Part shown: piece after piece, positions 1 through 64,000 of the stretch | Layout of the letters: each line of letters opens with the position of its first letter | How positions within the stretch are numbered: position 1 is the first letter of the stretch | DNA from: a virus | DNA: 64,000 nt | IMG/VR virus record: IMGVR_UViG_3300043411_002794 | Span: 64,001-128,000 of that record | Strand: one strand, 5' to 3' | Made by a program: the position numbers and the translations under genes | Notes under the pieces: generated by a model | Databases searched by the model: none | What the model was told of the DNA's origin: nothing | Seen by the model: only the letters and a program-made list of their open reading frames with translations

Positions 1-138
1 GTAATGTGTGAACAGGTACTCGCTTGAACCGTACGCGACACCGCGAACAGATCGGGCGAACAGCGCTCCGCACTAACTCTAAAAAGCGACGCGGCCGCAG
101 ACGCACGTCACGGCCGCAACATTTGCACGCCAGTGTAC

Positions 139-636
139 TCATACTTGTTCGCCCAGTTCTTGCAGCCGTGCAACAATTCGCACCCGTCGCCGATCTAGCC
201 GGTTCAGCTCACAGCGCAATCGCTGGCATTCTTGCCGTCGCGTCTCACGACGACCGCCCGGCGTTAGTCGAAGATACGCTTTCACGGAAACGCTGGGCTC
301 GCCCGGGTTAAGATACTCCGGCCGATCGTGCAGCAGCTCCAGCGCCCGTAAGTTGTAGTGGTACTGCCGCCAGATCGGTTCCGGCAGCGCTTCATATACG
401 GCGATCAGCTTCTGCAGCGTGATAAATCCGCCGATATCCTGAAAAAGTTGTTCTTGTAAGTGGCGAACGGCCGCCGCTTCTTGTCCGTCAAACTGTGCCT
501 GGATCCAGCGATGATCTCGCAGCGCAGTAATTGCGTCACGGATCCGGCGGCGATAAAGACGGCCGGTCATTCCGGCCATAGTTTCCATCCGTCGAAGCGC
601 TGCTCGCGTACGCGGCAGCATCCCAGAAGGCGGCAT
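139..636 (-). CDS. hypothetical protein
   Basis: 165 aa ORF co-oriented with neighbours; C-terminal coiled-coil-like segment; no family recognised. Confidence 0.5.
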   Translation of the reverse strand: MPPSGMLPRTRAALRRMETMAGMTGRLYRRRIRDAITALRDHRWIQAQFDGQEAAAVRHLQEQLFQDIGGFITLQKLIAVYEALPEPIWRQYHYNLRALELLHDRPEYLNPGEPSVSVKAYLRLTPGGRRETRRQECQRLRCELNRLDRRRVRIVARLQELGEQV

Positions 637-781
637 GAAACTCCGTAGAGTTATGATTTATTGATAGTCTTGCGCGAGCAGCGCAAACACGCCGGGGCGG
701 TTTTCCGCCAGCCACGCTTTCGCGGGGCCTTCTTCGACGTTGCACTCGAAACCCTTACAGTCCTTCTTGGACGGGGCGTCA

Positions 782-1726
782 TCATACGACGTGCGAACGG
801 CTGTTACCGTGTGCCCACGGTGGTGCTGGTAACAGCGGCTTATCGGCGCCGTCTTCGATGAGTCGTTTGGTAAAGATTCCTTTAAGTCGAGCATACGCCG
901 GAGCCCGGTCACGATCGCCGAGTTTGCGACCCACCAACCAGTCGACGTAAGTGCTGCTGGCGGACAAGCTCATCAAGCACTTAGTGAATTGACTGTCCGT
1001 GATCTTCTGCGTCTTCGCCGAGTACTTGGTAAGCACGATACGGCGGTACAGCCACGCGCAAAGCGTCAGGTTAAGCGACGCCCACAAACGAAAATACTCC
1101 TGGTCGTTGCCCCAGGCCTTGAAACAACACTGCAAGAATCGCACGATCTGCTCGCCGTCTTCCTGCGTCATCTGTTTCGCAAGCGCAGCGCCACTGATAT
1201 TACGTGCACCCGGCACCAACGGCGCCGACGTCGACCAGCTGCGCACCAGCGCAGACATCGACAACAACGAGGAGGTACCCTCGCGGCGAATCTGCCCGTA
1301 GCCGACAAACGGGCAATGTTTCCGAATCGTCTGTAGTACCGGAGAACACGGCTCAAGCCCGCGCATGATGTCGTCGGGCTTCATGGAAACTAAGTGCGAG
1401 TTCAGTGCCACGAACTCTTCGGCCAACTCGGCCATCGAGCTACAGTAGCACGTACGCGCATCGACGTAGCCTTCCGACAATTCACTCAGCAGGAAGGCGT
1501 GGCGGCGTTGTCGCCCGTCAATCAGGTAGCGAGTACCGTCGACGACGCCGAACGTAATGATTCCCGGCAAAACGCCGCCGTCGGTCTGCAGCCGTTCAAC
1601 CAAAGCGAGAACAGCTGCGTTGACGGTATCTTCTCGCTGAAAATCCGGCAGCCGCCAGTCTTGCGCTTGTTTACGCGTAAAGTGCAGTGTATCGACAGAT
1701 GTCTTCGTAACACGGTTCTTACTCAT
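782..1726 (-). CDS. ParB/Srx-fold N-terminal domain protein (DUF262/DndB-like)
   Basis: motifs WRLPDFQRE and YLIDGRQRRHAF resemble the PxxQR...IDGQQR/DGQHR signature; start overlaps the NAMPT stop. Confidence 0.6.
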   Translation of the reverse strand: MSKNRVTKTSVDTLHFTRKQAQDWRLPDFQREDTVNAAVLALVERLQTDGGVLPGIITFGVVDGTRYLIDGRQRRHAFLLSELSEGYVDARTCYCSSMAELAEEFVALNSHLVSMKPDDIMRGLEPCSPVLQTIRKHCPFVGYGQIRREGTSSLLSMSALVRSWSTSAPLVPGARNISGAALAKQMTQEDGEQIVRFLQCCFKAWGNDQEYFRLWASLNLTLCAWLYRRIVLTKYSAKTQKITDSQFTKCLMSLSASSTYVDWLVGRKLGDRDRAPAYARLKGIFTKRLIEDGADKPLLPAPPWAHGNSRSHVV

Positions 1727-3198
1727 TAGCGGTCAAAACTCCGTACCCGCTGCCGAATGTCGAGCAGCGTGTTGTTATAGGTAATCACGCCGTCTTCAAA
1801 GACGGTGTTCAAGTAGCTGGCGTCGAAGGCATCCCGCATCGTCACCTTGTCGCAGGTGATGAAGTTGCCGCCGGCGTCGCGGTAGAGTCGCATGAAGCCC
1901 TTGAGCGATTTCTTATTGGGATCCGTGATCGGATCCTTTTCAATCTCGCGGACTTCGTCGTTGACGCGGACAACGGTCGCCTTGATGGCGTAACCGCTCG
2001 TGTCCCGGGTATGGTTGCGGAGGATCCCGCCGACGCCGATCACGAGGTTCTCGGGCGAGTAGCCCATCTCGCGAAGGTTGGCCAGCACGCGTTCGTAGCG
2101 GGCCAAGAACATGCCGTCGCCGTAGATCAGGCGTACGTGCGGATCGAGGACCTTGTAACCCTGCTTGTTGACCGTATGGCCGAAGGTCTTGTCGAGCAGT
2201 TGGATGCAGCCCAGTCGCTCCGGGCTATCGATTTCTGCGGCCGGGTCGCCACAGATGATCAGCTCTGGATCGCCCGAGTCCGGCCGGAAGACGACCTGCC
2301 CGTCACGGGCCATGATCTGATCTTTGAGCCGCGGCGCGAAGTCCGTCAGCACGTTGTAGATGCTGTACGTGTCGCTGACGATCGAGACGTGGCCGGACGG
2401 GTATTCTTCGAGCATGTGCACGAAAGCGTCGAACTCGGCCGTACGGCCGTAGCTGCACATGACCGAGTGCTCGCTGGCCGGGACCGACATCATGACCGGC
2501 TCCACCGCGTCCACGGCGTCGTAAAACGCGTCGGCGTACGGGGCGGCCGGAACCGTGTCCGAGCCGAAGAAATTGGTCAAGTGCGCAACGCCGGAGATCC
2601 CGGCACTCTCTTCCGTATCGGCGCCGCGGTAGCCGAAGTCGTGGACCGAGAAGCCCATCCACGGCCGCACTTCTTCGTCGACGCATTCCCGCCAGTTCTT
2701 GAGGACGACTTGGCGGTAGGTGTTGCTGCAGGTGGCCACGGTGTTCGTGTACCAGATCTTGAGCAGCAACGACTCGAAGAAGCCGACGACCCAGTAGAAC
2801 TCCGGCAGCGTGTTGGAGATCGTCATCAACACGTTACGGGCCGGAAGGATCGTCCCTTCCGGCACAGCCATGATCTTGAGCGGGATCCGGCCGTGGTTAA
2901 TGAGCCTCGCAATCTTGTCTTTAATCTTGTCCGGGCACGGCTGCCGCAGGATCTGCTCGTAGTACTTGAAGAACTCGACGGCCATCCACGGCTCGAGCTT
3001 CATCGTCAGGTACCGGCGGAGGTAGTACTGCAGCCCGAAGAAAACCGTCCGCGGAAAGGTCTTGGTGCTCCGAGCCATCAAGTGCGAGTACACGAAATCG
3101 CAGCCCGGGGCGTACTGAGACATATGCCCCAGTTTGTAGACGTCCGTGAGTAGCAGCGGGTTCGTGCGAAGCGTGACGTGCTGAGGGATACCGTTCAA
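1726..3198 (-). CDS. nadV: nicotinamide phosphoribosyltransferase family (NAMPT/NadV; possibly Namat of NARP1)
   Basis: motifs TDVYKLGHMSQY, VHDFGYRG, PASEHSVMC, VSDTY, RPDSGDP, LIYGDG; AGGAG SD upstream of a TTG start. Confidence 0.93.
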   Translation of the reverse strand: MNGIPQHVTLRTNPLLLTDVYKLGHMSQYAPGCDFVYSHLMARSTKTFPRTVFFGLQYYLRRYLTMKLEPWMAVEFFKYYEQILRQPCPDKIKDKIARLINHGRIPLKIMAVPEGTILPARNVLMTISNTLPEFYWVVGFFESLLLKIWYTNTVATCSNTYRQVVLKNWRECVDEEVRPWMGFSVHDFGYRGADTEESAGISGVAHLTNFFGSDTVPAAPYADAFYDAVDAVEPVMMSVPASEHSVMCSYGRTAEFDAFVHMLEEYPSGHVSIVSDTYSIYNVLTDFAPRLKDQIMARDGQVVFRPDSGDPELIICGDPAAEIDSPERLGCIQLLDKTFGHTVNKQGYKVLDPHVRLIYGDGMFLARYERVLANLREMGYSPENLVIGVGGILRNHTRDTSGYAIKATVVRVNDEVREIEKDPITDPNKKSLKGFMRLYRDAGGNFITCDKVTMRDAFDASYLNTVFEDGVITYNNTLLDIRQRVRSFDR

Positions 3199-3207
3199 GC
3201 GAAGCTC

Positions 3208-4116
3208 CTAGAAAACGTCGAAAGGAAGACGATACACATGCGGCGGCGAAGTGTGTTCCTCCCGCCAGAAAGAGTTTGTTGTAGCAATCGTGGCGTAGTG
3301 GGCTTTCAGCGAATCGAGCCCCTTGGAAAAGATCCCGTGCGAAACAAATAAATGCTTCGCTACGGCACCGCCAGCGGTAAGTGCGCGCGCCAGCAGCTCG
3401 AACGTCGCGCCGCCGTCACAAATATCATCGACCACCAGACAACGACAGCCGCGAACATTGCCGCTAAGTTCGTAACTGGTGATGTATCCGGTGTTGAGAT
3501 CGCGCACCTTGTTGCCGATGACGACGCGATGCGACAGATTCAGTTTCGCCATCTTTTTAGCGGCACCGGCATCCGGCGCCACGATCACGAGCTCGGTTTC
3601 ACCGGATCCGAGTAACGTCGCCTGTTGCTTCACGTGCGATTCGTTCGTGATGATCAGCGACTTGATTTCAAGTGCGTCCGTCATCGCTGCGACCACGTCC
3701 GAGTGCGGGTCGAAGAAGGCGACTTTTTCAAACTCAGCCAGCTTCAATTGTTTCAAAAACACTTTAAGGCTGAACGATTCGCCGGGCACCATCACGCGAT
3801 CTTGTCGTGCATACGGCACGTACGGAATGAACCCGTACACGCGCCAATCGCGACGACGGCACGCATCGGCCAGCAGTAACATCCGCTGAATATCACCGCT
3901 GCTGCGAAGCCGTGCGACAATAGTTACAGGCGTGTCTCTCGGCCAGCCTTCAAATCTACGCAACTTGACGTGCTCTTCGCCGCCGTGGAACGTAAACGCC
4001 TCGAATCGCGGGGAGGCGTCACGACGGGTTTCGTTGTCGCCGAGGGCGGGCGTCGGACAATCCAGATCCAAAAAGATCATCGATAATGCCTTGCAGGAGA
4101 TACGATATAAGGACAA
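3208..4116 (-). CDS. prs: ribose-phosphate pyrophosphokinase-like protein (possibly Adps of NARP1)
   Basis: motifs PYVPYARQDR, FFDPHS, VAPDAGA, LVVDDICDGGATF, VSHGIFSKG. Confidence 0.9.
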   Translation of the reverse strand: MSLYRISCKALSMIFLDLDCPTPALGDNETRRDASPRFEAFTFHGGEEHVKLRRFEGWPRDTPVTIVARLRSSGDIQRMLLLADACRRRDWRVYGFIPYVPYARQDRVMVPGESFSLKVFLKQLKLAEFEKVAFFDPHSDVVAAMTDALEIKSLIITNESHVKQQATLLGSGETELVIVAPDAGAAKKMAKLNLSHRVVIGNKVRDLNTGYITSYELSGNVRGCRCLVVDDICDGGATFELLARALTAGGAVAKHLFVSHGIFSKGLDSLKAHYATIATTNSFWREEHTSPPHVYRLPFDVF

Positions 4117-4715
4117 ATTTCACGCGGCTCGATCCAGCTTTCGTCTAACACGGCGTTCGGATTTCCCGCCGCCTGTATTTGTTTCAATTCAGCCTGTGCC
4201 GCTTTTCTACGTGCAGCGATCTGCTCGTAGCGATGATTAAGGTCGCGCGCCATTTCGTCGGCACGATTCGCCAGCGACTCATGAAAGTCCGCGGCCGAGT
4301 CAATACCATGCAGCAGCCGTTCGCGGACAACTTGCGGTACGCCTAGCGACAAAATGTTTTCACGAAGCAGTGTAGTCTGATCCTTAAACCAGACGCGGCC
4401 GCCGACGGACAACGGATCATCGAAGATTCGCTCGGGAACAATGTGTCCCGGCAAAACCATCCCGTCCCAGCCGCAATTACGAATGTAGTGCAGCGTCTCG
4501 GTGCGCGTTTCTTGCAGGATGAACTGGAACACGGCAATACGGGCCTCGTAAGCCGTTGGCGCCGAAGTGTGATACGCGGACATATCGCCGGAACCGGCGT
4601 CGTACAAAGCGCAGACAACGGTAAACGGCTTGAGCGGAGTATTGCCGTAACGAGGAAACAGCGGATCGGGGTCGCCGTCCGTTTGAAGATCAATCGAGCG
4701 TCTTGCCGTGCTCAT
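4077..4715 (-). CDS. hypothetical protein
   Basis: start trimmed to MSTARRS (ATGA overlap with upstream stop at 4712). Confidence 0.6.
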   Translation of the reverse strand: MSTARRSIDLQTDGDPDPLFPRYGNTPLKPFTVVCALYDAGSGDMSAYHTSAPTAYEARIAVFQFILQETRTETLHYIRNCGWDGMVLPGHIVPERIFDDPLSVGGRVWFKDQTTLLRENILSLGVPQVVRERLLHGIDSAADFHESLANRADEMARDLNHRYEQIAARRKAAQAELKQIQAAGNPNAVLDESWIEPREICPYIVSPARHYR

Positions 4716-5503
4716 GGTTCCAGGTTCACTAGCCAAATCGTGCCGTAGTCTTGTCCGACCTGCGATCGCCATTGATCGCGGATCAGTGCTTCGATGTGCT
4801 CCGGAAGCGAGTTACTGAGTTCGCCGTGATCGTAGACCAGGAAGACGTCAGAGAACTCGTGGGGTTCGCCGCCGCGATGCCAGGTCGCCGCAAAGCAGCG
4901 CGCCCGGTGGTGCCAGGACTGGTTGAGCCAGGCCTTAAACTCAGCGTCCGCAAAGATATGCGGGCATTCCCATCGCAGCGTCGGAATCGTCTCCACGGGC
5001 GTCACAGTCGTGCCCCGGAGACGTAAATGGTGTTCTCGGGTCCGGCGATTCCCGGTGTCCCGTGCGGGCCGCCCAGGTTCAACACCCAGATCTGCTGATT
5101 CTGATTCCAGATTGTCGCCCGGCCCGTCAGCAACTGGCCGTGCGGCGTCTCGATCCCCACCTGGGAGCCGATCTTGATCTGGTTGAACAGAACTTCCCGT
5201 TGAAACAGACCCGGCAGCCGGGTCCTGCTGTAGCCGTTCTTCTGCAGCCACATGTCGAGGCGGGAGCCTTTCGTTGCGGTATTCACGCCAGTTCCAGTGA
5301 TAAATTTCATTTGTGTTGAGCGCGAGATCGATCATCGCACCGCTCGCCGGCGAGTAATTGAGCAGCTCAATCACACCGTTTCCGCTTTGCGACATGTGTC
5401 GCAGCATTTCCTGCAGGCGAGCAGTCGCCTCTTGCGTCGCATCCGCTTCTAGCCGAATGCTCAGCTGCAGCGGGTGCGTCGTTATGAGCTCGTAGGTGGG
5501 CAT
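4712..5503 (-). CDS. hypothetical protein (possibly two genes in one frame; probable internal GTG start at 5005)
   Basis: 263 aa ORF whose middle looks like an off-frame shadow of 5002..5310; GTGA overlap at 5002-5005. Confidence 0.45.
   Translation of the reverse strand: MPTYELITTHPLQLSIRLEADATQEATARLQEMLRHMSQSGNGVIELLNYSPASGAMIDLALNTNEIYHWNWREYRNERLPPRHVAAEERLQQDPAAGSVSTGSSVQPDQDRLPGGDRDAARPVADGPGDNLESESADLGVEPGRPARDTGNRRTREHHLRLRGTTVTPVETIPTLRWECPHIFADAEFKAWLNQSWHHRARCFAATWHRGGEPHEFSDVFLVYDHGELSNSLPEHIEALIRDQWRSQVGQDYGTIWLVNLEP
5002..5310 (-). CDS. hypothetical protein nested in 4712..5503
   Basis: 102 aa with globular, protein-like composition; its stop overlaps a GTG start. Confidence 0.6.
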   Translation of the reverse strand: MKFITGTGVNTATKGSRLDMWLQKNGYSRTRLPGLFQREVLFNQIKIGSQVGIETPHGQLLTGRATIWNQNQQIWVLNLGGPHGTPGIAGPENTIYVSGARL

Positions 5504-5838
5504 GCGTCGCCTGCCTCCGCCGGCGCCTCGGGCGGCAGCATGTAGCTGAGCTCCAGCCGCAGACTCATTTTGTCGGGCGAGTTGCCGGGGACGACCTCCG
5601 GCCGCGAGCAGGGAACGAACGCCCGATCCGGAACATGTTCCGGCACGGCGATCCCCATGCCCCGCAGGTCGGCGGCTTTGATGAGATAGGGTCGCTCGGC
5701 GCAGGCTTCCTTGACGGCTTCCCGGAGAATTTCCGAGATATCCATCTGCAGCTTGAGCGCGACCACTTTGGTGAATCGGTAACCGACGTACTTCCGCATC
5801 AAAGCGGAAATACGATCCACGAACGGACGGACTTCCAT
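5482..5838 (-). CDS. hypothetical protein
   Basis: 118 aa; start coupled to upstream stop (TAATG). Confidence 0.6.
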   Translation of the reverse strand: MEVRPFVDRISALMRKYVGYRFTKVVALKLQMDISEILREAVKEACAERPYLIKAADLRGMGIAVPEHVPDRAFVPCSRPEVVPGNSPDKMSLRLELSYMLPPEAPAEAGDACPPTSS

Positions 5839-6017
5839 TAGAGATACTTGTCGATCATTTTTTGAGCGGCCGTTCGCTGCTTCTCCGACAGCGGTCCGGT
5901 TTGTTTATGGAGCAGGCTCTCCAAAAAGTCAGCCTCCCAGGCCGACACGTCGATGCCTTCGTCATCGTCAATTTCGCGAAGCTTCTCGCGGATTTCTGCG
6001 TCCTCGTCCCGCGTCAT
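5838..6017 (-). CDS. hypothetical protein
   Basis: start trimmed to MTRDEDAE, with AAGGAGG SD upstream. Confidence 0.6.
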   Translation of the reverse strand: MTRDEDAEIREKLREIDDDEGIDVSAWEADFLESLLHKQTGPLSEKQRTAAQKMIDKYL

Positions 6018-6049
6018 GTCGCCCTCCTTGGCGCCAGGCCGATGCGTCA

Positions 6050-6466
6050 TCATCCCTCCGTCAGAAAGTACTCCCATTCAGCTTCCGAGTCGACTACGTC
6101 GTCCCAGCCGGCCGGATAGGTGCGGCGATTGCGGGCCGTCAAAGCCCGATGTTTCGCCGCGGTCATGGCTCGTAAGTTCTTATAACGATTGTTTCTTCGG
6201 TCGCCGTCCCGGTGGTGGATATCGTAGCCATCCGGGACCAGTTTGCGACGCACGGACATCCAGACGATGCGGTGAACCGCCACCGCCCGCCGCGCGCCGT
6301 CGAGGTAAATACGCACAAACAGGTACCGATCGGTTGAATCGGGCCGCTGGATCATCAACCTGCCGTCTTTGAAGATCTCGAGTTTCTTCAAATCAACGGT
6401 GATCCGCCCGGCCCGAATGGCCTGCAGTACACGTGCGTACGTGAGCGACTTATATTTTCTCGGCAT
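6050..6466 (-). CDS. HNH endonuclease (HNH_3-like)
   Basis: AVHRIVWM...YDIHHRDGDRRNNRYKNLRAMTAAKH; start trimmed to MPRKYKS. Confidence 0.85.
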   Translation of the reverse strand: MPRKYKSLTYARVLQAIRAGRITVDLKKLEIFKDGRLMIQRPDSTDRYLFVRIYLDGARRAVAVHRIVWMSVRRKLVPDGYDIHHRDGDRRNNRYKNLRAMTAAKHRALTARNRRTYPAGWDDVVDSEAEWEYFLTEG

Positions 6467-6525
6467 TGCCGGCTCCGAGGTCGGAGCCACTATACCCGCA
6501 AGCCGGTCGGCGTCGAGGTTTCTAA

Positions 6526-6891
6526 TTACTCGCCGTCGAGGGTCATGCCGCGGAAACGCCCTATAGGCATTTGCGCGCGTGGTGTCGGCGGGCCGGGCGG
6601 TTGCGTCGGTTCGTCGTCCAGATCGACGGCACCCCACTCGTGGCCGTTGCAACAGAGCAGGGTCACCAACCCCTCGTCATCGAGGACGGTGTGCTGGGCG
6701 TCCCAAAAGATCTTGGTCTCGCCGCCGTGATCGAGGACGGCACCAGCATTGATGGCAGCCTGGATCTCTTCGGCGGAGGACTCGTCGTCCAGGTCGTCGG
6801 GGTAAACGAAATTGGCGCGACCGTAGAGAACCTCGGCCGTCCCGCGAGCTGGTTCCCCGCATTCGGGGCAAGCAATCGGTGAAAACCGCAT
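6526..6891 (-). CDS. hypothetical protein with CxxC / CCNGHEW zinc-binding-like motifs
   Basis: ACPECGEP at the N-terminus, LLCCNGHEW near the C-terminus. Confidence 0.6.
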   Translation of the reverse strand: MRFSPIACPECGEPARGTAEVLYGRANFVYPDDLDDESSAEEIQAAINAGAVLDHGGETKIFWDAQHTVLDDEGLVTLLCCNGHEWGAVDLDDEPTQPPGPPTPRAQMPIGRFRGMTLDGE

Positions 6892-6904
6892 AAAACGGAC
6901 GTTT

Positions 6905-7045
6905 CCAACTTTAGCCTATAATACTTCGTATTCATACGGTTCGCTGGTAAGCCAAAGTCGGGCCAAAACTTTAGCCTATAATACTTCGTATTCATAGGGT
7001 TCACTGGTTCCACCAACTTTAGCCTATAATAACTACGTTATTCAT
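6905..7045. repeat. three AT-rich direct repeats (~30 bp core AACTTTAGCCTATAATACTTCGTATTCATA)
   Basis: cores start at about 6907, 6967 and 7015; the first two are identical over 30 nt, the third is a variant; each contains TATAAT on the plus strand. Confidence 0.9.
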
Positions 7046-7094
7046 TCTCATGAGTTTGATTGGGGCCTAAGGGCACCCCAATCAAACATGAGAA
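7045..7094. other. long inverted repeat / hairpin
   Basis: TTCTCATG[AG]TTTGATTGGGG-loop-CCCCAATCAAA-CATGAGAA: 19 bp stem with a 2-nt bulge. Confidence 0.8.
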
Positions 7095-7117
7095 AGGCGA
7101 TAGGAAGAGTAAATACC

Positions 7118-7567
7118 CTAAGTACCATGATCACAGGCTGCGATGGCATCCCGCACGACCGTGAGCTTGTCGATGATGCGCTGCAACCTAGCAACAGCGG
7201 CCGCAGGTGCTGCTCGCGATTCTTCATCCAACTCGGCTGCGATGAACGTCAGCCGATCATCACCAGCGGCCTTGGCGCGCTTCCAAAGTTGATGCAGCGT
7301 GCTAATCCCGCGATAGGGCGCGCGGGCTTCTTCCGCGGGATGGTAGGCCTGCAGCACGACCAGCATGTCATCGGCCGGCCAGCAGAGTTTGTTGCGGGTA
7401 CGCCGCGACAGGATCTTGGCGCGTTCGTAGGTGGTAGCGTCGATGGTGCCCATGTTCTCGCACCCTTCGGTCTCGTAGGCGTCCACGACGTCTGCGAGCA
7501 TGGCTGCAAGTTCTTCGTAGGTGGGTTTGTCGGCTTCGGGTCTTGCGACCTGTTCAGCTTCGGTCAT
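7118..7567 (-). CDS. hypothetical protein
   Basis: 149 aa; preceded by the GGTAATTAGAAACCC motif. Confidence 0.65.
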   Translation of the reverse strand: MTEAEQVARPEADKPTYEELAAMLADVVDAYETEGCENMGTIDATTYERAKILSRRTRNKLCWPADDMLVVLQAYHPAEEARAPYRGISTLHQLWKRAKAAGDDRLTFIAAELDEESRAAPAAAVARLQRIIDKLTVVRDAIAACDHGT

Positions 7568-7576
7568 GTTGGGTTT

Positions 7577-7843
7577 CTAATTACCTGATTTGGTAAGTTG
7601 CGTAAGATGGCTCTTCCAGGTACCGTCGTCCCCGAAAGTTCGCAGGTCGATCGCCGCCGAGCAGACGCCGCGATCAAACTCAGCGTTGCTGGCAGCAACT
7701 TTTTCGTAGTCATGCCAGAACTGGTGAGGCTTGCTGTTTAAGCGAGCCAGAAGGCCGATGGCGTAGCTCTGGCGGGCTCTCAGCTCGCGAAGCGTCATAC
7801 CGGCCATCCAACGGACCAACGCGTCTACGTGCTCCGTAGGCAT
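7577..7843 (-). CDS. hypothetical protein
   Basis: start trimmed to MPTEHV. Confidence 0.5.
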   Translation of the reverse strand: MPTEHVDALVRWMAGMTLRELRARQSYAIGLLARLNSKPHQFWHDYEKVAASNAEFDRGVCSAAIDLRTFGDDGTWKSHLTQLTKSGN

Positions 7844-7899
7844 CGTGTCGCGTTCCCGGGGAATTCTGTTCAGTATTAGTGGAAGTGGTTGCATTATCA

Positions 7900-8484
7900 C
7901 TAAAGCGAATACAAGAGGTTGTCGTCGCCCGCGTACAGATTCCACTCGCCGAACGACTTGGCGATCGCTGTCAGCTCGGCCACGGCGTCTTTGGATTTGT
8001 GATCCCAGTCGCCGTCCCAGAACCCGGCGCCGTGGCGGTTACGGGTGAGGAAGAAATCCTGGCCGGCGTCTTTCAGCTCGGCGTCGTCATCCATGTCGAG
8101 GTACGGCGAGGCCTGCTGCAAGAAGTGGTAGCAGTCTTTGCCCATCTCATGCTGGGTGCATTCGGCTAGGTCTTCCGGGCCGTGGTCGGTGTTAAGCTCA
8201 CGGCCTTGCTCGTCGGACGGGGAGAACCAGATTGCAGCGTCGATGTAGCCCTCAAAGAACGCGTTCTCGTTCAGGATGGCATACTCGACGAATATCCAGC
8301 AGGCCGTGTCGGCCAGCAGGCCGGGGCGACCGGGGCGGGCCAGTCGCCAGCGGTTCATTGCGCTCCAGTGTATCGACCACCAGCGAGATCGTGTCGGAAT
8401 GCGGCGCTGGCCGCGGCGGTGTTCGTTGAGATTGAACTCCAGGCAGGTGTTGACCGACACCGGCAGCGGGGCCAGGGCGATCAT
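7900..8484 (-). CDS. conserved phage hypothetical protein (DFxLTRNxHGAGFWD motif)
   Basis: AGQDFFLTRNRHGAGFWDGDW, a motif I recognise from other phage hypothetical proteins; true start uncertain. Confidence 0.65.
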   Translation of the reverse strand: MIALAPLPVSVNTCLEFNLNEHRRGQRRIPTRSRWWSIHWSAMNRWRLARPGRPGLLADTACWIFVEYAILNENAFFEGYIDAAIWFSPSDEQGRELNTDHGPEDLAECTQHEMGKDCYHFLQQASPYLDMDDDAELKDAGQDFFLTRNRHGAGFWDGDWDHKSKDAVAELTAIAKSFGEWNLYAGDDNLLYSL

Positions 8485-9104
8485 GCTTTGGTCTTTTTGC
8501 GCGGCTTGGCGACCAACACCGCAGCTCCGGCGATCTCAACGATTCGATCGCGGGTCCAGGTGCGACTGCCTTTGCTGGTTATTGCCAGAATGGCCTGCCA
8601 TTCGTCTTCGGTCAGCGTGTCCCAGAAGTCTTGGCCGACCGCGGCGATATGCTCGTACGTTTCCAGCAGTTCAACAAAGAACTTGTTGCCGTAAACCTTG
8701 AGCGGATCCCCGGGAATGATTTTCAACTCATCCGGGTGGAAGTCTTTCTCCGGCAACGCCAAGAGATCCACTTCGAAGATGTCCGGCTTGGCGAACTTTT
8801 TGATCGTGCTGCGAAGCCAGGCTTGCACGAGCCCGGCGTTTTTCAGATTGGCAGTCGGGATCAGGATATTGCGGCAGGGCGTCGTCTGCTCGCTGTCCAT
8901 CTCGTACTCGACCGTCACGCGTACGACGAACGGCGGAGTCAGCGGCCGATCGAAGCGATCCTGCACGCCGAGCAGCGTACGTAGCAGCAGGGCCTGATCT
9001 TCACTCGTAAGCAGCACTTGCTCGCCGCGACGCGAAACGAAGCGGATGAGGCCGCTGTCGGTGTGCTCGACGACAGGCCCGGGGTTATAGGCTTTCTTCG
9101 CCAT
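8481..9104 (-). CDS. hypothetical protein
   Basis: start trimmed to MAKKAYNP. Confidence 0.6.
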   Translation of the reverse strand: MAKKAYNPGPVVEHTDSGLIRFVSRRGEQVLLTSEDQALLLRTLLGVQDRFDRPLTPPFVVRVTVEYEMDSEQTTPCRNILIPTANLKNAGLVQAWLRSTIKKFAKPDIFEVDLLALPEKDFHPDELKIIPGDPLKVYGNKFFVELLETYEHIAAVGQDFWDTLTEDEWQAILAITSKGSRTWTRDRIVEIAGAAVLVAKPRKKTKA

Positions 9105-9123
9105 TAAAACATCGGTACTCCGG

Positions 9124-10326
9124 CTAGGTCGCGATGCAGCTGCATTCACAACCGGCACAAACGGATTTCATTTGTAGGTTGAGCTTCGGTAGCGGTTCAC
9201 CCATGTCTTCGGGCGTGAACTGCTCGATGAAGTCGTGCCATTCGGGGATTTCAAGCCCGCCGGCAAACGCCTGCTGATTGTCGATGATCTCCTGCGGCGC
9301 CGTCGCCGTCAGGAGATCGATCTCTTCGGCCGGGAGAAGTTTGTGCTCCCGAATGAACTGGGTCATCATGCCCGGCATCTTCTTGCCGCCGCGATTGCCC
9401 TTGCGGCCGCGACGCCAGAGGCCCAGTACGCCGGTGGCGTTGCGTCCCCGACGCGGCTGCTTGGGAAGTTCCTTTTGGGCCCGCTTGCCGCCGTCGCGCT
9501 TCGGACGGGCGTTCTCCGCGTCGATCTCTTGGCAACGGAGCCGCCACGCGGCGAGCTTCGTCTCATATTGGCGATCGAGCTCGTCTTGCGGGATGTGGCC
9601 TTCGAGCCGCGGGAGCGCCCGGGCCTCCATGATCACGATGTACCGCAGGTAGATCTTCTTGAAGTGCTGCAGCTCTTCCGGCTGCGTAGCCGGGCAGAAG
9701 ATGCATGCCGACTTCACAGGCTGCCCGCCGCTTTCGACCCAGGTCTTACCGGTCCAGTCGGACCAGCCCGGGAGGTTTTCTTTGCGGATCTCGGCGATGC
9801 ATCGCTCTCGATCCCAGCCCCATTCGATGAGCGGGTACCAGTAGTTGTACTTGGGGTCAGTGTCCTGGCCCTTGATCGCTTCGTTATAGCGACGCTGATC
9901 TTTGGGTCCGGCGTCGTAGCCGATGACCTTCGTGACGCGCTGCCCGGCGGCCCAGGCCGCTTGAGCCGTCGCCCATTGCTCGCAGAAGGCATTCTGCGGG
10001 GCGACCTTCCATTTGAGCGAACAGCTTTTGAAACCAAACGCCAGACTCGGCAGCGTGCCGTTGGTGAGGCAGTTCTCGCCGAGGGAGTGATATTTTGGCC
10101 AGTGCATGAAATCTTGCACGACATTTTTAACGACGGTTACAGGTGGAAAACCAACCGATTGCAGCCATCGTTGTGCTACCGGAAGGTAGTCGTATGTTTC
10201 TTGTCGCTCGTTGCCGGTGTCGGCAAATAAAATGAGATCCGGCCGAATGTTCTGGCGGCGAAGTCCGATGATTGCAGCCCAACTGTCAACACCGAGGCCG
10301 TAGGATACAACAAGGGGCTTATGCAC
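9124..10326 (-). CDS. PAPS reductase / adenine nucleotide alpha-hydrolase-like protein
   Basis: PP-loop VVSYGLGVDS, LFADTGNE, CSLKWK, WYPLIEWGWDRERC, KSACIFCP; GGAG SD before a GTG start. Confidence 0.8.
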   Translation of the reverse strand: MHKPLVVSYGLGVDSWAAIIGLRRQNIRPDLILFADTGNERQETYDYLPVAQRWLQSVGFPPVTVVKNVVQDFMHWPKYHSLGENCLTNGTLPSLAFGFKSCSLKWKVAPQNAFCEQWATAQAAWAAGQRVTKVIGYDAGPKDQRRYNEAIKGQDTDPKYNYWYPLIEWGWDRERCIAEIRKENLPGWSDWTGKTWVESGGQPVKSACIFCPATQPEELQHFKKIYLRYIVIMEARALPRLEGHIPQDELDRQYETKLAAWRLRCQEIDAENARPKRDGGKRAQKELPKQPRRGRNATGVLGLWRRGRKGNRGGKKMPGMMTQFIREHKLLPAEEIDLLTATAPQEIIDNQQAFAGGLEIPEWHDFIEQFTPEDMGEPLPKLNLQMKSVCAGCECSCIAT

Positions 10327-10603
10327 GGTGACTCCATGGCATAGCGACGCAAGGCACGGTACTTACGATATTTCCGGCCTCGCGACATAAATACTTTGAA
10401 CTGAATACGCGACTGGCGAAGCTGTCGCCAGTCTGGTTGTTGTCGGAAAGTCGTAATGAACTTTCCGTCGATGAGTTGCGGATCTTCGCGAGGGCGGCCG
10501 ATGCGAAGAGACAGGCTGTGCCTGCCCTCTAATGAGATCCGCAGCCAAAGCCGCTTCTTCCAGTGCCGCAGATCCCACGGGCGAATTTGATCTTCGCGGA
10601 GTG

Positions 10604-10810
10604 TCATGAAAGCGGCGGCTCGACGGGCAGCGGCGGCGTGATAAATGCACGGCCCGATAGTTCGCGGCTACGCATGAACGCAGTGATTTGTTCGTCGGTC
10701 GGCTCTTGCTCGTCAGTCAGCTCAATCACGAACGTAGGTGGACGATTACGCAGAAAAATATCCGGCGTACGACTAGACGGCGGGATCACGGTGAGAATGC
10801 AGACTTTCAT
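10604..10810 (-). CDS. hypothetical protein
   Basis: start trimmed to MKVCILT (ATGA overlap). Confidence 0.5.
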   Translation of the reverse strand: MKVCILTVIPPSSRTPDIFLRNRPPTFVIELTDEQEPTDEQITAFMRSRELSGRAFITPPLPVEPPLS

Positions 10811-11310
10811 CTGTTCACGATCTTGGCCAGGAGTTTCTTTTGTTTGTACCAAGCCATTTGTGCGCCTTGGCTTAGACCTTTGGTGGCCCAGTTGCAGTTC
10901 ATGCCGATGGCCGGAATGATCTGCGTTAAGTACTCAGCGTAGGGCTCGCCCATGTGGAGCTCGATAAGAATGTCTTTGAACGCGGCTCCTTCGTGTCCCG
11001 TCCCTTGTGCGTCTCCGTACTTGAGCTTCACCAGCAGGCTCTCGACAACACGAAGCGACCAAAGTGCCCGTTCTCCGGCCGGGGCGCCGACGAGCGTTTT
11101 GTCATACGTCGAGATGTACTGGTCCGGAGACAGCAGTCCGAGTTGTGCAGAGGCAATGTACCACTGATCGCCCGTCGCTTCCGCGTAAGTGCGGCGGGCG
11201 TTGAAGATGCTGCCGGTATAAAGCGAGCGAGCCGTTACGAGGTCGTTGGTTCGTTGCTTTGCCTTCCCGCAGCCGACGATAATTATTCGAGTCGGTGTTT
11301 GGTGTCCCAT
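10807..11310 (-). CDS. DUF6884-like protein
   Basis: IIIVGCGKAK, ARSLYTGSIF, WYIASAQLGLLSPDQYISTYDKTL; TAGGAG SD directly follows the hexamer array. Confidence 0.7.
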   Translation of the reverse strand: MGHQTPTRIIIVGCGKAKQRTNDLVTARSLYTGSIFNARRTYAEATGDQWYIASAQLGLLSPDQYISTYDKTLVGAPAGERALWSLRVVESLLVKLKYGDAQGTGHEGAAFKDILIELHMGEPYAEYLTQIIPAIGMNCNWATKGLSQGAQMAWYKQKKLLAKIVNR

Positions 11311-11324
11311 ATTCTCCTAGTTCG

Positions 11325-12557
11325 TCAGCATTGTCGTAGTCGCAGCCACAGTCGTAACGCAGTCGTTGTCGTCAGCACGGTCGTTGCCGTTGCCAATGCC
11401 GTTGTCATAGTCGAGGTCAGTGTCCGCAGCGTTGCCGCAGTCGTTGTCACAGTCATGAACGAAGCGCCGTCATCGTCATCAGCGTCGTCGTTGTCGACGT
11501 CGTGGTCGGAGCAGATGCCTAAGTCAACGCCGTCAGCAGTGCCGCAGTCGGTGACGAAGTCGCTGCCGGTGTCGTTGCGCTGTCGTGGCCGGAAGCGTCG
11601 TCGATGTCGTTGTCGTTGCGCCGTCAGTGTCGTTGTCGCAAGCGGAGACGTAGTCGTTGTCGCAGCCGTCGTCATTGCCGCTACCGAAGTCGCCAGCGCT
11701 GTCGCTGCCGTAGCCGCTGCCATTGCCGACACGTCGGGGTTGTCGATGTCGCGGGCTGCAGCGTGGTCGTTGCCGGAGTCGATGTCAGAGACGGTGTCGA
11801 TGCCAGTGTCGTGGTCAGATGCAATGTCGCGGACGCAGTCGGAGTCATGGTCGATGCGGCGTCTCAGTCGAAGCCTGCAGCGTAGTCACTGTCGTTGTCG
11901 AGGTCAGGACATTGTCGTTGCCGTTGCCGTGGGCAGAAGCATCGTCAACGTCGAGGTCGTCGTCACTGCGTGGTCGGCAGCGTCGTCGTTGCCGGAGCCA
12001 GTGTCAAAGCCGGAGTCGGTGTCGTCGTCTTTACGCTGTCGTGGGATCAGCAAGGACGGAGTCGGAGCCGGTGACGTAGCCAGAGACGATGTCGCTAGCG
12101 CAGTCGTAGTCAATGCCGATGCATGGACATAGCCAACAGCGTCGTCAAAGTCGCTGCACGGTCTCCGTCGAAGTCATCGTCGAAATCGTTGCCAGTAGCA
12201 TTGTCGTTGCCGCTGCCGTTGTCGGGACGTAGCCGGGGCGTCAGCGCAGTCAATGCCGTTGTCGTCGTCAATGTCACTGCCGGAATCGCCGTCGTTGCCT
12301 CTAGCGTTGCCGCAGTCGTTGCCGCAGCCGGCACGCTGTCTATACCGGAGTCGCAGCCGATAGCGTTGCCGCTGTCGGCGTCATTGCCACAGCCGTCGTC
12401 ATGGTCGTTAGCAGAGTCGTGGTCGCTTGCGTAGTCAGCGTCGTAGGCAGAGCCGTCGCCGATGTCGTTATCGAAGTCAAAGTCACTAGCGTCGTCAGTG
12501 TCGTCGTCGAAGTCGTAGTCACGATCGTTGCCGCTAGCAGTGTCGCTGCCGTCGACG
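11325..12557 (-). ncRNA. periodic YGRC/NN array (~193 hexamers + 15 pentamers); candidate VIPR-like guide RNA array
   Basis: minus strand reads CGTC-GA CGGC-AG CGAC-AC TGCT-AG CGGC-AA CGAT-CG TGAC-TA CGAC-TT ...; phase slips by -1 fifteen times so no frame is held; starts 7 nt after the RAMP stop. Periodicity is directly observed; RNA status is inferred. Confidence 0.75.
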
Positions 12558-12564
12558 GTTCGGG

Positions 12565-13236
12565 TTAAACTTCGGTGCCTTCTTCGACCACGTCGCACGA
12601 AACGACGCGGCCGCGGCCGTACCCCATTTTACGGCACGCGCCGACGCCGACGAAGTAGCAGGCGTAGTCGATCAGGTGCTTCACCGAGTTTTCGTCGTAG
12701 ATCGTCCGCATGATCCCGACGGCGTCGAAGTTGCGGAGCAGTTCGTTGGACTGGAAGCGGCGCTGCCCGCCTTCTTCCGGCTTGACGTACCGCTCGTAGA
12801 TGTCGTCTTTCTCGAACTTGCCCGTTTTGAAGTCGCCCAGCCGCAATTTGCTGCGGAGGTCGTCTTTCGGGAAGCGGCTGCCCGCCGGAGCCGACGTGGT
12901 GGCCTGCACCAGGGCACCCGAGAACTGGTGACGGGGAATGATGATCTCCGTCTTCATGTTGTTCGGGTCGATGCGGTACCACTTGCGCTCCGCGGCCTTG
13001 CAGAGGCGTTCGTATTCGTCTTGCGTAATCCCTTCCTTTTTGAGGTAGGACTGCAGGGCCTGGGCGCGTTTGTCGTCGGAGCGGGCCCGGTTCATGCCGG
13101 ACTTCTTCTGGATGTCGATGACCGAATTGCGTTCCGGCCAATACGGGTCGGCGATGTAGTCGTCGAAGTGGACGACCACCTTGAGAGTCTTGATTTGATC
13201 GAAATCGTTCGGGATCGTGCCTTTGGACTTAGTCAT
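12565..13236 (-). CDS. stand-alone RAMP-superfamily (Cas7/Csm3-like; Vipr-like) protein
   Basis: start trimmed to MTKSKG (223 aa); N-terminal beta strand TLKVVVHF; IIIPRHQFSGALVQA matches the RAMP IPxSxLKGALR helix; C-terminal Gly-rich loop GVGACRKMGYGRGRV. Confidence 0.8.
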   Translation of the reverse strand: MTKSKGTIPNDFDQIKTLKVVVHFDDYIADPYWPERNSVIDIQKKSGMNRARSDDKRAQALQSYLKKEGITQDEYERLCKAAERKWYRIDPNNMKTEIIIPRHQFSGALVQATTSAPAGSRFPKDDLRSKLRLGDFKTGKFEKDDIYERYVKPEEGGQRRFQSNELLRNFDAVGIMRTIYDENSVKHLIDYACYFVGVGACRKMGYGRGRVVSCDVVEEGTEV

Positions 13237-13453
13237 GTTGCTTCGTGAAAACCTGTGTGAATATTTTGGGATCTTGAAAACTCGGATGAGCCTCGACCAG
13301 CTTGTGGATGCAGATCGTGCTGTGGAGTCGCCGGGCGGTCTTCGGATCGCAATCCGGATCCGCCAACATGGCTTCAAAGGCCCGGGCCATGTCGGCGTGA
13401 TAGCCGCCGTAGGTGCCGGGTCGGTAGTGTCGTCGCCAGAGAATTTCAAGCAC
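13229..13453 (-). CDS. hypothetical protein overlapping the RAMP start
   Basis: 74 aa; its stop lies 8 nt into the RAMP gene (ATGACTAA). Confidence 0.6.
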   Translation of the reverse strand: MLEILWRRHYRPGTYGGYHADMARAFEAMLADPDCDPKTARRLHSTICIHKLVEAHPSFQDPKIFTQVFTKQHD

Positions 13454-13950
13454 TACATGTACTCGATGAAGTCGTCAGGTGCGGCACATAATCGCTCGTC
13501 CGCGCCTTCGATACGGATTTCGCTGAAACCGTCATCGATATTCGGTTTGCCGCTGCGAAAGTGGCCGTCTTCGAAACGAAACGGCGCGTGTTCGACCGTG
13601 CCTGTCACGTAGATGACGTTGCAAAGCTGCTTGGTCATGAAGCGATACCGCAGCTCCGTGTTATTGCAACAGGAGAGCGCTACGATTAGGCCGTACTTCT
13701 TTGCGAACTGCTCAGCTTTCTTCGGCACATCTTCCGGCAGAATATGTACGCCGGAGGCGAAGACGTTGATATGGCACGGCTTTCGGTTTTTGAATCCGAC
13801 CCGCACGACGCACGGTGTGCCGTGTTCGTTGGCGTAGCCGACTTGCAGAATGCGACCGAGCAACGGAGGCTGACCTGATCGCTCTACGCAGATTTGATCG
13901 CCCGCTTTACCGTGACCCGCGGGCCACGGACTTTTGCTTTTCTTGGGCAC
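13453..13950 (-). CDS. hypothetical protein
   Basis: 165 aa; AGGAAGG SD before a GTG start. Confidence 0.65.
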   Translation of the reverse strand: MPKKSKSPWPAGHGKAGDQICVERSGQPPLLGRILQVGYANEHGTPCVVRVGFKNRKPCHINVFASGVHILPEDVPKKAEQFAKKYGLIVALSCCNNTELRYRFMTKQLCNVIYVTGTVEHAPFRFEDGHFRSGKPNIDDGFSEIRIEGADERLCAAPDDFIEYM

Positions 13951-14359
13951 GAACCTTCCTAGCTAATGCTTGAGCCATGTTGGTATCGATCACCGCCTCC
14001 CGCCAAGCTCTGCTGGCGACAGGGGTCATCTTCAAATACTTCAACGGGCAGTCGAACCAAATTGGTCCGTCCGCTTCGGTACTTTCGCGTTCGGTCCAGC
14101 ACTTCTCTTTCGAGTCGTACGTGAAGCGAATGACAGAGATAAACGGCCACATGCGTTCTTGGCGGTCGTCCGGGCGGTTATCGACGTACTGCCAGACCGC
14201 CCACACTCGCACGTCGCGTTTGATGTTGCCTCGTACGCATTTGGCCAGCAACTGGATACAGCCGAGCCCACCGCTGCGGGTTGCATGCTGATCTGTCGTT
14301 AATGCGAACTTGAGGCAGTTTTTGAGCGTGTACCCGGACGGGTAACTCGTACTCCCCAT
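13907..14359 (-). CDS. DUF6927-like hypothetical protein
   Basis: WTERESTEADGPIWFDCPLKYLKMTP resembles the KxMxExMGPxxYDCPxxYL motif. Confidence 0.5.
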   Translation of the reverse strand: MGSTSYPSGYTLKNCLKFALTTDQHATRSGGLGCIQLLAKCVRGNIKRDVRVWAVWQYVDNRPDDRQERMWPFISVIRFTYDSKEKCWTERESTEADGPIWFDCPLKYLKMTPVASRAWREAVIDTNMAQALARKVRAQEKQKSVARGSR

Positions 14360-14365
14360 GTCGCC

Positions 14366-15184
14366 TCAGCAGAGATCTTGGACGTTGATCGGAGCTTGGT
14401 TGCGCGGGTCGACCAACTGCACCCGCTCCACGGACGCCGCGGTCTGCGACGCCAACGTGTTCAGCCGTCCGGCCGCTTCGCGGACCACGGCCTGCAGCTC
14501 GGCGATCGCGGCGGCCGCCGCCGGGTTGTTCCCGGCTGCTGCAGCTGCTTGACGATCGGCCCGCATGAGGCGGCTACGGAATTCGTCGTCCATGAACCGC
14601 GTCGATTGCGTGAGCACGCTGCGACGAGCCATAGACGCGATACAGTCGCAGGCGATGTTGAAGGTGCTACTGGCCCGCGGCGCCCAGTGAAACTGGAACT
14701 GAAAGCCTTCGCGAATCATCTCTCGCCATGCCGCCCACAGCGGATACTGCGTCCGCGGCAGCGGTTGATCGAAGTCGGAGGCCTGGCTGCCGTGTTTGGC
14801 GACCGTCTCCGAGTCGGTGACGATGTGCACCTGCAGGACGCCGCGACGCTTGATCAGATCTCGACCTTCGCACGCGTTGAGCCAGTGCAGCATGGCCTGC
14901 ATGTACGGCATCTGTTCCGCCAGGTTGACGGATCCCAGGTTCATACCGCCGTGATAGAAGCGGCCGAGCTTTTGGTTGTTGTCGACGAGTGCCGTCGCCC
15001 AGCCGCAGGCGCCGTCCCAGCCGCTGCCGCTACCGTCGCCGACCAGGAGCAAGTCCCAGCTGACGATACCGGTAGCATCAAGCAGAGCTTGCAGAGTCGG
15101 ATACGGCGGCAGGCTGCCCGGCTGGACCTTGGTCCGCCCCGCCGCCGTCGGCTGCGTTCCGGGCAAGTTGTTGTGTTTGCTCAT
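14366..15184 (-). CDS. ribonuclease H-like protein
   Basis: four RNase HI acidic positions: VGDGSG, NLAE, IVTDSE, NIACDCIA; also FHWAPR. Confidence 0.8.
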   Translation of the reverse strand: MSKHNNLPGTQPTAAGRTKVQPGSLPPYPTLQALLDATGIVSWDLLLVGDGSGSGWDGACGWATALVDNNQKLGRFYHGGMNLGSVNLAEQMPYMQAMLHWLNACEGRDLIKRRGVLQVHIVTDSETVAKHGSQASDFDQPLPRTQYPLWAAWREMIREGFQFQFHWAPRASSTFNIACDCIASMARRSVLTQSTRFMDDEFRSRLMRADRQAAAAAGNNPAAAAAIAELQAVVREAAGRLNTLASQTAASVERVQLVDPRNQAPINVQDLC

Positions 15185-15518
15185 TCAGTTTCTTTGCCAG
15201 GCGACTGCTGGCTTCGTTAAGTTCGTTGTAGACCTGTTGCAGGTTGTTCAGCAGCGACGTGCTGATCTTTGCCATCTGCTGGATCAGGTCCAGAGAAAGT
15301 CCGGCCGAAGGCGGGTCACCGTTCGGGCCCGCGATGACGCAGCCCGGCAGCGACGTACCGAGTCGTTGATCCCAGACCAGCACGACGGCAACGCCTGCCA
15401 GCTCGGGATAAGTTTGCGCAAGTCCGTTGGAGAATGCGGCCGCCTCGTTGCGAGCCAGTTCGAAGAACTGAAGCGGCTTAGGCGGAGCCGTCGGATTGGG
15501 TATCGGTTGATCCGTCAT
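15078..15518 (-). CDS. hypothetical protein
   Basis: start trimmed to MTDQPIP; C-terminal coiled coil. Confidence 0.55.
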   Translation of the reverse strand: MTDQPIPNPTAPPKPLQFFELARNEAAAFSNGLAQTYPELAGVAVVLVWDQRLGTSLPGCVIAGPNGDPPSAGLSLDLIQQMAKISTSLLNNLQQVYNELNEASSRLAKKLNEQTQQLARNAADGGGADQGPAGQPAAVSDSASSA

Positions 15519-15882
15519 GGGGAAGAAAGTCTCGTGGTCGCGAGTAGCGAATGGCTTCGGGAAGGACGTTGTCGAGGCTCCAGGCAAGATACCCGGCGGC
15601 CCAGCCGTATGCTATCGCCTGCGGTATCAGCCAGAGCGGCGTCCACCAGGGCGTAAGAAAGCGATCGGCGTAAAGGACGAGCAGCATCACGGCGGCGAAT
15701 AGTCCGCCGGCATGATGGGCGTGGCAGAACGGGCAGAGCAACGCTTCTTCCACAAAGTTCGCGCGCTGCGAGAGCCGGTGCTCCATGCGGGCCCGGAGGA
15801 CTACGAACAAGTCGCCCTGGAACCAGATTTCGAGCCAAGCCCGCAGGGCGAGCACTAACACCGTGAAATAGAAAAAGTTCAT
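15478..15882 (-). CDS. membrane protein (DUF1360-like)
   Basis: start MNFFYF (ATGA overlap); hydrophobic helices and LLCPFCHAHH. Confidence 0.6.
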   Translation of the reverse strand: MNFFYFTVLVLALRAWLEIWFQGDLFVVLRARMEHRLSQRANFVEEALLCPFCHAHHAGGLFAAVMLLVLYADRFLTPWWTPLWLIPQAIAYGWAAGYLAWSLDNVLPEAIRYSRPRDFLPHDGSTDTQSDGSA

Positions 15883-16208
15883 TCTGCGGCTTCTTTCCGG
15901 GCTTTGACCCAGTCTTGATATCCGGCCACGGTGTCGCCGTTGACGACCTCCATGGCCCAGTCTTCCTTCGGATACTCGGGATCCGAGGCCCATAGATCGT
16001 CCGGCCGTTCGACGGCGTAGACGTTCCCCAGGCCCGGGCTGCCCAGCGTATCACTGATGCACTCGTCCCAGATCTCGTCGGCCGACGTGACCATGTCCAA
16101 GAACGCATCAACCTTCTTGGCGATTGCTTCCGGCGTCGTGGTCTCCGGATCGTACTCGACTTCGACCGTGATGTAAGCCGTTTTTGGCTTTGGTTCTTCG
16201 TCGGTCAT
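15879..16208 (-). CDS. hypothetical acidic protein
   Basis: start MTDEEPK (ATGA overlap with the MTase stop). Confidence 0.6.
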   Translation of the reverse strand: MTDEEPKPKTAYITVEVEYDPETTTPEAIAKKVDAFLDMVTSADEIWDECISDTLGSPGLGNVYAVERPDDLWASDPEYPKEDWAMEVVNGDTVAGYQDWVKARKEAAE

Positions 16209-17020
16209 TGGTCTTTGACGATCGTCAGGATGCCGGTGCGGACATTGGTGCCGCTCTCCGCGAAGGAGTTGTCGGGCAGCATTTCCCACGTGCCGTTGAC
16301 GCGTTCCACGAATTCCCGGAACTCGACAGCACGCTTGTCGCTGCGGTAAGTCCAGGCCGGACACATGATCGCCACCAGGATACCGCCGTCGGCGAGGAAC
16401 TGGTACGCATGATTCACGTGCTTCACGTCGCCCAGGCCCGTGAATGGCGGGTTCATCACGATCGCGTCGTAGTCGCACGGCGAGGCGGCCAAGAAGTCGC
16501 CGTTGTGGACGATCAATCGATCCCCGTGTTTTTGCTTCAAGGCGATGAGCACGTTGATTAGCAGGGGATCGAGTTCGTACATCTCGATGCGCGTGTGCTT
16601 ACCGAGGCTGAGCAGGGCCTGCACGATGCGGCCCTTGCCGGCCGAAGGCTCGAGGACGTCGATCGTTTCGGTGTTGACCTTCCGCGACTTGAAGTGGTTA
16701 CGAATGATCTCGTAAAGCATGGCGGCGATTGCCACCGGCGTTTCGAAGAATTGGTATTCCTTCTTGCGGTCGATGTACTGGCCGGCGAATACGACGTCTT
16801 CCAGCAGGCCGCGAGCCTCTTCGGGGAAGACGTGCACTTTGCCGGAGCGCGACCACTTGCCGCCCATCGCTTCGAGCACTTTGTTGACCGCTTGGTACGT
16901 AGTGCGGTCAAGTTTGTTGGTGATGGTGACGTTGTTGCCGTCGTACTTGAGTTGCCGCAGCTCTTCAAGGATCTTGGGGTCGATCTTGGTGATACCGGGG
17001 GCTTTAGCCGTTTTCGGCAT
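16205..17020 (-). CDS. amino-DNA methyltransferase (probably N6-adenine), class I SAM-dependent
   Basis: QFFETP, VLEPSAGKG (motif I), GDFL, IVMNPPF (motif IV), GTNVRT. Confidence 0.88.
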   Translation of the reverse strand: MPKTAKAPGITKIDPKILEELRQLKYDGNNVTITNKLDRTTYQAVNKVLEAMGGKWSRSGKVHVFPEEARGLLEDVVFAGQYIDRKKEYQFFETPVAIAAMLYEIIRNHFKSRKVNTETIDVLEPSAGKGRIVQALLSLGKHTRIEMYELDPLLINVLIALKQKHGDRLIVHNGDFLAASPCDYDAIVMNPPFTGLGDVKHVNHAYQFLADGGILVAIMCPAWTYRSDKRAVEFREFVERVNGTWEMLPDNSFAESGTNVRTGILTIVKDQ

Positions 17021-17056
17021 TGTCGTCTTTCTGGTTGTCGGGATCGCTTAGCGGCG

Positions 17057-17380
17057 TCAGCTCGTCGGGCACGGCGTGTCTCCGGGCGGATTCGTCGGAC
17101 AGGGGTACTGCGTGATATTCTTCTCACGCACGGCGGCGACGACCTTCTGGAATTTTTCCGGGTCGGCCATGATGAGGATGCCCAGCGGATTGTCGAAGCA
17201 GATCGCTAGGGCGATTGCTTCGGCAGGATCTGCGCATTCCAGTGGTGCGCCGAGGAGGCAACTGCCCCGCTCCTGATTGAACACGCCGGTTTTGCCGTTG
17301 GGCAGCAATTCCGTGTACGTGTCAATCGGAGCGGGTCGCGGCGTCTTTGCGGATCTGTCGAGGATTGTGGAAAAGTCCAT
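17057..17380 (-). CDS. hypothetical protein
   Basis: start MDFSTIL overlapping the thyX stop (TAATG). Confidence 0.55.
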   Translation of the reverse strand: MDFSTILDRSAKTPRPAPIDTYTELLPNGKTGVFNQERGSCLLGAPLECADPAEAIALAICFDNPLGILIMADPEKFQKVVAAVREKNITQYPCPTNPPGDTPCPTS

Positions 17381-18486
17381 TACGCGGCTTTGTACACGAG
17401 GCCGAGCTTCTGCAGCTTGGCCAAGCACTCGTCGCGTTCACGGGAGCGGGCGCCGCCCCATTCCGGCGGGCAGGCCTGCAGGAACATCGCTTCGGTTACG
17501 CCACCGTGTCCGTCGACGAGCGGTACGAGATTCTGGATCACCGCGATGTCGAGTTCGGTCAGCGTCATCGCGTTGAGGCGGTACTGCTTGAACGCTTCCC
17601 ACAGCACGGGGTAGAGCTGCCCGACGATCGCACCGATCGCGTTGGCGTAGGTGCGGATCTCCAGCTGCGCGTGAGAGTCCATCCGCAGCGAGAGGAAGTG
17701 CAGCAGGTTGTGCATGTCGCACTTCCAGATCGCCGTCGTCATAGTCGACAGCGGCAGATCTTTGCGGGCCTGCTCTTTGGCGACGCCGAACGCCAGGCGT
17801 TCTTCGTAGATTCCGCGGGATTCGTCGAGACCTTCCGTCTCGCGATGCGTCAGATACCGGCCCGGCGTAATGTCCGAGTAGTAACCGACGTATTCGAACA
17901 CCAGGGCTGACTGCGCAAATTCAAACGTGTCCGCCGCTTCGGTGTTGTTGAAACGGAACACACCCCAGCGACGTTCGTCCGCCCGGTCTTCTTCGGTGAC
18001 AAGTACGCCGGGCTGTCCGTCTTCGTCGATCGGAAAGATGCGATAATTGGCGGGCCAGTTATCGCCCAGTTCGCCTGCGCTGCCCTGCCGGTTCGACGTG
18101 CTTTGCAGCCGCCACGAATCAACGCCGGTGCGCTGGCACTCATCGATCGCCGGGGAGTACCGCGTCGAGTATTCGTTGACGTTCGCCATGCGGTGGCGAA
18201 TCCATTGGCGCCAGGTATCCATCGCGACCGTCACGCGAAACTTCATCTCCACCATCTCGAACGGCGTCGTATGGCGGTGCCGCAGCAGGTACCGCATGAG
18301 GCCGACGTCTTCGGCCGGCAACTTGGCGGTCGTCTGTGCCGTCACGCGGGCGGCTTCACAGATCTCGCGTTCATGACCCATGACGTCGATCAACTGGATC
18401 GAGCCGTCGAGTACCGGGACGCATTCTTGTTTCAGTGCGGCAAGCTTCGCAGCAAACGCTTCCGAGGAAAGGAACTCAGCCGACAT
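17380..18486 (-). CDS. thyX: flavin-dependent thymidylate synthase with an internal insertion
   Basis: RHRHTTPFEM, RQWIRHRMANVNEYSTRYS (RHRx7S signature), KEQARKDLPLS, NLLHFLSLRMDSHAQLEIR. Confidence 0.93.
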   Translation of the reverse strand: MSAEFLSSEAFAAKLAALKQECVPVLDGSIQLIDVMGHEREICEAARVTAQTTAKLPAEDVGLMRYLLRHRHTTPFEMVEMKFRVTVAMDTWRQWIRHRMANVNEYSTRYSPAIDECQRTGVDSWRLQSTSNRQGSAGELGDNWPANYRIFPIDEDGQPGVLVTEEDRADERRWGVFRFNNTEAADTFEFAQSALVFEYVGYYSDITPGRYLTHRETEGLDESRGIYEERLAFGVAKEQARKDLPLSTMTTAIWKCDMHNLLHFLSLRMDSHAQLEIRTYANAIGAIVGQLYPVLWEAFKQYRLNAMTLTELDIAVIQNLVPLVDGHGGVTEAMFLQACPPEWGGARSRERDECLAKLQKLGLVYKAA

Positions 18487-18510
18487 AGATTCTCCAAAAG
18501 AGGCAAGCGG

Positions 18511-18693
18511 CTATTCTCCCCGGGAACGATCCCGACGATCACGCCGCTCCAGTGCGTTGAACAAACGTAGAAGGTAGTACATGCCGATGACGACGGCGAT
18601 ACCACCGGAGAAGCCAAGCTGACGCTTGGCGATGAGTGCAGAGAAAACCATCAGCCAAAAGAGGCCGATGAACAGCTGACCGCCTTGGAACAT
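18511..18693 (-). CDS. small membrane protein
   Basis: 60 aa with two hydrophobic segments. Confidence 0.6.
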   Translation of the reverse strand: MFQGGQLFIGLFWLMVFSALIAKRQLGFSGGIAVVIGMYYLLRLFNALERRDRRDRSRGE

Positions 18694-19028
18694 GCGGTTA
18701 CAGGATTTCCGCCTCTCCGTGCGGCCACGGCGTCGTCAGACCGGTGTCTACGACAAGCTCCGGTAACTCATCACGAAGCAGTTCCGGGGCCGGAAGCGGA
18801 GGGGACAAAGAGTAATTGCTGATCGGACTGTCGGACAGTCGGATCTGCGGGCCGGGGCCGCGGAGGGTACTCCGCCCTTCAGGGAGCCGGCGTTCTTGGT
18901 AGCGTTTAGCGCTTCGCGAAATTTCAACCATTGTTGCGTCCTCAGGGACGGACGGGCATAATCGCGAAGCATAACAAAGGTAAGGCGAGACCCCAACGCC
19001 GTTTAGCAACGGGGTCCCGGCTTAGTGC

Positions 19029-19178
19029 TTAGATCCGAAAGCAGGCACGGAGTGTCGCCCACAGGATCCCGGTAATCGCCGAAACGATATGCCAGAGCAC
19101 GCTAAATAAGTCATCTGCCAGGTCCTGAACCCACTGGAGTTCCGGATCGTCAGGCTGACGCTGTCGAGGAGTAGGCAT
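19029..19178 (-). CDS. small hypothetical protein
   Basis: MPTPRQ... 49 aa with GGAGG SD 5 nt upstream; its ATG overlaps the terminase ATG (CATG). Confidence 0.5.
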   Translation of the reverse strand: MPTPRQRQPDDPELQWVQDLADDLFSVLWHIVSAITGILWATLRACFRI

Positions 19179-21129
19179 GGCTGCCTCCATGTATGACCGG
19201 CCGGAGCAGGCGCTCCGCACCGGTAGTGTTGCTCGCCTTGGGGCTACTCCCAAGGCCGTGAATTCGCTCATCAAAGATCTGATCTCGCCCGAACGGCACG
19301 GCCGCCCGATCGATATCACGGACAGGACCCACGCCTTACGGCGAATGGTCGATAACGGGGCGGTGCTGAGTCCGGCTAAGTTCTTAGGCAGCATCCTGCG
19401 GCTCGACGGGAAGCCGTTCACGCTGGACGACTACCAGCCGATGTCGCCGCTGTATCGCGCCCTCATGCCGACCAATACCACGTTAGGTACGGGTCGCCAA
19501 GTCGGCAAATCGACGAACATTGCGGCCCGCGGTCTGTTGACCTCGCTCGGTATCCCCAATTTCAAAACGCTTTACGTCACGCCGCTCTACGAACAGATTC
19601 GGCGTTTTTCCAACAACTACGTACGGCCCTTCATCAATCAGTCTCCTCTGCGGAGTCAATGGGTCAGCACGGTGACTGAACAGTCGGTGCTGCAGCGAAG
19701 CTTCCGCAACGGCTCGCTGATGTTGTTCTCGTTCGCGCTACTCGACGCGGATCGTATCCGCGGTGTGTCGGCACACTGCGTGTGCATCGACGAAGTGCAA
19801 GACATGGATCCGGCGCACTTGCCGATCATCAACGAAACGCTGACGGCCAGTAAGCAATACGGCCTTTCGATTTTTACAGGTACACACAAGAGCCTCTCGT
19901 CCGCGCTGCAGGGGCTCTGGAGTGAATCAAGTCAAGCGGAATGGGTGATCCCGTGTCCGCATCCAGGTTGTAAGACCGAGAATGTTCCATCGCGAGAGTT
20001 TCACGCGGAAGCAATGATCGGTCCGGTGCACATGCACATCAGCGAACGCTACCCGGGCGTCGTCTGTCGCAAGTGCCGCCGTCCGATCTCGCCGCGCTTT
20101 GGTATGTGGCGGCATCGTTACAAAGAGCTGCGATGGGTGCGGGCCGGTTATCACATTCCGCAAATCATTCTTCCGCTTCACTACGCTAGTCAGGAAAAGT
20201 GGAGCCAGATCGTTCGTAAGAAGTCCGGCGCTATTAGTGAAGCGGCCTTCTGGAATGAAGTGATGGGCGAGGCCGTCGACGTCGGGCAAAAGCTCGTGTC
20301 CGAATCGGAACTCAAACAAGCCGCATCGCTGCCGTGGCAAAACAATCCCGATCGACCGAACGGGGAGATCAAGAAACGGCTGAACCAATACGCCCACAAA
20401 ACGCTGGCCATTGACTGGGGCGGCGGCGGTGAGAAGGGTACCAGCTTTACGGCGCTCGCCGTGCTCGGCCAAACTGCCGACGGTAAGATCGACGTGCTCT
20501 GGGGTAAGCGGCTCATGCTTGGTTGCGATCGTATTCGCGAGGCCAAGGAGATCCGCGAGTGGTACACGTTCTTCAAATGTGAGTACATCGCGCACGACTT
20601 TACCGGTGCCGGCGAAGTCGCTGAAGCGGTGTTGATTCAAGCCGGACTGCAGCCGAAGCGGATCTTCGGCATTCGCTTACAGCGGTCGGGATACCAGGAC
20701 ATCATGGTGTTCCACGAACCGACGAGCTTCAACCACCATACGTTCCACACGCTCGACAAAGCCCGCTCACTGAACTACACGTGTACGGCCATTCGATTAG
20801 GTCGCGTCCGTTTCTTCCAGTGGGATCGTTTGGCCAAAGATCAGATCGGCCTAATCGGTGACTTCCTTGCATTAACCGAAGCCAATACGGAGCTGCGGCT
20901 CGGCGGTACGCTTTACACGATCGTCCGGGATCCTATGTGGCCGGACGACTGGGCACAGGCCGTGAATCTTGGCACCTGTTTAATCTGGCAGTTGTCCGAT
21001 TCGTGGCCTAACTTCGCCAAGCTGGCCGGCATCAAGAAATTGAGCCAGGCGCAGCTCCACGCCGCCGGTGATTACCAGTGGGGCTGGGATACGGATCCGG
21101 GCCGAGCTCATTTTCTCGGGAAGCCGTGA
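19177..21129 (+). CDS. terminase large subunit (lambda GpA-like)
   Basis: Walker A GRQVGKS, Walker B VCIDEVQDMD, CPHPGC/CRKC zinc motifs, FWNEVMGE, nuclease AIDWGGG; GAGGAG SD. Confidence 0.85.
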   Translation: MAASMYDRPEQALRTGSVARLGATPKAVNSLIKDLISPERHGRPIDITDRTHALRRMVDNGAVLSPAKFLGSILRLDGKPFTLDDYQPMSPLYRALMPTNTTLGTGRQVGKSTNIAARGLLTSLGIPNFKTLYVTPLYEQIRRFSNNYVRPFINQSPLRSQWVSTVTEQSVLQRSFRNGSLMLFSFALLDADRIRGVSAHCVCIDEVQDMDPAHLPIINETLTASKQYGLSIFTGTHKSLSSALQGLWSESSQAEWVIPCPHPGCKTENVPSREFHAEAMIGPVHMHISERYPGVVCRKCRRPISPRFGMWRHRYKELRWVRAGYHIPQIILPLHYASQEKWSQIVRKKSGAISEAAFWNEVMGEAVDVGQKLVSESELKQAASLPWQNNPDRPNGEIKKRLNQYAHKTLAIDWGGGGEKGTSFTALAVLGQTADGKIDVLWGKRLMLGCDRIREAKEIREWYTFFKCEYIAHDFTGAGEVAEAVLIQAGLQPKRIFGIRLQRSGYQDIMVFHEPTSFNHHTFHTLDKARSLNYTCTAIRLGRVRFFQWDRLAKDQIGLIGDFLALTEANTELRLGGTLYTIVRDPMWPDDWAQAVNLGTCLIWQLSDSWPNFAKLAGIKKLSQAQLHAAGDYQWGWDTDPGRAHFLGKP

Positions 21130-21371
21130 TGCAACGGATCAAGTAGGCGATCGTCTTCGAATGCTTGTTCGATCTCGTCGTCGAGGTCGAGGTCGACGTC
21201 CAGCAACCAGTCGTCGTCAATGCTGTCGTCGTTCGCCGCGAGCACGTTGTGCTCCGGCGGGAAGTACGGACTGTCGATGTTCTCGGACTTACCGCGGAGC
21301 TCTTCCAGCGGCTCGTCGACGTCGAGATCGAACGCTTCGGGAAATTCTTGGTCGTCGAGATCGTCTTGCAT
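21108..21371 (-). CDS. small acidic protein
   Basis: MQDDLDDQEF..., very D/E-rich; overlaps the terminase 3' end convergently. Confidence 0.5.
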   Translation of the reverse strand: MQDDLDDQEFPEAFDLDVDEPLEELRGKSENIDSPYFPPEHNVLAANDDSIDDDWLLDVDLDLDDEIEQAFEDDRLLDPLHHGFPRK

Positions 21372-21480
21372 AGAAGGATACAAACAGCGGCCTGACATAA
21401 CACTGCTCCCGGAGTTACTACGGCGGGGCGACCACTGCAATGGTACCGCCCAATCTGCTTTATTGCGCGTCGCGTGAACA

Positions 21481-23682
21481 TCACCGACGGACGGGGATCT
21501 GCGAGTCGTCAATAACGACTCCGGTTTCTTGCGTCCACCAACGGACGACATCGACTAGAAGCGTTTCATACAGGTTTTCCTTACGGGGTATGTTGAAGCG
21601 GCGGCGGGCAAGATCGTGTAAGTAACTGGCCGGCAACTCTCGTGCCGCCTGGAGGAACGCGTCCGACGGTTGCGGATGGTCGTCCTCGAGTATCGTCCAA
21701 CCGCGGGGCTGCACGATGTCGGCATCAAGCTCGTTGCCGAGCATGATTATGTTCACGTAGTCGCCGGCGACTACGTGGTAAAGTTGTTGCCGACGGTGTT
21801 TTTGTTTTTTAACCCACGGCAGTAGGGCCGACCAGTCGTGCGGATGGCTGTAGTACCGCCGACTGTGGCGGGGAATAAAGTTGCAACCAAATTTTTCCAA
21901 GATGGATCGCGACGCATCGAACGTACCGCCCGTGATCATCATGCGCGGTTTTTGCTCACCTATCAGCGGTGACATGACGGAACACGCCACATTGGTCAGT
22001 AACCCTAGTGCCAATGGCAGGCACGGCCCGTTCAAGGCACGGATGTCGGCACTACCCAGTATGCTCGGCGGTGGTACGGCCGCAGCCGCAGGCGAACCGA
22101 CGTAGCGGCTGTTCTCGTCGATCTCAAGTTGCCCGGTGGAGCTGATGCTGAAGTCTTGAAAGCGAAAGCGAAGCGAGTCCCAGCCGATACGCGTGTATGC
22201 AGCACTGGTTAGCGGTTGGTGGAACTGCGTGGCGATCGCCAGCACTTTGGTCTTAATCGAGTTGGAGATGATCAGGTTGGCGTTGACGGATGCGGCGACA
22301 ACAACCAACGCGTTAGCGAAGGCACTTGCGTCACTTGCCGACCAGCGGACGTCGAACGGGATCTGCGTATCGTGACAGTGCAGCACCCCGGTTGCCCGCA
22401 TAACATCGTGTGCGATGATTTCGTGAATCTTGACACGAGCGCTTGCGAGCTGCGTACCAGCCGGCGTGTACCAGCCATTCTCGCGTTCAACGACTTGCAA
22501 CGGGCCCGCCATAGCGACAATCTGCGTATCTGCGGTTGCCAGCCGGGAACAGCCTTTGACAATCTCCCGTTGCTCGACCGCGTCTAGCGGTAGGCTCTGG
22601 AAGAACGCCCGGGCGTCGTCTACCGGCATCCGCTGCAGCTTACGAATCAGTGCCGCTCTCCAGCTCACGGCAGCCGTAATCGTGTTACGCAGCGTTTCCG
22701 CGGCACGACTGATATTTCTAGGAACGGCGGGAGCTGCGTCCCAGAGCCAGCCAATCCGTGCATTCATGCTGCGGGCCATCAAGATGGTCTTCGCAAGCTC
22801 GTTTGGCGGGACCGTTTCTGGGGCGAAGACAAGCACGATCGTACGTTTGCGATTGCCGAACCAGTCGCACGAGTTGCGCAGCGAGACGTTGTACGAATGC
22901 ATCCCCATGAGCGGCAGCGGGGCGATGTTCGTCGCCATGTGCCGCTGCTGCAGTCGCAGTGCCCACCAGATATCGGGCATTAGGACCAGCTCGTTCTCCA
23001 GGTACCGGGTGGCGACAGGGAGCGTGCTCGGCATGGTGTACGCGGTTTGCGTCGAGCGCGGGTCATGGCGAATCACAGTCTGACGCACAATGCCGTGTTG
23101 GTGCGTGGCAAAATGCATCCCGGCGATAAGCCCCGGCAGTGTATAAAGCGGCTGTATGACGTAGTACCCGTCACTGAGCTGCCCGACGTTCAGGCCGAGC
23201 GATAATTGTTTAAGTTCGGCCCCTACGCCTAACCCGACAAATTCCATTGTGGCGTCGGGCTGAAACAGTAATTGCTGCAGGAGCACTTTGATCCCTTGCG
23301 GCAAACCACGCAGATTTTCTCGTGGTTTACGGGATTCTTCCCAGTAGGTCGCCAGTACTTTGCGGTTCTCGCAGAGGGTCGCGTATGCGATCCGCTCCTC
23401 CGCTGAGCTGACGTACGCTGCGTGATCGCGGCCCAGCCGGGTCAATGCCTCGGCCTGATCGACCTTCCAAGTCGCTGCGGCAAACTCTATCATGTCGCCA
23501 CAGAACCGGCAGCTATTGCAGTGTGCCCATGTACCGTGTTCCGGTGCGTCGGGCAGCAACTGAAGCTTGCCTCGGCAACGAGGACAAGCGACGATTGTCG
23601 GAAGCACGGTCGTCGTGACGGGCAACCCGACCGACGTCAGTACGTCATGCCAGGGATAATAGCGATTCAGGGAGGATTGCAT
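21481..23682 (-). CDS. large hypothetical protein with N-terminal primase-type zinc-finger-like domain
   Basis: CPRCRG...HCNSCRFCGDMIEFAA resembles the Zn-binding GD-x-I-x-F motif of primases; remainder unrecognised. Confidence 0.55.
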   Translation of the reverse strand: MQSSLNRYYPWHDVLTSVGLPVTTTVLPTIVACPRCRGKLQLLPDAPEHGTWAHCNSCRFCGDMIEFAAATWKVDQAEALTRLGRDHAAYVSSAEERIAYATLCENRKVLATYWEESRKPRENLRGLPQGIKVLLQQLLFQPDATMEFVGLGVGAELKQLSLGLNVGQLSDGYYVIQPLYTLPGLIAGMHFATHQHGIVRQTVIRHDPRSTQTAYTMPSTLPVATRYLENELVLMPDIWWALRLQQRHMATNIAPLPLMGMHSYNVSLRNSCDWFGNRKRTIVLVFAPETVPPNELAKTILMARSMNARIGWLWDAAPAVPRNISRAAETLRNTITAAVSWRAALIRKLQRMPVDDARAFFQSLPLDAVEQREIVKGCSRLATADTQIVAMAGPLQVVERENGWYTPAGTQLASARVKIHEIIAHDVMRATGVLHCHDTQIPFDVRWSASDASAFANALVVVAASVNANLIISNSIKTKVLAIATQFHQPLTSAAYTRIGWDSLRFRFQDFSISSTGQLEIDENSRYVGSPAAAAVPPPSILGSADIRALNGPCLPLALGLLTNVACSVMSPLIGEQKPRMMITGGTFDASRSILEKFGCNFIPRHSRRYYSHPHDWSALLPWVKKQKHRRQQLYHVVAGDYVNIIMLGNELDADIVQPRGWTILEDDHPQPSDAFLQAARELPASYLHDLARRRFNIPRKENLYETLLVDVVRWWTQETGVVIDDSQIPVRR

Positions 23683-24874
23683 GTCGACAATCTGGGATCA
23701 TACGCAGGACGTGTCGGGTAGTGAGTTCCACCGCCTGACTAGTTTATTTCCGCCGCCGGATTTCGTGAAAGAGGCCTCCCACGAACGCCTATTCGGTGAT
23801 GCGGACGGCATCCCGGCTCACCTTTACGGTGACACCGCCGGACGCCGCTTCCCGTGCCACTCGGCCCCGGCTACGTGGGCCTCGGCTTTGTTTCTGTTCG
23901 ATAAGCAGGCTGCCCTCAAGCCGAACGAACGGCAACTCTACGAGCAACGCCTGTTGTCGCAGGCCGAATACTTCGGCATCAAGGGGCAGGTCATTGCTCT
24001 GCGGGAAAAGGTAGCAGCAATCGCCAACGACACGGAAGCCCAGCTGCCGGACGAAGACTTCGCCCTGGTCTGGGCGGCCGCCGACGGCACCAAGCAACGC
24101 CGCTGGCCGCTGCGGAACGCCGGAGAGGTCAAGGTTGCAGCCGAGACCTTTGCCAAGTACCGCGACGACTTCACGTTCGCCGATCGCCACACGGTGGCCA
24201 CCAAGATCCTGGAATCCGCCGTCCGTTACGGCGCCTCGCTGGGCGGTGCCGACGAGGTCATCGAAAAGGCCGCCGGCCGCGGCTCCTGCGCCGGAGCTCA
24301 CGTGGCGGACGCGTTCGAACAACGGGGCCGCATGGCCCGGGCCACGCATCCGGCCTTGGCGGAAGAAGCGATCAAGATGGCGGAAGTTGTCCGCAGTGCC
24401 CCGCAGCAAGCCCGTGGCCACGACAATCTCGTGAAGCTGGCCGGATTGCTCGACACCTTCGATCGTTCGACGGGACTTGTCTCGCTGTACGACGAAGGCG
24501 GCCTGCCGCGGCCGGAAGAGATCTTCTTCCAGGTCACGGAGAAGAATGCGGGCGAGTTCATCGCCACGCACGTGCCAACGACCACCGGTCGGATCTACGA
24601 GCTCGAATCGCTGGAAAAGATCTCGGTCTCGCAATACCGCGAATGGCTCGGCGACGACTTCGCCGATGCCGTCTGTGCCGCCGGGATGCTGCCCGACAGG
24701 GAAAAGTTGGCAGCGGTGCTGCCGACCATGGACCGCGGCATGGCCACGACGTTCGACCGGATGGCCGATTCGTTGGCGATCTCGCCGGTAGCGCAAGAAA
24801 AGGCTGCCGCCCAGGGACCCCTGAGCGGCAGCCGGTTGTTTGAACAAGCCGCGAAGTATCAGCCTGCGGGCTGA
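23681..24874 (+). CDS. hypothetical (possibly virion) protein with a duplicated RxFP/RxWP motif
   Basis: 397 aa; GGAGG SD; RRFPCHSAPATWASA and RRWPLRNAGEVKVAA. Confidence 0.7.
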   Translation: MSTIWDHTQDVSGSEFHRLTSLFPPPDFVKEASHERLFGDADGIPAHLYGDTAGRRFPCHSAPATWASALFLFDKQAALKPNERQLYEQRLLSQAEYFGIKGQVIALREKVAAIANDTEAQLPDEDFALVWAAADGTKQRRWPLRNAGEVKVAAETFAKYRDDFTFADRHTVATKILESAVRYGASLGGADEVIEKAAGRGSCAGAHVADAFEQRGRMARATHPALAEEAIKMAEVVRSAPQQARGHDNLVKLAGLLDTFDRSTGLVSLYDEGGLPRPEEIFFQVTEKNAGEFIATHVPTTTGRIYELESLEKISVSQYREWLGDDFADAVCAAGMLPDREKLAAVLPTMDRGMATTFDRMADSLAISPVAQEKAAAQGPLSGSRLFEQAAKYQPAG

Positions 24875-25110
24875 GTTGGCGGCGGTGCCGCTTCCGTCGC
24901 AATTTCTTCCCGCAGGATATGACATTGCGGCGGAAGCTCGAGCCCGACACGGACACGTTCAGTGCCGCGGATGTCGACAATTCGCACGATACCCGAGAAC
25001 ACAATGGTGTCTTTCTCGGGTGCGGCCTGGGCCAACAGGCTCTCAATCTGCTCCCGCGTCATGGTGAGCAGGACTGCTTCGTCGCGTTTACGGGATAATA
25101 CAAGCATCAC
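24859..25110 (-). CDS. csrA: carbon storage regulator CsrA/RsmA family protein
   Basis: MLVLSRKRDEAVLL...IVRIVDIRGTERVRVGLELPPQCHILREEI, with a ~20 aa insertion. Confidence 0.8.
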   Translation of the reverse strand: MMLVLSRKRDEAVLLTMTREQIESLLAQAAPEKDTIVFSGIVRIVDIRGTERVRVGLELPPQCHILREEIATEAAPPPTQPAG

Positions 25111-25116
25111 GAACTC

Positions 25117-25599
25117 CTAAGAATCTTCCAGACGATAGTCGGCGGCGTCCGGGTTGCCGCTGTAGCACAAAAGCGTACTGATGATTCCAATCAGCAACGA
25201 AACCGGGAGCAAATCCCGGACCCGTCCGATAGCATCCTCTGCGCGACTAACGGGTGCGACGCAACAAGCATCGACCCCCAGTCCCTTGAAGGCGGGACCA
25301 ACATAGTCCATGTTCCTGTAAATGCCAGACGCCTGCGGAAACAAAAAGTTCCCGGCGGTCGCGACACGGATTGGACCAGAGTAACCTGCCGGTGATGCTT
25401 GCAATGCCACCCCGGCAAACAGGCGACACGCAATGCTGCGAGTATGTTCGGGATCGTCACCGTGAATGGCGTGCAACGCCACGGCGATCTCGCCGCGTAC
25501 GAGTGCCACGAGATCCCCGACGTGGATGACGTGCTCGTTGGAGGTCGGCAGCACCACCGGAGAGACGTCTCCGGAGTGATACCGCATTACGTCGGGCAT
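25117..25599 (-). CDS. capsid cement / decoration-like protein (DUF2190-like)
   Basis: MPDVMRYHSGDVSPVV, IHVGDLV, FAGVALQAS, PIRVATAGNFLF. Confidence 0.5.
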   Translation of the reverse strand: MPDVMRYHSGDVSPVVLPTSNEHVIHVGDLVALVRGEIAVALHAIHGDDPEHTRSIACRLFAGVALQASPAGYSGPIRVATAGNFLFPQASGIYRNMDYVGPAFKGLGVDACCVAPVSRAEDAIGRVRDLLPVSLLIGIISTLLCYSGNPDAADYRLEDS

Positions 25600-26348
25600 G
25601 GTACGTCCGGTGCCAGCAGCGGAATGCCTTCGTCGATACCGCCCATCAGCGGCATTAGGAGCGATTCCCAGAACGGGCGACGCTGCTTGTCCCAGCATAA
25701 GCCGCACGAAGTGCAGGTGTGCTTCATCTTACCGCCGACAACACCGTTCTCGGCCGGACAGACCAGGACGCCGTTGGCTTTCTTCATGGTCGTGTCGGGG
25801 CTGTCCCGGAAGACCAGGTCGCAGTCGTCGGGCGCCGTAGCGGCGTCCGCGTCGTCGATGGCCATGTAGGCGATCCGGACGCCGGGTACGCGCGGGGCCA
25901 TGCCCTTCTCGCGATCGGTGCTGAACCACAGGCACATGTTGACCAGCGAGCTGAGGCGGGCCAGCTGCGGGAAGATATCCAGTTCGGACCAGCTGCGGGT
26001 GTAACCGTAGAAGGTCGTGCTGCGGCAGGCTTTAATGATGTCGTACCACTTGTCGACGTACGCCGGATCGTAGAAGTCACCGGCGACGTGCAGCCGGACG
26101 ACACCGGCATTGTGTTTACGGATTTCTCCGGCCATCCACGGAGCGAACTCCGGCATGGTCGAAAAGCGGTAATTGGCGGCATGCGATTCTTTGACGTTTC
26201 GCATACGGAAGAAACCTTCGGCGGCGTAGCAACGCGAGTCGCAGAGGCGACTTTTTCCCGGGCAGGTCTCTCGGGCTGGAATACTCCAGCTGAAAATACC
26301 TACGCCCAGTTTCGTGTTGCCGCCCTGCAATTTGGCGACGGCTGTCAT
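25587..26348 (-). CDS. GP88-like phage protein (radical-SAM-like Cys motif)
   Basis: TCPGKSRLCDSRCYA, VRLHVAGDF, YGYTRS, CPAE...CTSCGLCW. Confidence 0.75.
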   Translation of the reverse strand: MTAVAKLQGGNTKLGVGIFSWSIPARETCPGKSRLCDSRCYAAEGFFRMRNVKESHAANYRFSTMPEFAPWMAGEIRKHNAGVVRLHVAGDFYDPAYVDKWYDIIKACRSTTFYGYTRSWSELDIFPQLARLSSLVNMCLWFSTDREKGMAPRVPGVRIAYMAIDDADAATAPDDCDLVFRDSPDTTMKKANGVLVCPAENGVVGGKMKHTCTSCGLCWDKQRRPFWESLLMPLMGGIDEGIPLLAPDVPCPT

Positions 26349-26878
26349 TCTTCGAATGAGATGTTCCGGCGTTGTTTTTCGTACGGGTCCGGCTCAATGC
26401 CGGCAATCCGATTCATGGCTTCCTGCTGGACAGCCCGTAGTTTTTCATTTCGCCAGGGCTCCGCTTCACGTTGCGGGGCCGCGCCGGACGTCACGTCTAG
26501 GCGATCACGGATATAGCTGAATGTGGACGGCGGGAACGACAGACCGCGGTTGGCGGCCTCGATGACCAAGGCTTTGAACATCGGTTGCTGGGCGAGCCAG
26601 CCGGAAGGGCCGAAGCACGCTTCCATTTTGGTTGCCCAGGCCTTGGCCAACGACAAGTGGGCGTTGACCATCCAGATGACGATCTCCCAAATTCGCTTGT
26701 CGGGCAGCGTGTCGAAGGCAACGACAGTCCCATCTTGTTCCCGCCAGAAGCGATCGGATCGCTTCCAGTCGATGGACTGCGTCGTTTCCCGCCAGGCGTC
26801 TTTATCGGCATCGCGGGCGGCTTGTTCGGCCGCCCGCTGCCTGGCGGGAATCCCTGGTTCGACATGACGAAAGGCCAT
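26345..26878 (-). CDS. hypothetical protein
   Basis: 177 aa; ATGA-coupled to the next gene. Confidence 0.65.
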   Translation of the reverse strand: MAFRHVEPGIPARQRAAEQAARDADKDAWRETTQSIDWKRSDRFWREQDGTVVAFDTLPDKRIWEIVIWMVNAHLSLAKAWATKMEACFGPSGWLAQQPMFKALVIEAANRGLSFPPSTFSYIRDRLDVTSGAAPQREAEPWRNEKLRAVQQEAMNRIAGIEPDPYEKQRRNISFEE

Positions 26879-26880
26879 GC

Positions 26881-27303
26881 TTAGTCATCCAGACTGATGC
26901 CGCGGCGGACTTCGACCGTCGCCTGCACGATGTAACGGGCAACCGGAACGGCGCGCTCGTCGTTACCGACGGCCTCCGGGCTGCGGCCGAGCGACAGATT
27001 AGCGGCCATTTGCACGACGTGCTTGCAGGTCCGCTCACTGCCCCGCATGTTTGCCCAGCCCGGGCAATTGCAGCTGAGCCGTCGTTCGCCGGTCGTCGGG
27101 TGAACCCATTCGACCGTGGCGTACTTGGTCATTCCGTTGGTCGAGGCAGGTTCCCAGATTCGCACGGGAGCCTGCAGGATGCCGTCGACCATGAGTATGC
27201 CGCGGGACTGACCCACGGACTGTGCTCGGGTGATCGGCAGGTAGGCAACTGCGGTCTGTTCGACCTGCGTTTCCTGTTGTCGTTGAATAGGCGAACGTGA
27301 CAT
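26881..27303 (-). CDS. SWIM zinc-finger protein
   Basis: LSCNCPGW...TCKHV (CxC-x(n)-CxH). Confidence 0.75.
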   Translation of the reverse strand: MSRSPIQRQQETQVEQTAVAYLPITRAQSVGQSRGILMVDGILQAPVRIWEPASTNGMTKYATVEWVHPTTGERRLSCNCPGWANMRGSERTCKHVVQMAANLSLGRSPEAVGNDERAVPVARYIVQATVEVRRGISLDD

Positions 27304-27306
27304 GGT

Positions 27307-28371
27307 TTATCCCAGGTCTAGGGCCCGATGAGCGCGACCGAAGCGACGAATGTCTTCTTCGATTTTAACATCGCTTTGGGCAGCTTGTGTGATTTCGTCG
27401 AGGCTTTGCGCAAAGCCGCTGGCAATCGCCGTGTCGCGGTCGAACTGACTGACGACGATGCCGCTGATACGGGATTCCAGCTCGGCGGCCTTCGCCAGCA
27501 GCTCGGGGCTGGCGATGAAGCTGAACGACCGCAGTTTGCTGATGGCTGCCCGCACGGCGTTGAAGGAACGGTCGGTAATGCGGCCGTCGCGTTGGATGAG
27601 TTCGTTCAGCTCGGTAAGGGCCTTGGCGAAGGCTTCCCGCGGGCCGACGGTGGCCTGCATAATCGCCGCGTCGATCTGGGCCCGGGCGGCCTGGTCGATG
27701 TAGTCGGCATAGTTGGCCAAGTCGCCGACGGAGAGCGTCCCGCGGCTGGCCTGCACGCGTTCAGACTCGTCAGCGGCTGCCAGGCGGACGCGGACCAATC
27801 GCAGGTAGAACTTTTCGCGTACCTTTTCGGGTTCCGGTAAGCGGCTGTAGATGCGTCGCCAGATGGCGTCGCTGAGGTTGGCCTTGATCTCGTCGATGAC
27901 GCGGCCCCAGTTGTCGCAGAAGTAGTCTGCCAACGCACCCAGGCGATAAGCGACGCTTTGGTCGCGAATGTTGGTCCAGCGCGGGACGTATCGAGCACCA
28001 TCGTAGACCGGGACGCCGTTGACGGTTTTCCCGATCAATTCGTAGAGCATGTTTTCGGCGGAAGCATGCGGGACCATTCGCAGGCCGCGGATCGGAAACG
28101 GTTCGCTGTAGAAGGCAACGGCGGCCTTGGCTTCCGAGATCAACAGATTGAACGCCGCCTTCTGTTCGCGGAGCCAGGCGGATTGCTCCATCAGCTTGAC
28201 CTGCGGGGCGGTGACCGTGTCTGCGTCGGCGGTTTCGTTACCGACCATGACCTTGGCGTCTTTGAGGATGTATCGACCTTGCCAGACGCCAATGTCCGGA
28301 TCGATGATGTGTACGTGCTGCAGCAAACTACCGGTATCACGGGTAGTTTGCGTGTTTTCTACAATCGGCAT
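27307..28371 (-). CDS. DUF3150-like protein
   Basis: DIGVWQGRYIL and FNLLISEAKAAV...PFPIRGLRMVP pattern; helical C-terminus; context next to an AAA ATPase module. Confidence 0.55.
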   Translation of the reverse strand: MPIVENTQTTRDTGSLLQHVHIIDPDIGVWQGRYILKDAKVMVGNETADADTVTAPQVKLMEQSAWLREQKAAFNLLISEAKAAVAFYSEPFPIRGLRMVPHASAENMLYELIGKTVNGVPVYDGARYVPRWTNIRDQSVAYRLGALADYFCDNWGRVIDEIKANLSDAIWRRIYSRLPEPEKVREKFYLRLVRVRLAAADESERVQASRGTLSVGDLANYADYIDQAARAQIDAAIMQATVGPREAFAKALTELNELIQRDGRITDRSFNAVRAAISKLRSFSFIASPELLAKAAELESRISGIVVSQFDRDTAIASGFAQSLDEITQAAQSDVKIEEDIRRFGRAHRALDLG

Positions 28372-28381
28372 GGGTTTCTAA

Positions 28382-28789
28382 TTACCGAGGGTCGTTTGCG
28401 GTGGGAATGCCGTGCTCGGTCAGCCACTTCACCTCTTCGGCGAGGGCGACGTTTTTGTCGAAGTACGGACCGAGGACCGGACCGCCGACGGGGAGCATGT
28501 CTGCCCACCAGGAGTTGGCGGGAAGAAGTTCTGCGGCCGTTACCAGATCATCAAGATGGATCTCGTCGGCAAATACTTTGCGGTTGTTGGTGGCGAGCCA
28601 ACGAAGCGCAGTGTCGGAAAGATCACCAGGCGGCTCCACGTGGCTCGCCCGGCGCGTCTCTGTGCCGCCCAGGGCGGACAGGATCTTGGCGGACTCGGGC
28701 GAATGAATCGCCCGAGTGCCCGCCGCACGGTCCCGCGGAACCACGATGGTGATTTTCTTACTCACCGCTGATGTGCTCGCGCTGTTCAT
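28382..28789 (-). CDS. hypothetical protein
   Basis: 135 aa co-oriented ORF. Confidence 0.55.
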   Translation of the reverse strand: MNSASTSAVSKKITIVVPRDRAAGTRAIHSPESAKILSALGGTETRRASHVEPPGDLSDTALRWLATNNRKVFADEIHLDDLVTAAELLPANSWWADMLPVGGPVLGPYFDKNVALAEEVKWLTEHGIPTANDPR

Positions 28790-28970
28790 TGTCTTCGAAC
28801 ATTTCCGACTTCGCCTCGTCGGCGACGACGTTGGCGAACATCCGGGAGATCGCGGCCGTGGCGTCTTTGCAGGCCGTGCCTTGGAAGCCCGACGTCTCGA
28901 ACGACACCGGTGCCTTACCGGAGGCCACGCCCTTGAGCGGGACGATGATCTTGATCTGACGCATACTCAT
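28758..28970 (-). CDS. DUF2997 family protein
   Basis: IKIIVP...FETSGFQGTACKDAT. Confidence 0.7.
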   Translation of the reverse strand: MSMRQIKIIVPLKGVASGKAPVSFETSGFQGTACKDATAAISRMFANVVADEAKSEMFEDNEQREHISGE

Positions 28971-28986
28971 GTTTTGCTCTCGAAAT

Positions 28987-29028
28987 AAAAAAAGAAAAAC
29001 ACCCTGGAGGACCGGTTCCTCCAGGGTG
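28987..29028 (-). terminator. intrinsic terminator
   Basis: perfect 11 bp stem CACCCTGGAGG/CCTCCAGGGTG followed on the minus strand by TTTTTCTTTTTTT. Confidence 0.88.
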
Positions 29029-29068
29029 CCTTGAGCGTACCGACTAGCCTATGTCGTTGTCGACCGGC

Positions 29069-29437
29069 TTAGTAAGCCGTAGCGGTCAGGTGCACGTCGC
29101 CGTTCTCCTGCACTTCTTCGGTGATTTCCGAGAAGCCCTGCAGGCGGCATTCGGCGGCCGACTTTTCCAGGGTGTACGCCTGGACGAGGCGATCGATTTC
29201 GATTTCTTGGCCCCAGTGGCCTTCGTAGTTGTCGTAGAGCACTTCGCCCGACGCGACGTCGAAGACGACGTCGTAGCGCCACTTCGGCAGGCGCAGGGCC
29301 ATGCCTTGGCGGGTGGTGCCGTCGAAGAGACGGTGGGTGCCTTCCTTCAAGGCCGGCAGATTCAGACGACCGACGGCGGCACGCAGAGCTTCGACATCGG
29401 TGACGTTGACCGACTTAACTTTCACAGTGTGCGACAT
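29069..29437 (-). CDS. DUF1257 (Ycf35-like) protein
   Basis: MSHTVKVKSVNVTDVEALRAA, YDNYEGHWG, RLVQAY, GDVHL. Confidence 0.7.
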   Translation of the reverse strand: MSHTVKVKSVNVTDVEALRAAVGRLNLPALKEGTHRLFDGTTRQGMALRLPKWRYDVVFDVASGEVLYDNYEGHWGQEIEIDRLVQAYTLEKSAAECRLQGFSEITEEVQENGDVHLTATAY

Positions 29438-29540
29438 AGCGGCAAACTCCAAAAAACAGAACAAAGGGATCCCAAAACAAACAGCGCTTCCAAACAATAT
29501 ACAGGCTGCTGCGATTTCTCGCAGCGCGGACTCAGTCAGA

Positions 29541-31274
29541 CTACTGGGAGAGCGGGGTAACCCCGGTAGTCACGGCGCGACGACGCGGCGGCGGAGCGGT
29601 TACGGCGCCGCCCGGCAAGCTGGCGGGACGCGCCCGCTCCTTGCAGAACGTGCGGATCGCTTCGACGTCTTCGGCCGCCAACTTGGTCAGCGGGATGATG
29701 TTGCTGGCGGCTTGGATGAAGTCCGTCAGTTGCGGCGTGGCGGCTTTGGTCGGATCGGTCCCGGACCGACCACCGGTCTTGTGTTGCTCGAAGGAAATGA
29801 AGCGGGCTTCCTTGACGAGCTCTTCGATTTCGGAGCCGACCCAGCCTTCGGTGCGTTCGAGCAGGGTGTCCCAGTCGGCCGTCGAGAGCGGCAGGTCTTC
29901 GAACTTGTCGCCCCGCTTGGCCAAGTGGATCTTGAGGATTTGGCGACGTTCTTCCATGCTCGGCACGTCGACGAAGAACACGGCATCGAAGCGACCCGAA
30001 CGGAGGAACTCCGGCGGGATGCCCTTGGTGCGGTTCATCGTCATGATCACGAAGGTGCGATCCTGCTTGCTGGCGAGCCAGCTCAGCAACTGACCGAACA
30101 CGCGCTGCGTAACGCCCGAGTCGCCGCGGCCGTCGTGGGCGTTACCCCACGCCTTGTCGGCTTCGTCGATGAGCAGCACGCAGCCCTGCTGGGCCGAGAT
30201 CTGGCGGATGGCGTCCCGCATACGGGCTTCCGACTCGCCGACCAACGAACCGAACACGGCGCCGACGTCCATGATGTAGACGGGCAGGTTCAGCAGGCGG
30301 CCGGTGGCCAGGGCGACCATCGACTTACCGGTACCCGGCACGCCGAGGAGCACGGCACCCTTGGGATAGTCCAAGCGGGCCACGCGGGCGTCACGCCCGT
30401 ACGCCAAGGCGCGGCGGCCGACGAACTCGAGGAAGTTTTCGTAGCCGCCGATTTCGTTACGGTTGGCGACGACTTCTTCGTGGATGTAGGTCAGCACTTC
30501 GCCCTTGCGGATGATCTGCGCCTTCTCGTCTTTGATGAGCTTGAGCATTTCGGGCGTGAAGCCCTTGTGCCGCACCAAGCACTTGGAGAGCGTATTTTCC
30601 GCTTCGGCGGCGGTGAGGCCGAGCAGGTTCGCCACGATCGCATCGCGGAGGTCGTCCGGGCAGGCGGTCTTGCTGGCGTCGGTGGTGCCGATCGAGGCCG
30701 ACTCGCGGACGTAGTCGAACACGGCACGGAGCTTGTCTTCGTCCGGCAGCGAGAATTCGAGCACGGTCATGCAGCTGCGGAGATTCTTGTGGATCTCCAG
30801 GCTCGGGCTGGTGATCACGACCGGGCAACGGCGGCGTTCGTTATTCAGCCGCACGCTTTCGACCAACGAACGGAAGGCCCGACGGACGACCGGATTGATG
30901 AAGAAGTCCGGCATGTCGCGCATCACGAAGATGCACTTGCCGGGCCACTTGGCGTCGGCCAGGGAGCGGAGCGCGGCAGCGGCGTCGCGGTACTTCTCGT
31001 TCGCGAACTCGGTCGGTACGGCCTGACCTTCGCCGGCCAACTGGAACCCTTCGAAATGGTCCCAAGTGTAGACGCTCATCTGCAGCTTCTTGGCAGTGCG
31101 AACGACCTCTTTCTCGACGCGCTTTTCTTCGCTCGTCGGCACGTACATCGCCTGGTAACCGGCACGGATGTATTCGGAGAGCTGATCCCCGAACGTGGTG
31201 TCATTGAGGCCATCTTTTTCCAGCAGACCGGAAACGGCGGCGGCAGAAGCGGGAGCGGTATTACGACTCATCAT
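29541..31274 (-). CDS. AAA+ ATPase (Ycf46-like)
   Basis: KGAVLLGVPGTGKS, LLIDEADK, IPPEFLRSGRFDAVFFVDVP; degenerate N-terminal AAA domain. Confidence 0.9.
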   Translation of the reverse strand: MMSRNTAPASAAAVSGLLEKDGLNDTTFGDQLSEYIRAGYQAMYVPTSEEKRVEKEVVRTAKKLQMSVYTWDHFEGFQLAGEGQAVPTEFANEKYRDAAAALRSLADAKWPGKCIFVMRDMPDFFINPVVRRAFRSLVESVRLNNERRRCPVVITSPSLEIHKNLRSCMTVLEFSLPDEDKLRAVFDYVRESASIGTTDASKTACPDDLRDAIVANLLGLTAAEAENTLSKCLVRHKGFTPEMLKLIKDEKAQIIRKGEVLTYIHEEVVANRNEIGGYENFLEFVGRRALAYGRDARVARLDYPKGAVLLGVPGTGKSMVALATGRLLNLPVYIMDVGAVFGSLVGESEARMRDAIRQISAQQGCVLLIDEADKAWGNAHDGRGDSGVTQRVFGQLLSWLASKQDRTFVIMTMNRTKGIPPEFLRSGRFDAVFFVDVPSMEERRQILKIHLAKRGDKFEDLPLSTADWDTLLERTEGWVGSEIEELVKEARFISFEQHKTGGRSGTDPTKAATPQLTDFIQAASNIIPLTKLAAEDVEAIRTFCKERARPASLPGGAVTAPPPRRRAVTTGVTPLSQ

Positions 31275-31280
31275 GAATCC

Positions 31281-31943
31281 TTATTGACTAGCAACTTGCG
31301 ACAAATGACGGACGATGCCACGCGCATCGCCCGTTCTCAGTTCCAACCCTTCGAGCTGCTTGGCCAGCAACCCGAAGCGAAAACGTACGATCTTGTTGAT
31401 CTCGTTCGTCTTCTCTTGTTCTACGGCGTACATGGCAGCGAACATCTCCGGATCATCGGAAAAGTCGTTCTGCACGAAGGCCTGGGTGTTGCGCGCGGCA
31501 ATCCGGAGCACGTCCGGCGCCTGCATGATTCCCTCTGCGTCCAGCGTATAGCCGATGTACGCACGAATTTCTTCGGTAAAGGGCTCCTCGTCTTCCGGCG
31601 GCGAAATCAGCAGGGCCTCAGTAATGCCCCAAGCGATCTCTAGCGCGTCGGCGGGATCCCACAGTTCCGGATTCCAACTGCCGCCGGCTAGTACATTGCA
31701 AAATGCAATGAACGTCGGCAGTGATTTGTAAAAGTCATCGGTGACGAGCAATTGTACCCCGGTCATCAGCCGATCGAAGTTCGGCCCCGACAGGGCAACA
31801 CCGAAGTCTTGCTCGACCTCCATTGCGATCGTCGCCGGATCCCATTTCAACCCCTCCGTGCCGTACTTGTCCAAGAACAAGACCAGCAAGGTCGTCGTAA
31901 ACGCGTCGGGGTTAGTCCACATTTCTTGCGGTTGGGTCGGCAT
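31281..31943 (-). CDS. hypothetical protein
   Basis: 220 aa; GGGAG SD. Confidence 0.7.
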   Translation of the reverse strand: MPTQPQEMWTNPDAFTTTLLVLFLDKYGTEGLKWDPATIAMEVEQDFGVALSGPNFDRLMTGVQLLVTDDFYKSLPTFIAFCNVLAGGSWNPELWDPADALEIAWGITEALLISPPEDEEPFTEEIRAYIGYTLDAEGIMQAPDVLRIAARNTQAFVQNDFSDDPEMFAAMYAVEQEKTNEINKIVRFRFGLLAKQLEGLELRTGDARGIVRHLSQVASQ

Positions 31944-32352
31944 TGTGCACTCCCTGCAGGCAGCGACGAAGGACTACGTTGAGATCGTATGCCAGCGTTT
32001 CCATGACCGGGGCAGGTAGTACGTCATACCGCTCGCCGGTCTCCAGATCCAGGATCTGTTTGACGTTGGTGTAGACAAAATAGCGACCGTCGAGGATCGC
32101 TGCGATGCGCGTTTCTGTTTCGGTCGGCGGATCGGCCGCGACGTACCGAAGAATGTCTTGGACCTGCTGGACCTCCACGGAGATCTTATCCAGCACGTCA
32201 CCGAAGAGAAGCAAATGGGCCGCCAACGCATCGATCTCCTCGTCGTCTGCGGGCAGCGGTCGCTGCAGCAGCTCCTTGAAGATCCACCGTTGCCGCAAGC
32301 GGCTCCGGGGCGTCGGCGGCCCACCTGAACGCAGATAGGCGGAAAACTTCAT
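31912..32352 (-). CDS. hypothetical protein
   Basis: start MKFSAYL (TAATG coupling). Confidence 0.6.
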   Translation of the reverse strand: MKFSAYLRSGGPPTPRSRLRQRWIFKELLQRPLPADDEEIDALAAHLLLFGDVLDKISVEVQQVQDILRYVAADPPTETETRIAAILDGRYFVYTNVKQILDLETGERYDVLPAPVMETLAYDLNVVLRRCLQGVHNADPTARNVD

Positions 32353-32645
32353 TAGAGGCCGCGCAACAGACCGAAGTCCTGGCGGTAACCCGCAACAGGA
32401 ATTCGACCCATGTACACGTCGTCGTTGGAGTTCCCCTCCGCATCGACCGGATACGTCCCGCTTTGGGACGAAATCCCGCAACCGGCCAGGCCGAGCTCGC
32501 CCGCCACCTTGATCGCCATCTCGCGAGCTTGCAGCGATAAAAGCGGCTCAGGGCTGTTGGCCTGCAGTACAACGGTGGCCCCGCGGCCATCCGGATTCAA
32601 CTTCGTCAGTTCAGTGCCGGCGGCGTTCGCCTTCACGACTTCCAT
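32352..32645 (-). CDS. hypothetical protein
   Basis: 97 aa; AGGAG SD. Confidence 0.7.
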   Translation of the reverse strand: MEVVKANAAGTELTKLNPDGRGATVVLQANSPEPLLSLQAREMAIKVAGELGLAGCGISSQSGTYPVDAEGNSNDDVYMGRIPVAGYRQDFGLLRGL

Positions 32646-32656
32646 GACACGATCTC

Positions 32657-33139
32657 CTAAACAGAATTGGTGGGAATCAAACCGTCGGGAAGTTTAATCC
32701 CTGCCGCAACTTCCAGCAACGTCGTAGGCACCGTCAGGGTGCCGAGTGGGCGGTCATTGACGAGCAACCCCCACGAGATACCGTCTTCATTGATGATCGC
32801 GTGCGGGTCGAGGCCGTCCATCACAAGTCCGGCCAACGGCGAACCTGCCGACTGCGGGTCGAGCACGTCGGGAAGGATCGCATAGCCGTTCGTCAGCTTG
32901 GCGAGCCATTCGTTAAGTAGCGGCGGAGCGCGGTCGCTGTGTTTGAGGAAGCGGCACGAGTTCTCGGCCAGCGTCGTCCAGAGGATCCGCGGCTTCGTGA
33001 TCTGTGCCGCCGCCGTAAAGTGAGCAAAATGATCGAGCAGCGCGTTGGCGAGATCACGGCTCAGGTGCACGAACCCGCAGGCAATATGCTGGTTCGGATT
33101 GTTGGTGATCTGGTCGACTACAGACAGTAATAGGTTCAT
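32657..33139 (-). CDS. hypothetical protein
   Basis: 160 aa co-oriented ORF. Confidence 0.6.
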   Translation of the reverse strand: MNLLLSVVDQITNNPNQHIACGFVHLSRDLANALLDHFAHFTAAAQITKPRILWTTLAENSCRFLKHSDRAPPLLNEWLAKLTNGYAILPDVLDPQSAGSPLAGLVMDGLDPHAIINEDGISWGLLVNDRPLGTLTVPTTLLEVAAGIKLPDGLIPTNSV

Positions 33140-33142
33140 GCG

Positions 33143-33331
33143 TTATCGCAGTGAAAGGCCCTGACAGGCGAGCAGCAACGCAGCTGCCCGCGACGTGCGT
33201 GTGGATGCGACGCCGCCGGGAGAATCAACGAAGGGGCGGTTGAACCGCTTCTTCAGATCCTTCTCCCGACAACACCGTTTGTACTTCTGCCCGCTGCCGC
33301 AGCGACACGGCTGGTTTCTTCCCGTCCTCAT
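33143..33331 (-). CDS. SEC-C motif protein
   Basis: GRNQPCRCGSGQKYKRCC. Confidence 0.8.
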   Translation of the reverse strand: MRTGRNQPCRCGSGQKYKRCCREKDLKKRFNRPFVDSPGGVASTRTSRAAALLLACQGLSLR

Positions 33332-33773
33332 TTCCTGGCTCCTCAGGATTGGCGATGACATACGCGTGCTGGGACGCGAAATAAGTCGCCAGTAAGGCTT
33401 CGTCGGCGTAATACGTTTCAGCTATTTCAACTAACAGCTGCTCCTCGAAGACCTTCCGCAACGCCGCGGCGATCTTCGAGAGATGTTTGTGATACCCTAC
33501 TTTCCTAGCGGCCTTCAAGACGGCCTGCAGTTCCGGATTCTGCAGACACAGGGTCTCGAAGCGGTGGACGTCGCAAACGCGATTGTCGCAACCGACGGGG
33601 CCGACCGAACGCAGGACGGGTGTCGCCGGGACCGTTTCACCCAGAACTTCCTCCGGGCGTCGCAGGCGGTAGATGCCGCCGCCGTAGCCCGAGAACAAGT
33701 CGGTTTGATGCTCCACGCGGATAGGTACGGCGGGACCTTCATCGAACGGGGCTAATGTCGGTGGTCGTCTCAT
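33225..33773 (-). CDS. hypothetical protein
   Basis: start trimmed to MRRPPTL (uncertain). Confidence 0.5.
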   Translation of the reverse strand: MRRPPTLAPFDEGPAVPIRVEHQTDLFSGYGGGIYRLRRPEEVLGETVPATPVLRSVGPVGCDNRVCDVHRFETLCLQNPELQAVLKAARKVGYHKHLSKIAAALRKVFEEQLLVEIAETYYADEALLATYFASQHAYVIANPEEPGNEDGKKPAVSLRQRAEVQTVLSGEGSEEAVQPPLR

Positions 33774-33883
33774 AGCTAAGGAAAAATCCCGATATGTAAG
33801 AAACAGCCCGACCACCATAAGAAATTGGAGTGCTTGCACCGAAGTGCTTGCACCGCCAACCTCTTAGGTGGTCGGGTTTAGGG

Positions 33884-34189
33884 CTAGACGACGATCAACT
33901 GCCGAGCCAGGCCAAAGTCTTGACCCTGGCAGATGGCTTCGAAAATCTTCGGAACGACGCGTGCGGCCGTGTCGTGTTCGATGCCTTGTTGCACCACCTC
34001 GTCGACGGCCAACTCGGCGATCCGCGCACGGCGGCGCCAAAGATAATCGTGCGGCAGTTCGTCGCGACGACGGCGAAATGCGACGATCTCCGCCGTGGCC
34101 AAGGCGTTGGACAACGCCGTGGTCACGATCACGCGAAGAGCGGCCATTGACGAAACGGGGGAAGTAGCGACCTGGGTCATCTGGGTCAT
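33884..34189 (-). CDS. hypothetical protein
   Basis: 101 aa; AGAAGGA SD. Confidence 0.6.
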   Translation of the reverse strand: MTQMTQVATSPVSSMAALRVIVTTALSNALATAEIVAFRRRRDELPHDYLWRRRARIAELAVDEVVQQGIEHDTAARVVPKIFEAICQGQDFGLARQLIVV

Positions 34190-34214
34190 GATGCGTTCCT
34201 TCTAGAAAATGGGA

Positions 34215-34508
34215 CTAGGTCGACTTCGACGCGGCGACGCGATCTCGCAGCTCCTCGAGGAGCGCTACGAGAGTACGTCGCTTTTTGTCAAAGTCACGGC
34301 GAGCAGTGTAAGCACGTGCTAGACTCACTTCCGCAAGTTTTAGCACGTACTCAGACGCGTTCGTCATCCAGGCATCCGCCTGGTCTGCGAACGTGCGGAC
34401 ACGTTCCAGCAAAGGAACGTCGGTGGTGCCGGAGCGAAACCGGCTGAGACAGGCCGACCCGTCATCGACGAGTACGAGCCATTGATCTACCAGTAACGGG
34501 TGCAACAC
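34215..34508 (-). CDS. hypothetical protein
   Basis: 97 aa; AAGGAA SD before a TTG start. Confidence 0.55.
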   Translation of the reverse strand: MLHPLLVDQWLVLVDDGSACLSRFRSGTTDVPLLERVRTFADQADAWMTNASEYVLKLAEVSLARAYTARRDFDKKRRTLVALLEELRDRVAASKST

Positions 34509-34540
34509 TTGGCGTTCCTTTGCTGAGGGTTGACGCAGCT

Positions 34541-34834
34541 CTAAGCTGCAGTCGTTAGGATCGTCCTCGCCCGGCGCGAAGCGATCAGATGCCCGAGCCC
34601 GTAACGAACGGGCACCGGAAAGTGCTGAACGAAGTCGTAGCGTTCAGTCACCAAGAGATTGTCCCAGCGGGCCGGAGCTCGTCCGAGCTCCTCCAACTGG
34701 GATGCGCATTCGGCGTCGTCGAAACGACGCTGGTCCGTATGTCCGAGGTTTTTGTATAACCGACGAGCAACGGGACCGAGAGTCCGAAGACCCTCACGAT
34801 CAAAGATACGCCGCGTTTGCGGTCGCATACACAC
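34541..34834 (-). CDS. hypothetical protein
   Basis: 97 aa co-oriented ORF. Confidence 0.5.
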   Translation of the reverse strand: MCMRPQTRRIFDREGLRTLGPVARRLYKNLGHTDQRRFDDAECASQLEELGRAPARWDNLLVTERYDFVQHFPVPVRYGLGHLIASRRARTILTTAA

Positions 34835-34907
34835 CTCAACGAGTGAGTACCTGTTTGCGCAGGACTACCAATCGGCACACCGTATATGCCCGATTTTTCG
34901 GCTCGTT

Positions 34908-35225
34908 TTAGGTGCTCCGGAAGTGGAGCATGACCGTCTTTCCAGTGCGATTCGTGACGGCGAACGAATAGGCCTTCGTGTTCAATAGTTTACGGAGTTT
35001 GTTCTGTCCTTCGGGTGACAACTCCTGCAAACAGTCGAAGGTGGACTTGATGATATCGCGTTGCTTCTTCGCAGACTCGTCGCGGCTGCATTGCGTACAG
35101 CCTGGTCGCAAGTTGTTAAGCTGCTTTGACGGAATCTTGAGACACGGGATCTCGGCTAGGAACTTTGTGTTGCGAAGCATGGCCGCAACCGTCTCATGTG
35201 TGATGACGGTATTAGTTCGCTGCAT
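34908..35225 (-). CDS. hypothetical protein (CxxC motif)
   Basis: 105 aa; GCTQCS. Confidence 0.6.
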   Translation of the reverse strand: MQRTNTVITHETVAAMLRNTKFLAEIPCLKIPSKQLNNLRPGCTQCSRDESAKKQRDIIKSTFDCLQELSPEGQNKLRKLLNTKAYSFAVTNRTGKTVMLHFRST

Positions 35226-35227
35226 GA

Positions 35228-37154
<1,927 letters not shown>

Positions 37155-37161
<7 letters not shown>

Positions 37162-38279
37162 ATCTGCTCCAGATAGTCGGCCCAGTTTTCAGCCATCTTT
37201 GCGATTGTGAAATGCTCTTCGACAACTTGCTTCGCGTGTGCTGCGACACGTGTTCCGCGCGCACTGACGGCTTCTTCGCAGGCGGCGGCCAGGGTTTGCG
37301 GATCAGGGTTCACCGGTACTTCGATCACCAGTTCGCCAAACTTCCGTTGTAGCTCCGGCACGCTTCCGACCGGCGTTGCAACCACGGGCGTTCCGGCGAA
37401 CCAAGCTTCTAACATGGCAAGGCTGCAGGCTTCGTAGTGACTGGCAACCACCAACGCATCAAGGCCTGCTAGGACGTCACCGACGCGAGGCTCCGGCATG
37501 AAGCAACGGATCTTTCCGTCAGAGACATCCGCCAACTCCAGTAAATCCGCGGCCGGACTAAAGTAGTTGATCTGGTCACGACCATAGTAGACTACGCGGA
37601 AATTAGTCGGCAAGTAAGTTGCGGCGCGGGCAAGTGCGGCGTAGTTCTTTTCCGGCGAGTGGCGGCCGATGTGCCCGACTACTTTTTCGTCGGTTACGCC
37701 CCACATGGCTCGCTGGGCGTCACGACCGTACTGCGGCGTAATATGTGCCGTGTCACAGCCGTTATAGATTACGTGCCGCGGTAAACCCTGCAGCCCGGGG
37801 CGGTCGTCAAAGAATCTCAATGCGGCCTCCGCGCAGCCGACTAAATGCGTCAGACCGGAGATGGGGATGCGCGGCGGAGTTTCCGTCATCGTGGCGTGCG
37901 AGCAACAGATGCGGGGAATCGTAATGCCGGGAAACCAGCTTTCTACGTTGATGCCGCCCCACAGCAGAATCATGTCGGCGTTTTCAGCGACCGCTGCAAC
38001 GGCTCGTTGAAAAGTTGGATGCGTCTTGTAGATGTCCGCCGGATCTGGATTGAACGGATGCGCTATTGGTGCGCGTCGTACCGTTTCATTCGTGTGCAGC
38101 TGCGTGAACTTGGCGGCCGTACGGCAAAGCAGCGGGTCGGCACCACCGTAACCATTCAAGCATAAGCCCGTCCACTGTATGCGGTCGCGCGGTACGTATT
38201 GCAACAACTGGTTAATCCATCGCTCGGCCCCGCCCAGCGAGAAGTTCGGAGTTACGAGTGCTACTTTGGTCATAACCAA
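37155..38279 (-). CDS. GT-B glycosyltransferase (GT4 family)
   Basis: GGAERW, VIYNGCD, IGRHSPEKN, EACSLAMLEAWFAGTPVVATPVGSVPE. Confidence 0.9.
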
Positions 38280-38875
38280 CTCCCTGCCCAGTGATGAATT
38301 GCATACGCGTCCGGAAACGCCTCGTGCCGTCTGTGCTTTTCAGTCCAGGGGTACGGATAGAACAACTCCGGACCGTACGCAACGACTTCCGGCAGGAAAC
38401 GATATGGTCGCCATGCTTCTGTGAGCAGGCCGGGACCAGTTGCTGATGCCTGATGCATACGAGAAGTGATTCGCGACGGTAGCATCGCCAACGCGGCCTT
38501 AATCACTACCTGCGACGGCACGGCCGCAATAAAACCGGCTGAGACCATGTCCGGCTTCTCGCCCGCCCCGACGAAGTCAGCATCTTGTAGCAGCGGCTCG
38601 ATGTTTTTCTGACAGATGAAGTCCGTGTCGAGATACACACCGCCAAAACGATGAAGCACTTCATAACGAAGTACGTCAGACAACTGCGCGGCGTTCCGCG
38701 CTTCGCCGATATGCGACGCATTTACGAGCGGCTGCAGTTGCTCCGGCCTGTTCCATTCGATCATTACCCATCCGGGGTGTAGCTCTCGCCAGCTCCGTCC
38801 AAATTCAACGAACTCGTCGGGCATTGGCTTTTCGCCGACCCAAATACGGTGGAAGATCTTGGGGATGCGTAGCAT
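38270..38875 (-). CDS. GT32 / OCH1-like DXD glycosyltransferase
   Basis: IPKIFHRIWVG, SDVLRYEVLHRFGGVYLDTD, TGPGLLT, AIHHWAGSW. Confidence 0.9.
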   Translation of the reverse strand: MLRIPKIFHRIWVGEKPMPDEFVEFGRSWRELHPGWVMIEWNRPEQLQPLVNASHIGEARNAAQLSDVLRYEVLHRFGGVYLDTDFICQKNIEPLLQDADFVGAGEKPDMVSAGFIAAVPSQVVIKAALAMLPSRITSRMHQASATGPGLLTEAWRPYRFLPEVVAYGPELFYPYPWTEKHRRHEAFPDAYAIHHWAGSWL

Positions 38876-39525
38876 TCAGTGTTCCAGCGACAGAGGTCGT
38901 AAAACTGCGGGTTGAACGCGGCACGAATATCAGAGTCGGAGACGTCGGCAATGCACAAGTTCGGTTGTGCGACAAATACACCCGGGTCGTCGGCGAACAG
39001 CGTAGCCAGCGACAGATCTGCGCTGGCAGTGAAGTGCCGATACTGTCGCAAGATTGGACCGAATGCGGTCGCATCAATCAACATCGCCCAGGTGCCGCAG
39101 GTCTTGTTCGGATGGTAAAAACCCGGCACCCTGCTCGACTGTACGGAAGACCAATGCAATTGCGAGGCGCCGAGATAAACCAGTTTCCACGGCGGTAGTA
39201 CGTTAAGTCGTGCGAGTTGCGCATTGAATTCTTTGTGCAGCAGCACGTCGTCTTCAAAAATCGCAATGCGCCGGTACCCGTTCAGCTGTGCGCACTCAAG
39301 CATGGCGATGTGCGACAGTAAGCAGGCCAACGCACCGGGCGTGCGTAGGTTCTTTTTCGTTGCCGCGTGATTCCAGTACCGTGCCTGAAACTCCGGCGAG
39401 AGTCCGTCGATTGCCGGGAATCGTGTTACGGGCTGGTCGCAAGCGTCAAATTGTGCTTTGACGCAATTCCAGCGATCGGGACGCCGGTCGAGGTTGAGCA
39501 CGAAGACTTTGTCGACGGGAAGCAT
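38764..39525 (-). CDS. GT25 family glycosyltransferase
   Basis: VFVLNLDRRPDRW, RFPAIDG, GALACLLSH, IFEDDV; start trimmed to MLPVDK. Confidence 0.88.
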   Translation of the reverse strand: MLPVDKVFVLNLDRRPDRWNCVKAQFDACDQPVTRFPAIDGLSPEFQARYWNHAATKKNLRTPGALACLLSHIAMLECAQLNGYRRIAIFEDDVLLHKEFNAQLARLNVLPPWKLVYLGASQLHWSSVQSSRVPGFYHPNKTCGTWAMLIDATAFGPILRQYRHFTASADLSLATLFADDPGVFVAQPNLCIADVSDSDIRAAFNPQFYDLCRWNTECYASPRSSTVFGSAKSQCPTSSLNLDGAGESYTPDG

Positions 39526-39532
39526 TAGGCGA

Positions 39533-41116
39533 CTACGCCGTAAACGACCCATTGACGTAGCCCGCCTGCACCGACGTCATTGCGGACGTGACGGTCGACT
39601 CGACTTGGGAGAAATAGACGTAGACGGTTTCACCGCCGCCGTCCGAGCCGTTCCCGCCTGAACCGCTGCCCCCGCCGCCGCCCGCCGATGCAACGGTTGC
39701 TCCGCAATAGGAAGCGTAGAGAATTTTAATCCAGCCGCCCGATTCGCCGTTGCCGCCCGTGCCGCCGACGCCCGCACCACCGCCGCTGCCGCCGCTGCCA
39801 CCATAGGAATTTACGGCGCTACTCAAAACGTCCGTGCGTCGCATAGAAATAGTTCCGCCCGCACCGCCGCTGCCGCCGTTGCCGTCAGCCAACATAATCC
39901 CCGCGTCGCCGCTGCCGCCGCTGCCGCCGCTGCCGCCGTCGGTCGAAATGCCAATCGTCACAATGCAATTGACAAGATCAACCGAACCGGCAGGGCCGCC
40001 CTGGCCGCCGGAACCGGCTCCAATTTCTAAGTCCGTGTCGCAGCTGCCGCCCGTGCCGCCCGCACCGCCCGCACAGTCAATGCCGTATAACGTCGAATCC
40101 TGCGCAATAACGCTGCCGCCCTGCCCGCCGTCGCCGCCGGTCTGACTGGTATCGCCGTCGCCGCCCTGGCCGCCGGTCGTGTATACGTTGGACTCGCTCA
40201 CAACGTCGAACAACGTAATGGTGTTGCCAAAGCCGCCCGCCGAGTTGGCCGCACCGGATGCGCCGGAAGCCGTGATACCCGACAATACCGTGAGACTGCT
40301 CAGCGTAATCGCGCCGCCGTTTTCGCCCGTCGTGTTGCCCGCTGAAGATACCGAAGCAAGTTGCAGCGACTTGCGCCCCGTCGTGCATTGAATGACGATC
40401 GCGCCGCCGTCGGAATCCATCGCCCCCATTTGGTTAATGCCGCCCGAGTAGGGATGCGAATCAATCGCCAAATTGATCGCCGCGCCGCCGCTACTAATGC
40501 CGCCGTACGCAGTCGCCTTCGGCATGAGCCACAATATTTTCGCGCCGTCGTCGTATGCCGCTTGCGGCGTCGCGTAGGGGAGCGGCGCGGCCGATGATGT
40601 GCCCACGGCCCCAGTCGTGTCGTTGCCGGTAGGCGCGATGATCGCGACGCCTTCTAGCAACGTACCGCCGCCTCCGGCGCCGGTGGGTCCTGTCGTCCCG
40701 ATCGGACCCGTGGGCCCCGTGGGTCCGGTCACGCCGGCGGATCCGGCAGACCCGCCCGGGCCGGTGGGTCCGGTCACACCAATAGGGCCGGTCGGTCCGG
40801 TAGTGCCAACACCGGTCGGGCCGGTGACTCCGATCGGGCCTGTCGGGCCGGTGGTACCAACGCCGGTCGGGCCGGTGGTACCGACACCAGTCGGCCCTGT
40901 GACGCCATCGGTCCCGGCGGGGCCTGTTGGTCCGGTGGTACCGACACCCGTCGGTCCTGTTGCGCCGGTCGGCCCTGTGACACCGGCAGGGCCCGTCGCG
41001 CCGACCTCACCGCCGCTGGGGCCGCGTTCGCCCCGCACGCCGGGCCCGCCGCGACTACCTGCAGGACCGCGTGGACCGGTGGGACCAGTAGGGCCTGTAT
41101 ATCCATGTATGGTCAT
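39533..41116 (-). CDS. collagen-like + glycine-rich beta-helix-like fibre protein 2
   Basis: N-terminal GPT triplets, then APTGNDTTG...PYATPQAA and GGxGG-rich repeats. Confidence 0.8.
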
Positions 41117-41154
41117 AACGCCTCCCTGCGTTACCGGTACTAAACTACATAGCG

Positions 41155-43050
41155 TTAGACGTAGGTGTCGTAAGTCGTGCCTGCCACGACGACGTAGAAG
41201 CCTTCCTTCGTAGCCGGTGTCGTGGGCATAGCGTAAATCGTCGTGTGGTATGCCGAGACCGCGCCGCCCGCACCGCCGCCGGTCTGGGTCACGTCAATCG
41301 TGCCGATCTGCGAGTGATGGACGCCGATCGTGCCGCCATTGGCGCTTTGCCCCGTGTCGCTTTCGCCGGCGCGGACACGTAATGATCCGTACACATAGGA
41401 CGCGTAAATGGCCCCGCCGTTACCCGGCGCACCGTCGCGAACGCCGCCGGCGGCGCCGGCCAAACCGGCGTGGCCGCCGTAGGCGTACAGATTGAGCGTA
41501 GCTGTGGCATGCGTGTTGAGCGTGCAATTGTTGGCGTAGATGGTGCCGCCCACGCCACCGGTACCACCAGTGCCGTCTACCAGATACTCGTCTTCGGTCC
41601 CGCCCTGCCCGCCTTCGCCGCCGTTGGCGTAAACTTCCAACTGCGTGCTTACGCCCGCCAGACTACGGAGCCCGTCGAGATAGATGGTGCCGCCCGCAGC
41701 ACCGTTACTGCCCCCGCCGGCTTGCGTCGCACAGCCTCCGCCCGCGCCGCCGTTCGCCGTAATAGCGTGGGACTCGCCGGCGACGGCGACCACGCAATCG
41801 GTAATGCGAATGGTGCCGGCGGAACCGCCGGGAATAGGTGTCGGCAACGATGACGGCGCGCCGCCGTTGGCATGGATGTAGGCCGGGCCGGCATAGCCGA
41901 TTTGGCAGCGCGTCAGCGTGATGCTGCCGGCGTTGTAGCCGTTATCGACCGTGGACCCGGACGACCCGTCCGTATTGATCGTATCCACGCAGCAGTTTAC
42001 GACCGTGACGTCGCCGCTCGTGCCCGCCAGGGACGTGATGATGCTGGCAATGCGGACCTGCGACATTTCGCCGGCGTTGATAATCGTCACAGCCGAACCC
42101 GAGGTGACTTCACAGGTCAACGTGACCTCGGTGCCCCCGCCGTGCGTCAACGGTACGATCGTGTACGTGCCGTGCGTGTTGAGCGAGTAACTACCGGCGG
42201 CGATGAAGAGCATCGCGGTGGTGCCGCCCATGGCCGTGAGCGCTGCCGTGATCGTGGCGAACGGACGACCCGGATTACCGGGCACGCCGTAGGAATCATT
42301 ACCGTAGCCCGTAATCCAGGCCGTGGCGGGTACGCCGGGACAGCCGGGGTTGTAATCGAAACCGACTACCAGCGAATCACTGCCGGCGAACGCCGAGCCG
42401 AACGTACCGGCTACGGTGCCGGTGCACGTAAGCAGCGCGCCCATCGTGACGCCCGTCACGCGAAACAGCATGAGTTTCAGGCCGTCCGTGCTTGCGATCC
42501 GCAGCAACACACCGGGAACCACCAGCGACAAGACATTGCCGATCGCCATCGAGTTGCTATTTGTGGCGTGCACGTAGACGGTGGTGGCGCTACTCGGCGT
42601 CGCATGGTTGAGACGAAGCTGTCCGGCGGAAATGCCGGTGGCGTTGGTGGTTGTGTTGAACGTGTACGGGAAGCCGTCGCCGCCTCCTCCTCCGCCGCCG
42701 GAGCCGGAAGGACCGGTAGGACCCGTGGCACCAGTAGTACCGACACCAGTCGGTCCTGTCGGACCAACGACACTGCTGCCGGCGGGGCCGGTCGGACCGG
42801 TCGGGCCTGTGACGCCGACACCAGTTGGACCAGTGACACCATCAGGACCAGTCGGCCCGGTCGGGCCGGTAGTACCGACACCAGCCGGCCCCGTTGCACC
42901 AGTTGGGCCTGTCGGTCCGGTCGGACCGGCGGCCGAGTCGCTGCGCGGGCCCCTTGCGCCTGTGTAGCCGTGCCCGGCAGGCCCGCGCTCACCACGCGCG
43001 CCGGTCGGCCCGGTCGCTCCAGTTGCACCGCTATAGCCCTGCGTGCTCAT
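41155..43050 (-). CDS. collagen-like + glycine-rich beta-helix-like fibre protein 3
   Basis: N-terminal GPT triplets, an inserted domain, then GYGNDSYG...PFATITAAL and ANGGxGG repeats. Confidence 0.8.
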
Positions 43051-43565
43051 TACAGCGTCTCCTCGCCGATTGTTTGGACCGAATCCTGCCGGTTCAATGT
43101 GAGCTTCAACGCCGCGACGTCGTTGAGGACGGCCTCAATGAAGTCGTCAGCTTCCTTCTGGGAGCGAACCAAGATATCGACATAGTTCATGCGAAACCAT
43201 GCCGGAACACTGTTCTCAACCGGGGCGTCCGCCGGGTATTCCTCGAGATCCACCGGCGAGCAGACGTGGTCAAAGAAGCCTTTTCGCTCTTGGGTGGCCG
43301 GATTGGTCGGAGCCATCAGGTAGGCGAAGACCTTCGTGGTCATGCCTGAGGCTTCCACGGCCTGGATCCGGACCCGGATCCCGTCAATGCGGTTGTAAAT
43401 GTAGCGGCTGGCGGCCTTTACGATCGTAATGCTGCGGCCGGAGTCGTCGCTGCTGGATTCCACGGCATCTTCTCCGAAGAATTCGAGTACCAGCGAGTCG
43501 GCAAGGGAGACCGAGTCGCCGTAATCGTAAGCTGAACCAGCCGAGCTGGATGGACAGTCCGACAT
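43050..43565 (-). CDS. hypothetical virion-module protein
   Basis: 171 aa; GGAGGGG SD. Confidence 0.65.
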
Positions 43566-43584
43566 ACGCCCCTCCCTGGGCGAG

Positions 43585-43881
43585 TTACGACAAGACAGAC
43601 GACTCTTCCGGCATCGCGCTCACTTCGGCCGTGATCGTAACGAAGGCCTCCGCAGAGCACGACACCAATCCCACGGCGTAGCCCCGCTCATCGGTCAGAT
43701 AGGGCTGCGAGATCTCGGCCGACAAATGATCGGCAAATAGCGTGACGCGGTGCCCGACCAACGGCTGATCATTCACGTCGCGGACCCGGATCTTGACGGC
43801 AATCGTCTTTTGGCCGTCGGCGCGTACCGCCGGCTTCGTGCCGTAGAACATCCGGGAAAGATAGGGGCTGATGGCAGCCAT
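43585..43881 (-). CDS. Ig-like (Big_1/invasin-type) domain protein
   Basis: ADGQKTIAVKIRVRDVNDQPLVGHRVTL...TDERGYA. Confidence 0.7.
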   Translation of the reverse strand: MAAISPYLSRMFYGTKPAVRADGQKTIAVKIRVRDVNDQPLVGHRVTLFADHLSAEISQPYLTDERGYAVGLVSCSAEAFVTITAEVSAMPEESSVLS

Positions 43882-43956
43882 AGAGCATCCTGCTCAACTT
43901 GGGCATCCGTGACGGTCCAAGTATAGTCGGCGACGCCCGGCGGTGTAACGCCGTCT

Positions 43957-45045
43957 TCAGCCCGGCTTCGGGGCGTTCCTGGTTCCAGCATGGGCTTCCG
44001 ACAGGCCGCGGCGCGGCACGCTGGAGGTGTGAATGAACTGCTTTTGGGAGTTCCACTTGCGCAGTCCGTAGCCGTTTTGCCAGAGCTGCTCGCCGATCAT
44101 GTAATCGCCGCCGTTGTGCTGCAGCTTGAGGTCCGGCACGTCGCAGGCCCGCATGGCTTCCACCGACATCGCCCAGAACCCGCCGGCCGCAAAGTGAATC
44201 TTGTTGCCGTTCGGCGACGGGTTGCCCTTCATGTCGCGGAACGGGCGGGACTTGTACCAGGGCCGTTCCCGGATGAATTGTCCTTGGCCGGGCTTCAGTT
44301 CCCAGATCCGGTGGTCGCCGTAGAGGTGTTTCCCTTCCTGGTGTCCGTCGATGATGACACTCGTGAGCTTGTGCAGCCAGAGTCGGTCGCGATCGGCGAT
44401 GGAGTCGTCGTCGAACCAGAGCAGCCACTTGGTAGTGATCGGGCAGCTGTTGTCCCAGAACATCTCTCGCATGACCGGATACTTCTTGTCGTTGCTCCGG
44501 TGGCGGTAGTGCTTGGTGATGACGCCGCGGTCCACCAGGCCTTCGATAAAGCGGACGCTCTCTTCGCAGAGCTCGTTGGAGCCGATCCGGAGATCCAGGC
44601 GGCCGTCGGGCACGGTGCTGACGATCGACTCTACGCACCGGCGATGCATCTGGGCAAACTTTGCCGGACCATACAGTAACGCGAAAACCGTGTACTTGCC
44701 GCCGATTGTCGGATGGTCGTACAGCTCGCCGGTAGCGATCGCGGCAGCTGCGGTTGTCTTGATCTGCCCTTCCAGTGGTCCGACGATCTGCAGCGGCTGT
44801 GCAACGGATGCTGCGGGCGGCTGTGCGGCGGACGACGCGGGCGGCGGAGGCGCTTCGGTCACGTCAAACAGACCAAACGGATTGGCGACTTGAAGAGGAC
44901 GCGCTGCAGGTTGAGAGGGAAGCGGCACGACGAGTCCTCCGGAGCCGCCTTCGATCGTCACCGTCACTTTGGCACCGTCCCCGCGGACGTAAGAAAAGCC
45001 GTTGGTGGAGATGGGCGGGTAATGGTCGGGAGCGGGGATAGGCAT
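43957..45045 (-). CDS. GT-A-like glycosyltransferase with Pro/Ala-rich N-terminal extension
   Basis: NDKKYPVMR, WLLWFDDDS (DxD-like), GGFWAM, HNGGDYMIGE; start trimmed to MPIPAP. Confidence 0.6.
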   Translation of the reverse strand: MPIPAPDHYPPISTNGFSYVRGDGAKVTVTIEGGSGGLVVPLPSQPAARPLQVANPFGLFDVTEAPPPPASSAAQPPAASVAQPLQIVGPLEGQIKTTAAAAIATGELYDHPTIGGKYTVFALLYGPAKFAQMHRRCVESIVSTVPDGRLDLRIGSNELCEESVRFIEGLVDRGVITKHYRHRSNDKKYPVMREMFWDNSCPITTKWLLWFDDDSIADRDRLWLHKLTSVIIDGHQEGKHLYGDHRIWELKPGQGQFIRERPWYKSRPFRDMKGNPSPNGNKIHFAAGGFWAMSVEAMRACDVPDLKLQHNGGDYMIGEQLWQNGYGLRKWNSQKQFIHTSSVPRRGLSEAHAGTRNAPKPG

Positions 45046-45053
45046 CCGTGCCT

Positions 45054-46025
45054 CTAAAGCGAAAGTCCTGGATACGGCGGAAGCGTTCCGTCGAAATAAT
45101 AACTCAGGACTCCGTTTATGACCATCTCCGGCGTAATGATATCCATGCACCGCGGGACGGCCTGACCAGGCTTAATCACGGGCATGTGACAGAGTAACTT
45201 GTCGCCATGCAAGGGGATCGTCTTGTTCTTCCAACACCCGAATGATTTGCAACAGCTGAGCAGCCCGATGGTGTGCAAGAAACGATGCGGGACTTTCAGT
45301 TTCTCCGGACAACCGAGGCCCTTGTTCTCTAAGTAGTATCCTTCCCACCAAGGCGCCTCGCGGCCGCCGGCAACAACAACACACGGGCGTTCCAGTGCGG
45401 CGGCCATATGCATCGCAGCAGTCACGCCGCAGACTACTCCCTCGGCATTAGCGATGATGCGGATCATATCTCGCAGGTTCGTCTTGCCGACAAGATCAAG
45501 CGTGCCGGTCAGCGGGGCGTGATCGTGTCCATGATCTCGTGCTCCCAGCTGCACGACCTGGATCCCGTAACGAGCCAGCAGATCGACGGTCGTCTGCCAG
45601 TAGCGGTAGTCCCAGATCTTCACCGTGGCGTCACTCTTCCCGCCTGCCACGACGACCCAATACCGGCCCGCGATCAATGGTGCTGCTTGCTCGTCGGGCG
45701 ATAGGTGCAGATCCGGTTTCGGCTCGGTGACCGGCACGTGGATACGTGTCTGCCGCTCGAAGTTGTAATGGAACTCGCCGAGGAAGTGGACGGTCTCGCG
45801 GTTCTGTCGCTTGATGCCGGACTGATAGCACAGTTTGATCTGCCGTACTTCTTCGGTCTCCGGGATCTTGGTGATATGCGGGTTGTGTCGCCAGATGTCC
45901 TTGCAGCTGGTCTTAACGTCCACCTGCAGGTCCGGGAACGCCCGTTTGAGATCTCGCACGAAGCCGGTCATCACGACAATGTCGCCCGGGCTGCGGCCGT
46001 GCAGCAATCGATATTTTTTAGCCAC
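45054..46025 (-). CDS. GT9 / heptosyltransferase-like glycosyltransferase
   Basis: SPGDIVVMT, KIWDYRYWQ, DLVGKTNLR, VTAAMHMAAALERPCVVV. Confidence 0.82.
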   Translation of the reverse strand: MAKKYRLLHGRSPGDIVVMTGFVRDLKRAFPDLQVDVKTSCKDIWRHNPHITKIPETEEVRQIKLCYQSGIKRQNRETVHFLGEFHYNFERQTRIHVPVTEPKPDLHLSPDEQAAPLIAGRYWVVVAGGKSDATVKIWDYRYWQTTVDLLARYGIQVVQLGARDHGHDHAPLTGTLDLVGKTNLRDMIRIIANAEGVVCGVTAAMHMAAALERPCVVVAGGREAPWWEGYYLENKGLGCPEKLKVPHRFLHTIGLLSCCKSFGCWKNKTIPLHGDKLLCHMPVIKPGQAVPRCMDIITPEMVINGVLSYYFDGTLPPYPGLSL

Positions 46026-46034
46026 GTGCTGTCT

Positions 46035-46418
46035 CTACGCCGGGTCACAGATCCGTTGTGGAGACCGTTTCGCGTCCATCGGTTTACGGCACCGCGGACA
46101 GACGTACTTGCCGTTGGGCTGCCGTTGTCCGATGCAGACAAGTCGCGGCCTGGGGGCAGGCGTGGCTGCGGTACGGGGCGTGCTCGGCGATTTACTTCGA
46201 TGGCAGCACATGCGTGTAGATCCCTCCTGGACCGGAACTGTGACTTCTTGTCGTTGTTGCGGTGGTCCGGCGGCCGGACACCATCGTCGCGGCGGCGTAT
46301 CTTTAGCTATTTTGGCCTTACATTGGGTACAGACGTGAATGAGTTCGCCGACATTCTCGCTGCGTGTTCCGTCAGTTGTCCAGACGCAGTATTTTTCCAT
46401 GTTAGAGGCTTGTGACAA
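46035..46418 (-). CDS. Cys-rich protein with two zinc-ribbon-like repeats
   Basis: CVW...HVCTQC...RRWCP repeated as CIG...YVCPRC...RICDP. Confidence 0.6.
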   Translation of the reverse strand: MSQASNMEKYCVWTTDGTRSENVGELIHVCTQCKAKIAKDTPPRRWCPAAGPPQQRQEVTVPVQEGSTRMCCHRSKSPSTPRTAATPAPRPRLVCIGQRQPNGKYVCPRCRKPMDAKRSPQRICDPA

Positions 46419-47124
46419 TCATGTCCGTCGGACCCGTGCACATTTCTACAAACCCCGCCCCCGGCGCAGGCGTCGTGGGCTGCAAAGGGATCGTAAAATT
46501 CCAAGCGGCGTCACAATCAAACTTTGTCGACGTCGGCGAAATGATAAGCAAGCCCGCCTTAGGACGAATTATCGGGAGACAGAGACCCAGCGGGATGGAA
46601 ACGTACACAACATTAAATGACGTCACCCACGTAACAAGCCCGACAACACCGAGCTTCGTGCCGTCGACAATGACAAAGGTCATTGTAAAGTACATATTCG
46701 CATTTTGCCCGTCGACAGGATTGGCGGGACACCAGTCGTCGACGTATTCGTTACCACCCCAGCAACAAGCTCGCGGCGTACATTTGCGGCCGGTCGGTAT
46801 TGACTGCGACAACCATTCGATCGACGTAACACCGAAAAATTCAGCCCATGACGCTGCAGTGGCCGGGCCCGACGGCCCGCCGGCCCCGATACTGCCGCAA
46901 GTCGGAATGTCGCCGCCGTATGTAAGCGGCCACGGACCTTCAAATTGATTACAGGCGGTACAGGCCGGATCGATCGGCGGCGTTGTGCCGTCAGTGAGGC
47001 CGGGAAACTCCGCTTGCAACGACTTCCCGCTAAGATTGAATCTGCGCGTAGTGCATACGTCGCAGTATTCGTTGCACTTACAGCAGCATTTACCTTGTCG
47101 CGGCATGCTATCCTCAGCACTCAT
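46402..47124 (-). CDS. Cys-rich hypothetical virion protein
   Basis: KCCCKCNEYCDVC at the N-terminus; 240 aa. Confidence 0.6.
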   Translation of the reverse strand: MSAEDSMPRQGKCCCKCNEYCDVCTTRRFNLSGKSLQAEFPGLTDGTTPPIDPACTACNQFEGPWPLTYGGDIPTCGSIGAGGPSGPATAASWAEFFGVTSIEWLSQSIPTGRKCTPRACCWGGNEYVDDWCPANPVDGQNANMYFTMTFVIVDGTKLGVVGLVTWVTSFNVVYVSIPLGLCLPIIRPKAGLLIISPTSTKFDCDAAWNFTIPLQPTTPAPGAGFVEMCTGPTDMIVTSL

Positions 47125-48193
47125 AGTCTTCAGGTGCGCAGTTCATCGCGATGATCACGTAACTGCAGTCGGTTGGATCGCTACCGCCGCCGCGCTGCAA
47201 AGCAACGCCCTTGCCGACGAAGCCCTGGTTCTCGTACCCGAGCGTGTTCTTAACGTAGAACGAACCGCCGCCCGGATTAGGGTTCGTTCCCCAGTGGTAT
47301 TTCTGAATGCTGACACGGACTTCGTCATCAGCTTCGCAAAAGTCTTCCGTCGCCGTGAACTCGATCCAAAGCGCTTTCTTTTGACATTGCACCAGCCGCC
47401 ACTGGCCGCTGCCGTCGGTCTTGTTACAGACAGCCCACCCCTTGGATCCAGATGCTGCACAACAGAACGCGTTGACCGGATCGTAGACCGTTAAGCTCCC
47501 TGAGGACGCGTCGCCGTAATAGAAGCTGGCGGCGGCAGAACCACTCGACATATCGGCCGTAAGGATCACCGGAGCCACGGTCACATCTTCGTGTGCCATG
47601 ACCTTCCAACCTTCCGTCGGCTCATACACGAGCCAGACGCGATTCCCTACGAACAACGGCCGCGAATCGCAACAACCGCGCAACCAACGTGCGGCGGTAA
47701 CGGCGCCGAGAAAGGTCGAGCCGTCGAACAAATCCACGAGCCACGAATCGTCGCAGCCTGTGGTATTGGAATTAAGCACGCCGCGGTATGGCCGCCCCGC
47801 GAACCCGAAATCGAAGTGAAAGCTGCAGCCGTCTCCCTGCGTGACGCTGACGGAACCGCCGCCGGCAGAGGCCGTGATCGTGGGACACGTTTCAGGGACG
47901 CTGAAATCAAAGGCCATTGCCAGTGTGCAGACGCGGCCATCATCCGTATCGAGCTGGATGACTTCGGTGGTAATGTCGACCGAGCCCTCGCCCTCGACCA
48001 ACTTGACGGTGCCGCTTGCCGTGATCTCGGGGCAGGGCGGATCAATTGCCGGGGTGAACGCCACATCGATGTTCGGTGCGTCGAATACGGCCTGCGGCGC
48101 CGGAGGCACCTCGCAGCTTTCGACGAAGCGGAACGACAGTGTCGGAATTACCGGCAGCCCGCATCGCGTGATGTCAAACAGATTAGACATCAT
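47114..48193 (-). CDS. hypothetical tail-associated protein
   Basis: 359 aa, beta-rich and Cys-rich; AGGAG SD. Confidence 0.65.
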   Translation of the reverse strand: MMSNLFDITRCGLPVIPTLSFRFVESCEVPPAPQAVFDAPNIDVAFTPAIDPPCPEITASGTVKLVEGEGSVDITTEVIQLDTDDGRVCTLAMAFDFSVPETCPTITASAGGGSVSVTQGDGCSFHFDFGFAGRPYRGVLNSNTTGCDDSWLVDLFDGSTFLGAVTAARWLRGCCDSRPLFVGNRVWLVYEPTEGWKVMAHEDVTVAPVILTADMSSGSAAASFYYGDASSGSLTVYDPVNAFCCAASGSKGWAVCNKTDGSGQWRLVQCQKKALWIEFTATEDFCEADDEVRVSIQKYHWGTNPNPGGGSFYVKNTLGYENQGFVGKGVALQRGGGSDPTDCSYVIIAMNCAPEDYEC

Positions 48194-49160
48194 TCGCTCC
48201 TATGCAGGACGTTATTTGTTCGCTGTCCAGTATTACGAGTAACCCGCTTGCATCATTTGGGTCTGCGGCAATTGTGACGCCCGGACCACCCTCAATACGG
48301 ATGTTGTTGCCGCCGATACCATTGATGCGACTGATCACTTCTCCGCATGTCGGGCCGCCGCTTAGTAGCGACGACAGAATGTGCTGCTCCGGTGGTTCTT
48401 CGTCGTCATATAGCGGGACTTCTTCGCACGGCTCACCGGCACCGGCGCTCTTGGCGGCCCCGATCGTAATTGTATTTGTGTCATCGTCCTGCCGAATGGC
48501 GCAGTTAAACCCTTCACGCAAAATAAGCGGTCCGGTCAGGCACTGCGCAGCGACGTGCAACGGCCGCGGAATATCGATGTTAGTCGTGTCGCACGGCGAG
48601 TAGGCGTGGGTGCGGCCGTAATTGGCGAGGCCCACTGTGGCGACAAATTCGGTGTTCTCGATCAGCGCAGGTTCAACAATCCAATCGGTTTCGGTAAAGA
48701 TAACGGAGTCGCCGTCAGCTAGGTCGAGTACGCTCATGTCGCCGGTTACAAGATAACCGTCCCAAACATACTCTGCGTCGCATCCGGCCGAGTCCAGCGA
48801 CAATAACTCATCATTGGTGATGGCGTCGGTGAATTCATGTTTCCACGGCTTGTCGTCGATCTGCCGCGAGAAGACGAGCGAATATTGCGAAGCCGGCCAG
48901 ACGTTGGTGCGAAACTCAAACGAAACCAGACTGCCGTCGCGGCTGATACTATGCAGCCAGACGGCCGCGCTGCTGCGAACACCCGCATCCGCGACGTCGT
49001 TTAGGTCGGCGGTCGGGCCGAATCGCGCACCAAAGTCCACGATGAGACGATAGTCCAGCGACGGCGACGCAGCCAGCGACGACGCATCGGGCCGGTATTG
49101 CGGATAAATGAACGGGTACGACCGTCCTTCGTTTTGATTGTAAAAACCGGTCGATGGCAT
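48183..49160 (-). CDS. tail/baseplate-associated paralog 1
   Basis: YNQNEGRSYPF N-terminus; SRINGIGGNNIRIEG. Confidence 0.65.
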   Translation of the reverse strand: MPSTGFYNQNEGRSYPFIYPQYRPDASSLAASPSLDYRLIVDFGARFGPTADLNDVADAGVRSSAAVWLHSISRDGSLVSFEFRTNVWPASQYSLVFSRQIDDKPWKHEFTDAITNDELLSLDSAGCDAEYVWDGYLVTGDMSVLDLADGDSVIFTETDWIVEPALIENTEFVATVGLANYGRTHAYSPCDTTNIDIPRPLHVAAQCLTGPLILREGFNCAIRQDDDTNTITIGAAKSAGAGEPCEEVPLYDDEEPPEQHILSSLLSGGPTCGEVISRINGIGGNNIRIEGGPGVTIAADPNDASGLLVILDSEQITSCIGANDV

Positions 49161-49163
49161 GTC

Positions 49164-49931
49164 TCATCCTTGCACATTGCGGCCGATCAGTCCGATCTTA
49201 ATGGCGCCGTCCTGCGGGTATACTCGCAGAATCGTCTTGTCCGCCAAGCTATCGTCGACCGTGATATTGAAATTGCCGTAGTCATCGGGACCGCAGTCGT
49301 TGATCGTCAGTAAGAATTGCGTCGGCTGGAACTTATCCAACGGCGAACAAAGACGACGCAGAAACAGCGGATCACCGACAACATCGATACGGATCGTGTC
49401 GTCCTCCGGCCGCACGGCAATGCCGTAGTCGCCGACAATCCAGACGTCTCCCTGCAGCAACTCGTCTTTTTCGGTGAGGATGCCCCGCAGCCCGATCTCG
49501 GGTGTCGGGATTACGCAAGTTGCAACAAACTCGGTGGCCGCTAACTCGAATGTATGCGTACCGGACGGCCAGGAAGCAAAGATGCGTAGAAGTGTCGGCT
49601 CCGATACCAAGACACCGCCATCGCGATCGTATTGATCTCGCAGCGGCAAGACAAACAGCTCGTCGTCATAAGGATCGAATGTCACGGACAGAAGTTGCGG
49701 ACTGGCGGCCGAACCTACGTAGAGCGTAACTTCCCGCGGCGCAACGATTATTGCGGAAAGGTAGAGCCGTGCGTCGCCGCCGACCGGATAGAGCGAGGCA
49801 TCAACAAAGATCTCAGGGCCGATCTCCAGCTCTTCTTCAATAGTGCGTCGCGATGCGCCGTCGGCGAACGGGTACCGCGACACTTCGTTTTGATCGCGGA
49901 AATCCGGTGGATCATAAAATGTTTCTTCCAC
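49164..49931 (-). CDS. tail/baseplate-associated paralog 2
   Basis: FRDQNEVSRYPF; LTINDCGPDDYGNFNI. Confidence 0.65.
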   Translation of the reverse strand: MEETFYDPPDFRDQNEVSRYPFADGASRRTIEEELEIGPEIFVDASLYPVGGDARLYLSAIIVAPREVTLYVGSAASPQLLSVTFDPYDDELFVLPLRDQYDRDGGVLVSEPTLLRIFASWPSGTHTFELAATEFVATCVIPTPEIGLRGILTEKDELLQGDVWIVGDYGIAVRPEDDTIRIDVVGDPLFLRRLCSPLDKFQPTQFLLTINDCGPDDYGNFNITVDDSLADKTILRVYPQDGAIKIGLIGRNVQG

Positions 49932-51514
49932 TAGTTGTTCTCCAGGCTGAAGTAACTGAACTTCGCCTTAGCGCGATCGGTACCGACGCCGCACATGCCG
50001 ACCGGTGAACCGAAGCGACTAGTGGCTATGCTGAAACTTACGGAAAGATCGGCACCGTCGTCCAGGCCGTCGAGCTGCACGGCGATGGCCGTCTGCAGTC
50101 CGAAGACCGACGTCGTAACGCGCAGTCGGTACCAGTAGCCCGGGGCGAGCGGTAACGCGGTAGGACTAGCGTATTCCTGCACTAACATGCCGCCGTTGAA
50201 TCGTAGAACACGAATCTTGTTGATGTTCATGTCGACCACGACGAAGAAGTATTCGACGTGCGGGTTTGTCAGCGGGTCAACCGTGCGATAGTTCAGAACG
50301 ATGCCGCCGTTACGGAGCGGAAGCTCCGTTGTAATCATGAGTGCCGTCTCACAAACAATGCTCTGCGGCGTAACTAGGTTGCACGCCTCCAAGATCGACA
50401 AATTTCGCTGGGCGCCGCCGTACGCTATGTAGGAGATGTCATACGCGACGGCACTGGCACTGGCGCTGCTCTCTATCGGGGCGTCGCCGGTCTCGTACGC
50501 GAACAACCCGCTGCGAACGACAAAGCTGTCCGCCGTTTCGTCGTCGAACGTGGTTACGTACGGCAGTGTTGCACACGCCAGTGATTCACTGGAAATCATG
50601 ATCGATGAGTCGCTATCGGTGGCGTCGATTGCCGCCGAGTCGACGCTGTCGTAGCTGTCTGCACAACGATCTTGCGGCTCTCGTCGCGTCGCGGTAGTGC
50701 GGCAAGCATCGTCTAGATCGATATCGTGCGACAGTACGACGCCGCCGCAGGCTTCCAACAAGCCATTCACCAACGTACCGAAGCTGATGTTGATATTGCC
50801 GTCGCAGTCCGGTTTCACGTTGTTGATCGTTTCAATGGCCCCTCGCGGGCAGTTCCGGCTTTCCGGTCGCGGATCGCACGGGCCGATGTACTTCTCCAAG
50901 ACATTTGGCGCATCGGGATCCTGACGAAGACGGAGCACCAGTGCGTCACGAAACTTGTCACCAATGTAAATTTGTTCTTTCACAGCTTCGACGTCGCCCG
51001 TACCGACGATGCGAACAAAGCCGGTCAGTGCCGTGTTTCGCCCCGCCTTGCCTAGCGACGGGATGGGCGGCAACTTGTACGCGCGGGCGCACTTGGGCGC
51101 CAGCAAGCTTTGCGTCGGCGAACTGAACCGTAACGCAGTCGCTGTAATGGTGCCGCCGCGGACCGTCACACCGGCACCAAAGACTACCCAGCCGCCGACA
51201 CCGTTCGCCAGCGGACGAAGTTGATACGGGATGCCGGCCTCGGGATTTGTGATTGTTAATGATGCCAGCGGCGTGAAACCGCTTACCGTGTCGACAGCGT
51301 CCGCACCGAGTATTACAAGCGTCACCAGATTTGCGGTTACAGTGACCCCGCCTAGAAACGCAAATTGCCCGAGCGAATCAGGAAAGCGCAATTTACAGTC
51401 TACGAGTACGTCGAACGGTAGTTGCGTACCGTCGTCACCGACGCCGTCGACCGAGTCGGCCAACGGGAACCCGCGTTGTTCTTGCGTGTTGTAGTAATTG
51501 GTAAAAAACATCAA
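49931..51514 (-). CDS. tail/baseplate-associated paralog 3 with C-terminal lectin-like beta-sandwich
   Basis: YNTQEQRGFPL; ETINNVKPDCDGNINI; C-terminal beta-rich domain (GYWYRLRV...GMCGVG). Confidence 0.65.
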   Translation of the reverse strand: MMFFTNYYNTQEQRGFPLADSVDGVGDDGTQLPFDVLVDCKLRFPDSLGQFAFLGGVTVTANLVTLVILGADAVDTVSGFTPLASLTITNPEAGIPYQLRPLANGVGGWVVFGAGVTVRGGTITATALRFSSPTQSLLAPKCARAYKLPPIPSLGKAGRNTALTGFVRIVGTGDVEAVKEQIYIGDKFRDALVLRLRQDPDAPNVLEKYIGPCDPRPESRNCPRGAIETINNVKPDCDGNINISFGTLVNGLLEACGGVVLSHDIDLDDACRTTATRREPQDRCADSYDSVDSAAIDATDSDSSIMISSESLACATLPYVTTFDDETADSFVVRSGLFAYETGDAPIESSASASAVAYDISYIAYGGAQRNLSILEACNLVTPQSIVCETALMITTELPLRNGGIVLNYRTVDPLTNPHVEYFFVVVDMNINKIRVLRFNGGMLVQEYASPTALPLAPGYWYRLRVTTSVFGLQTAIAVQLDGLDDGADLSVSFSIATSRFGSPVGMCGVGTDRAKAKFSYFSLENN

Positions 51515-52977
51515 GCACTGTTTAAGGTTGCGGACTTTACCAACGGCCCGGCTGGTTCATGATTATCCAGGGCGGCCGTCAACGATACGGTCAAAGCGTA
51601 CGGCGAGGCATCTTCCGATCGTCCGTTGTTCGGGAATTGTAGCCGGAAACGTACACGAACCGTGTCGCCGGGACGAATCAGATCCCAGTACGCGTAGAAG
51701 TTCTCCCAGGTCCCGTCCATGGTGTACTGTTCGTTCTTCGCGCGCGGAATCGAGGTATCTCGAAGAGTCGTATATTTGACGATCTTCGGCGGTACCGTTG
51801 CCACCGGACCACTGTCGCACTCGAACCGCAATGCTAAGTTTTTGAGACACTTGTTGGTCTGGTTGATGTACTGCCCGGCGACGTCGATGTACGCGCCGGA
51901 CTGGGCGACCAGCGTGAGTCGCAGCGGCGTGCGCAGACATTTTGTTTTTTTGTTCCAGGTCGCGCGGTTCTCAACGTATAACGTGCGAGACTGATTTAAC
52001 GTATCGCCGATTTCCTGGTACAGCGTGTGCTCACTTGCCAGATCGCTTGCCAATTGGATGAAGTCATCGCACTCGCAGCAACGGCCGCAGTCATTACCGA
52101 GCAGAATGTGCGGCGCGAGCGGGTTGTTTTCATATTGCGGTCGGTATGTTCGCGGATCCTCGCCGACTTGTTCCATCGGTGTGCGGGCGTACAAACAATC
52201 TGCGGCCGTCAACAAAAATTCGCCCGTTGCAGTCGGGCTGACGCTGTTAATGCGACGAATGTATTCGGTCGGTGTGCCGCAGTCGTCGTAGCGTCCGAGC
52301 CCTTCGCCCGGCACAGCGTTGAATACCAGTCGCGTCTCGTGCCGGGCACCGTCGCTGAAAGCGACCGGCGAAGCATCGATCCGCATGTTGTAGCCGGCCG
52401 AGAAGTCGAGCGATTGTCGGCTGAGTGTGTCGAGCACGGCCGTTAGTGATCGCACGCGCTTCGGCAGTTTGACGACGGCCCGATCATTGAGTCGTCCGTT
52501 CTCGGGCAGGATGTGGTCGTTGTAATTGCGGGGAAGCGGTTGTGTTGTTTCCGGGTTCCACTGAGTATGCATGACAAGACGGCACACGGACGTCTCGGTG
52601 AACCATTCGTAGATTCGCCAAGCCGGACCCCAGTCGGCGGCGCGAAACGAATCCGCGGTTGTCGAATCAAAGACAACTGCGCCATTAGCGTCCTTTACGA
52701 CCAAGTCGGCGTCATGCGTTGGTGTCGGTGCCCAGTCCGGGGCCGTGACCTCGATGCACCCCAGCCCGTATATCCAGGCGATGCTGTAGGGACCAGCAAA
52801 CTTGATTAGCGACGAGTCGTAGTCAGCCTCGTCTTCAAAAGCGAGGAAGAAATCGGCCAATAGGAAGCGGATGTCTTCCGACGGTAATACGAACGGATAG
52901 TTGAGTCCGCTCTGTCTTTGCGACAGCCCGAGACCGCCGCGGCCGTACGGATCGTATTGAAAGTCAGGGCAGACCAT
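51511..52977 (-). CDS. tail/baseplate-associated paralog 4
   Basis: QRQSGLNYPF; RRINSVSPTATGEF; CGRCCECDDF followed by a coiled coil. Confidence 0.65.
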   Translation of the reverse strand: MVCPDFQYDPYGRGGLGLSQRQSGLNYPFVLPSEDIRFLLADFFLAFEDEADYDSSLIKFAGPYSIAWIYGLGCIEVTAPDWAPTPTHDADLVVKDANGAVVFDSTTADSFRAADWGPAWRIYEWFTETSVCRLVMHTQWNPETTQPLPRNYNDHILPENGRLNDRAVVKLPKRVRSLTAVLDTLSRQSLDFSAGYNMRIDASPVAFSDGARHETRLVFNAVPGEGLGRYDDCGTPTEYIRRINSVSPTATGEFLLTAADCLYARTPMEQVGEDPRTYRPQYENNPLAPHILLGNDCGRCCECDDFIQLASDLASEHTLYQEIGDTLNQSRTLYVENRATWNKKTKCLRTPLRLTLVAQSGAYIDVAGQYINQTNKCLKNLALRFECDSGPVATVPPKIVKYTTLRDTSIPRAKNEQYTMDGTWENFYAYWDLIRPGDTVRVRFRLQFPNNGRSEDASPYALTVSLTAALDNHEPAGPLVKSATLNSA

Positions 52978-52980
52978 GGA

Positions 52981-53943
52981 CTAGGCTTCACTTTCTTCCG
53001 GGCAGACCTCTTCCTCGGGGCAGCCGCTGTCTCCCACCTTGCTGGCCAGTACGACCAGCGTCATTGTGGAAACCTCACTGTGCGTGCGGTCTGCCAAGGA
53101 TTGCAGTGCGGCCCGGCCGTCGGCGAAATCGTTGAGCTGGCTACGTAACGCCTCCAACTCGGCGCAGCCGCAGCACGGCGTCGAGCATTCGTTGAGCAGC
53201 TCCAGTCCAAACGAGGCGGGCGTCAGCGTAATGCACTGGTTTCCGTCGATGCGGAAGTTGCCGTCCGGATCTCCGGGAATGCCGTTGATCGTGCGGATGC
53301 ACGGGGCATCTTGCAACTGATCGCAGACGCAGGCCTGATTGAGCCCCTCGCCGCTGATGGCGTTGAACACGATTGTCGGGCTGTCGCCGCTCGTGGCGGT
53401 GATGCGGAAATTGGTCCCGGCAACTAACGTGATGTCGCCATAGTAGCGTTCGCTGCGGTCGTTACCGTTGACTACGGTGATGGAGGTAATGCTCCGAATC
53501 CCCGGCATGATCGCGTGCGGATCAACTGCTCCGGCCGCGGCGGTAAAGAAATACTCACCTGCAGGCAACTCGTCGATCTCGGTCAGATCGCCGATGAGCA
53601 CGTGTCCGACGCAGTCATCGAAGTTGTTTTTCCCGACCAAGGCATACGAGTCGTATTCAGCGTGCGTGCTGCGCGCGAAGTTGGTCGTGGCAACTAACGT
53701 CGGCGTACCGTCGTCATAGGCAAACGCCAAACTGAAGCCGACCGGCGAGATCAGTACGCTGTAAAGAAAGATCTTTGACGGGTCCACGCTGAGCCCGGCA
53801 TGGACGGTCAACTCCATGCCGACCAAGAACGAGTTCGGGAGCGTGATCGTTCCCGTCGTATCCGTGCGGGCGGCGTGCGGCGCCAGCGGAAAGGCCCGCT
53901 GGCTGTTATGGTTCAGCAGCTCCAGATTCCAGAGCAACGTCAT
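52981..53943 (-). CDS. tail/baseplate-associated paralog 5
   Basis: NHNSQRAFPL; RTINGIPGDPDGNFRI; CSTPCCGCAEL followed by a coiled coil. Confidence 0.65.
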   Translation of the reverse strand: MTLLWNLELLNHNSQRAFPLAPHAARTDTTGTITLPNSFLVGMELTVHAGLSVDPSKIFLYSVLISPVGFSLAFAYDDGTPTLVATTNFARSTHAEYDSYALVGKNNFDDCVGHVLIGDLTEIDELPAGEYFFTAAAGAVDPHAIMPGIRSITSITVVNGNDRSERYYGDITLVAGTNFRITATSGDSPTIVFNAISGEGLNQACVCDQLQDAPCIRTINGIPGDPDGNFRIDGNQCITLTPASFGLELLNECSTPCCGCAELEALRSQLNDFADGRAALQSLADRTHSEVSTMTLVVLASKVGDSGCPEEEVCPEESEA

Positions 53944-53945
53944 CG

Positions 53946-55796
53946 TTAGGCTCCAGAGTACAGAATTGCGTCCATTCGCAAGATGCCGACCTCGCCCAGG
54001 TAACCGCCGGTCGCGGTCCGCGTGAGTTGTGCCAACACCTTGTCGCCGGCAGCCACCGTGAACCCGGCACTATCGATCTCGATTACGTCTCCGGCCGTCA
54101 CAGCGACGGCCGTCGTAACGGCTAACGTCGTAAACGACGCCGGAACACTGGAAGGCGTCGCCGTACCGTCCGGCCGCAAGACTCGCTTGTAACCCAGCGT
54201 CAACGACGGCAGTGTGCCGGTGACGAGGGCAATGAGTTGCAGCCGCACTTTGACTTCCGGCGTCGTCGGAAGTCCGGCGTACGGCGTGTTGTAACTGCCT
54301 GCTACACCTGAAGACCGGCCGTCGGGAAAGCCGATGTACGGCATGTCCCGATAGGTTCGCTCCACGGCGTCACCAAGGCGAACCAGCGACGGCGCCAGTA
54401 CGCGATCGCCGGGCGACGGATCGAGATCGATCGTGACGATGCCCTGGTAAATCAATGGGCTGTCTGTGTCTTCCGGATCTTGATTGTGGCTGCGCGTGGC
54501 GGTGATCACCACCTGGTCACTACCTGCCTTGATGCCTGCAACAACAGGGCCGCGAAGGAAGTGCAGTCCGGTTGTGACCTCCTTGACGACGAGGTCCGCA
54601 TCTTCGTCGGCCGTGTCTTCAACAACCTCGGTCAGGTTAATACCGATCTTGAGGTCGCCGGTTGTTGCTGCGTCGCCGTCGCAGTTCGTGAGCTGCAGCG
54701 GGCTGCCGTCGGCCGGGGCCAGACTCGTCACAACCGACTTGCTGGCGCCCAGCAAGTTGCGGAGGAAGACGAGCTCGATACGCATTTGTTCAACGCGAGG
54801 ACATTCCGCCGAAGATGAAATGCTATTGTCGGCCGACACGCTGATCGAGGTGTCGAGATCCGTCGGCCACGGCACGTCACCGTAGCAATCGCTCATCCAC
54901 CAAATACCGTAGTAATCGACATAGACCAGCCCGTCGCGGCCGAGCGGGACTTCCGTGGCACCGACCAGTTCGCGACCCTTGTCCCAGAGTACTGAGACGG
55001 CGCTGAGCGGGACCGGCGGCCAGGCATTGGAGAGGGCGGTATCGGCAGTTAGGTTGTAACCAAACTGAGCGCCGACCGGGGCGTGCCCGCCGAAGCTCTC
55101 GTGATTGGCGGGCAACCATCCCGGTACGGATTCATCCGGATCGGTGATCACGTGCGAGTCGCCTTCGACGGGCGGCGACGTCGTTCCGGACGGGCGGCAG
55201 GTCAGCGAGAAGCGATAATGCGTGTGATCGAACTGGAACTCGCGGAGCTGCGGCAGCACAAAGACGTACGGCAGGTCGCTGCAGTCGTTAAGCGGCCCGA
55301 GCACCTCGCACACGACGCAGGTGACGGGCGGGCGCTGCGTCGTGAGTTTGCCTGGTGTCTGGGCCGACAAGTAATAGACGCCCGGTACAACGTCGCCATC
55401 GAGGGCGTTGGTCAGCGTTTCCAGCGGCACGATGCCGAACAGAACGACGTGACCGGCATTGACGGATGTCTTTTCCAGCAGGATCCCGCGGCAGCGGCTG
55501 GATGCCGTCGCCACGTAGTTTCCCTGTGTGTCGGCGGCCGCGTCGGCGAACGCGAGATCCCAGTGCTGGTTCTCATCATCCCAGTAGACCGGTTGCCCGA
55601 CCAGCACGTCGCTATGCAGGGGCTGATCCCACGCGATCATCGCGGAACTTTGCGCCAGGCCGTCGAGCCGGTTTTTGAGATACTGGGTTCGCGTTTCAAG
55701 TTGCTGCACGGGACGGTTCGCAGTTCCTGCGCTGACCGGTTCTCCGTTGCGGATCGGCTTGATTTGCTTGTTCCAGCTGCCTACTGTGTTTGCCAT
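53946..55796 (-). CDS. hypothetical baseplate/tail protein
   Basis: start trimmed to MANTVGSW; NRPVQQLETRTQYLKNRL resembles the tail-fibre N-terminal NxxxxxLxxRTxYLK motif. Confidence 0.65.
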   Translation of the reverse strand: MANTVGSWNKQIKPIRNGEPVSAGTANRPVQQLETRTQYLKNRLDGLAQSSAMIAWDQPLHSDVLVGQPVYWDDENQHWDLAFADAAADTQGNYVATASSRCRGILLEKTSVNAGHVVLFGIVPLETLTNALDGDVVPGVYYLSAQTPGKLTTQRPPVTCVVCEVLGPLNDCSDLPYVFVLPQLREFQFDHTHYRFSLTCRPSGTTSPPVEGDSHVITDPDESVPGWLPANHESFGGHAPVGAQFGYNLTADTALSNAWPPVPLSAVSVLWDKGRELVGATEVPLGRDGLVYVDYYGIWWMSDCYGDVPWPTDLDTSISVSADNSISSSAECPRVEQMRIELVFLRNLLGASKSVVTSLAPADGSPLQLTNCDGDAATTGDLKIGINLTEVVEDTADEDADLVVKEVTTGLHFLRGPVVAGIKAGSDQVVITATRSHNQDPEDTDSPLIYQGIVTIDLDPSPGDRVLAPSLVRLGDAVERTYRDMPYIGFPDGRSSGVAGSYNTPYAGLPTTPEVKVRLQLIALVTGTLPSLTLGYKRVLRPDGTATPSSVPASFTTLAVTTAVAVTAGDVIEIDSAGFTVAAGDKVLAQLTRTATGGYLGEVGILRMDAILYSGA

Positions 55797-55813
55797 CCTT
55801 GGCACTCCTAAGA

Positions 55814-56437
55814 CTAGCCGAAGATCAACGACCAGGTCACACCGATCTGTTGCGACGCACCCTTCACGACGTGGTCTTCTGCCGGAAAATAAGTCCGGGC
55901 TACGACGATGTCTTTCGTCCGGTCGGCCCAGGTCGGGACGGCGACCAAGCAACCGCCGACGACCTTGCTGTTGGCAGCGGCGCTGAAGGCCTTGCCGTGC
56001 ACGCCGGTTACGCCGGACGTCATCGCCATAAACGTCAGCTGGTTGCCGGTTTCACCTTCCGTGAAGTACGCCTCGTAACCCTCGGCAATACTGAGTAACG
56101 GGGTCTGCAGCAAGGCGACCCGCAGATAATCGCGGACGCCGCTACCGGCGAGATCCGCGTAGTATTCCAGATCCTGGTCGCGATCGAACGACTCAGGCAC
56201 GTCGACGACGTCCTCCGGGTCAGCGACGTTCTCATACTCGAGATACATCCCGGCGATCGAATAGTCGAGACGGGACGGGCGGCGGAAGCCGAGCTGCATC
56301 GCCGCAGCGAACCCCCAGCCAAACTGGATTTGGTTCGATTTCTCGTTACGCGGCGTGATCAGCCCGGTGCGTTCGTCACGGACCCACGGTTGCACGCGGC
56401 CGACGAGCTTGGGAACGAACGAGGTATGTTGGAGCAT
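55814..56437 (-). CDS. hypothetical baseplate-associated protein
   Basis: 207 aa in the baseplate gene run. Confidence 0.6.
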   Translation of the reverse strand: MLQHTSFVPKLVGRVQPWVRDERTGLITPRNEKSNQIQFGWGFAAAMQLGFRRPSRLDYSIAGMYLEYENVADPEDVVDVPESFDRDQDLEYYADLAGSGVRDYLRVALLQTPLLSIAEGYEAYFTEGETGNQLTFMAMTSGVTGVHGKAFSAAANSKVVGGCLVAVPTWADRTKDIVVARTYFPAEDHVVKGASQQIGVTWSLIFG

Positions 56438-56461
56438 CCTTGCCTCTGCAGATATACGGGG

Positions 56462-58030
56462 TCACTGGCACGTGCCGGAAACCAGGCGAACCCTGGGCTG
56501 CCGTTCGGAGACCAGAGAGGAATCAACAAGATCAGTAAGCGGGTTCATCGCCGTAAAGCCTGCCGTGGTCTCAGTTACCGACGTGGCTGCAACCGTGTCC
56601 GTGTCGGCGGTCAGGTCGACTACGAGCAACAGGGCGGTGTGCGGCGGTATCAGCTTACGCAGGTGGCGGGCATTGTATAGGCCCACACGATCGCGGCCCA
56701 TACCAGATGATTTGACGCGAACCAGCACGGCATGGTTGCGAAGGACGTTGGTAATTAGAAACCCAAGCGGGTTGATCGTCGTCGGCAAATGGGTCGCTTT
56801 TGGCTCTCCACTCGGCTGGGTCCGTGTGTCCAGCAGCATCGCTAACGTGCCGTGCCGCTTGTCACCTTCCGGCGGACAGGCAGGGTCGCGAATGTCGGCT
56901 ACGCCGCGAGCATGCAACTCGTCGAAGAACTTGATCACGTCCAACGGCTGACCACCGATTGGAAAACTGACGTAAGTGTGGCCGCTTGAATGTTCTTCAT
57001 CGACGGTCAGCGTCACGTCCTTGTTCTCAAAGATCAGGTCGCCGTAAAAGCACGTTGCCAGGAAGCCGCGGTCGAGTGCAAGCGCCAATAGATCGCTAGG
57101 CACCTGGCCGCGATTGAATTCATAGATCTGCAGCGCGTCTGTCAGCGGGTCGCCTGCTCGTACCGTATCGCCGACGGCGACCAACGGCAGGACACCGCGG
57201 GCAAACTTGTAGACGTTCTTGTCGGTGGCGATGAGTCCGCTGTTGCAGCCGTACTCCACGACTTCTACAACTTCAGTGGCTTCCACGACCAACGGAATGC
57301 CGGTCATTGCCTGCAGGGCAAGCCGTAACGTACGTCCGGTCATGCCGCCCACTAGGGCGTCAAAGAGTGCATTTAGCAGATCGCGATACCCGCGACTGCT
57401 TTGCATCTGGATGCCGAGCACGTAGCCGAAATGATCGTACGCGTACTGCCAGTCGAATTGGCCGCGGAACACCCATAGCCCGGCTTCCGTGTCCGTCTGC
57501 TCTTGCTCCGAGAATATGGGTCGCGTGGCCACCAGCGGATCGGTGAGCGGATTCTCGCGGAAGATGATCAGCTCGCGATCTCGGTCAATAAGATAGTCGA
57601 CGTTCTCGACCCAGGTACGGGACGGCGACGTAATGCGATTCATGATCAACGGCGCCGACACCAAGGCGGACGGCAACGGGAACGCGTACTGATTCACTGA
57701 ATTTGGTGCATCGTATTGAATAGCGCTGTTGTAGGTTAGCCCGCTGTCGCCGTAACGCGGCAGCTCTGCGTTGGCTGGATTGAGATCCGATTCCTTCAGC
57801 TGCAGAAAGTACCAGTTCTCGGTATGGAAGAGCGGCACCTTGCTGCGGGCAACGCAGGCGGCCGCCTCCAGCAACATTAGGTGATTCTGTGCCTCCTGCA
57901 AGACGTTGACCTCGGCGTAAGACTCCATCTGCGACTGTTCGCCGTAGATGCGCGCCCAGAAGCTCCCCAAGGCCGCCAAAAACTGGTGCGGCCGGTCGAA
58001 GTTCGACGACGGGTAGGTGAAGGTCGGCAT
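56462..58030 (-). CDS. baseplate wedge-like protein
   Basis: directly downstream of the baseplate J-like gene; YRDLLNALFDALVGG...LALQAMTGIP helical wedge pattern. Confidence 0.55.
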   Translation of the reverse strand: MPTFTYPSSNFDRPHQFLAALGSFWARIYGEQSQMESYAEVNVLQEAQNHLMLLEAAACVARSKVPLFHTENWYFLQLKESDLNPANAELPRYGDSGLTYNSAIQYDAPNSVNQYAFPLPSALVSAPLIMNRITSPSRTWVENVDYLIDRDRELIIFRENPLTDPLVATRPIFSEQEQTDTEAGLWVFRGQFDWQYAYDHFGYVLGIQMQSSRGYRDLLNALFDALVGGMTGRTLRLALQAMTGIPLVVEATEVVEVVEYGCNSGLIATDKNVYKFARGVLPLVAVGDTVRAGDPLTDALQIYEFNRGQVPSDLLALALDRGFLATCFYGDLIFENKDVTLTVDEEHSSGHTYVSFPIGGQPLDVIKFFDELHARGVADIRDPACPPEGDKRHGTLAMLLDTRTQPSGEPKATHLPTTINPLGFLITNVLRNHAVLVRVKSSGMGRDRVGLYNARHLRKLIPPHTALLLVVDLTADTDTVAATSVTETTAGFTAMNPLTDLVDSSLVSERQPRVRLVSGTCQ

Positions 58031-59661
58031 TAGTCGGAGACGACGCTGATCGCGACGTTTGCGGGGTCAAGGAAGAAGACGGCTGTATCGCGACTGAGCA
58101 TTAGTGCCGGATCGGTAGGAATGCTCAGGCACGTTGTGTCATGCACAAATAGCATCTCACCATCCGGACGGCGGATCCGGCCGAACATGTCGATCTTACC
58201 GACGGCCTGCCCGTCGCTGAGATAGTTATGCGCAATATCCGCCAATGCTGACGCGTAGAGGCGGCTGCCGAAGTTGAGGTTGTTCACCAGCGAGGCAATG
58301 TCCTCGGCCATACCTGTCGTATCCGGTGTAGCTTGGCCGGATTGTTTGCGGATCTCGAAGGAGATCGACACCCAGCACGGCACCGCAGCCCGCACGACTG
58401 TATCGCAGGCCCGGGCACGGTGGTCTTCAGAGTTGCAGAAGTCCTGCAGCTCGGTGATGAGCGGCATGGTCGACAACTCGACGATGTACTCGGCGGTATC
58501 TCCGACGACCGCCGTCAGGGTGTCCGTATCCGTGTCACGGAAGCGGATCACGGCCGTCTGGTACTTGGTATACGCTGCTTCCAGATCATTGATGATGTCC
58601 GGCACGAATACCGTGTCCGTCAGATCGCGGCCACGAATATCTGCAACGATCTCGTAACCGGTCTCGTCGATGCTGGCGTCGGTACGCACGATGCGAGAGG
58701 CCTCATAGAAGCCCGGCGCTGCGTCTGCCGTCAGTGTGACTTGCCAGATTCCGCCGTCCGCGACAATATCGACGAGCGAGGCCGTGAGCCGCAGTGTGAC
58801 GGTCTTCGGTTGGGCCTGCGTCCGGCAAAAGACATCCACGCGACCACCGAGTGAGCCCGGCCAGATCGTATGCTGATCACGAATCTGTTCGGCATCGCCG
58901 AAGCCGCGGATGGAGTAATGCCGGGTGTTGGCAAACTCTGCCTGGGACTTGAACAAGGCAATCCAATTGATGCTGCCGCCGTTGGTCTTGGCAGCCTGGC
59001 CCTCTTGCAGCCGATCGATCATCTCCTGGTTTGTCTCGGCAGCGAGGCCTCCGGAGAAGTCAGCAGCGGCGCGGGCCGCCACAAAGTTCTCGGGGCGGGC
59101 GGCGGGCGTCATGCGCGTACCGCGTTTGATGTTGCTGAGCTCGCCGGCCGCTACGGCCGTAGCCGGTACGGAAAACTCATACGTCCCGTCGCCGCGAGAC
59201 GCGAGCACACGTTCGTTGTCGGTGACCGCCGTGCCGGTGCTGTTACGCACGACGATCGCCGTATCGACGGTGAACTCCAGCGATCCGGCTGTGAAGCCTA
59301 ACCCGGCTGAGATGACCAACGGAGCGTCTTGACTGACCACGATCGCGATCTGCCCGCTCGCCTGCGAAGCGGCCTGTCTCGCTACGAGGTGATTGGAGAG
59401 CACGTCATCGACGACATCGGTATCTGCCAGCGTCGGATCGAGCTCGATGCGTCGGAGGCTCATCGACTGCCGTAGCCGGTCGTAGTTGACCTGATGCCCG
59501 GCGGCGAAGACGGAGCGAAAGTACAGCACGAGATCGCTGAACGGTCCTCGTTGCAACGCCTGCTCGGGGTGCTTCTCCTGCATCAGTTGCTTGGCCTCGG
59601 CGAACATCTGTTCCACGATGTCCGCGGGGATGTCGTCCAAGCTTGTGACGGTAAGGCTCAT
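58030..59661 (-). CDS. baseplate J-like protein
   Basis: VPATAVAAGELSNI, FSGGLAAETNQEMIDRL (GGxDxETDxELRxR-like). Confidence 0.8.
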   Translation of the reverse strand: MSLTVTSLDDIPADIVEQMFAEAKQLMQEKHPEQALQRGPFSDLVLYFRSVFAAGHQVNYDRLRQSMSLRRIELDPTLADTDVVDDVLSNHLVARQAASQASGQIAIVVSQDAPLVISAGLGFTAGSLEFTVDTAIVVRNSTGTAVTDNERVLASRGDGTYEFSVPATAVAAGELSNIKRGTRMTPAARPENFVAARAAADFSGGLAAETNQEMIDRLQEGQAAKTNGGSINWIALFKSQAEFANTRHYSIRGFGDAEQIRDQHTIWPGSLGGRVDVFCRTQAQPKTVTLRLTASLVDIVADGGIWQVTLTADAAPGFYEASRIVRTDASIDETGYEIVADIRGRDLTDTVFVPDIINDLEAAYTKYQTAVIRFRDTDTDTLTAVVGDTAEYIVELSTMPLITELQDFCNSEDHRARACDTVVRAAVPCWVSISFEIRKQSGQATPDTTGMAEDIASLVNNLNFGSRLYASALADIAHNYLSDGQAVGKIDMFGRIRRPDGEMLFVHDTTCLSIPTDPALMLSRDTAVFFLDPANVAISVVSD

Positions 59662-59669
59662 AGTAACTC

Positions 59670-60134
59670 CTAGACGGCCGTGCTAACGGGCAAGATAACC
59701 TCACGGGCGCTTCCGGCGAGGCTCAGGACGTTGACCCGCAAACTAACGATGTCCTGTGCAACGGTGATCTCGACCAGCTCGGCGCGGTCGAATCGCTCAT
59801 CATCCGGCATGTCGACGGTTTCTTCGTTGCGTAGGTTATTGGTGATCGTGAATGCGGAAAACCCAAAACTGGTGACTACGTCGGCCTGGCTCCGTAGGCG
59901 TCCGCGTCGCAGATCCGTTACGAAGCGGCAGCCGCGGTCCGTTTGAAACCGCATCGAGCCGAGCTCCGTGAGAAACTCCATGATCCATCGCTGGGCCAGC
60001 TTCTGAATACCGACGCAGATCTCGCCGTCCACGCGTTCATCGAACAACGATTGCGAGAGCTCGACCTCTCCAGTCGTGGTCGCCCCGCGTAGCGCCAGCA
60101 CGTCGTATTGGCGGCCTTGATACGGATTTGTCAT
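59670..60134 (-). CDS. baseplate wedge subunit (gp25-like)
   Basis: GIQKLAQRWIMEFLTELGS...GCRF; size and position upstream of baseplate J. Confidence 0.65.
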   Translation of the reverse strand: MTNPYQGRQYDVLALRGATTTGEVELSQSLFDERVDGEICVGIQKLAQRWIMEFLTELGSMRFQTDRGCRFVTDLRRGRLRSQADVVTSFGFSAFTITNNLRNEETVDMPDDERFDRAELVEITVAQDIVSLRVNVLSLAGSAREVILPVSTAV

Positions 60135-60625
60135 ACGAGTGACGCGGCCTCCTCGGCAGAGATGGTCGGGTCAGGGATGGCTTGGCCGAGTGCTCCTGCA
60201 GCGATAAGGTCGGCCGCCATGTTCTCGGCGGCGGCATAGATGCCTGCCTGATGTCCGTGCCCGTCGAGCCGCCCGTGGGCGACGATGATGCAACGTAGCG
60301 ACGTGGCATGCCGTAGCCGGAAGGCCCGCTCTTCGGCGGCGTTGAAGTCCACCTGCAGCTTGAGCGACGCGGCGTCGCCGACCGTGCCTGGATCGGATCC
60401 GGAGGCCAGCACTTCGTCGTAGTTGGCGTTGATCTCGCTGCGATCGAACGCCGGTTTGTGCAGCGAGGCAATATCCGTCAGCTGTGTCGTCAGTTCGGCG
60501 GGCACTTCCCACGGCCGCTGGGCGTCGCCCTTAACGGAGTCGGCCATTTGCTTGGCGCCTTCGCGCAACTGCAGCGTACGCTTGCGGAAAACGTCGTGGA
60601 CTTTGCCCTTTTTGCTTCCTTGCAC
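60131..60625 (-). CDS. hypothetical protein
   Basis: 164 aa; AGGAG SD before a GTG start. Confidence 0.6.
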   Translation of the reverse strand: MQGSKKGKVHDVFRKRTLQLREGAKQMADSVKGDAQRPWEVPAELTTQLTDIASLHKPAFDRSEINANYDEVLASGSDPGTVGDAASLKLQVDFNAAEERAFRLRHATSLRCIIVAHGRLDGHGHQAGIYAAAENMAADLIAAGALGQAIPDPTISAEEAASLV

Positions 60626-60633
60626 GGCTGCTC

Positions 60634-61368
60634 CTACAAAATGCTGAGGCTTTGACGCATGTCGAGCAACGCCTGAATCTTTGCTGCCCGCTGGCTGACG
60701 GCACCGGGCGTGACGCCCAGCTTAGTTGCGATCCCGGAGACCGTCATCTTGCGGCGGCCGTTGCGGCCGAGCAGGTGATCCATCACGGCTCGGTCGGTGT
60801 TGCCGAGATCGGCGTACACGAAGTTTTCCCAGGCCTGGTCGGTTTGCTTTAACGCCTGGCTGGCCGGCTCGTAGATGTCGCCTTCGGCATCTTCTACTTG
60901 GGTCGTGCCTTCGGCGATCGGTAGGTTGAACTTGCGGAGCTGGGCCAATCGACCGAACGACATCCCAGTGCGGTCTGCCAGCTCGGCATCCGACGGGTCG
61001 CGGCCTAGTTCGTCCCGCAGGTTGTTTTCGGCCTCGTCCAGGTGCTTGCGGTTGAGGGCAACCGCTTCCGGGATGGAGATGATGTTTTGCTCTTGGGCCG
61101 ATTGACGGCGAAGGCCCTGCATCTGGCTGAGCAAATGCGTGCGAAGCGTCCCCCGTGCCGGGTCGTAACTCTGGAAAGCATTCAATGCCGACAGCCGCGC
61201 GCGGCTGCGGAATGTCGGACTGCCGATGCTGCTGCCGCCGTAACTGGTGATCGCCGAGTCGATGACCGGCCGCACCGCCGACAACAGAGTAGAGCTCGTG
61301 CCGGGGTTAGGCGACGCCTTCCAGGCAGTGAACGCAGGCTCGAATTCCTTCTCTAGCAGCGAATCCAT
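60634..61368 (-). CDS. sigma-70 family RNA polymerase sigma factor (FliA/SigF-like)
   Basis: region 2 ALNAFQSYDPARG-TLRTH, ISIPE, region 3 ELGRDPSDAELADRTG, region 4 HTH TVSGIATKLGVTPGAVSQ. Confidence 0.82.
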   Translation of the reverse strand: MDSLLEKEFEPAFTAWKASPNPGTSSTLLSAVRPVIDSAITSYGGSSIGSPTFRSRARLSALNAFQSYDPARGTLRTHLLSQMQGLRRQSAQEQNIISIPEAVALNRKHLDEAENNLRDELGRDPSDAELADRTGMSFGRLAQLRKFNLPIAEGTTQVEDAEGDIYEPASQALKQTDQAWENFVYADLGNTDRAVMDHLLGRNGRRKMTVSGIATKLGVTPGAVSQRAAKIQALLDMRQSLSIL

Positions 61369-61376
61369 TCGCACCT

Positions 61377-63020
61377 CTACGCAACAAAGACGTCGGCTAA
61401 CGGAGCACCGGTCCACGCTTTGGTATACAGCGGCGGCAGTTCGACGCTTGAATCATTGCTGGCATTCTCGGCCGCAGTTCGTACATGAGCAAGACTAAAG
61501 GCCGTGCCTGCCTGCTGGTTCTCGCAGTCCAACATAATCGAGGTCCGCAGCACAGTGGCAAAATAGATGACGTTCAGCTGATCGTTCCCGACAGTTTTCC
61601 CGGCCCCGCCCTGAATCTTGAGCGTCGAACCCGGGGCGATGTCGAAGCGGAGCTTACCGGAAATTTCCAGTGTCCGCCCCTTGAGTTGTTCCAACGTGTA
61701 CCAGTGGTGGGCGAAGTTATCGAGAATGTTCTTGAGGCTTTTCACGACAGCCCCGGGTGCGGTCTTCTTCGGCGGAGCTCCACCGCCGGGAGCGGCGGCA
61801 TGCCCGACGCCGTTCGTACGATCGGCATCCGCGGAGTCCGCGGCATAAGTACCGGGCGAAACGGCATTCTGCAGCCAGTTTGGGCTTTCCTTGATAAGGA
61901 CCATTCCCGACGGCCGCGAAGACTGATACCACCCGGCAATGGTCTTGTAGCCGACGTCTTCCGTCTGCGGGGCACCGTTTCCGTTGAGATCCATTGTGGC
62001 CGCGTGCCAGACGCCGACGGCCCGCAGTTGCTGCGTCATGAGATTGACGGAGCTGCTATGCGTATGGTCGTGATCGTTGATCGAGTACTCGTCGCCGTTC
62101 ACTGCGATATACGGCGTACGGAGTGATCCGGCAAACGGAACGACTAACGCATCTTCAATGCGCGGGATGACTGTGAAGAAGTACGACGGCACCCACTCGC
62201 CAATTAGCTTGCCCCAAAGCGTTGTATGTACCCAGCTTTGAAATGACTCGGACGTGAGTGCGTTACGTACGCCGGCCGCTATGGCACCGCCGTCGGCCTT
62301 GGTGAGGTTCATCGCGAGCGGTACGGCAAACTTGGATGCATTCGTCATGCGGGCCAGGGCGGCCTGTGCATCTACATTGCCGTTGGTTGATTCGCCGGGA
62401 AACGTATCTACTTTGGCAATGTCGGCCTGCGCCATCCGCAGCAACCAGGGGTGCAGAATATTTTTCCAAAGGTCGGTTTCGAGGGCGCCGTCCGTGATCG
62501 CGATTTCTTTGTCGTCGATGAGCGGTACCCACGTACGCGTTCCGGCCTCGCCGCCCTTCGTTCGGAGGCCGGGATAAATAGCCCCGTGAGCAAAATCACC
62601 GGAGCTGTGCGGATGTACGACCGAATTCAACGACGAAGGTCCATTGAGATCTTCCAGCCAATGTGTGAGTTGAATCAGCACGGAGGCTTCGTCGAGTGAG
62701 CGGTTGATCGCAACCCCGGCCACGCGACCAAGCCAAATCCGCACCTCGTCCTTTAGATTCAGCAGCGGCTCTTTGAGGTTATCGCTGCCCTGCGGAATGA
62801 CCGTGAGAAAGACTTCCGCCGCGGCGCCGGAAACAATTTTATCGATATTGGCGTGAATCGTTGCAGGGTTGCCGTCAGCATCAGCACCGACGGCCACGAC
62901 CAAGCCGGCTGAAGGCACGGAGCTACCTTCAAACGTACAGCCGAACCGCACGACGTCTTTGAATTCGACGCCGCCGATCTTGGCCCGCACTTTGAAAGCC
63001 AGCTTTGCCCAGGAACTCAT
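61377..63020 (-). CDS. baseplate hub-like (gp27/late control D-like) protein
   Basis: 547 aa; position in the baseplate module; C-terminal LEISGKLRFDIAPGSTLKI...YFATVLRTSIML. Confidence 0.45.
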   Translation of the reverse strand: MSSWAKLAFKVRAKIGGVEFKDVVRFGCTFEGSSVPSAGLVVAVGADADGNPATIHANIDKIVSGAAAEVFLTVIPQGSDNLKEPLLNLKDEVRIWLGRVAGVAINRSLDEASVLIQLTHWLEDLNGPSSLNSVVHPHSSGDFAHGAIYPGLRTKGGEAGTRTWVPLIDDKEIAITDGALETDLWKNILHPWLLRMAQADIAKVDTFPGESTNGNVDAQAALARMTNASKFAVPLAMNLTKADGGAIAAGVRNALTSESFQSWVHTTLWGKLIGEWVPSYFFTVIPRIEDALVVPFAGSLRTPYIAVNGDEYSINDHDHTHSSSVNLMTQQLRAVGVWHAATMDLNGNGAPQTEDVGYKTIAGWYQSSRPSGMVLIKESPNWLQNAVSPGTYAADSADADRTNGVGHAAAPGGGAPPKKTAPGAVVKSLKNILDNFAHHWYTLEQLKGRTLEISGKLRFDIAPGSTLKIQGGAGKTVGNDQLNVIYFATVLRTSIMLDCENQQAGTAFSLAHVRTAAENASNDSSVELPPLYTKAWTGAPLADVFVA

Positions 63021-63817
63021 TCTTTCACCAGCAGAGAGTCGAGCCGATACACGTAAGCCGCCAGCGCCGCGCCGAGTCGATACGGCATATGCGGGTGCTT
63101 GAACCAGAGATTCCGGAACGTCTTATACGGTTCGTCGCCATGGAACAGGTAGCCGCTGGCCTGCCCCATCATCAGGGCCTCCAGTTCGAGCATGACCTGT
63201 GAGAGATCCGTCGACACGCGGGCAGTACCGTCCACAAACAGCGACGCGCCGACGATCGTAGAGAGGTCCGACTCACCGCCGACCAGTGTTCCGAGCCGCA
63301 CCGATAGCCCGGAGTCCGGCAGCACAATGGCTTCCGTCAGTCCTCGCGAGATCTCCGGTGTCACGGTCTGCGAAGAGAATCCTTGTAAGCGACGAGTGAC
63401 CGATACCGTTGTGGAGTCGAGCACGGCGACCCGCCAACGATACAGGGCGCGTCCAAGCGGATTGTCCGCCTCCAGTTGGCCGGAGACGAACGCACGACAG
63501 GGAGCACCCGTCTTTGTGATTTGCAGCCGACAACGCCGGTCATACCAGCCGTCGTCGAACGGCTGGTAGGTAATCCGCGGATCCAACGCCCGCACGTATT
63601 CCTCGAGCTCGGTCGAGTGCAAGACCTGCATGTACTGGAACAGCCGCTGATTGATGTAGGCCCGGTCTGGTCGCGTGCCGAACAGCACGTCGTACATACG
63701 CTGCAATATGACGGGCAGCGGGCGCGTAACGAAATCCCGCGGTACGTACTCCGTGCCCAGATCCTCGTCGTTCAGCATCGGGATGTTGCCGAGCAGCGTG
63801 CGGAAGTGGTTGATCAT
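63017..63817 (-). CDS. hypothetical virion-module protein
   Basis: 266 aa; ATGA-coupled to the next gene. Confidence 0.65.
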   Translation of the reverse strand: MINHFRTLLGNIPMLNDEDLGTEYVPRDFVTRPLPVILQRMYDVLFGTRPDRAYINQRLFQYMQVLHSTELEEYVRALDPRITYQPFDDGWYDRRCRLQITKTGAPCRAFVSGQLEADNPLGRALYRWRVAVLDSTTVSVTRRLQGFSSQTVTPEISRGLTEAIVLPDSGLSVRLGTLVGGESDLSTIVGASLFVDGTARVSTDLSQVMLELEALMMGQASGYLFHGDEPYKTFRNLWFKHPHMPYRLGAALAAYVYRLDSLLVKE

Positions 63818-64000
63818 TGTTGCCTCGCATACTTCAACACGGCGAACTGAAGCGTGAAATTACCGAGCGATGCTTGCCCGCCTGCCGCGGCTCCGACGTT
63901 ACATTCGATCAGCATGCAACGATAAAACCAACTCCCTAGTTGGACGCTGACGGCTACATTTTTGGCCCCGAGTTTGTTTCTTTCATAGAAGTCGACGACG

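What the first reader, a model, noticed from the sequence alone, without database searches (positions are those of the whole stretch)
11325..13236. Stand-alone Cas7/RAMP gene followed by a 1.2 kb YGRC/NN hexamer array: candidate VIPR-like RNA-guided system with a 6-nt code
SEEN: 12565..13236 encodes a 223 aa protein with RAMP hallmarks (IIIPRHQFSGAL helix, C-terminal G-loop GVGACRKMGYGRGRV). No cas1, cas2, cas6 or CRISPR array is visible in the window. Seven nt after its stop, on the same strand, a ~1233 nt array begins. It consists of a conserved tetramer (mostly CGAC/TGAC/CGGC/TGGC; minor YGCT, CGTC) plus a variable dinucleotide, e.g. CGGC-AA CGAT-CG TGAC-TA CGAC-TT CGAC-GA CGAC-AC. By hand count there are ~193 hexamers and 15 pentamers. 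The array ends at the SD of the next gene and holds no reading frame. KNOWN: Cas7 subunits bind RNA at 6 nt per protomer. As I recall, VIPR systems pair a viral RAMP protein with RNAs of alternating GGY/NN motifs whose NN positions spell a gapped DNA target. INFERENCE: this is such a system with a different scaffold (4 fixed + 2 variable nt, period 6), one protomer per hexamer, guiding the filament to competing phage/MGE or host DNA.
Basis: partly seen in the sequence, partly recalled or inferred. Interest (0 to 1): 0.97.

Follow-up and report, generated by a model that had tools for sequence, protein, structure and literature searches.

The report
Six-base VIPR-like phage guide array
An uncultured 192-kb phage carries a lone CRISPR-type (Cas7/Vipr-like) RNA-binding protein gene followed by a 1.2-kb non-coding array of six-base units (four fixed, two free letters). 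It is most likely a six-base version of the VIPR RNA-guided DNA silencers described in 2026, which are reported only with five-base units.

Summary
On the minus strand, gene 12565..13236 (223 aa) is followed after 7 nt by a 1,233-nt array (12557 to 11325). The array has 192 hexamers and 15 pentamers of the form Y-G-R-C-N-N. No reading frame spans it.

The protein models confidently (pLDDT 93.5) as a Cas7/Csm3-type RAMP (Z up to 12.9). Profile-profile comparison links its family to the SUSP1 Vipr family (probability 97%, E 1e-10).

In 113 related loci, 77 of 81 with both flanks present have a period-6 array abutting the gene, against 1.8% of background windows. The scaffold Y-G-N-C reads on the gene strand in 125 of 129 arrays. 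Arrays change far faster than the gene (99% against 64-68% identity) and gain or lose whole blocks.

Our array splits into about 22 blocks of 7-13 units, each closed by a YGCT unit. The genome has no cas1 and no CRISPR array, and the family has no conserved partner gene.

Transcription, protein binding, the target rule and the targets are not shown, and no natural target was found.

All VIPR papers held describe 5-nt units, so this is a new variant of a known kind. This scan had already noted a six-base array of this kind in another phage (e1-5946813).

The parts
12565..13236 (-). Vipr-like stand-alone RAMP gene, 223 aa. Layout: beta1, a three-helix bundle (residues about 34-82), RRM helix 102-115, a long beta-hairpin thumb (about 145-178), G-loop GVGACRKMGYGRG (197-209).
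   Evidence: ORF. AF2 pLDDT 93.5, pTM 0.86. Csm3/Cmr4/Cas7 are the top structural matches. hhalign to the SUSP1 Vipr family 97%. 65 and 133 homologues found. Single copy in the genome.
12558..12564 (-). 7-nt spacer (CCCGAAC) between the stop codon and the first array unit
   Evidence: Read directly.
11325..12557 (-). Non-coding array of 192 hexamers and 15 pentamers, unit Y-G-R-C-N-N. It forms about 22 blocks of 7-13 units, each closed by a YGCT unit. Blocks start (minus-strand coordinates) at 12557, 12533, 12485, 12407, 12359, 12300, 12240, 12194, 12135, 12094, 12046, 11976, 11935, 11876, 11757, 11692, 11638, 11591, 11532, 11478, 11461, 11425 and 11371.
   Evidence: Autocorrelation. Segmentation and column counts. 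Block list. Spacing of YGCT units: CV 0.34 against 0.90 in 20,000 permutations, none as regular. No RNA structure signal, z -0.3 and +0.1. No Rfam match.
13229..13453 (-). Context only: a 74-aa ORF whose stop overlaps the RAMP start by 8 nt, suggesting one operon with the genes upstream. No family assignment, and not conserved in other loci.
10807..11310 (-). Context only: a DUF6884 / DpdC-like gene whose Shine-Dalgarno sequence abuts the array end. Not conserved next to the RAMP in other loci, so probably not part of the system.
   Evidence: Pfam DUF6884 E 7e-29. PADLOC DpdC / PDC-M57A. No homologue in the 113 loci.

Best explanation
This is a phage-borne, VIPR-like RNA-guided system with a six-nucleotide register.

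Shown:
- The gene encodes a minimal single-RRM RAMP homologous to Vipr proteins.
- Its family is almost always abutted, on the same strand, by period-6 arrays with scaffold Y-G-N-C and two free bases.
- These arrays turn over far faster than the gene, and by whole blocks.

Inferred, by analogy with the solved SUSP1 Vipr-vrRNA filament:
- The array is co-transcribed with the gene. It is either cut at the YGCT units or simply bounded by them, giving about 22 guides of roughly 8-10 units.
- One RAMP protomer binds each hexamer. The G-loop, thumb and RRM face sequester Y-G-R-C and present the NN pair.
- The string of NN pairs reads a gapped DNA target in a competing phage or other mobile element, or in the host, and silences it.

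The number of target bases skipped per unit is unknown.
For: Fold and homology:
- RAMP fold, Z up to 12.9 against Csm3.
- hhalign 97% against the Vipr family. The match covers the helical bundle, thumb and G-loop.
- solved SUSP1 Vipr (36pp) aligns at the G-loop.
- 4 of 65 members reach Pfam RAMPs and 8 of 65 reach Cas6, weakly.
- the best viral structural neighbours are lone RAMPs of about 200 aa from phages and archaeal viruses.

Association with arrays:
- 77 of 81 loci, against 1.8% of background windows.
- the Y-G.C scaffold lies on the gene strand in 125 of 129 arrays.
- scaffold class (CGRC, TGRC, CGYC) changes only 3 times on a 92-leaf RAMP tree, against 33-46 with shuffled labels.

Guide-like evolution:
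- gene 99.3% against array 64% (L037/L039), and 98.3% against 68% (L002/L058).
- With identical genes (L078/L079) the arrays differ by one 60-nt block.
- Blocks are shared and reordered among L002, L057 and L058.

Block structure:
- relatives have 7-12 variable units followed by a fixed end (TGACTT-AGCT, AGACGT-AGACGA-AGCT, CGACAA-AGCT).
- our array has regular YGCT closers.

Context:
- the genome is a phage of 192 kb, CheckV 93% complete.
- no cas1 and no CRISPR array.

Mechanistic template: bioRxiv 10.64898/2026.04.26.720920 and 10.64898/2026.04.26.720927.
Against: - No expression data exist. No sigma-70-like promoter or terminator was found. The phage's candidate own-polymerase promoter word is not within 4 kb of the locus.
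- No natural target was found under skip rules 0-6. These searches were shallow: exact matches only in IMG/VR, and one guide only against 401 Planctomycetota genomes.
- The residues that read the two G's in SUSP1 Vipr (D177, W178) are not conserved. Ours has A200 and C201 at those positions. Scaffold recognition therefore cannot be copied from the solved structure.
- The array has no conserved 3' tail or pseudoknot, and the family has no vap-like partner gene.
- The NN positions are A/T-rich (64%) and poor in GC, GG, GT, CT and CC. This does not look like codon positions 1-2 of a GC-rich target.
Confidence: 0.8

Rival explanations
1. The tract is protein-coding and gives an acidic dipeptide-repeat protein (X-Asp/Gly/Ala)n, read in the frame NNY-GRC. 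The RAMP gene next to it would then be unrelated to it.
For: The frame NNY-GRC is stop-free. ORFs of 162 and 135 aa exist in the array strand. 41 of 129 related arrays have no frame-breaking unit.
Against: - 15 pentamers shift the frame in our array, yet the Y-G-R-C-N-N pattern continues across every shift.
- 88 of 129 related arrays of 30 or more units contain frame-breaking units.
- CGCC-type arrays are punctuated by 7-mers (CGCCCGT), which change frame at each block.
- The fixed codon would have to switch between Asp, Gly, Ala and Val from clade to clade.
- No start codon or ribosome-binding site precedes the tract. The 162-aa ORF starts inside the RAMP gene.
- The stop-free frame follows from the pattern itself, so it says nothing about coding.
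Confidence: 0.04
2. The system is RNA-guided but aims at RNA, like type III Csm3/Cmr4 backbones, not at double-stranded DNA. Alternatively it reads its target in an equal 6-nt register, as Cas7 backbones do, instead of through a VIPR-type gapped code.
For: The closest solved folds are the RNA-targeting Csm3, Cmr4 and Cas7-11. The 6-nt step equals the Cas7 step. The GG-reading residues of Vipr are replaced.
Against: The sequence profile is nearer to Vipr (hhalign 97%) than to any CRISPR RAMP in the PDB (best hit Cmr6, E 0.07, G-loop only). Four of six bases are fixed, so at most two or three bases per unit can carry information, unlike the five of six in Cas7 backbones. One guide tried at skip 4 found nothing, but that is weak evidence.
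Confidence: 0.1
3. The array RNA is not a guide. It would be a scaffold or decoy on which the RAMP polymerises, for instance to sequester host or rival Cas7/Vipr proteins, or to build a nucleoprotein structure. The NN positions would then be free to drift.
For: No target was found. Satellite-encoded decoy vrRNAs are reported for VIPR (10.64898/2026.10.15.759431). NN composition is skewed to A/T.
Against: Neutral drift would not produce guide-sized blocks with regular closers. It would not explain gain, loss and reordering of whole blocks between phages with near-identical genes. Nor would it leave arrays near the 67% identity expected from the scaffold alone while the gene stays at 98-99%.
Confidence: 0.06

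Closest known systems
VIPR systems (Vipr RAMP plus vrRNA). Type II of Escherichia phage SUSP1 and a Pseudomonas fulva prophage; seven types in all. Sources: bioRxiv 10.64898/2026.04.26.720920, .720927 and 10.64898/2026.10.15.759431.
   Same: Phage-encoded. A lone RAMP of about 200 aa with a single RRM, helical bundle, thumb and G-loop, homologous by profile. No cas genes and no CRISPR array. Same-strand tandem short repeats that alternate a fixed scaffold with a hypervariable NN pair. About 8-12 units per guide. Arrays hold many guides and turn over quickly.
   Different: - The unit is 6 nt (Y-G-N-C plus NN), not 5 nt (GGY plus NN or a related pentamer). All seven published types are described as pentanucleotide.
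- The GG-reading residues D177 and W178 are not kept.
- There is no conserved 3' tail or pseudoknot. A single YGCT or AGCT unit closes each block.
- The family has no conserved vap gene.
- At 1.2 kb and about 22 blocks, the array is far longer than the four SUSP1 vrRNAs.
- 5-nt (Y-G-Y-NN) and 6-nt units are mixed within one array.
Non-canonical and staggered VIPR arrays (fig. S18 legend of 10.64898/2026.04.26.720920; the 21 non-canonical 5-mer clusters, such as GAC/NN, CAC/NN and TGH/NN, in 10.64898/2026.10.21.760802)
   Same: Continuous arrays without long tails. Scaffolds other than GGY, including GAC. About 10 repeats per guide. A Vipr-like fold next to the array.
   Different: All of those are period 5. 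That survey of periodic intergenic clusters names period bands of 5, 18 and 60-79 nt and, outside them, periods of 10, 8 and 7; period 6 is not mentioned.
Class 1 CRISPR backbones (Cas7, Csm3, Cmr4)
   Same: Best structural matches (Z 9-12.9). The 6-nt step per protomer is the defining register of Cas7 filaments.
   Different: There is no CRISPR repeat-spacer array, no Cas5, Cas6, Cas1 or Cas2, and no large or small subunit. The guide is not a contiguous spacer. Four of every six bases are fixed.

Membership tests
VIPR (Vipr plus vrRNA) | The protein is a Vipr-family RAMP: minimal single RRM, G-loop, thumb and alpha-helical bundle, about 200 aa | tested here: met
   AF2 model with beta1, three-helix bundle, RRM helix, hairpin thumb and G-loop. 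RAMP structural matches. hhalign A1 against the SUSP1 Vipr family A2: probability 97%, E 1.1e-10, 156 columns. Plain HMM against solved SUSP1 Vipr 36pp is only E 0.6.
VIPR (Vipr plus vrRNA) | Non-CRISPR context, mostly viral or proviral | tested here: met
   192-kb phage genome with terminase, baseplate J and tail fibres. No Cas1. No CRISPR-like array. Relatives lie in IMG/VR contigs and in MAGs.
VIPR (Vipr plus vrRNA) | vrRNA built of tandem pentanucleotide units (YNNGG, or NNNGG, YNNNG, NNNNG) | tested here: not met
   The period is 6, not 5. Autocorrelation is 0.48 at lag 6 and 0.20 at lag 5. There are 192 hexamers against 15 pentamers. In the 25 viral loci lag 6 peaks at 0.49-0.76 and lag 5 stays at or below 0.39.
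VIPR (Vipr plus vrRNA) | Fixed scaffold alternating with hypervariable NN, about 9-16 units per guide | tested here: met
   Columns 1, 2 and 4 are fixed and columns 5-6 are free. Blocks hold 7-13 units. Arrays are 64-68% identical where genes are 98-99% identical.
VIPR (Vipr plus vrRNA) | Conserved structured 3' tail (pseudoknot in type II) or ribozyme between guides | tested here: not met
   Only a YGCT or AGCT unit closes each block. There is no fold signal and no Rfam family. Published staggered arrays also lack tails.
VIPR (Vipr plus vrRNA) | Accessory vap gene next to vipr ('typically') | tested here: not met
   No protein family other than the RAMP is shared by more than 7 of 113 loci within 3 kb. 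None of our window's neighbours recurs.
VIPR (Vipr plus vrRNA) | vrRNA is expressed and co-purifies with Vipr; the RNP binds dsDNA by the 1-nt skip rule | not testable with these tools
   This needs RNA-seq, pull-down and binding assays. The computational target search found nothing.
Class 1 CRISPR-Cas effector | CRISPR repeat-spacer array plus further cas genes (cas5, cas6, large subunit, cas1/2) | tested here: not met
   No PADLOC hit for the RAMP or its upstream neighbours.

The most novel reading that the evidence does not exclude
The six-base family is a distinct branch of RNA-guided RAMP systems, lying between VIPR (5-nt) and Cas7 backbones (6-nt). It would have its own reading rule, meaning a target skip other than 1, or a third informative base at the variable scaffold position 3. 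The lone RAMP might also cut the array itself at the (A/Y)GCT block closers, as Cas6 does. The mix of Y-G-Y-NN pentamers and Y-G-R-C-NN hexamers in one array would then show how the register can shift by one base.
Probability: 0.25. Interest if true: 0.92.

Novelty: new variant of a known kind. Interest (0 to 1): 0.8.

Why it matters
VIPR was described only in 2026 and is presented as a five-base code. Its authors argue that it predates CRISPR. A family of at least 130 sequence clusters uses a six-base unit, which is the step of every Cas7 backbone. This widens the known grammar of such guides and offers a concrete link for the proposed VIPR-to-CRISPR path. It also offers a second, compact, single-protein programmable DNA or RNA binder with a different scaffold. 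The arrays are large, about 22 guides here and up to about 230 units in relatives. Once the reading rule is known, they become a readable record of which elements these soil and sediment phages fight.

Tried and rejected
- Coding reading: rejected (see the first rival).
- CRISPR reading: rejected. No cas1 and no repeat-spacer array.
- Known RNA family or structured RNA: nothing in Rfam at E up to 1 except a chance miRNA hit. Fold z-scores are about 0.
- Pfam, PHROGs and PADLOC on the RAMP itself: no hit. There is no homologue in 50,697 GenBank phage records.
- Conserved partner gene: none.
- Second RAMP in the genome: not found with the family profile or with Pfam RAMPs at E up to 1.
- Promoter and terminator scan: nothing above chance.

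Target search:
- Own genome with 20 guides at skip 0-5: no better than shuffled guides.
- 4,200 eight-unit windows from all arrays against 0.75 Mb of related loci at skip 0-6: no excess. The 12 exact hits at skip 4 are probably unmasked array remnants.
- IMG/VR exact patterns for two guides at skip 1 and one guide at skips 0, 2 and 4: 0 hits.
- One 13-unit guide at skip 1, with up to 3 mismatches, in 401 Planctomycetota genomes: 0 hits.
- These negatives are weak. Exact matching loses real targets, and the host is unknown.

Other limits:
The contigs of the closest relatives (P0001-P0003, 72-88% identity) could not be read.
- The solved Vipr structure (36pp) is not in the fold library, which ends on 2026-04-08, so no direct structure-to-structure comparison was possible.
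Full report
**What is there**

On the minus strand, an ORF at 12565..13236 encodes 223 aa. Seven nucleotides after its TAA stop, a 1,233-nt tract runs from 12557 to 11325. It ends at the AGGAG of the next gene, 10807..11310.

Same-base autocorrelation is 0.48 at lag 6 and 0.475 at lag 12. It is 0.14-0.20 at lags 1, 2, 4 and 5.

The hexamer columns read:
- Position 1: C/T, 96%.
- Position 2: G, 98%.
- Position 3: A 55, G 26, C 13, T 5 %.
- Position 4: C 84, T 15 %.
- Positions 5-6: free, and A/T-rich (64%) in a genome of 60% G+C.

It is the only large period-6 tract in the genome.

**Setting**

The window lies in a single 192,194-bp viral record that CheckV rates 93% complete. The window carries a gpA-type terminase, a baseplate J protein, collagen-like fibres, a thymidylate synthase and a methyltransferase. 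The genome has no Cas1, no CRISPR-like repeat-spacer array, and only one copy of this RAMP.

**The protein**

Pfam, PHROGs and PADLOC give nothing for the protein itself. With 64 homologues as alignment, AlphaFold2 gives pLDDT 93.5 and pTM 0.86. The order of elements is beta1, a three-helix bundle, the RRM helix, a long hairpin (thumb) and the glycine-rich loop GVGACRKMGYGRG.

Every strong PDB match is a CRISPR RAMP:
- Foldseek reaches E 2e-6 for Csm3 and type VII Cas7.
- VIA-align gives Z 12.9 for E. italicus Csm (9g9a_G), 12.3 for Cmr-beta (6s6b_I) and 11.4 for Csm3 (6ae2_B).
- Type I and type IV Cas7 score Z 9-10, and Cas6 up to 8.7.

The best viral structural neighbours are lone proteins of about 200 aa from phages and archaeal viruses. 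One of them is annotated as a RAMP.

A profile of the family finds solved SUSP1 Vipr (PDB 36pp) only weakly, at E 0.6 over the G-loop. I then built an alignment of the SUSP1 Vipr family. Profile-profile comparison gives probability 97% and E 1.1e-10 over 156 columns, covering the bundle, the thumb and the G-loop. So the protein is a distant member of the Vipr superfamily.

The residues that read the two guanines of GGY in SUSP1 are D177 and W178 (10.64898/2026.04.26.720927). In our protein those positions hold A200 and C201. The following arginine (R179 in SUSP1, R202 here) is kept.

**The association holds across the family**

The family has 65 clusters at 90% identity in one search and 133 representatives at 50% identity in an exhaustive one. 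GenBank phages contain none.

I fetched 113 loci:
- 25 from IMG/VR.
- 8 from genomes (Planctomycetota, Methylomirabilota and Actinomycetota MAGs).
- 80 from metagenomes.

Of the 81 loci with 300 nt or more on both sides, 77 have a period-6 array abutting the gene, upstream, downstream or both. Only 1.8% of windows more than 1.5 kb from the gene qualify.

The fixed part is always Y-G-N-C. Three classes occur: TGGC/TGAC, CGGC/CGAC (ours) and CGCC/CGTC. The conserved pyrimidine precedes the G on the gene strand in 125 of 129 distinct arrays.

Scaffold class changes 3 times on a 92-leaf protein tree, against 33-46 with shuffled labels. Relatives share labels, so this shows a clade-level trait, not co-evolution. 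The G-loop aromatic (our Y206) is Y, F or W in the three classes respectively. That is a lead only.

**The arrays behave like guide arrays**

In relatives the arrays are plainly cut into blocks of 7-12 variable units followed by a fixed end:
- TGACTT-AGCT in L071.
- AGACGT-AGACGA-AGCT in L060.
- CGACAA-AGCT in L049.
- The 7-mer CGCCCGT in the CGCC class.

Our array is a looser version. It has 23 YGCT units spaced 9.3 ± 3.2 units apart. The CV of that spacing is 0.34, against 0.90 for random placement, and none of 20,000 permutations was as regular. This gives about 22 blocks, mostly of 7-13 units. The published vrRNAs have 9-16 repeats, a similar size.

Between close relatives the gene is conserved and the array is not:

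| Pair | Gene identity | Array identity |
|---|---|---|
| L037/L039 | 99.3% | 64% |
| L002/L058 | 98.3% | 68% |

The array values are about what a shared scaffold alone would give. L078 and L079 have identical genes, and their arrays differ by one 60-nt block and three substitutions. L002, L057 and L058 share some blocks in different order and differ in others.

**Not coding, not a structured RNA**

The frame NNY-GRC cannot contain a stop, so the 162-aa and 135-aa ORFs prove nothing. The arguments against coding are:
- The 15 pentamers shift the frame while the pattern carries on.
- 88 of 129 related arrays contain frame-breaking units.
- The 7-mer closers of the CGCC class shift the frame at every block.
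- The fixed 'codon' would have to be Asp, Gly, Ala or Val depending on the clade.

Folding energies equal those of shuffles, with z of -0.3 and +0.1. Rfam has nothing.

**What is known**

VIPR systems pair a Vipr RAMP with vrRNAs of 9-16 YNNGG units. One protomer binds one repeat, GGY is sequestered, and NN pairs with DNA while every third target base is skipped. The targets are competing phages and satellites (10.64898/2026.04.26.720920, 10.64898/2026.04.26.720927 and 10.64898/2026.10.15.759431).

All seven types are described with pentanucleotide motifs. A later survey of periodic intergenic clusters names period bands of 5, 18 and 60-79 nt and, outside them, periods of 10, 8 and 7, and adds non-canonical 5-mers such as GAC/NN. 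Period 6 is not mentioned. No paper in the library pairs vrRNA with a hexamer term.

This locus therefore works like a VIPR and is homologous to it. It fails the pentamer feature, and it lacks both a tail and a vap gene. I file it as a new variant.

The scan's notes show that a follow-up had already described a six-base GGC-NN-C array beside a lone RAMP in another phage (e1-5946813). My loci L008 and L082 show an array of that form.

**What is not shown**

Transcription, processing, binding and targets all remain open:
- No sigma-70-type promoter or terminator stands out.
- The phage's candidate own-polymerase promoter word lies no nearer than 7572 and 28373.
- In L001 the array is followed by a clear hairpin and T-run, read directly. 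That would fit co-transcription in that relative.
- No natural target turned up in the own genome, in 0.75 Mb of related loci at skip 0-6, in IMG/VR by exact patterns, or in 401 Planctomycetota genomes for one long guide.

These searches were shallow, so the skip rule stays open.

**Verdict**

I put the probability that this is a VIPR-like RNA-guided system with a six-base register at about 0.8.

Noticed in passing
window 11325-12557 (-): The pentamer units are not random decay. 13 of 16 are Y-G-Y-NN, while only 36 of 196 hexamers have a pyrimidine at position 3 (Fisher p 4e-7). A 3-base scaffold Y-G-Y seems able to replace the 4-base Y-G-R-C, which resembles published non-canonical 5-nt VIPR units (TGH/NN).
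   Followed up: partly
window 10807-11310 (-) and 9124-10326 (-): The DUF6884 protein just after the array matches PADLOC DpdC / PDC-M57A. It sits next to a PAPS-reductase-like gene (phrog_424). This may be a DNA-modification pair. It does not travel with the RAMP in other loci.
   Followed up: partly
RAMP residue 206 (window about 12619-12621) and alignment of 92 relatives: The aromatic residue of the G-loop (RKMG-Y-GR) is Y in CGRC-array clades, F in TGRC clades and W in CGYC clades. It is a candidate scaffold-reading residue, but the pattern is confounded with phylogeny.
   Followed up: partly
L028 / G001:C21:83418-85791: In an 11.5-Mb Planctomycetia MAG the homologous RAMP gene appears split. 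Residues 2-161 and 150-210 lie about 1.7 kb apart, and the second piece has two TAG stops. A 900-nt period-6 array lies farther downstream.
   Followed up: no
L018, L019, L020 (about 1000-5000): These related phages carry four or five separate CGCC-type arrays upstream of the RAMP gene. Recurring ORFs of about 90 aa lie close to the RAMP gene on both sides. They could be a clade-specific accessory protein.
   Followed up: no
L002, L057, L058 (first ~100 nt after the RAMP gene): A conserved, non-periodic leader-like stretch of about 100 nt precedes the first block in these three arrays. Our window has only a 7-nt spacer.
   Followed up: no
window 7572-7585, 28373-28386 (-), 56750-56763 (+): The invariant 14-mer GGTAATTAGAAACC, noted earlier in this scan as a candidate phage promoter, occurs 3 times exactly in the window, plus once with one mismatch. 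None lies near the RAMP locus.
   Followed up: partly

Follow-up and report, generated by a model that had tools for sequence, protein, structure and literature searches.

The closest described counterparts of the locus reported here belong to VIPR (2026), in which a solo Vipr RAMP protein coats a vrRNA made of units that each join constant bases to a variable NN pair, the NN pairs reading DNA with one base skipped (bioRxiv 10.64898/2026.04.26.720920; 10.64898/2026.04.26.720927). Known vrRNAs are about ten units long (bioRxiv 10.64898/2026.04.26.720920; 10.64898/2026.10.21.760802). Non-canonical VIPR repeats include GAC/NN, CAC/NN and WGT/NN (bioRxiv 10.64898/2026.10.21.760802) as well as NNNGG, YNNNG and NNNNG (bioRxiv 10.64898/2026.04.26.720920), and a survey found periods of 5, 18 and 60-79 nt and, in a few cases, of 7, 8 or 10 nt, but no period of 6 nt (bioRxiv 10.64898/2026.10.21.760802). 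For comparison we used the type II exemplars of Escherichia phage SUSP1 and a Pseudomonas fulva prophage, which comprise Vipr, vap and vrRNA (10.64898/2026.04.26.720920; 10.64898/2026.04.26.720927).

The window, by which we mean the whole stretch of 64,000 nucleotides that was analysed, is part of the genome of a 192-kb phage. On its minus strand (12565-13236) it carries a vipr-like gene, whose product is a solo Cas7/RAMP-fold protein of 223 aa with a C-terminal glycine loop GVGACRKMGYGRGRV. The AlphaFold2 model of this protein (pLDDT 93.5) has the RRM core, the glycine loop and the thumb that characterize the solo RAMP of VIPR, and its top Foldseek matches were type III Csm3/Cas7, type VII Cas7 and Cas7-11 (E ~2e-6) in a PDB set that holds no Vipr structure. 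Matches in BFVD were solo viral RAMP proteins of uncultured phages and archaeal viruses. In total 65 homologues were found, with a match to Pfam RAMPs in four and a weak Cas6 match in eight, and 25 relatives lie on IMG/VR viral contigs; as in VIPR, which viruses or proviruses mainly encode, the system is viral. No Cas family was present among the genes neighbouring the vipr-like gene, and tblastn returned no match among 50,697 phage records, which may not include SUSP1. The downstream DUF6884 gene (10807-11310) was considered as a vap gene and rejected, since it is not conserved beside vipr in any relative, and no other conserved vap gene emerged, flanking genes being kept only in two syntenic close relatives.

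The tract of 1,233 nt between these two genes is a vrRNA-like array (11324-12556, minus strand). A dynamic-programming parse of the minus strand from 12556 to 11324, with units of 4, 5, 7 and 8 nt penalised equally, divided it into 208 units, 193 of them hexamers of the form G-N-Y/NN/Y and 15 of them pentamers, with no other length inside the array; the units fall into 24 GCT-headed modules (see below). Across the hexamers the first position (p1) is G in 99%, p2 is A, G, C or T in 55, 25, 15 and 5%, p3 is Y in 99% and p6 is Y in 96%; p4 and p5, the NN pair, are variable, AT-rich and never CC. An earlier note, made from the sequence alone, had read the tract as an array of guides beside a RAMP protein and had counted in it fifteen phase slips, all of 5 nt. 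Both claims stand: the protein has a Cas7/RAMP fold, its relatives have adjacent arrays with 6-nt periodicity, and the equal-penalty parse reproduced the slips at the same sites, with the same blocks of 37, 15, 1, 11, 5, 12, 1, 10, 9, 8, 20, 18, 6, 18, 17 and 5 hexamers between them and, again as claimed, without a single +1 slip.

Numbered within their modules by the parse and module count, the pentamers of the minus strand are GTGCC (12330-12334, sixth unit), GCCCC (12235-12239, second), GTCCC (12224-12228, fourth), GCAGC (12153-12157, eighth), GCATC (12118-12122, fourth), CCCAC (12041-12045, second), GTAAA (12030-12034, fourth), GCAGT (11965-11969, third), GTCCT (11906-11910, sixth), GCATC (11853-11857, fifth), GTGTC (11728-11732, sixth), GCAAC (11574-11578, fourth) and GTTAC (11354-11358, fourth). 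Two more were also characterized by comparison, namely GCAAC at 11615-11619, which lies in a conserved guide and is represented by the hexamer GACAAC in the relatives L027 and L026, and GCTTC at 11461-11465, the fourth unit of its module, which the target alignment places opposite a Phe codon of a candidate target. CCCAC is the sole slip that does not begin with G, and GTAAA ends in A. The coordinates given in the earlier note denote the same units, offset by one base from the G-first register used here; in its register the short units are of the Y-G-Y type in 14 of 15 cases, just as it had stated, which corresponds to G-Y-N-N-Y in 13 of 15 in ours.

Since independent assemblies carry the identical array, the slips are real and not an artefact of assembly, a possibility that had been named as one that would undo the observation. 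Contigs from other runs or other studies cover 11513-12317, 11532-11855 and 11928-12607 with zero differences and zero indels, the 1,270-nt array region is 100% identical in two further assemblies that encode the same protein, and the tract is present in at least 14 DNA runs of several studies and identical in assemblies from 2021 to 2025. The argument of the earlier note, from their uniform direction, that the slips are not random decay is supported as well. A random 1-nt deletion in these hexamers yields G-Y-N-N-Y in 30% of cases, which gives P(>=13/15) = 8e-6; the probability that all fifteen would be -1 rather than +1, calculated as the chance check for random indels, is 3e-5; and the placement of the slips is also non-random (see below). 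Further searches of the array itself gave no Rfam family, no unusual RNA structure on folding (z = -1.45) and nothing in promoter and terminator scans.

Arrays of this kind are a property of the whole group. The loci with relatives of the protein that were examined comprise 25 viral contigs and 6 metagenome contigs, and in nearly all of these 31 a period-6 array lies directly beside the gene on the same strand, either upstream or downstream of it, with a constant triplet that is GGC, GCC, GAC or CAC depending on the phage. The array of L026 consists of 86 hexamers with zero slips. That of L027 has eight slips, all eight of the form G-Y-N-N-Y, and that of L174 has twelve, all of 5 nt and about eleven of this form. 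L172 has eighteen units of 5 nt and, besides these, a few of 4 or 8 nt, and the very distant L024 and L025 have 7-nt junction units instead. One slip seemed to be common to the window (GCAGT, 11965-69) and L027 (GCAGC), with similar units following it; this likeness is within the estimated chance expectation and was discarded.

A second element of the array is a unit that begins with GCT or, rarely, GCA. In the window there are 24 such units on the minus strand, at 12538-33, 12490-85, 12430-25, 12412-07, 12364-59, 12305-00, 12245-40, 12199-94, 12140-35, 12099-94, 12051-46, 11981-76, 11940-35, 11881-76, 11822-17, 11762-57, 11697-92, 11643-38, 11596-91, 11537-32, 11483-78, 11430-25, 11376-71 and 11329-24, with a spacing of 8.9 +/- 1.75 units; in L027 there are 19, spaced by 10.06 +/- 0.85 units. 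The regularity of this spacing was reached by 0 of 5000 random placements. GCT behaves as a word, T at p3 accompanying C at p2 (Fisher 9e-18), and 12 of the 24 GCT/GCA units have G as N4, as compared with 27 of 169 units elsewhere (p = 4e-4). The same kind of junction, in phase, stands out more clearly in more distant relatives, as GAC TTA | GCT in L005 and L006, GGC GTA | GCT in L175, GAC AAA | GCA in L026 and [GACAG] ACC AAA | GCT in L001. The idea that stop codons in the GCT units act as translation barriers was dropped, as inspection revealed no enrichment.

All 15 slips lie inside the GCT-delimited modules, ten of which have none, eleven one and two two. Since slip-bearing modules hold as many units as the others (mean size 9.2 units with a slip and 8.4 without), a slip behaves as one unit of the module count. 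The GCT/GCA-first units are the true punctuation between guides and the pentamers are not separators. A division of the array by its pentamers into about 14 guides, as proposed in the earlier note, is not supported: they delimit blocks of anything from 1 to 37 units, the GCT units are far more regular, and a guide shared between phages runs across a slip (see below). Because GCT modules of about ten units match the known length of vrRNAs, the array would probably comprise about 24 guides of roughly nine to ten units rather than about 14. Within the modules the slips have preferred places. In the window and L027 taken together, 10 of 23 slips occupy the fourth place in the module (P = 3.5e-4), and the mean relative position of all 23 is 0.36, which favours the 5' third (P = 0.003); the slips of L174 lean the same way.

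What a slip means to a guide can be seen in the module at 11597-11643 (minus strand), which is common to the window, L027 and L026 and was defined by NN comparison and target scan, its NN series being TG AA AC GG AA AA AT GA, which matches the codons C-N-T-G-N-N-I-E of the protein described below. The window has GCTTGC GACAAC GACACT GACGGC [GCAAC] GACAAC GACATC GACGAC (11643-11597), with the pentamer in brackets, and L027 has GATTGC GTCAAC GGCACC GACGGC GACAAC GACAAC GACATC GACGAC; the counterpart in L026 is partial. The NN run is identical over 8 units between the window and L027, against a best of 6 in 200 shuffles, and the similarity stops exactly at the next GCT unit in both phages. The two versions have five differences, four at p2, one of which is the deletion, and one at p6, and none at G1, Y3 or NN. 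The NN pairs are thus conserved between phages inside the shared guide, and they differ from one guide to another. Since the differences spare NN, G1 and Y3, comparison of the sequences indicates that the pentamer at 11615-19 is a hexamer that has lost N2, in a guide whose NN code appears to be under selection. A second pair of this kind is [GCTGC] in L172 as against GCCTGC in L023, L018 and L019.

Written as NN plus one wildcard, the guide at 11597-11643 has 54 exact matches in IMG/VR, and 24 of these belong to one family whose flanks have diverged (median DNA identity 61%, 19 skip-base strings). For 22 family members the match was confirmed to be in frame via flanking protein motifs, the skipped base being the wobble position. 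The control with two wildcards gave 50 matches, only in clusters of near-identical contigs. The predicted target protein, of about 50 aa, has the pattern M-[PA]-K-K-S-P-W-H-S-I-K...H-H-N-N-T-x-C-N-T-G-N-N-I-E-x-E-N...G-T-G-G-K-P-L-C-x-E-C; it is Cys-rich, falls in an unnamed viral cluster and matched no Pfam, PHROG or NCBIfam family. The guide meets it at the motif CNTGNNIE, where 8/8 units match at a constant 3-nt step across the slip at 11615-19, and the version in L026, which is shifted, matches three more upstream codons outside the search pattern. Neither the phage's own genome nor the stretches retrieved from its relatives contain the target gene. For this one guide, the target rule with a 1-nt skip appears to hold for six-base units. 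Since the NN series is kept and the target is matched at a constant 3-nt step, the slip at 11615-19 would be neither a guide boundary nor a change of target spacing, and the suggestion that a pentamer marks a changed gap in the target does not fit the target of 11597-11643.

This is the one slip with an identified target; a second, at 11461-65, is tied to a weak candidate only. The module in question (11431-11483, minus strand) matched three diverged homologues of an EGFQWNWNHGD protein (L147, L154 and L161) with 8/9 units across the slip GCTTC, and this protein may be its target, as a weak candidate. A second guide, from L018/L019, that matched L161 could not be extended further, was at chance level and was set aside. 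Scans of viral contigs with module 11982-12051 (its 3' eight units), with module 12306-12364, with a guide common to L023, L018, L019 and L172 and with one guide of L027 found no family, only chance-like matches or clusters of near-identical contigs. A search with all guides, at skips of 0 to 4, covered the genome of the phage itself and 27 related loci, and nothing exceeded chance, the skip-4 matches being other arrays.

Of the five bases of a canonical VIPR unit, the protein sequesters three and presents the other two. We propose, with a probability of about two in three, that the array encodes VIPR-type guides with a 6-nt unit and a GCT-headed first unit, and that the pentamers are ordinary guide units that lack N2. 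This reading builds on what is directly observed, namely the anatomy of the array, the periodicity of its GCT units, the homology between pentamer and hexamer, and a conserved guide that finds an in-frame match with a 1-nt skip. G1-N2-Y3 and Y6 would form the constant part of a unit and N4N5 would specify the target. Whether of 5 or 6 nt, a unit would read two target bases and skip one, and the loss of a constant base would shift the register of the RNA and leave that of the target unchanged. Four bases per unit (Y6, G1, N2 and Y3) would be sequestered here, with N2 almost unspecified. A unit without N2, Y-G-Y/NN, has the length of the canonical VIPR unit, a resemblance already pointed out in the earlier note, and would still present its NN; N2 may be flipped out and dispensable, with Vipr coating pentamer units. 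Indels elsewhere would break recognition by the protein or the NN code and would presumably be removed by selection, which, we propose, leaves -1 slips of a single form as the only kind observed.

Pure tolerance of units without N2 does not predict the preference of slips for the fourth unit. Furthermore, since 8 of the 23 slips in the window and L027 start with GT, and T stands at p3 in only 4% of non-GCT hexamers, a hexamer minus p2 is not the whole story. The pentamers inside the guides are tolerated, or possibly purposeful. We therefore tentatively consider, as an idea with the odds clearly against it, that the pentamers serve the Vipr filament by design, as a hinge, as a register-setter or as a site partly open to RNase, with the target step constant; a pentamer at the fourth position could set off a short 5' segment from the rest of the guide or restrict how long the filament grows. 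If true, the pentamers would add a second layer of grammar to a noncontiguous guide code.

The earlier note had favoured boundaries, and the corresponding explanation is that the pentamers are processing sites or guide ends, where Vipr or a host RNase cuts ...Y|G-Y-N-N-Y and the guides run from slip to slip. The single form of the slips and their non-random placement agree with this, "staggered" arrays are known (bioRxiv 10.64898/2026.04.26.720920), and there is some material from RNA libraries. Contigs from two metatranscriptome runs of one study, whose libraries may contain DNA, lie on parts of the array, and the parts left uncovered carry no information. Three contig ends, at 11359, 11733 and 12229, fall on the last base before a slip, and a fourth, at 12031, falls inside one. 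Ends exactly before a slip make up 3 of 10, where about 1.2% per end would be expected, in contigs that cannot show the ends of RNAs. The same contigs run unbroken through 1 to 5 other slips, and, as contigs show neither ends, strand nor transcription, cleavage at the slips is a hint only. Run X11 has a joint (11728 to 12201, side 21, depth 2.7) that would suggest a strain with a different array, but it was too weak to be retained. Slip-to-slip blocks of 1 to 37 units are unlike any vrRNA, the GCT units divide the array far more regularly, the conserved guide and its target match cross a slip that is lacking in the same guide of two relatives, and the full array of L026 has zero slips. We regard processing at the slips as doubtful. 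That the slips are neutral scars in an array, or in many guides, no longer under selection is more improbable still, even though slip counts vary in close relatives (0, 8 and 15), one slip is derived relative to two relatives and most guides scanned gave no target. G1 and Y3 are each kept at 99% with no other kind of indel, the probabilities for direction (3e-5), form (8e-6) and position (3.5e-4) speak against decay, as does the identity of the array across assemblies of several studies from 2021 to 2025, and the NN pairs of the shared guide are intact on both sides of the slip.

It would be a natural expectation, in a clade without a solved structure, that a unit shorter by one base alters the target spacing, for example by leaving no skipped base at that step. 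However, L027 and L026 have guides made of hexamers only, and their NN series does not differ from that of the guide with the pentamer. In the target family 8/8 units match without any change of step, the step is constant in the candidate target of module 11431-11483 too, and a change of 1 nt would push a codon-phased target out of frame; we consider altered spacing very unlikely. Least credible of all is that the tract is an (Asp/Gly-X)n repeat gene with frameshifts, or that the slips are sequencing or assembly artefacts. Gene callers do place ORFs on the tract, and GNC NNC reads as D/G/A-X, but no ORF spans the tract and no frame is open across it (the longest ORF has 162 aa), what is conserved between phages is p1, p3 and NN rather than codons, and in relatives the array may precede or follow the RAMP gene and its constant triplet varies; the artefact is opposed by the identity of independent assemblies. 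Guide units lacking N2, in GCT-headed guides, therefore remain the reading we prefer.

A clade of at least 65 proteins, all from uncultured phages, is thus associated with a six-base unit and yet has apparently kept the rule of two bases read and one skipped. The mixture of 5- and 6-nt units in single guides suggests that the number of RNA bases sequestered per protomer is flexible and the DNA step fixed, and a flexible RNA step bears on the evolution of the code towards the 6-nt Cas7 rhythm of CRISPR and on the engineering of guides. For annotation, such arrays should be sought at period 6 and split at GCT units and not at slips. A natural target can also be named, since a conserved Cys-rich phage protein of about 50 aa is probably aimed at by three phages.

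With VIPR type II the locus has in common a phage-encoded solo RAMP that has a G-loop, a helical insert and hairpins resembling a thumb, without cas genes near it, together with an adjacent, co-oriented array in which constant bases alternate with hypervariable NN in guides of about ten units. It also appears to have in common the combination of NN and one skipped base, codon-phased with the skip at the wobble position (here for one guide, as judged by sequence), and a target gene that belongs to other viruses and that the phage itself lacks. Unlike VIPR type II, the unit here is 6 nt (G-N-Y/NN/Y) instead of 5 (GGY/NN), with four constant bases per step, the second nearly free, instead of three. 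A GCT-first unit marks the junction of guides in place of a structured 3' tail or pseudoknot, and neither a conserved vap gene nor sequence similarity to deposited phage genomes was detected. VIPR is recognised by a pentanucleotide unit (YNNGG or a related 5-mer), five bases being the sole unit length described in the VIPR papers searched, whereas 193 of 208 units are 6 nt here and the protein belongs to a clade with 6-nt arrays. The non-canonical VIPR repeats come close in that the triplet may be GAC or CAC, in having about ten repeats per guide and in the adjacent Vipr-like fold, but those repeats are all pentamers.

The array also resembles the "staggered" vrRNA arrays, which are long and tail-less, with abutting guides and one-base register shifts at intervals. 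In those arrays, however, a slip is taken to mark the end of a guide, whereas here the -1 slips lie in a 6-nt rhythm inside GCT modules, one of them inside a guide found in three phages, and the boundary is an in-phase GCT unit. With the Cas7 backbone of class 1 CRISPR (types I and III) the locus shares its closest solved folds, Csm3/Cas7, and a CRISPR protomer likewise covers 6 nt of guide RNA. In class 1 CRISPR, five of these six bases pair and one is flipped, for both strands, whereas here 2/6 would code and the target would advance by 3 nt per unit, and unlike class 1 CRISPR the locus has no repeat-spacer array, no cas1/cas2 and no other cas genes. The locus, whose six-base unit is not reported in the VIPR literature searched, is probably a six-base-unit variant of VIPR.

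The dinucleotide CC was never found as the NN pair in the 193 hexamers of the window array, but it occupies that position in 3 of the 15 pentamers (GCCCC, GTCCC and GTCCT). In two metatranscriptome runs, contigs, which cannot show RNA ends, terminated at 11359, 11733 and 12229, in each of these three cases the base preceding a pentamer, while a further contig end at 12031 fell within one. The contigs ending at or in pentamers also ran through other pentamers. In run X11, a single low-depth contig linked 12201 to 11728 with six different letters in between, a joint that gives back an all-hexamer reading and possibly represents a strain with another guide set.

Punctuation was seen in the distant relatives L025 and L024 (about 30% identity), which carry GCC-NN-C hexamer arrays at 5692-6007 and 5660-5818, respectively. 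Here the recurring units are of 7 nt (GTTCGGC and GCCCCAC), and since they stand amid hexamers the slips are +1. In the related locus L012, the module ends carry a longer tail sequence, which is repeated.

The guide common to the window and its close relatives L027 and L026 matches the CNTGNNIE codons of a conserved, Cys-containing phage protein of about 50 aa (PWHS...HHNNT.CNTGNNIE.EN...GTGGKPLC.EC), and one motif of the protein is the common predicted target of guides from three different VIPR phages. The protein is encoded at L063:6101-6253 (minus strand), at L051:6800-7051 (plus strand) and at about 20 more loci within the viral contigs L028-L081. No family was found for it in Pfam, PHROG or NCBIfam.

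The first gene past the window array encodes a DUF6884 protein (10807-11310, minus strand), matched by the PADLOC models DpdC and PDC-M57A, which belong to a 7-deazaguanine DNA-modification context. It is followed by a PAPS-reductase-like gene of 400 aa (9124-10326, minus strand), and the two may form a phage DNA-modification module. The pair is not conserved beside vipr in the relatives. Whereas the DUF6884 gene lies just past the array in the window, this position in the close relative L026 is taken by an HNH/NUMOD4 homing-endonuclease gene (L026:7264-8019).
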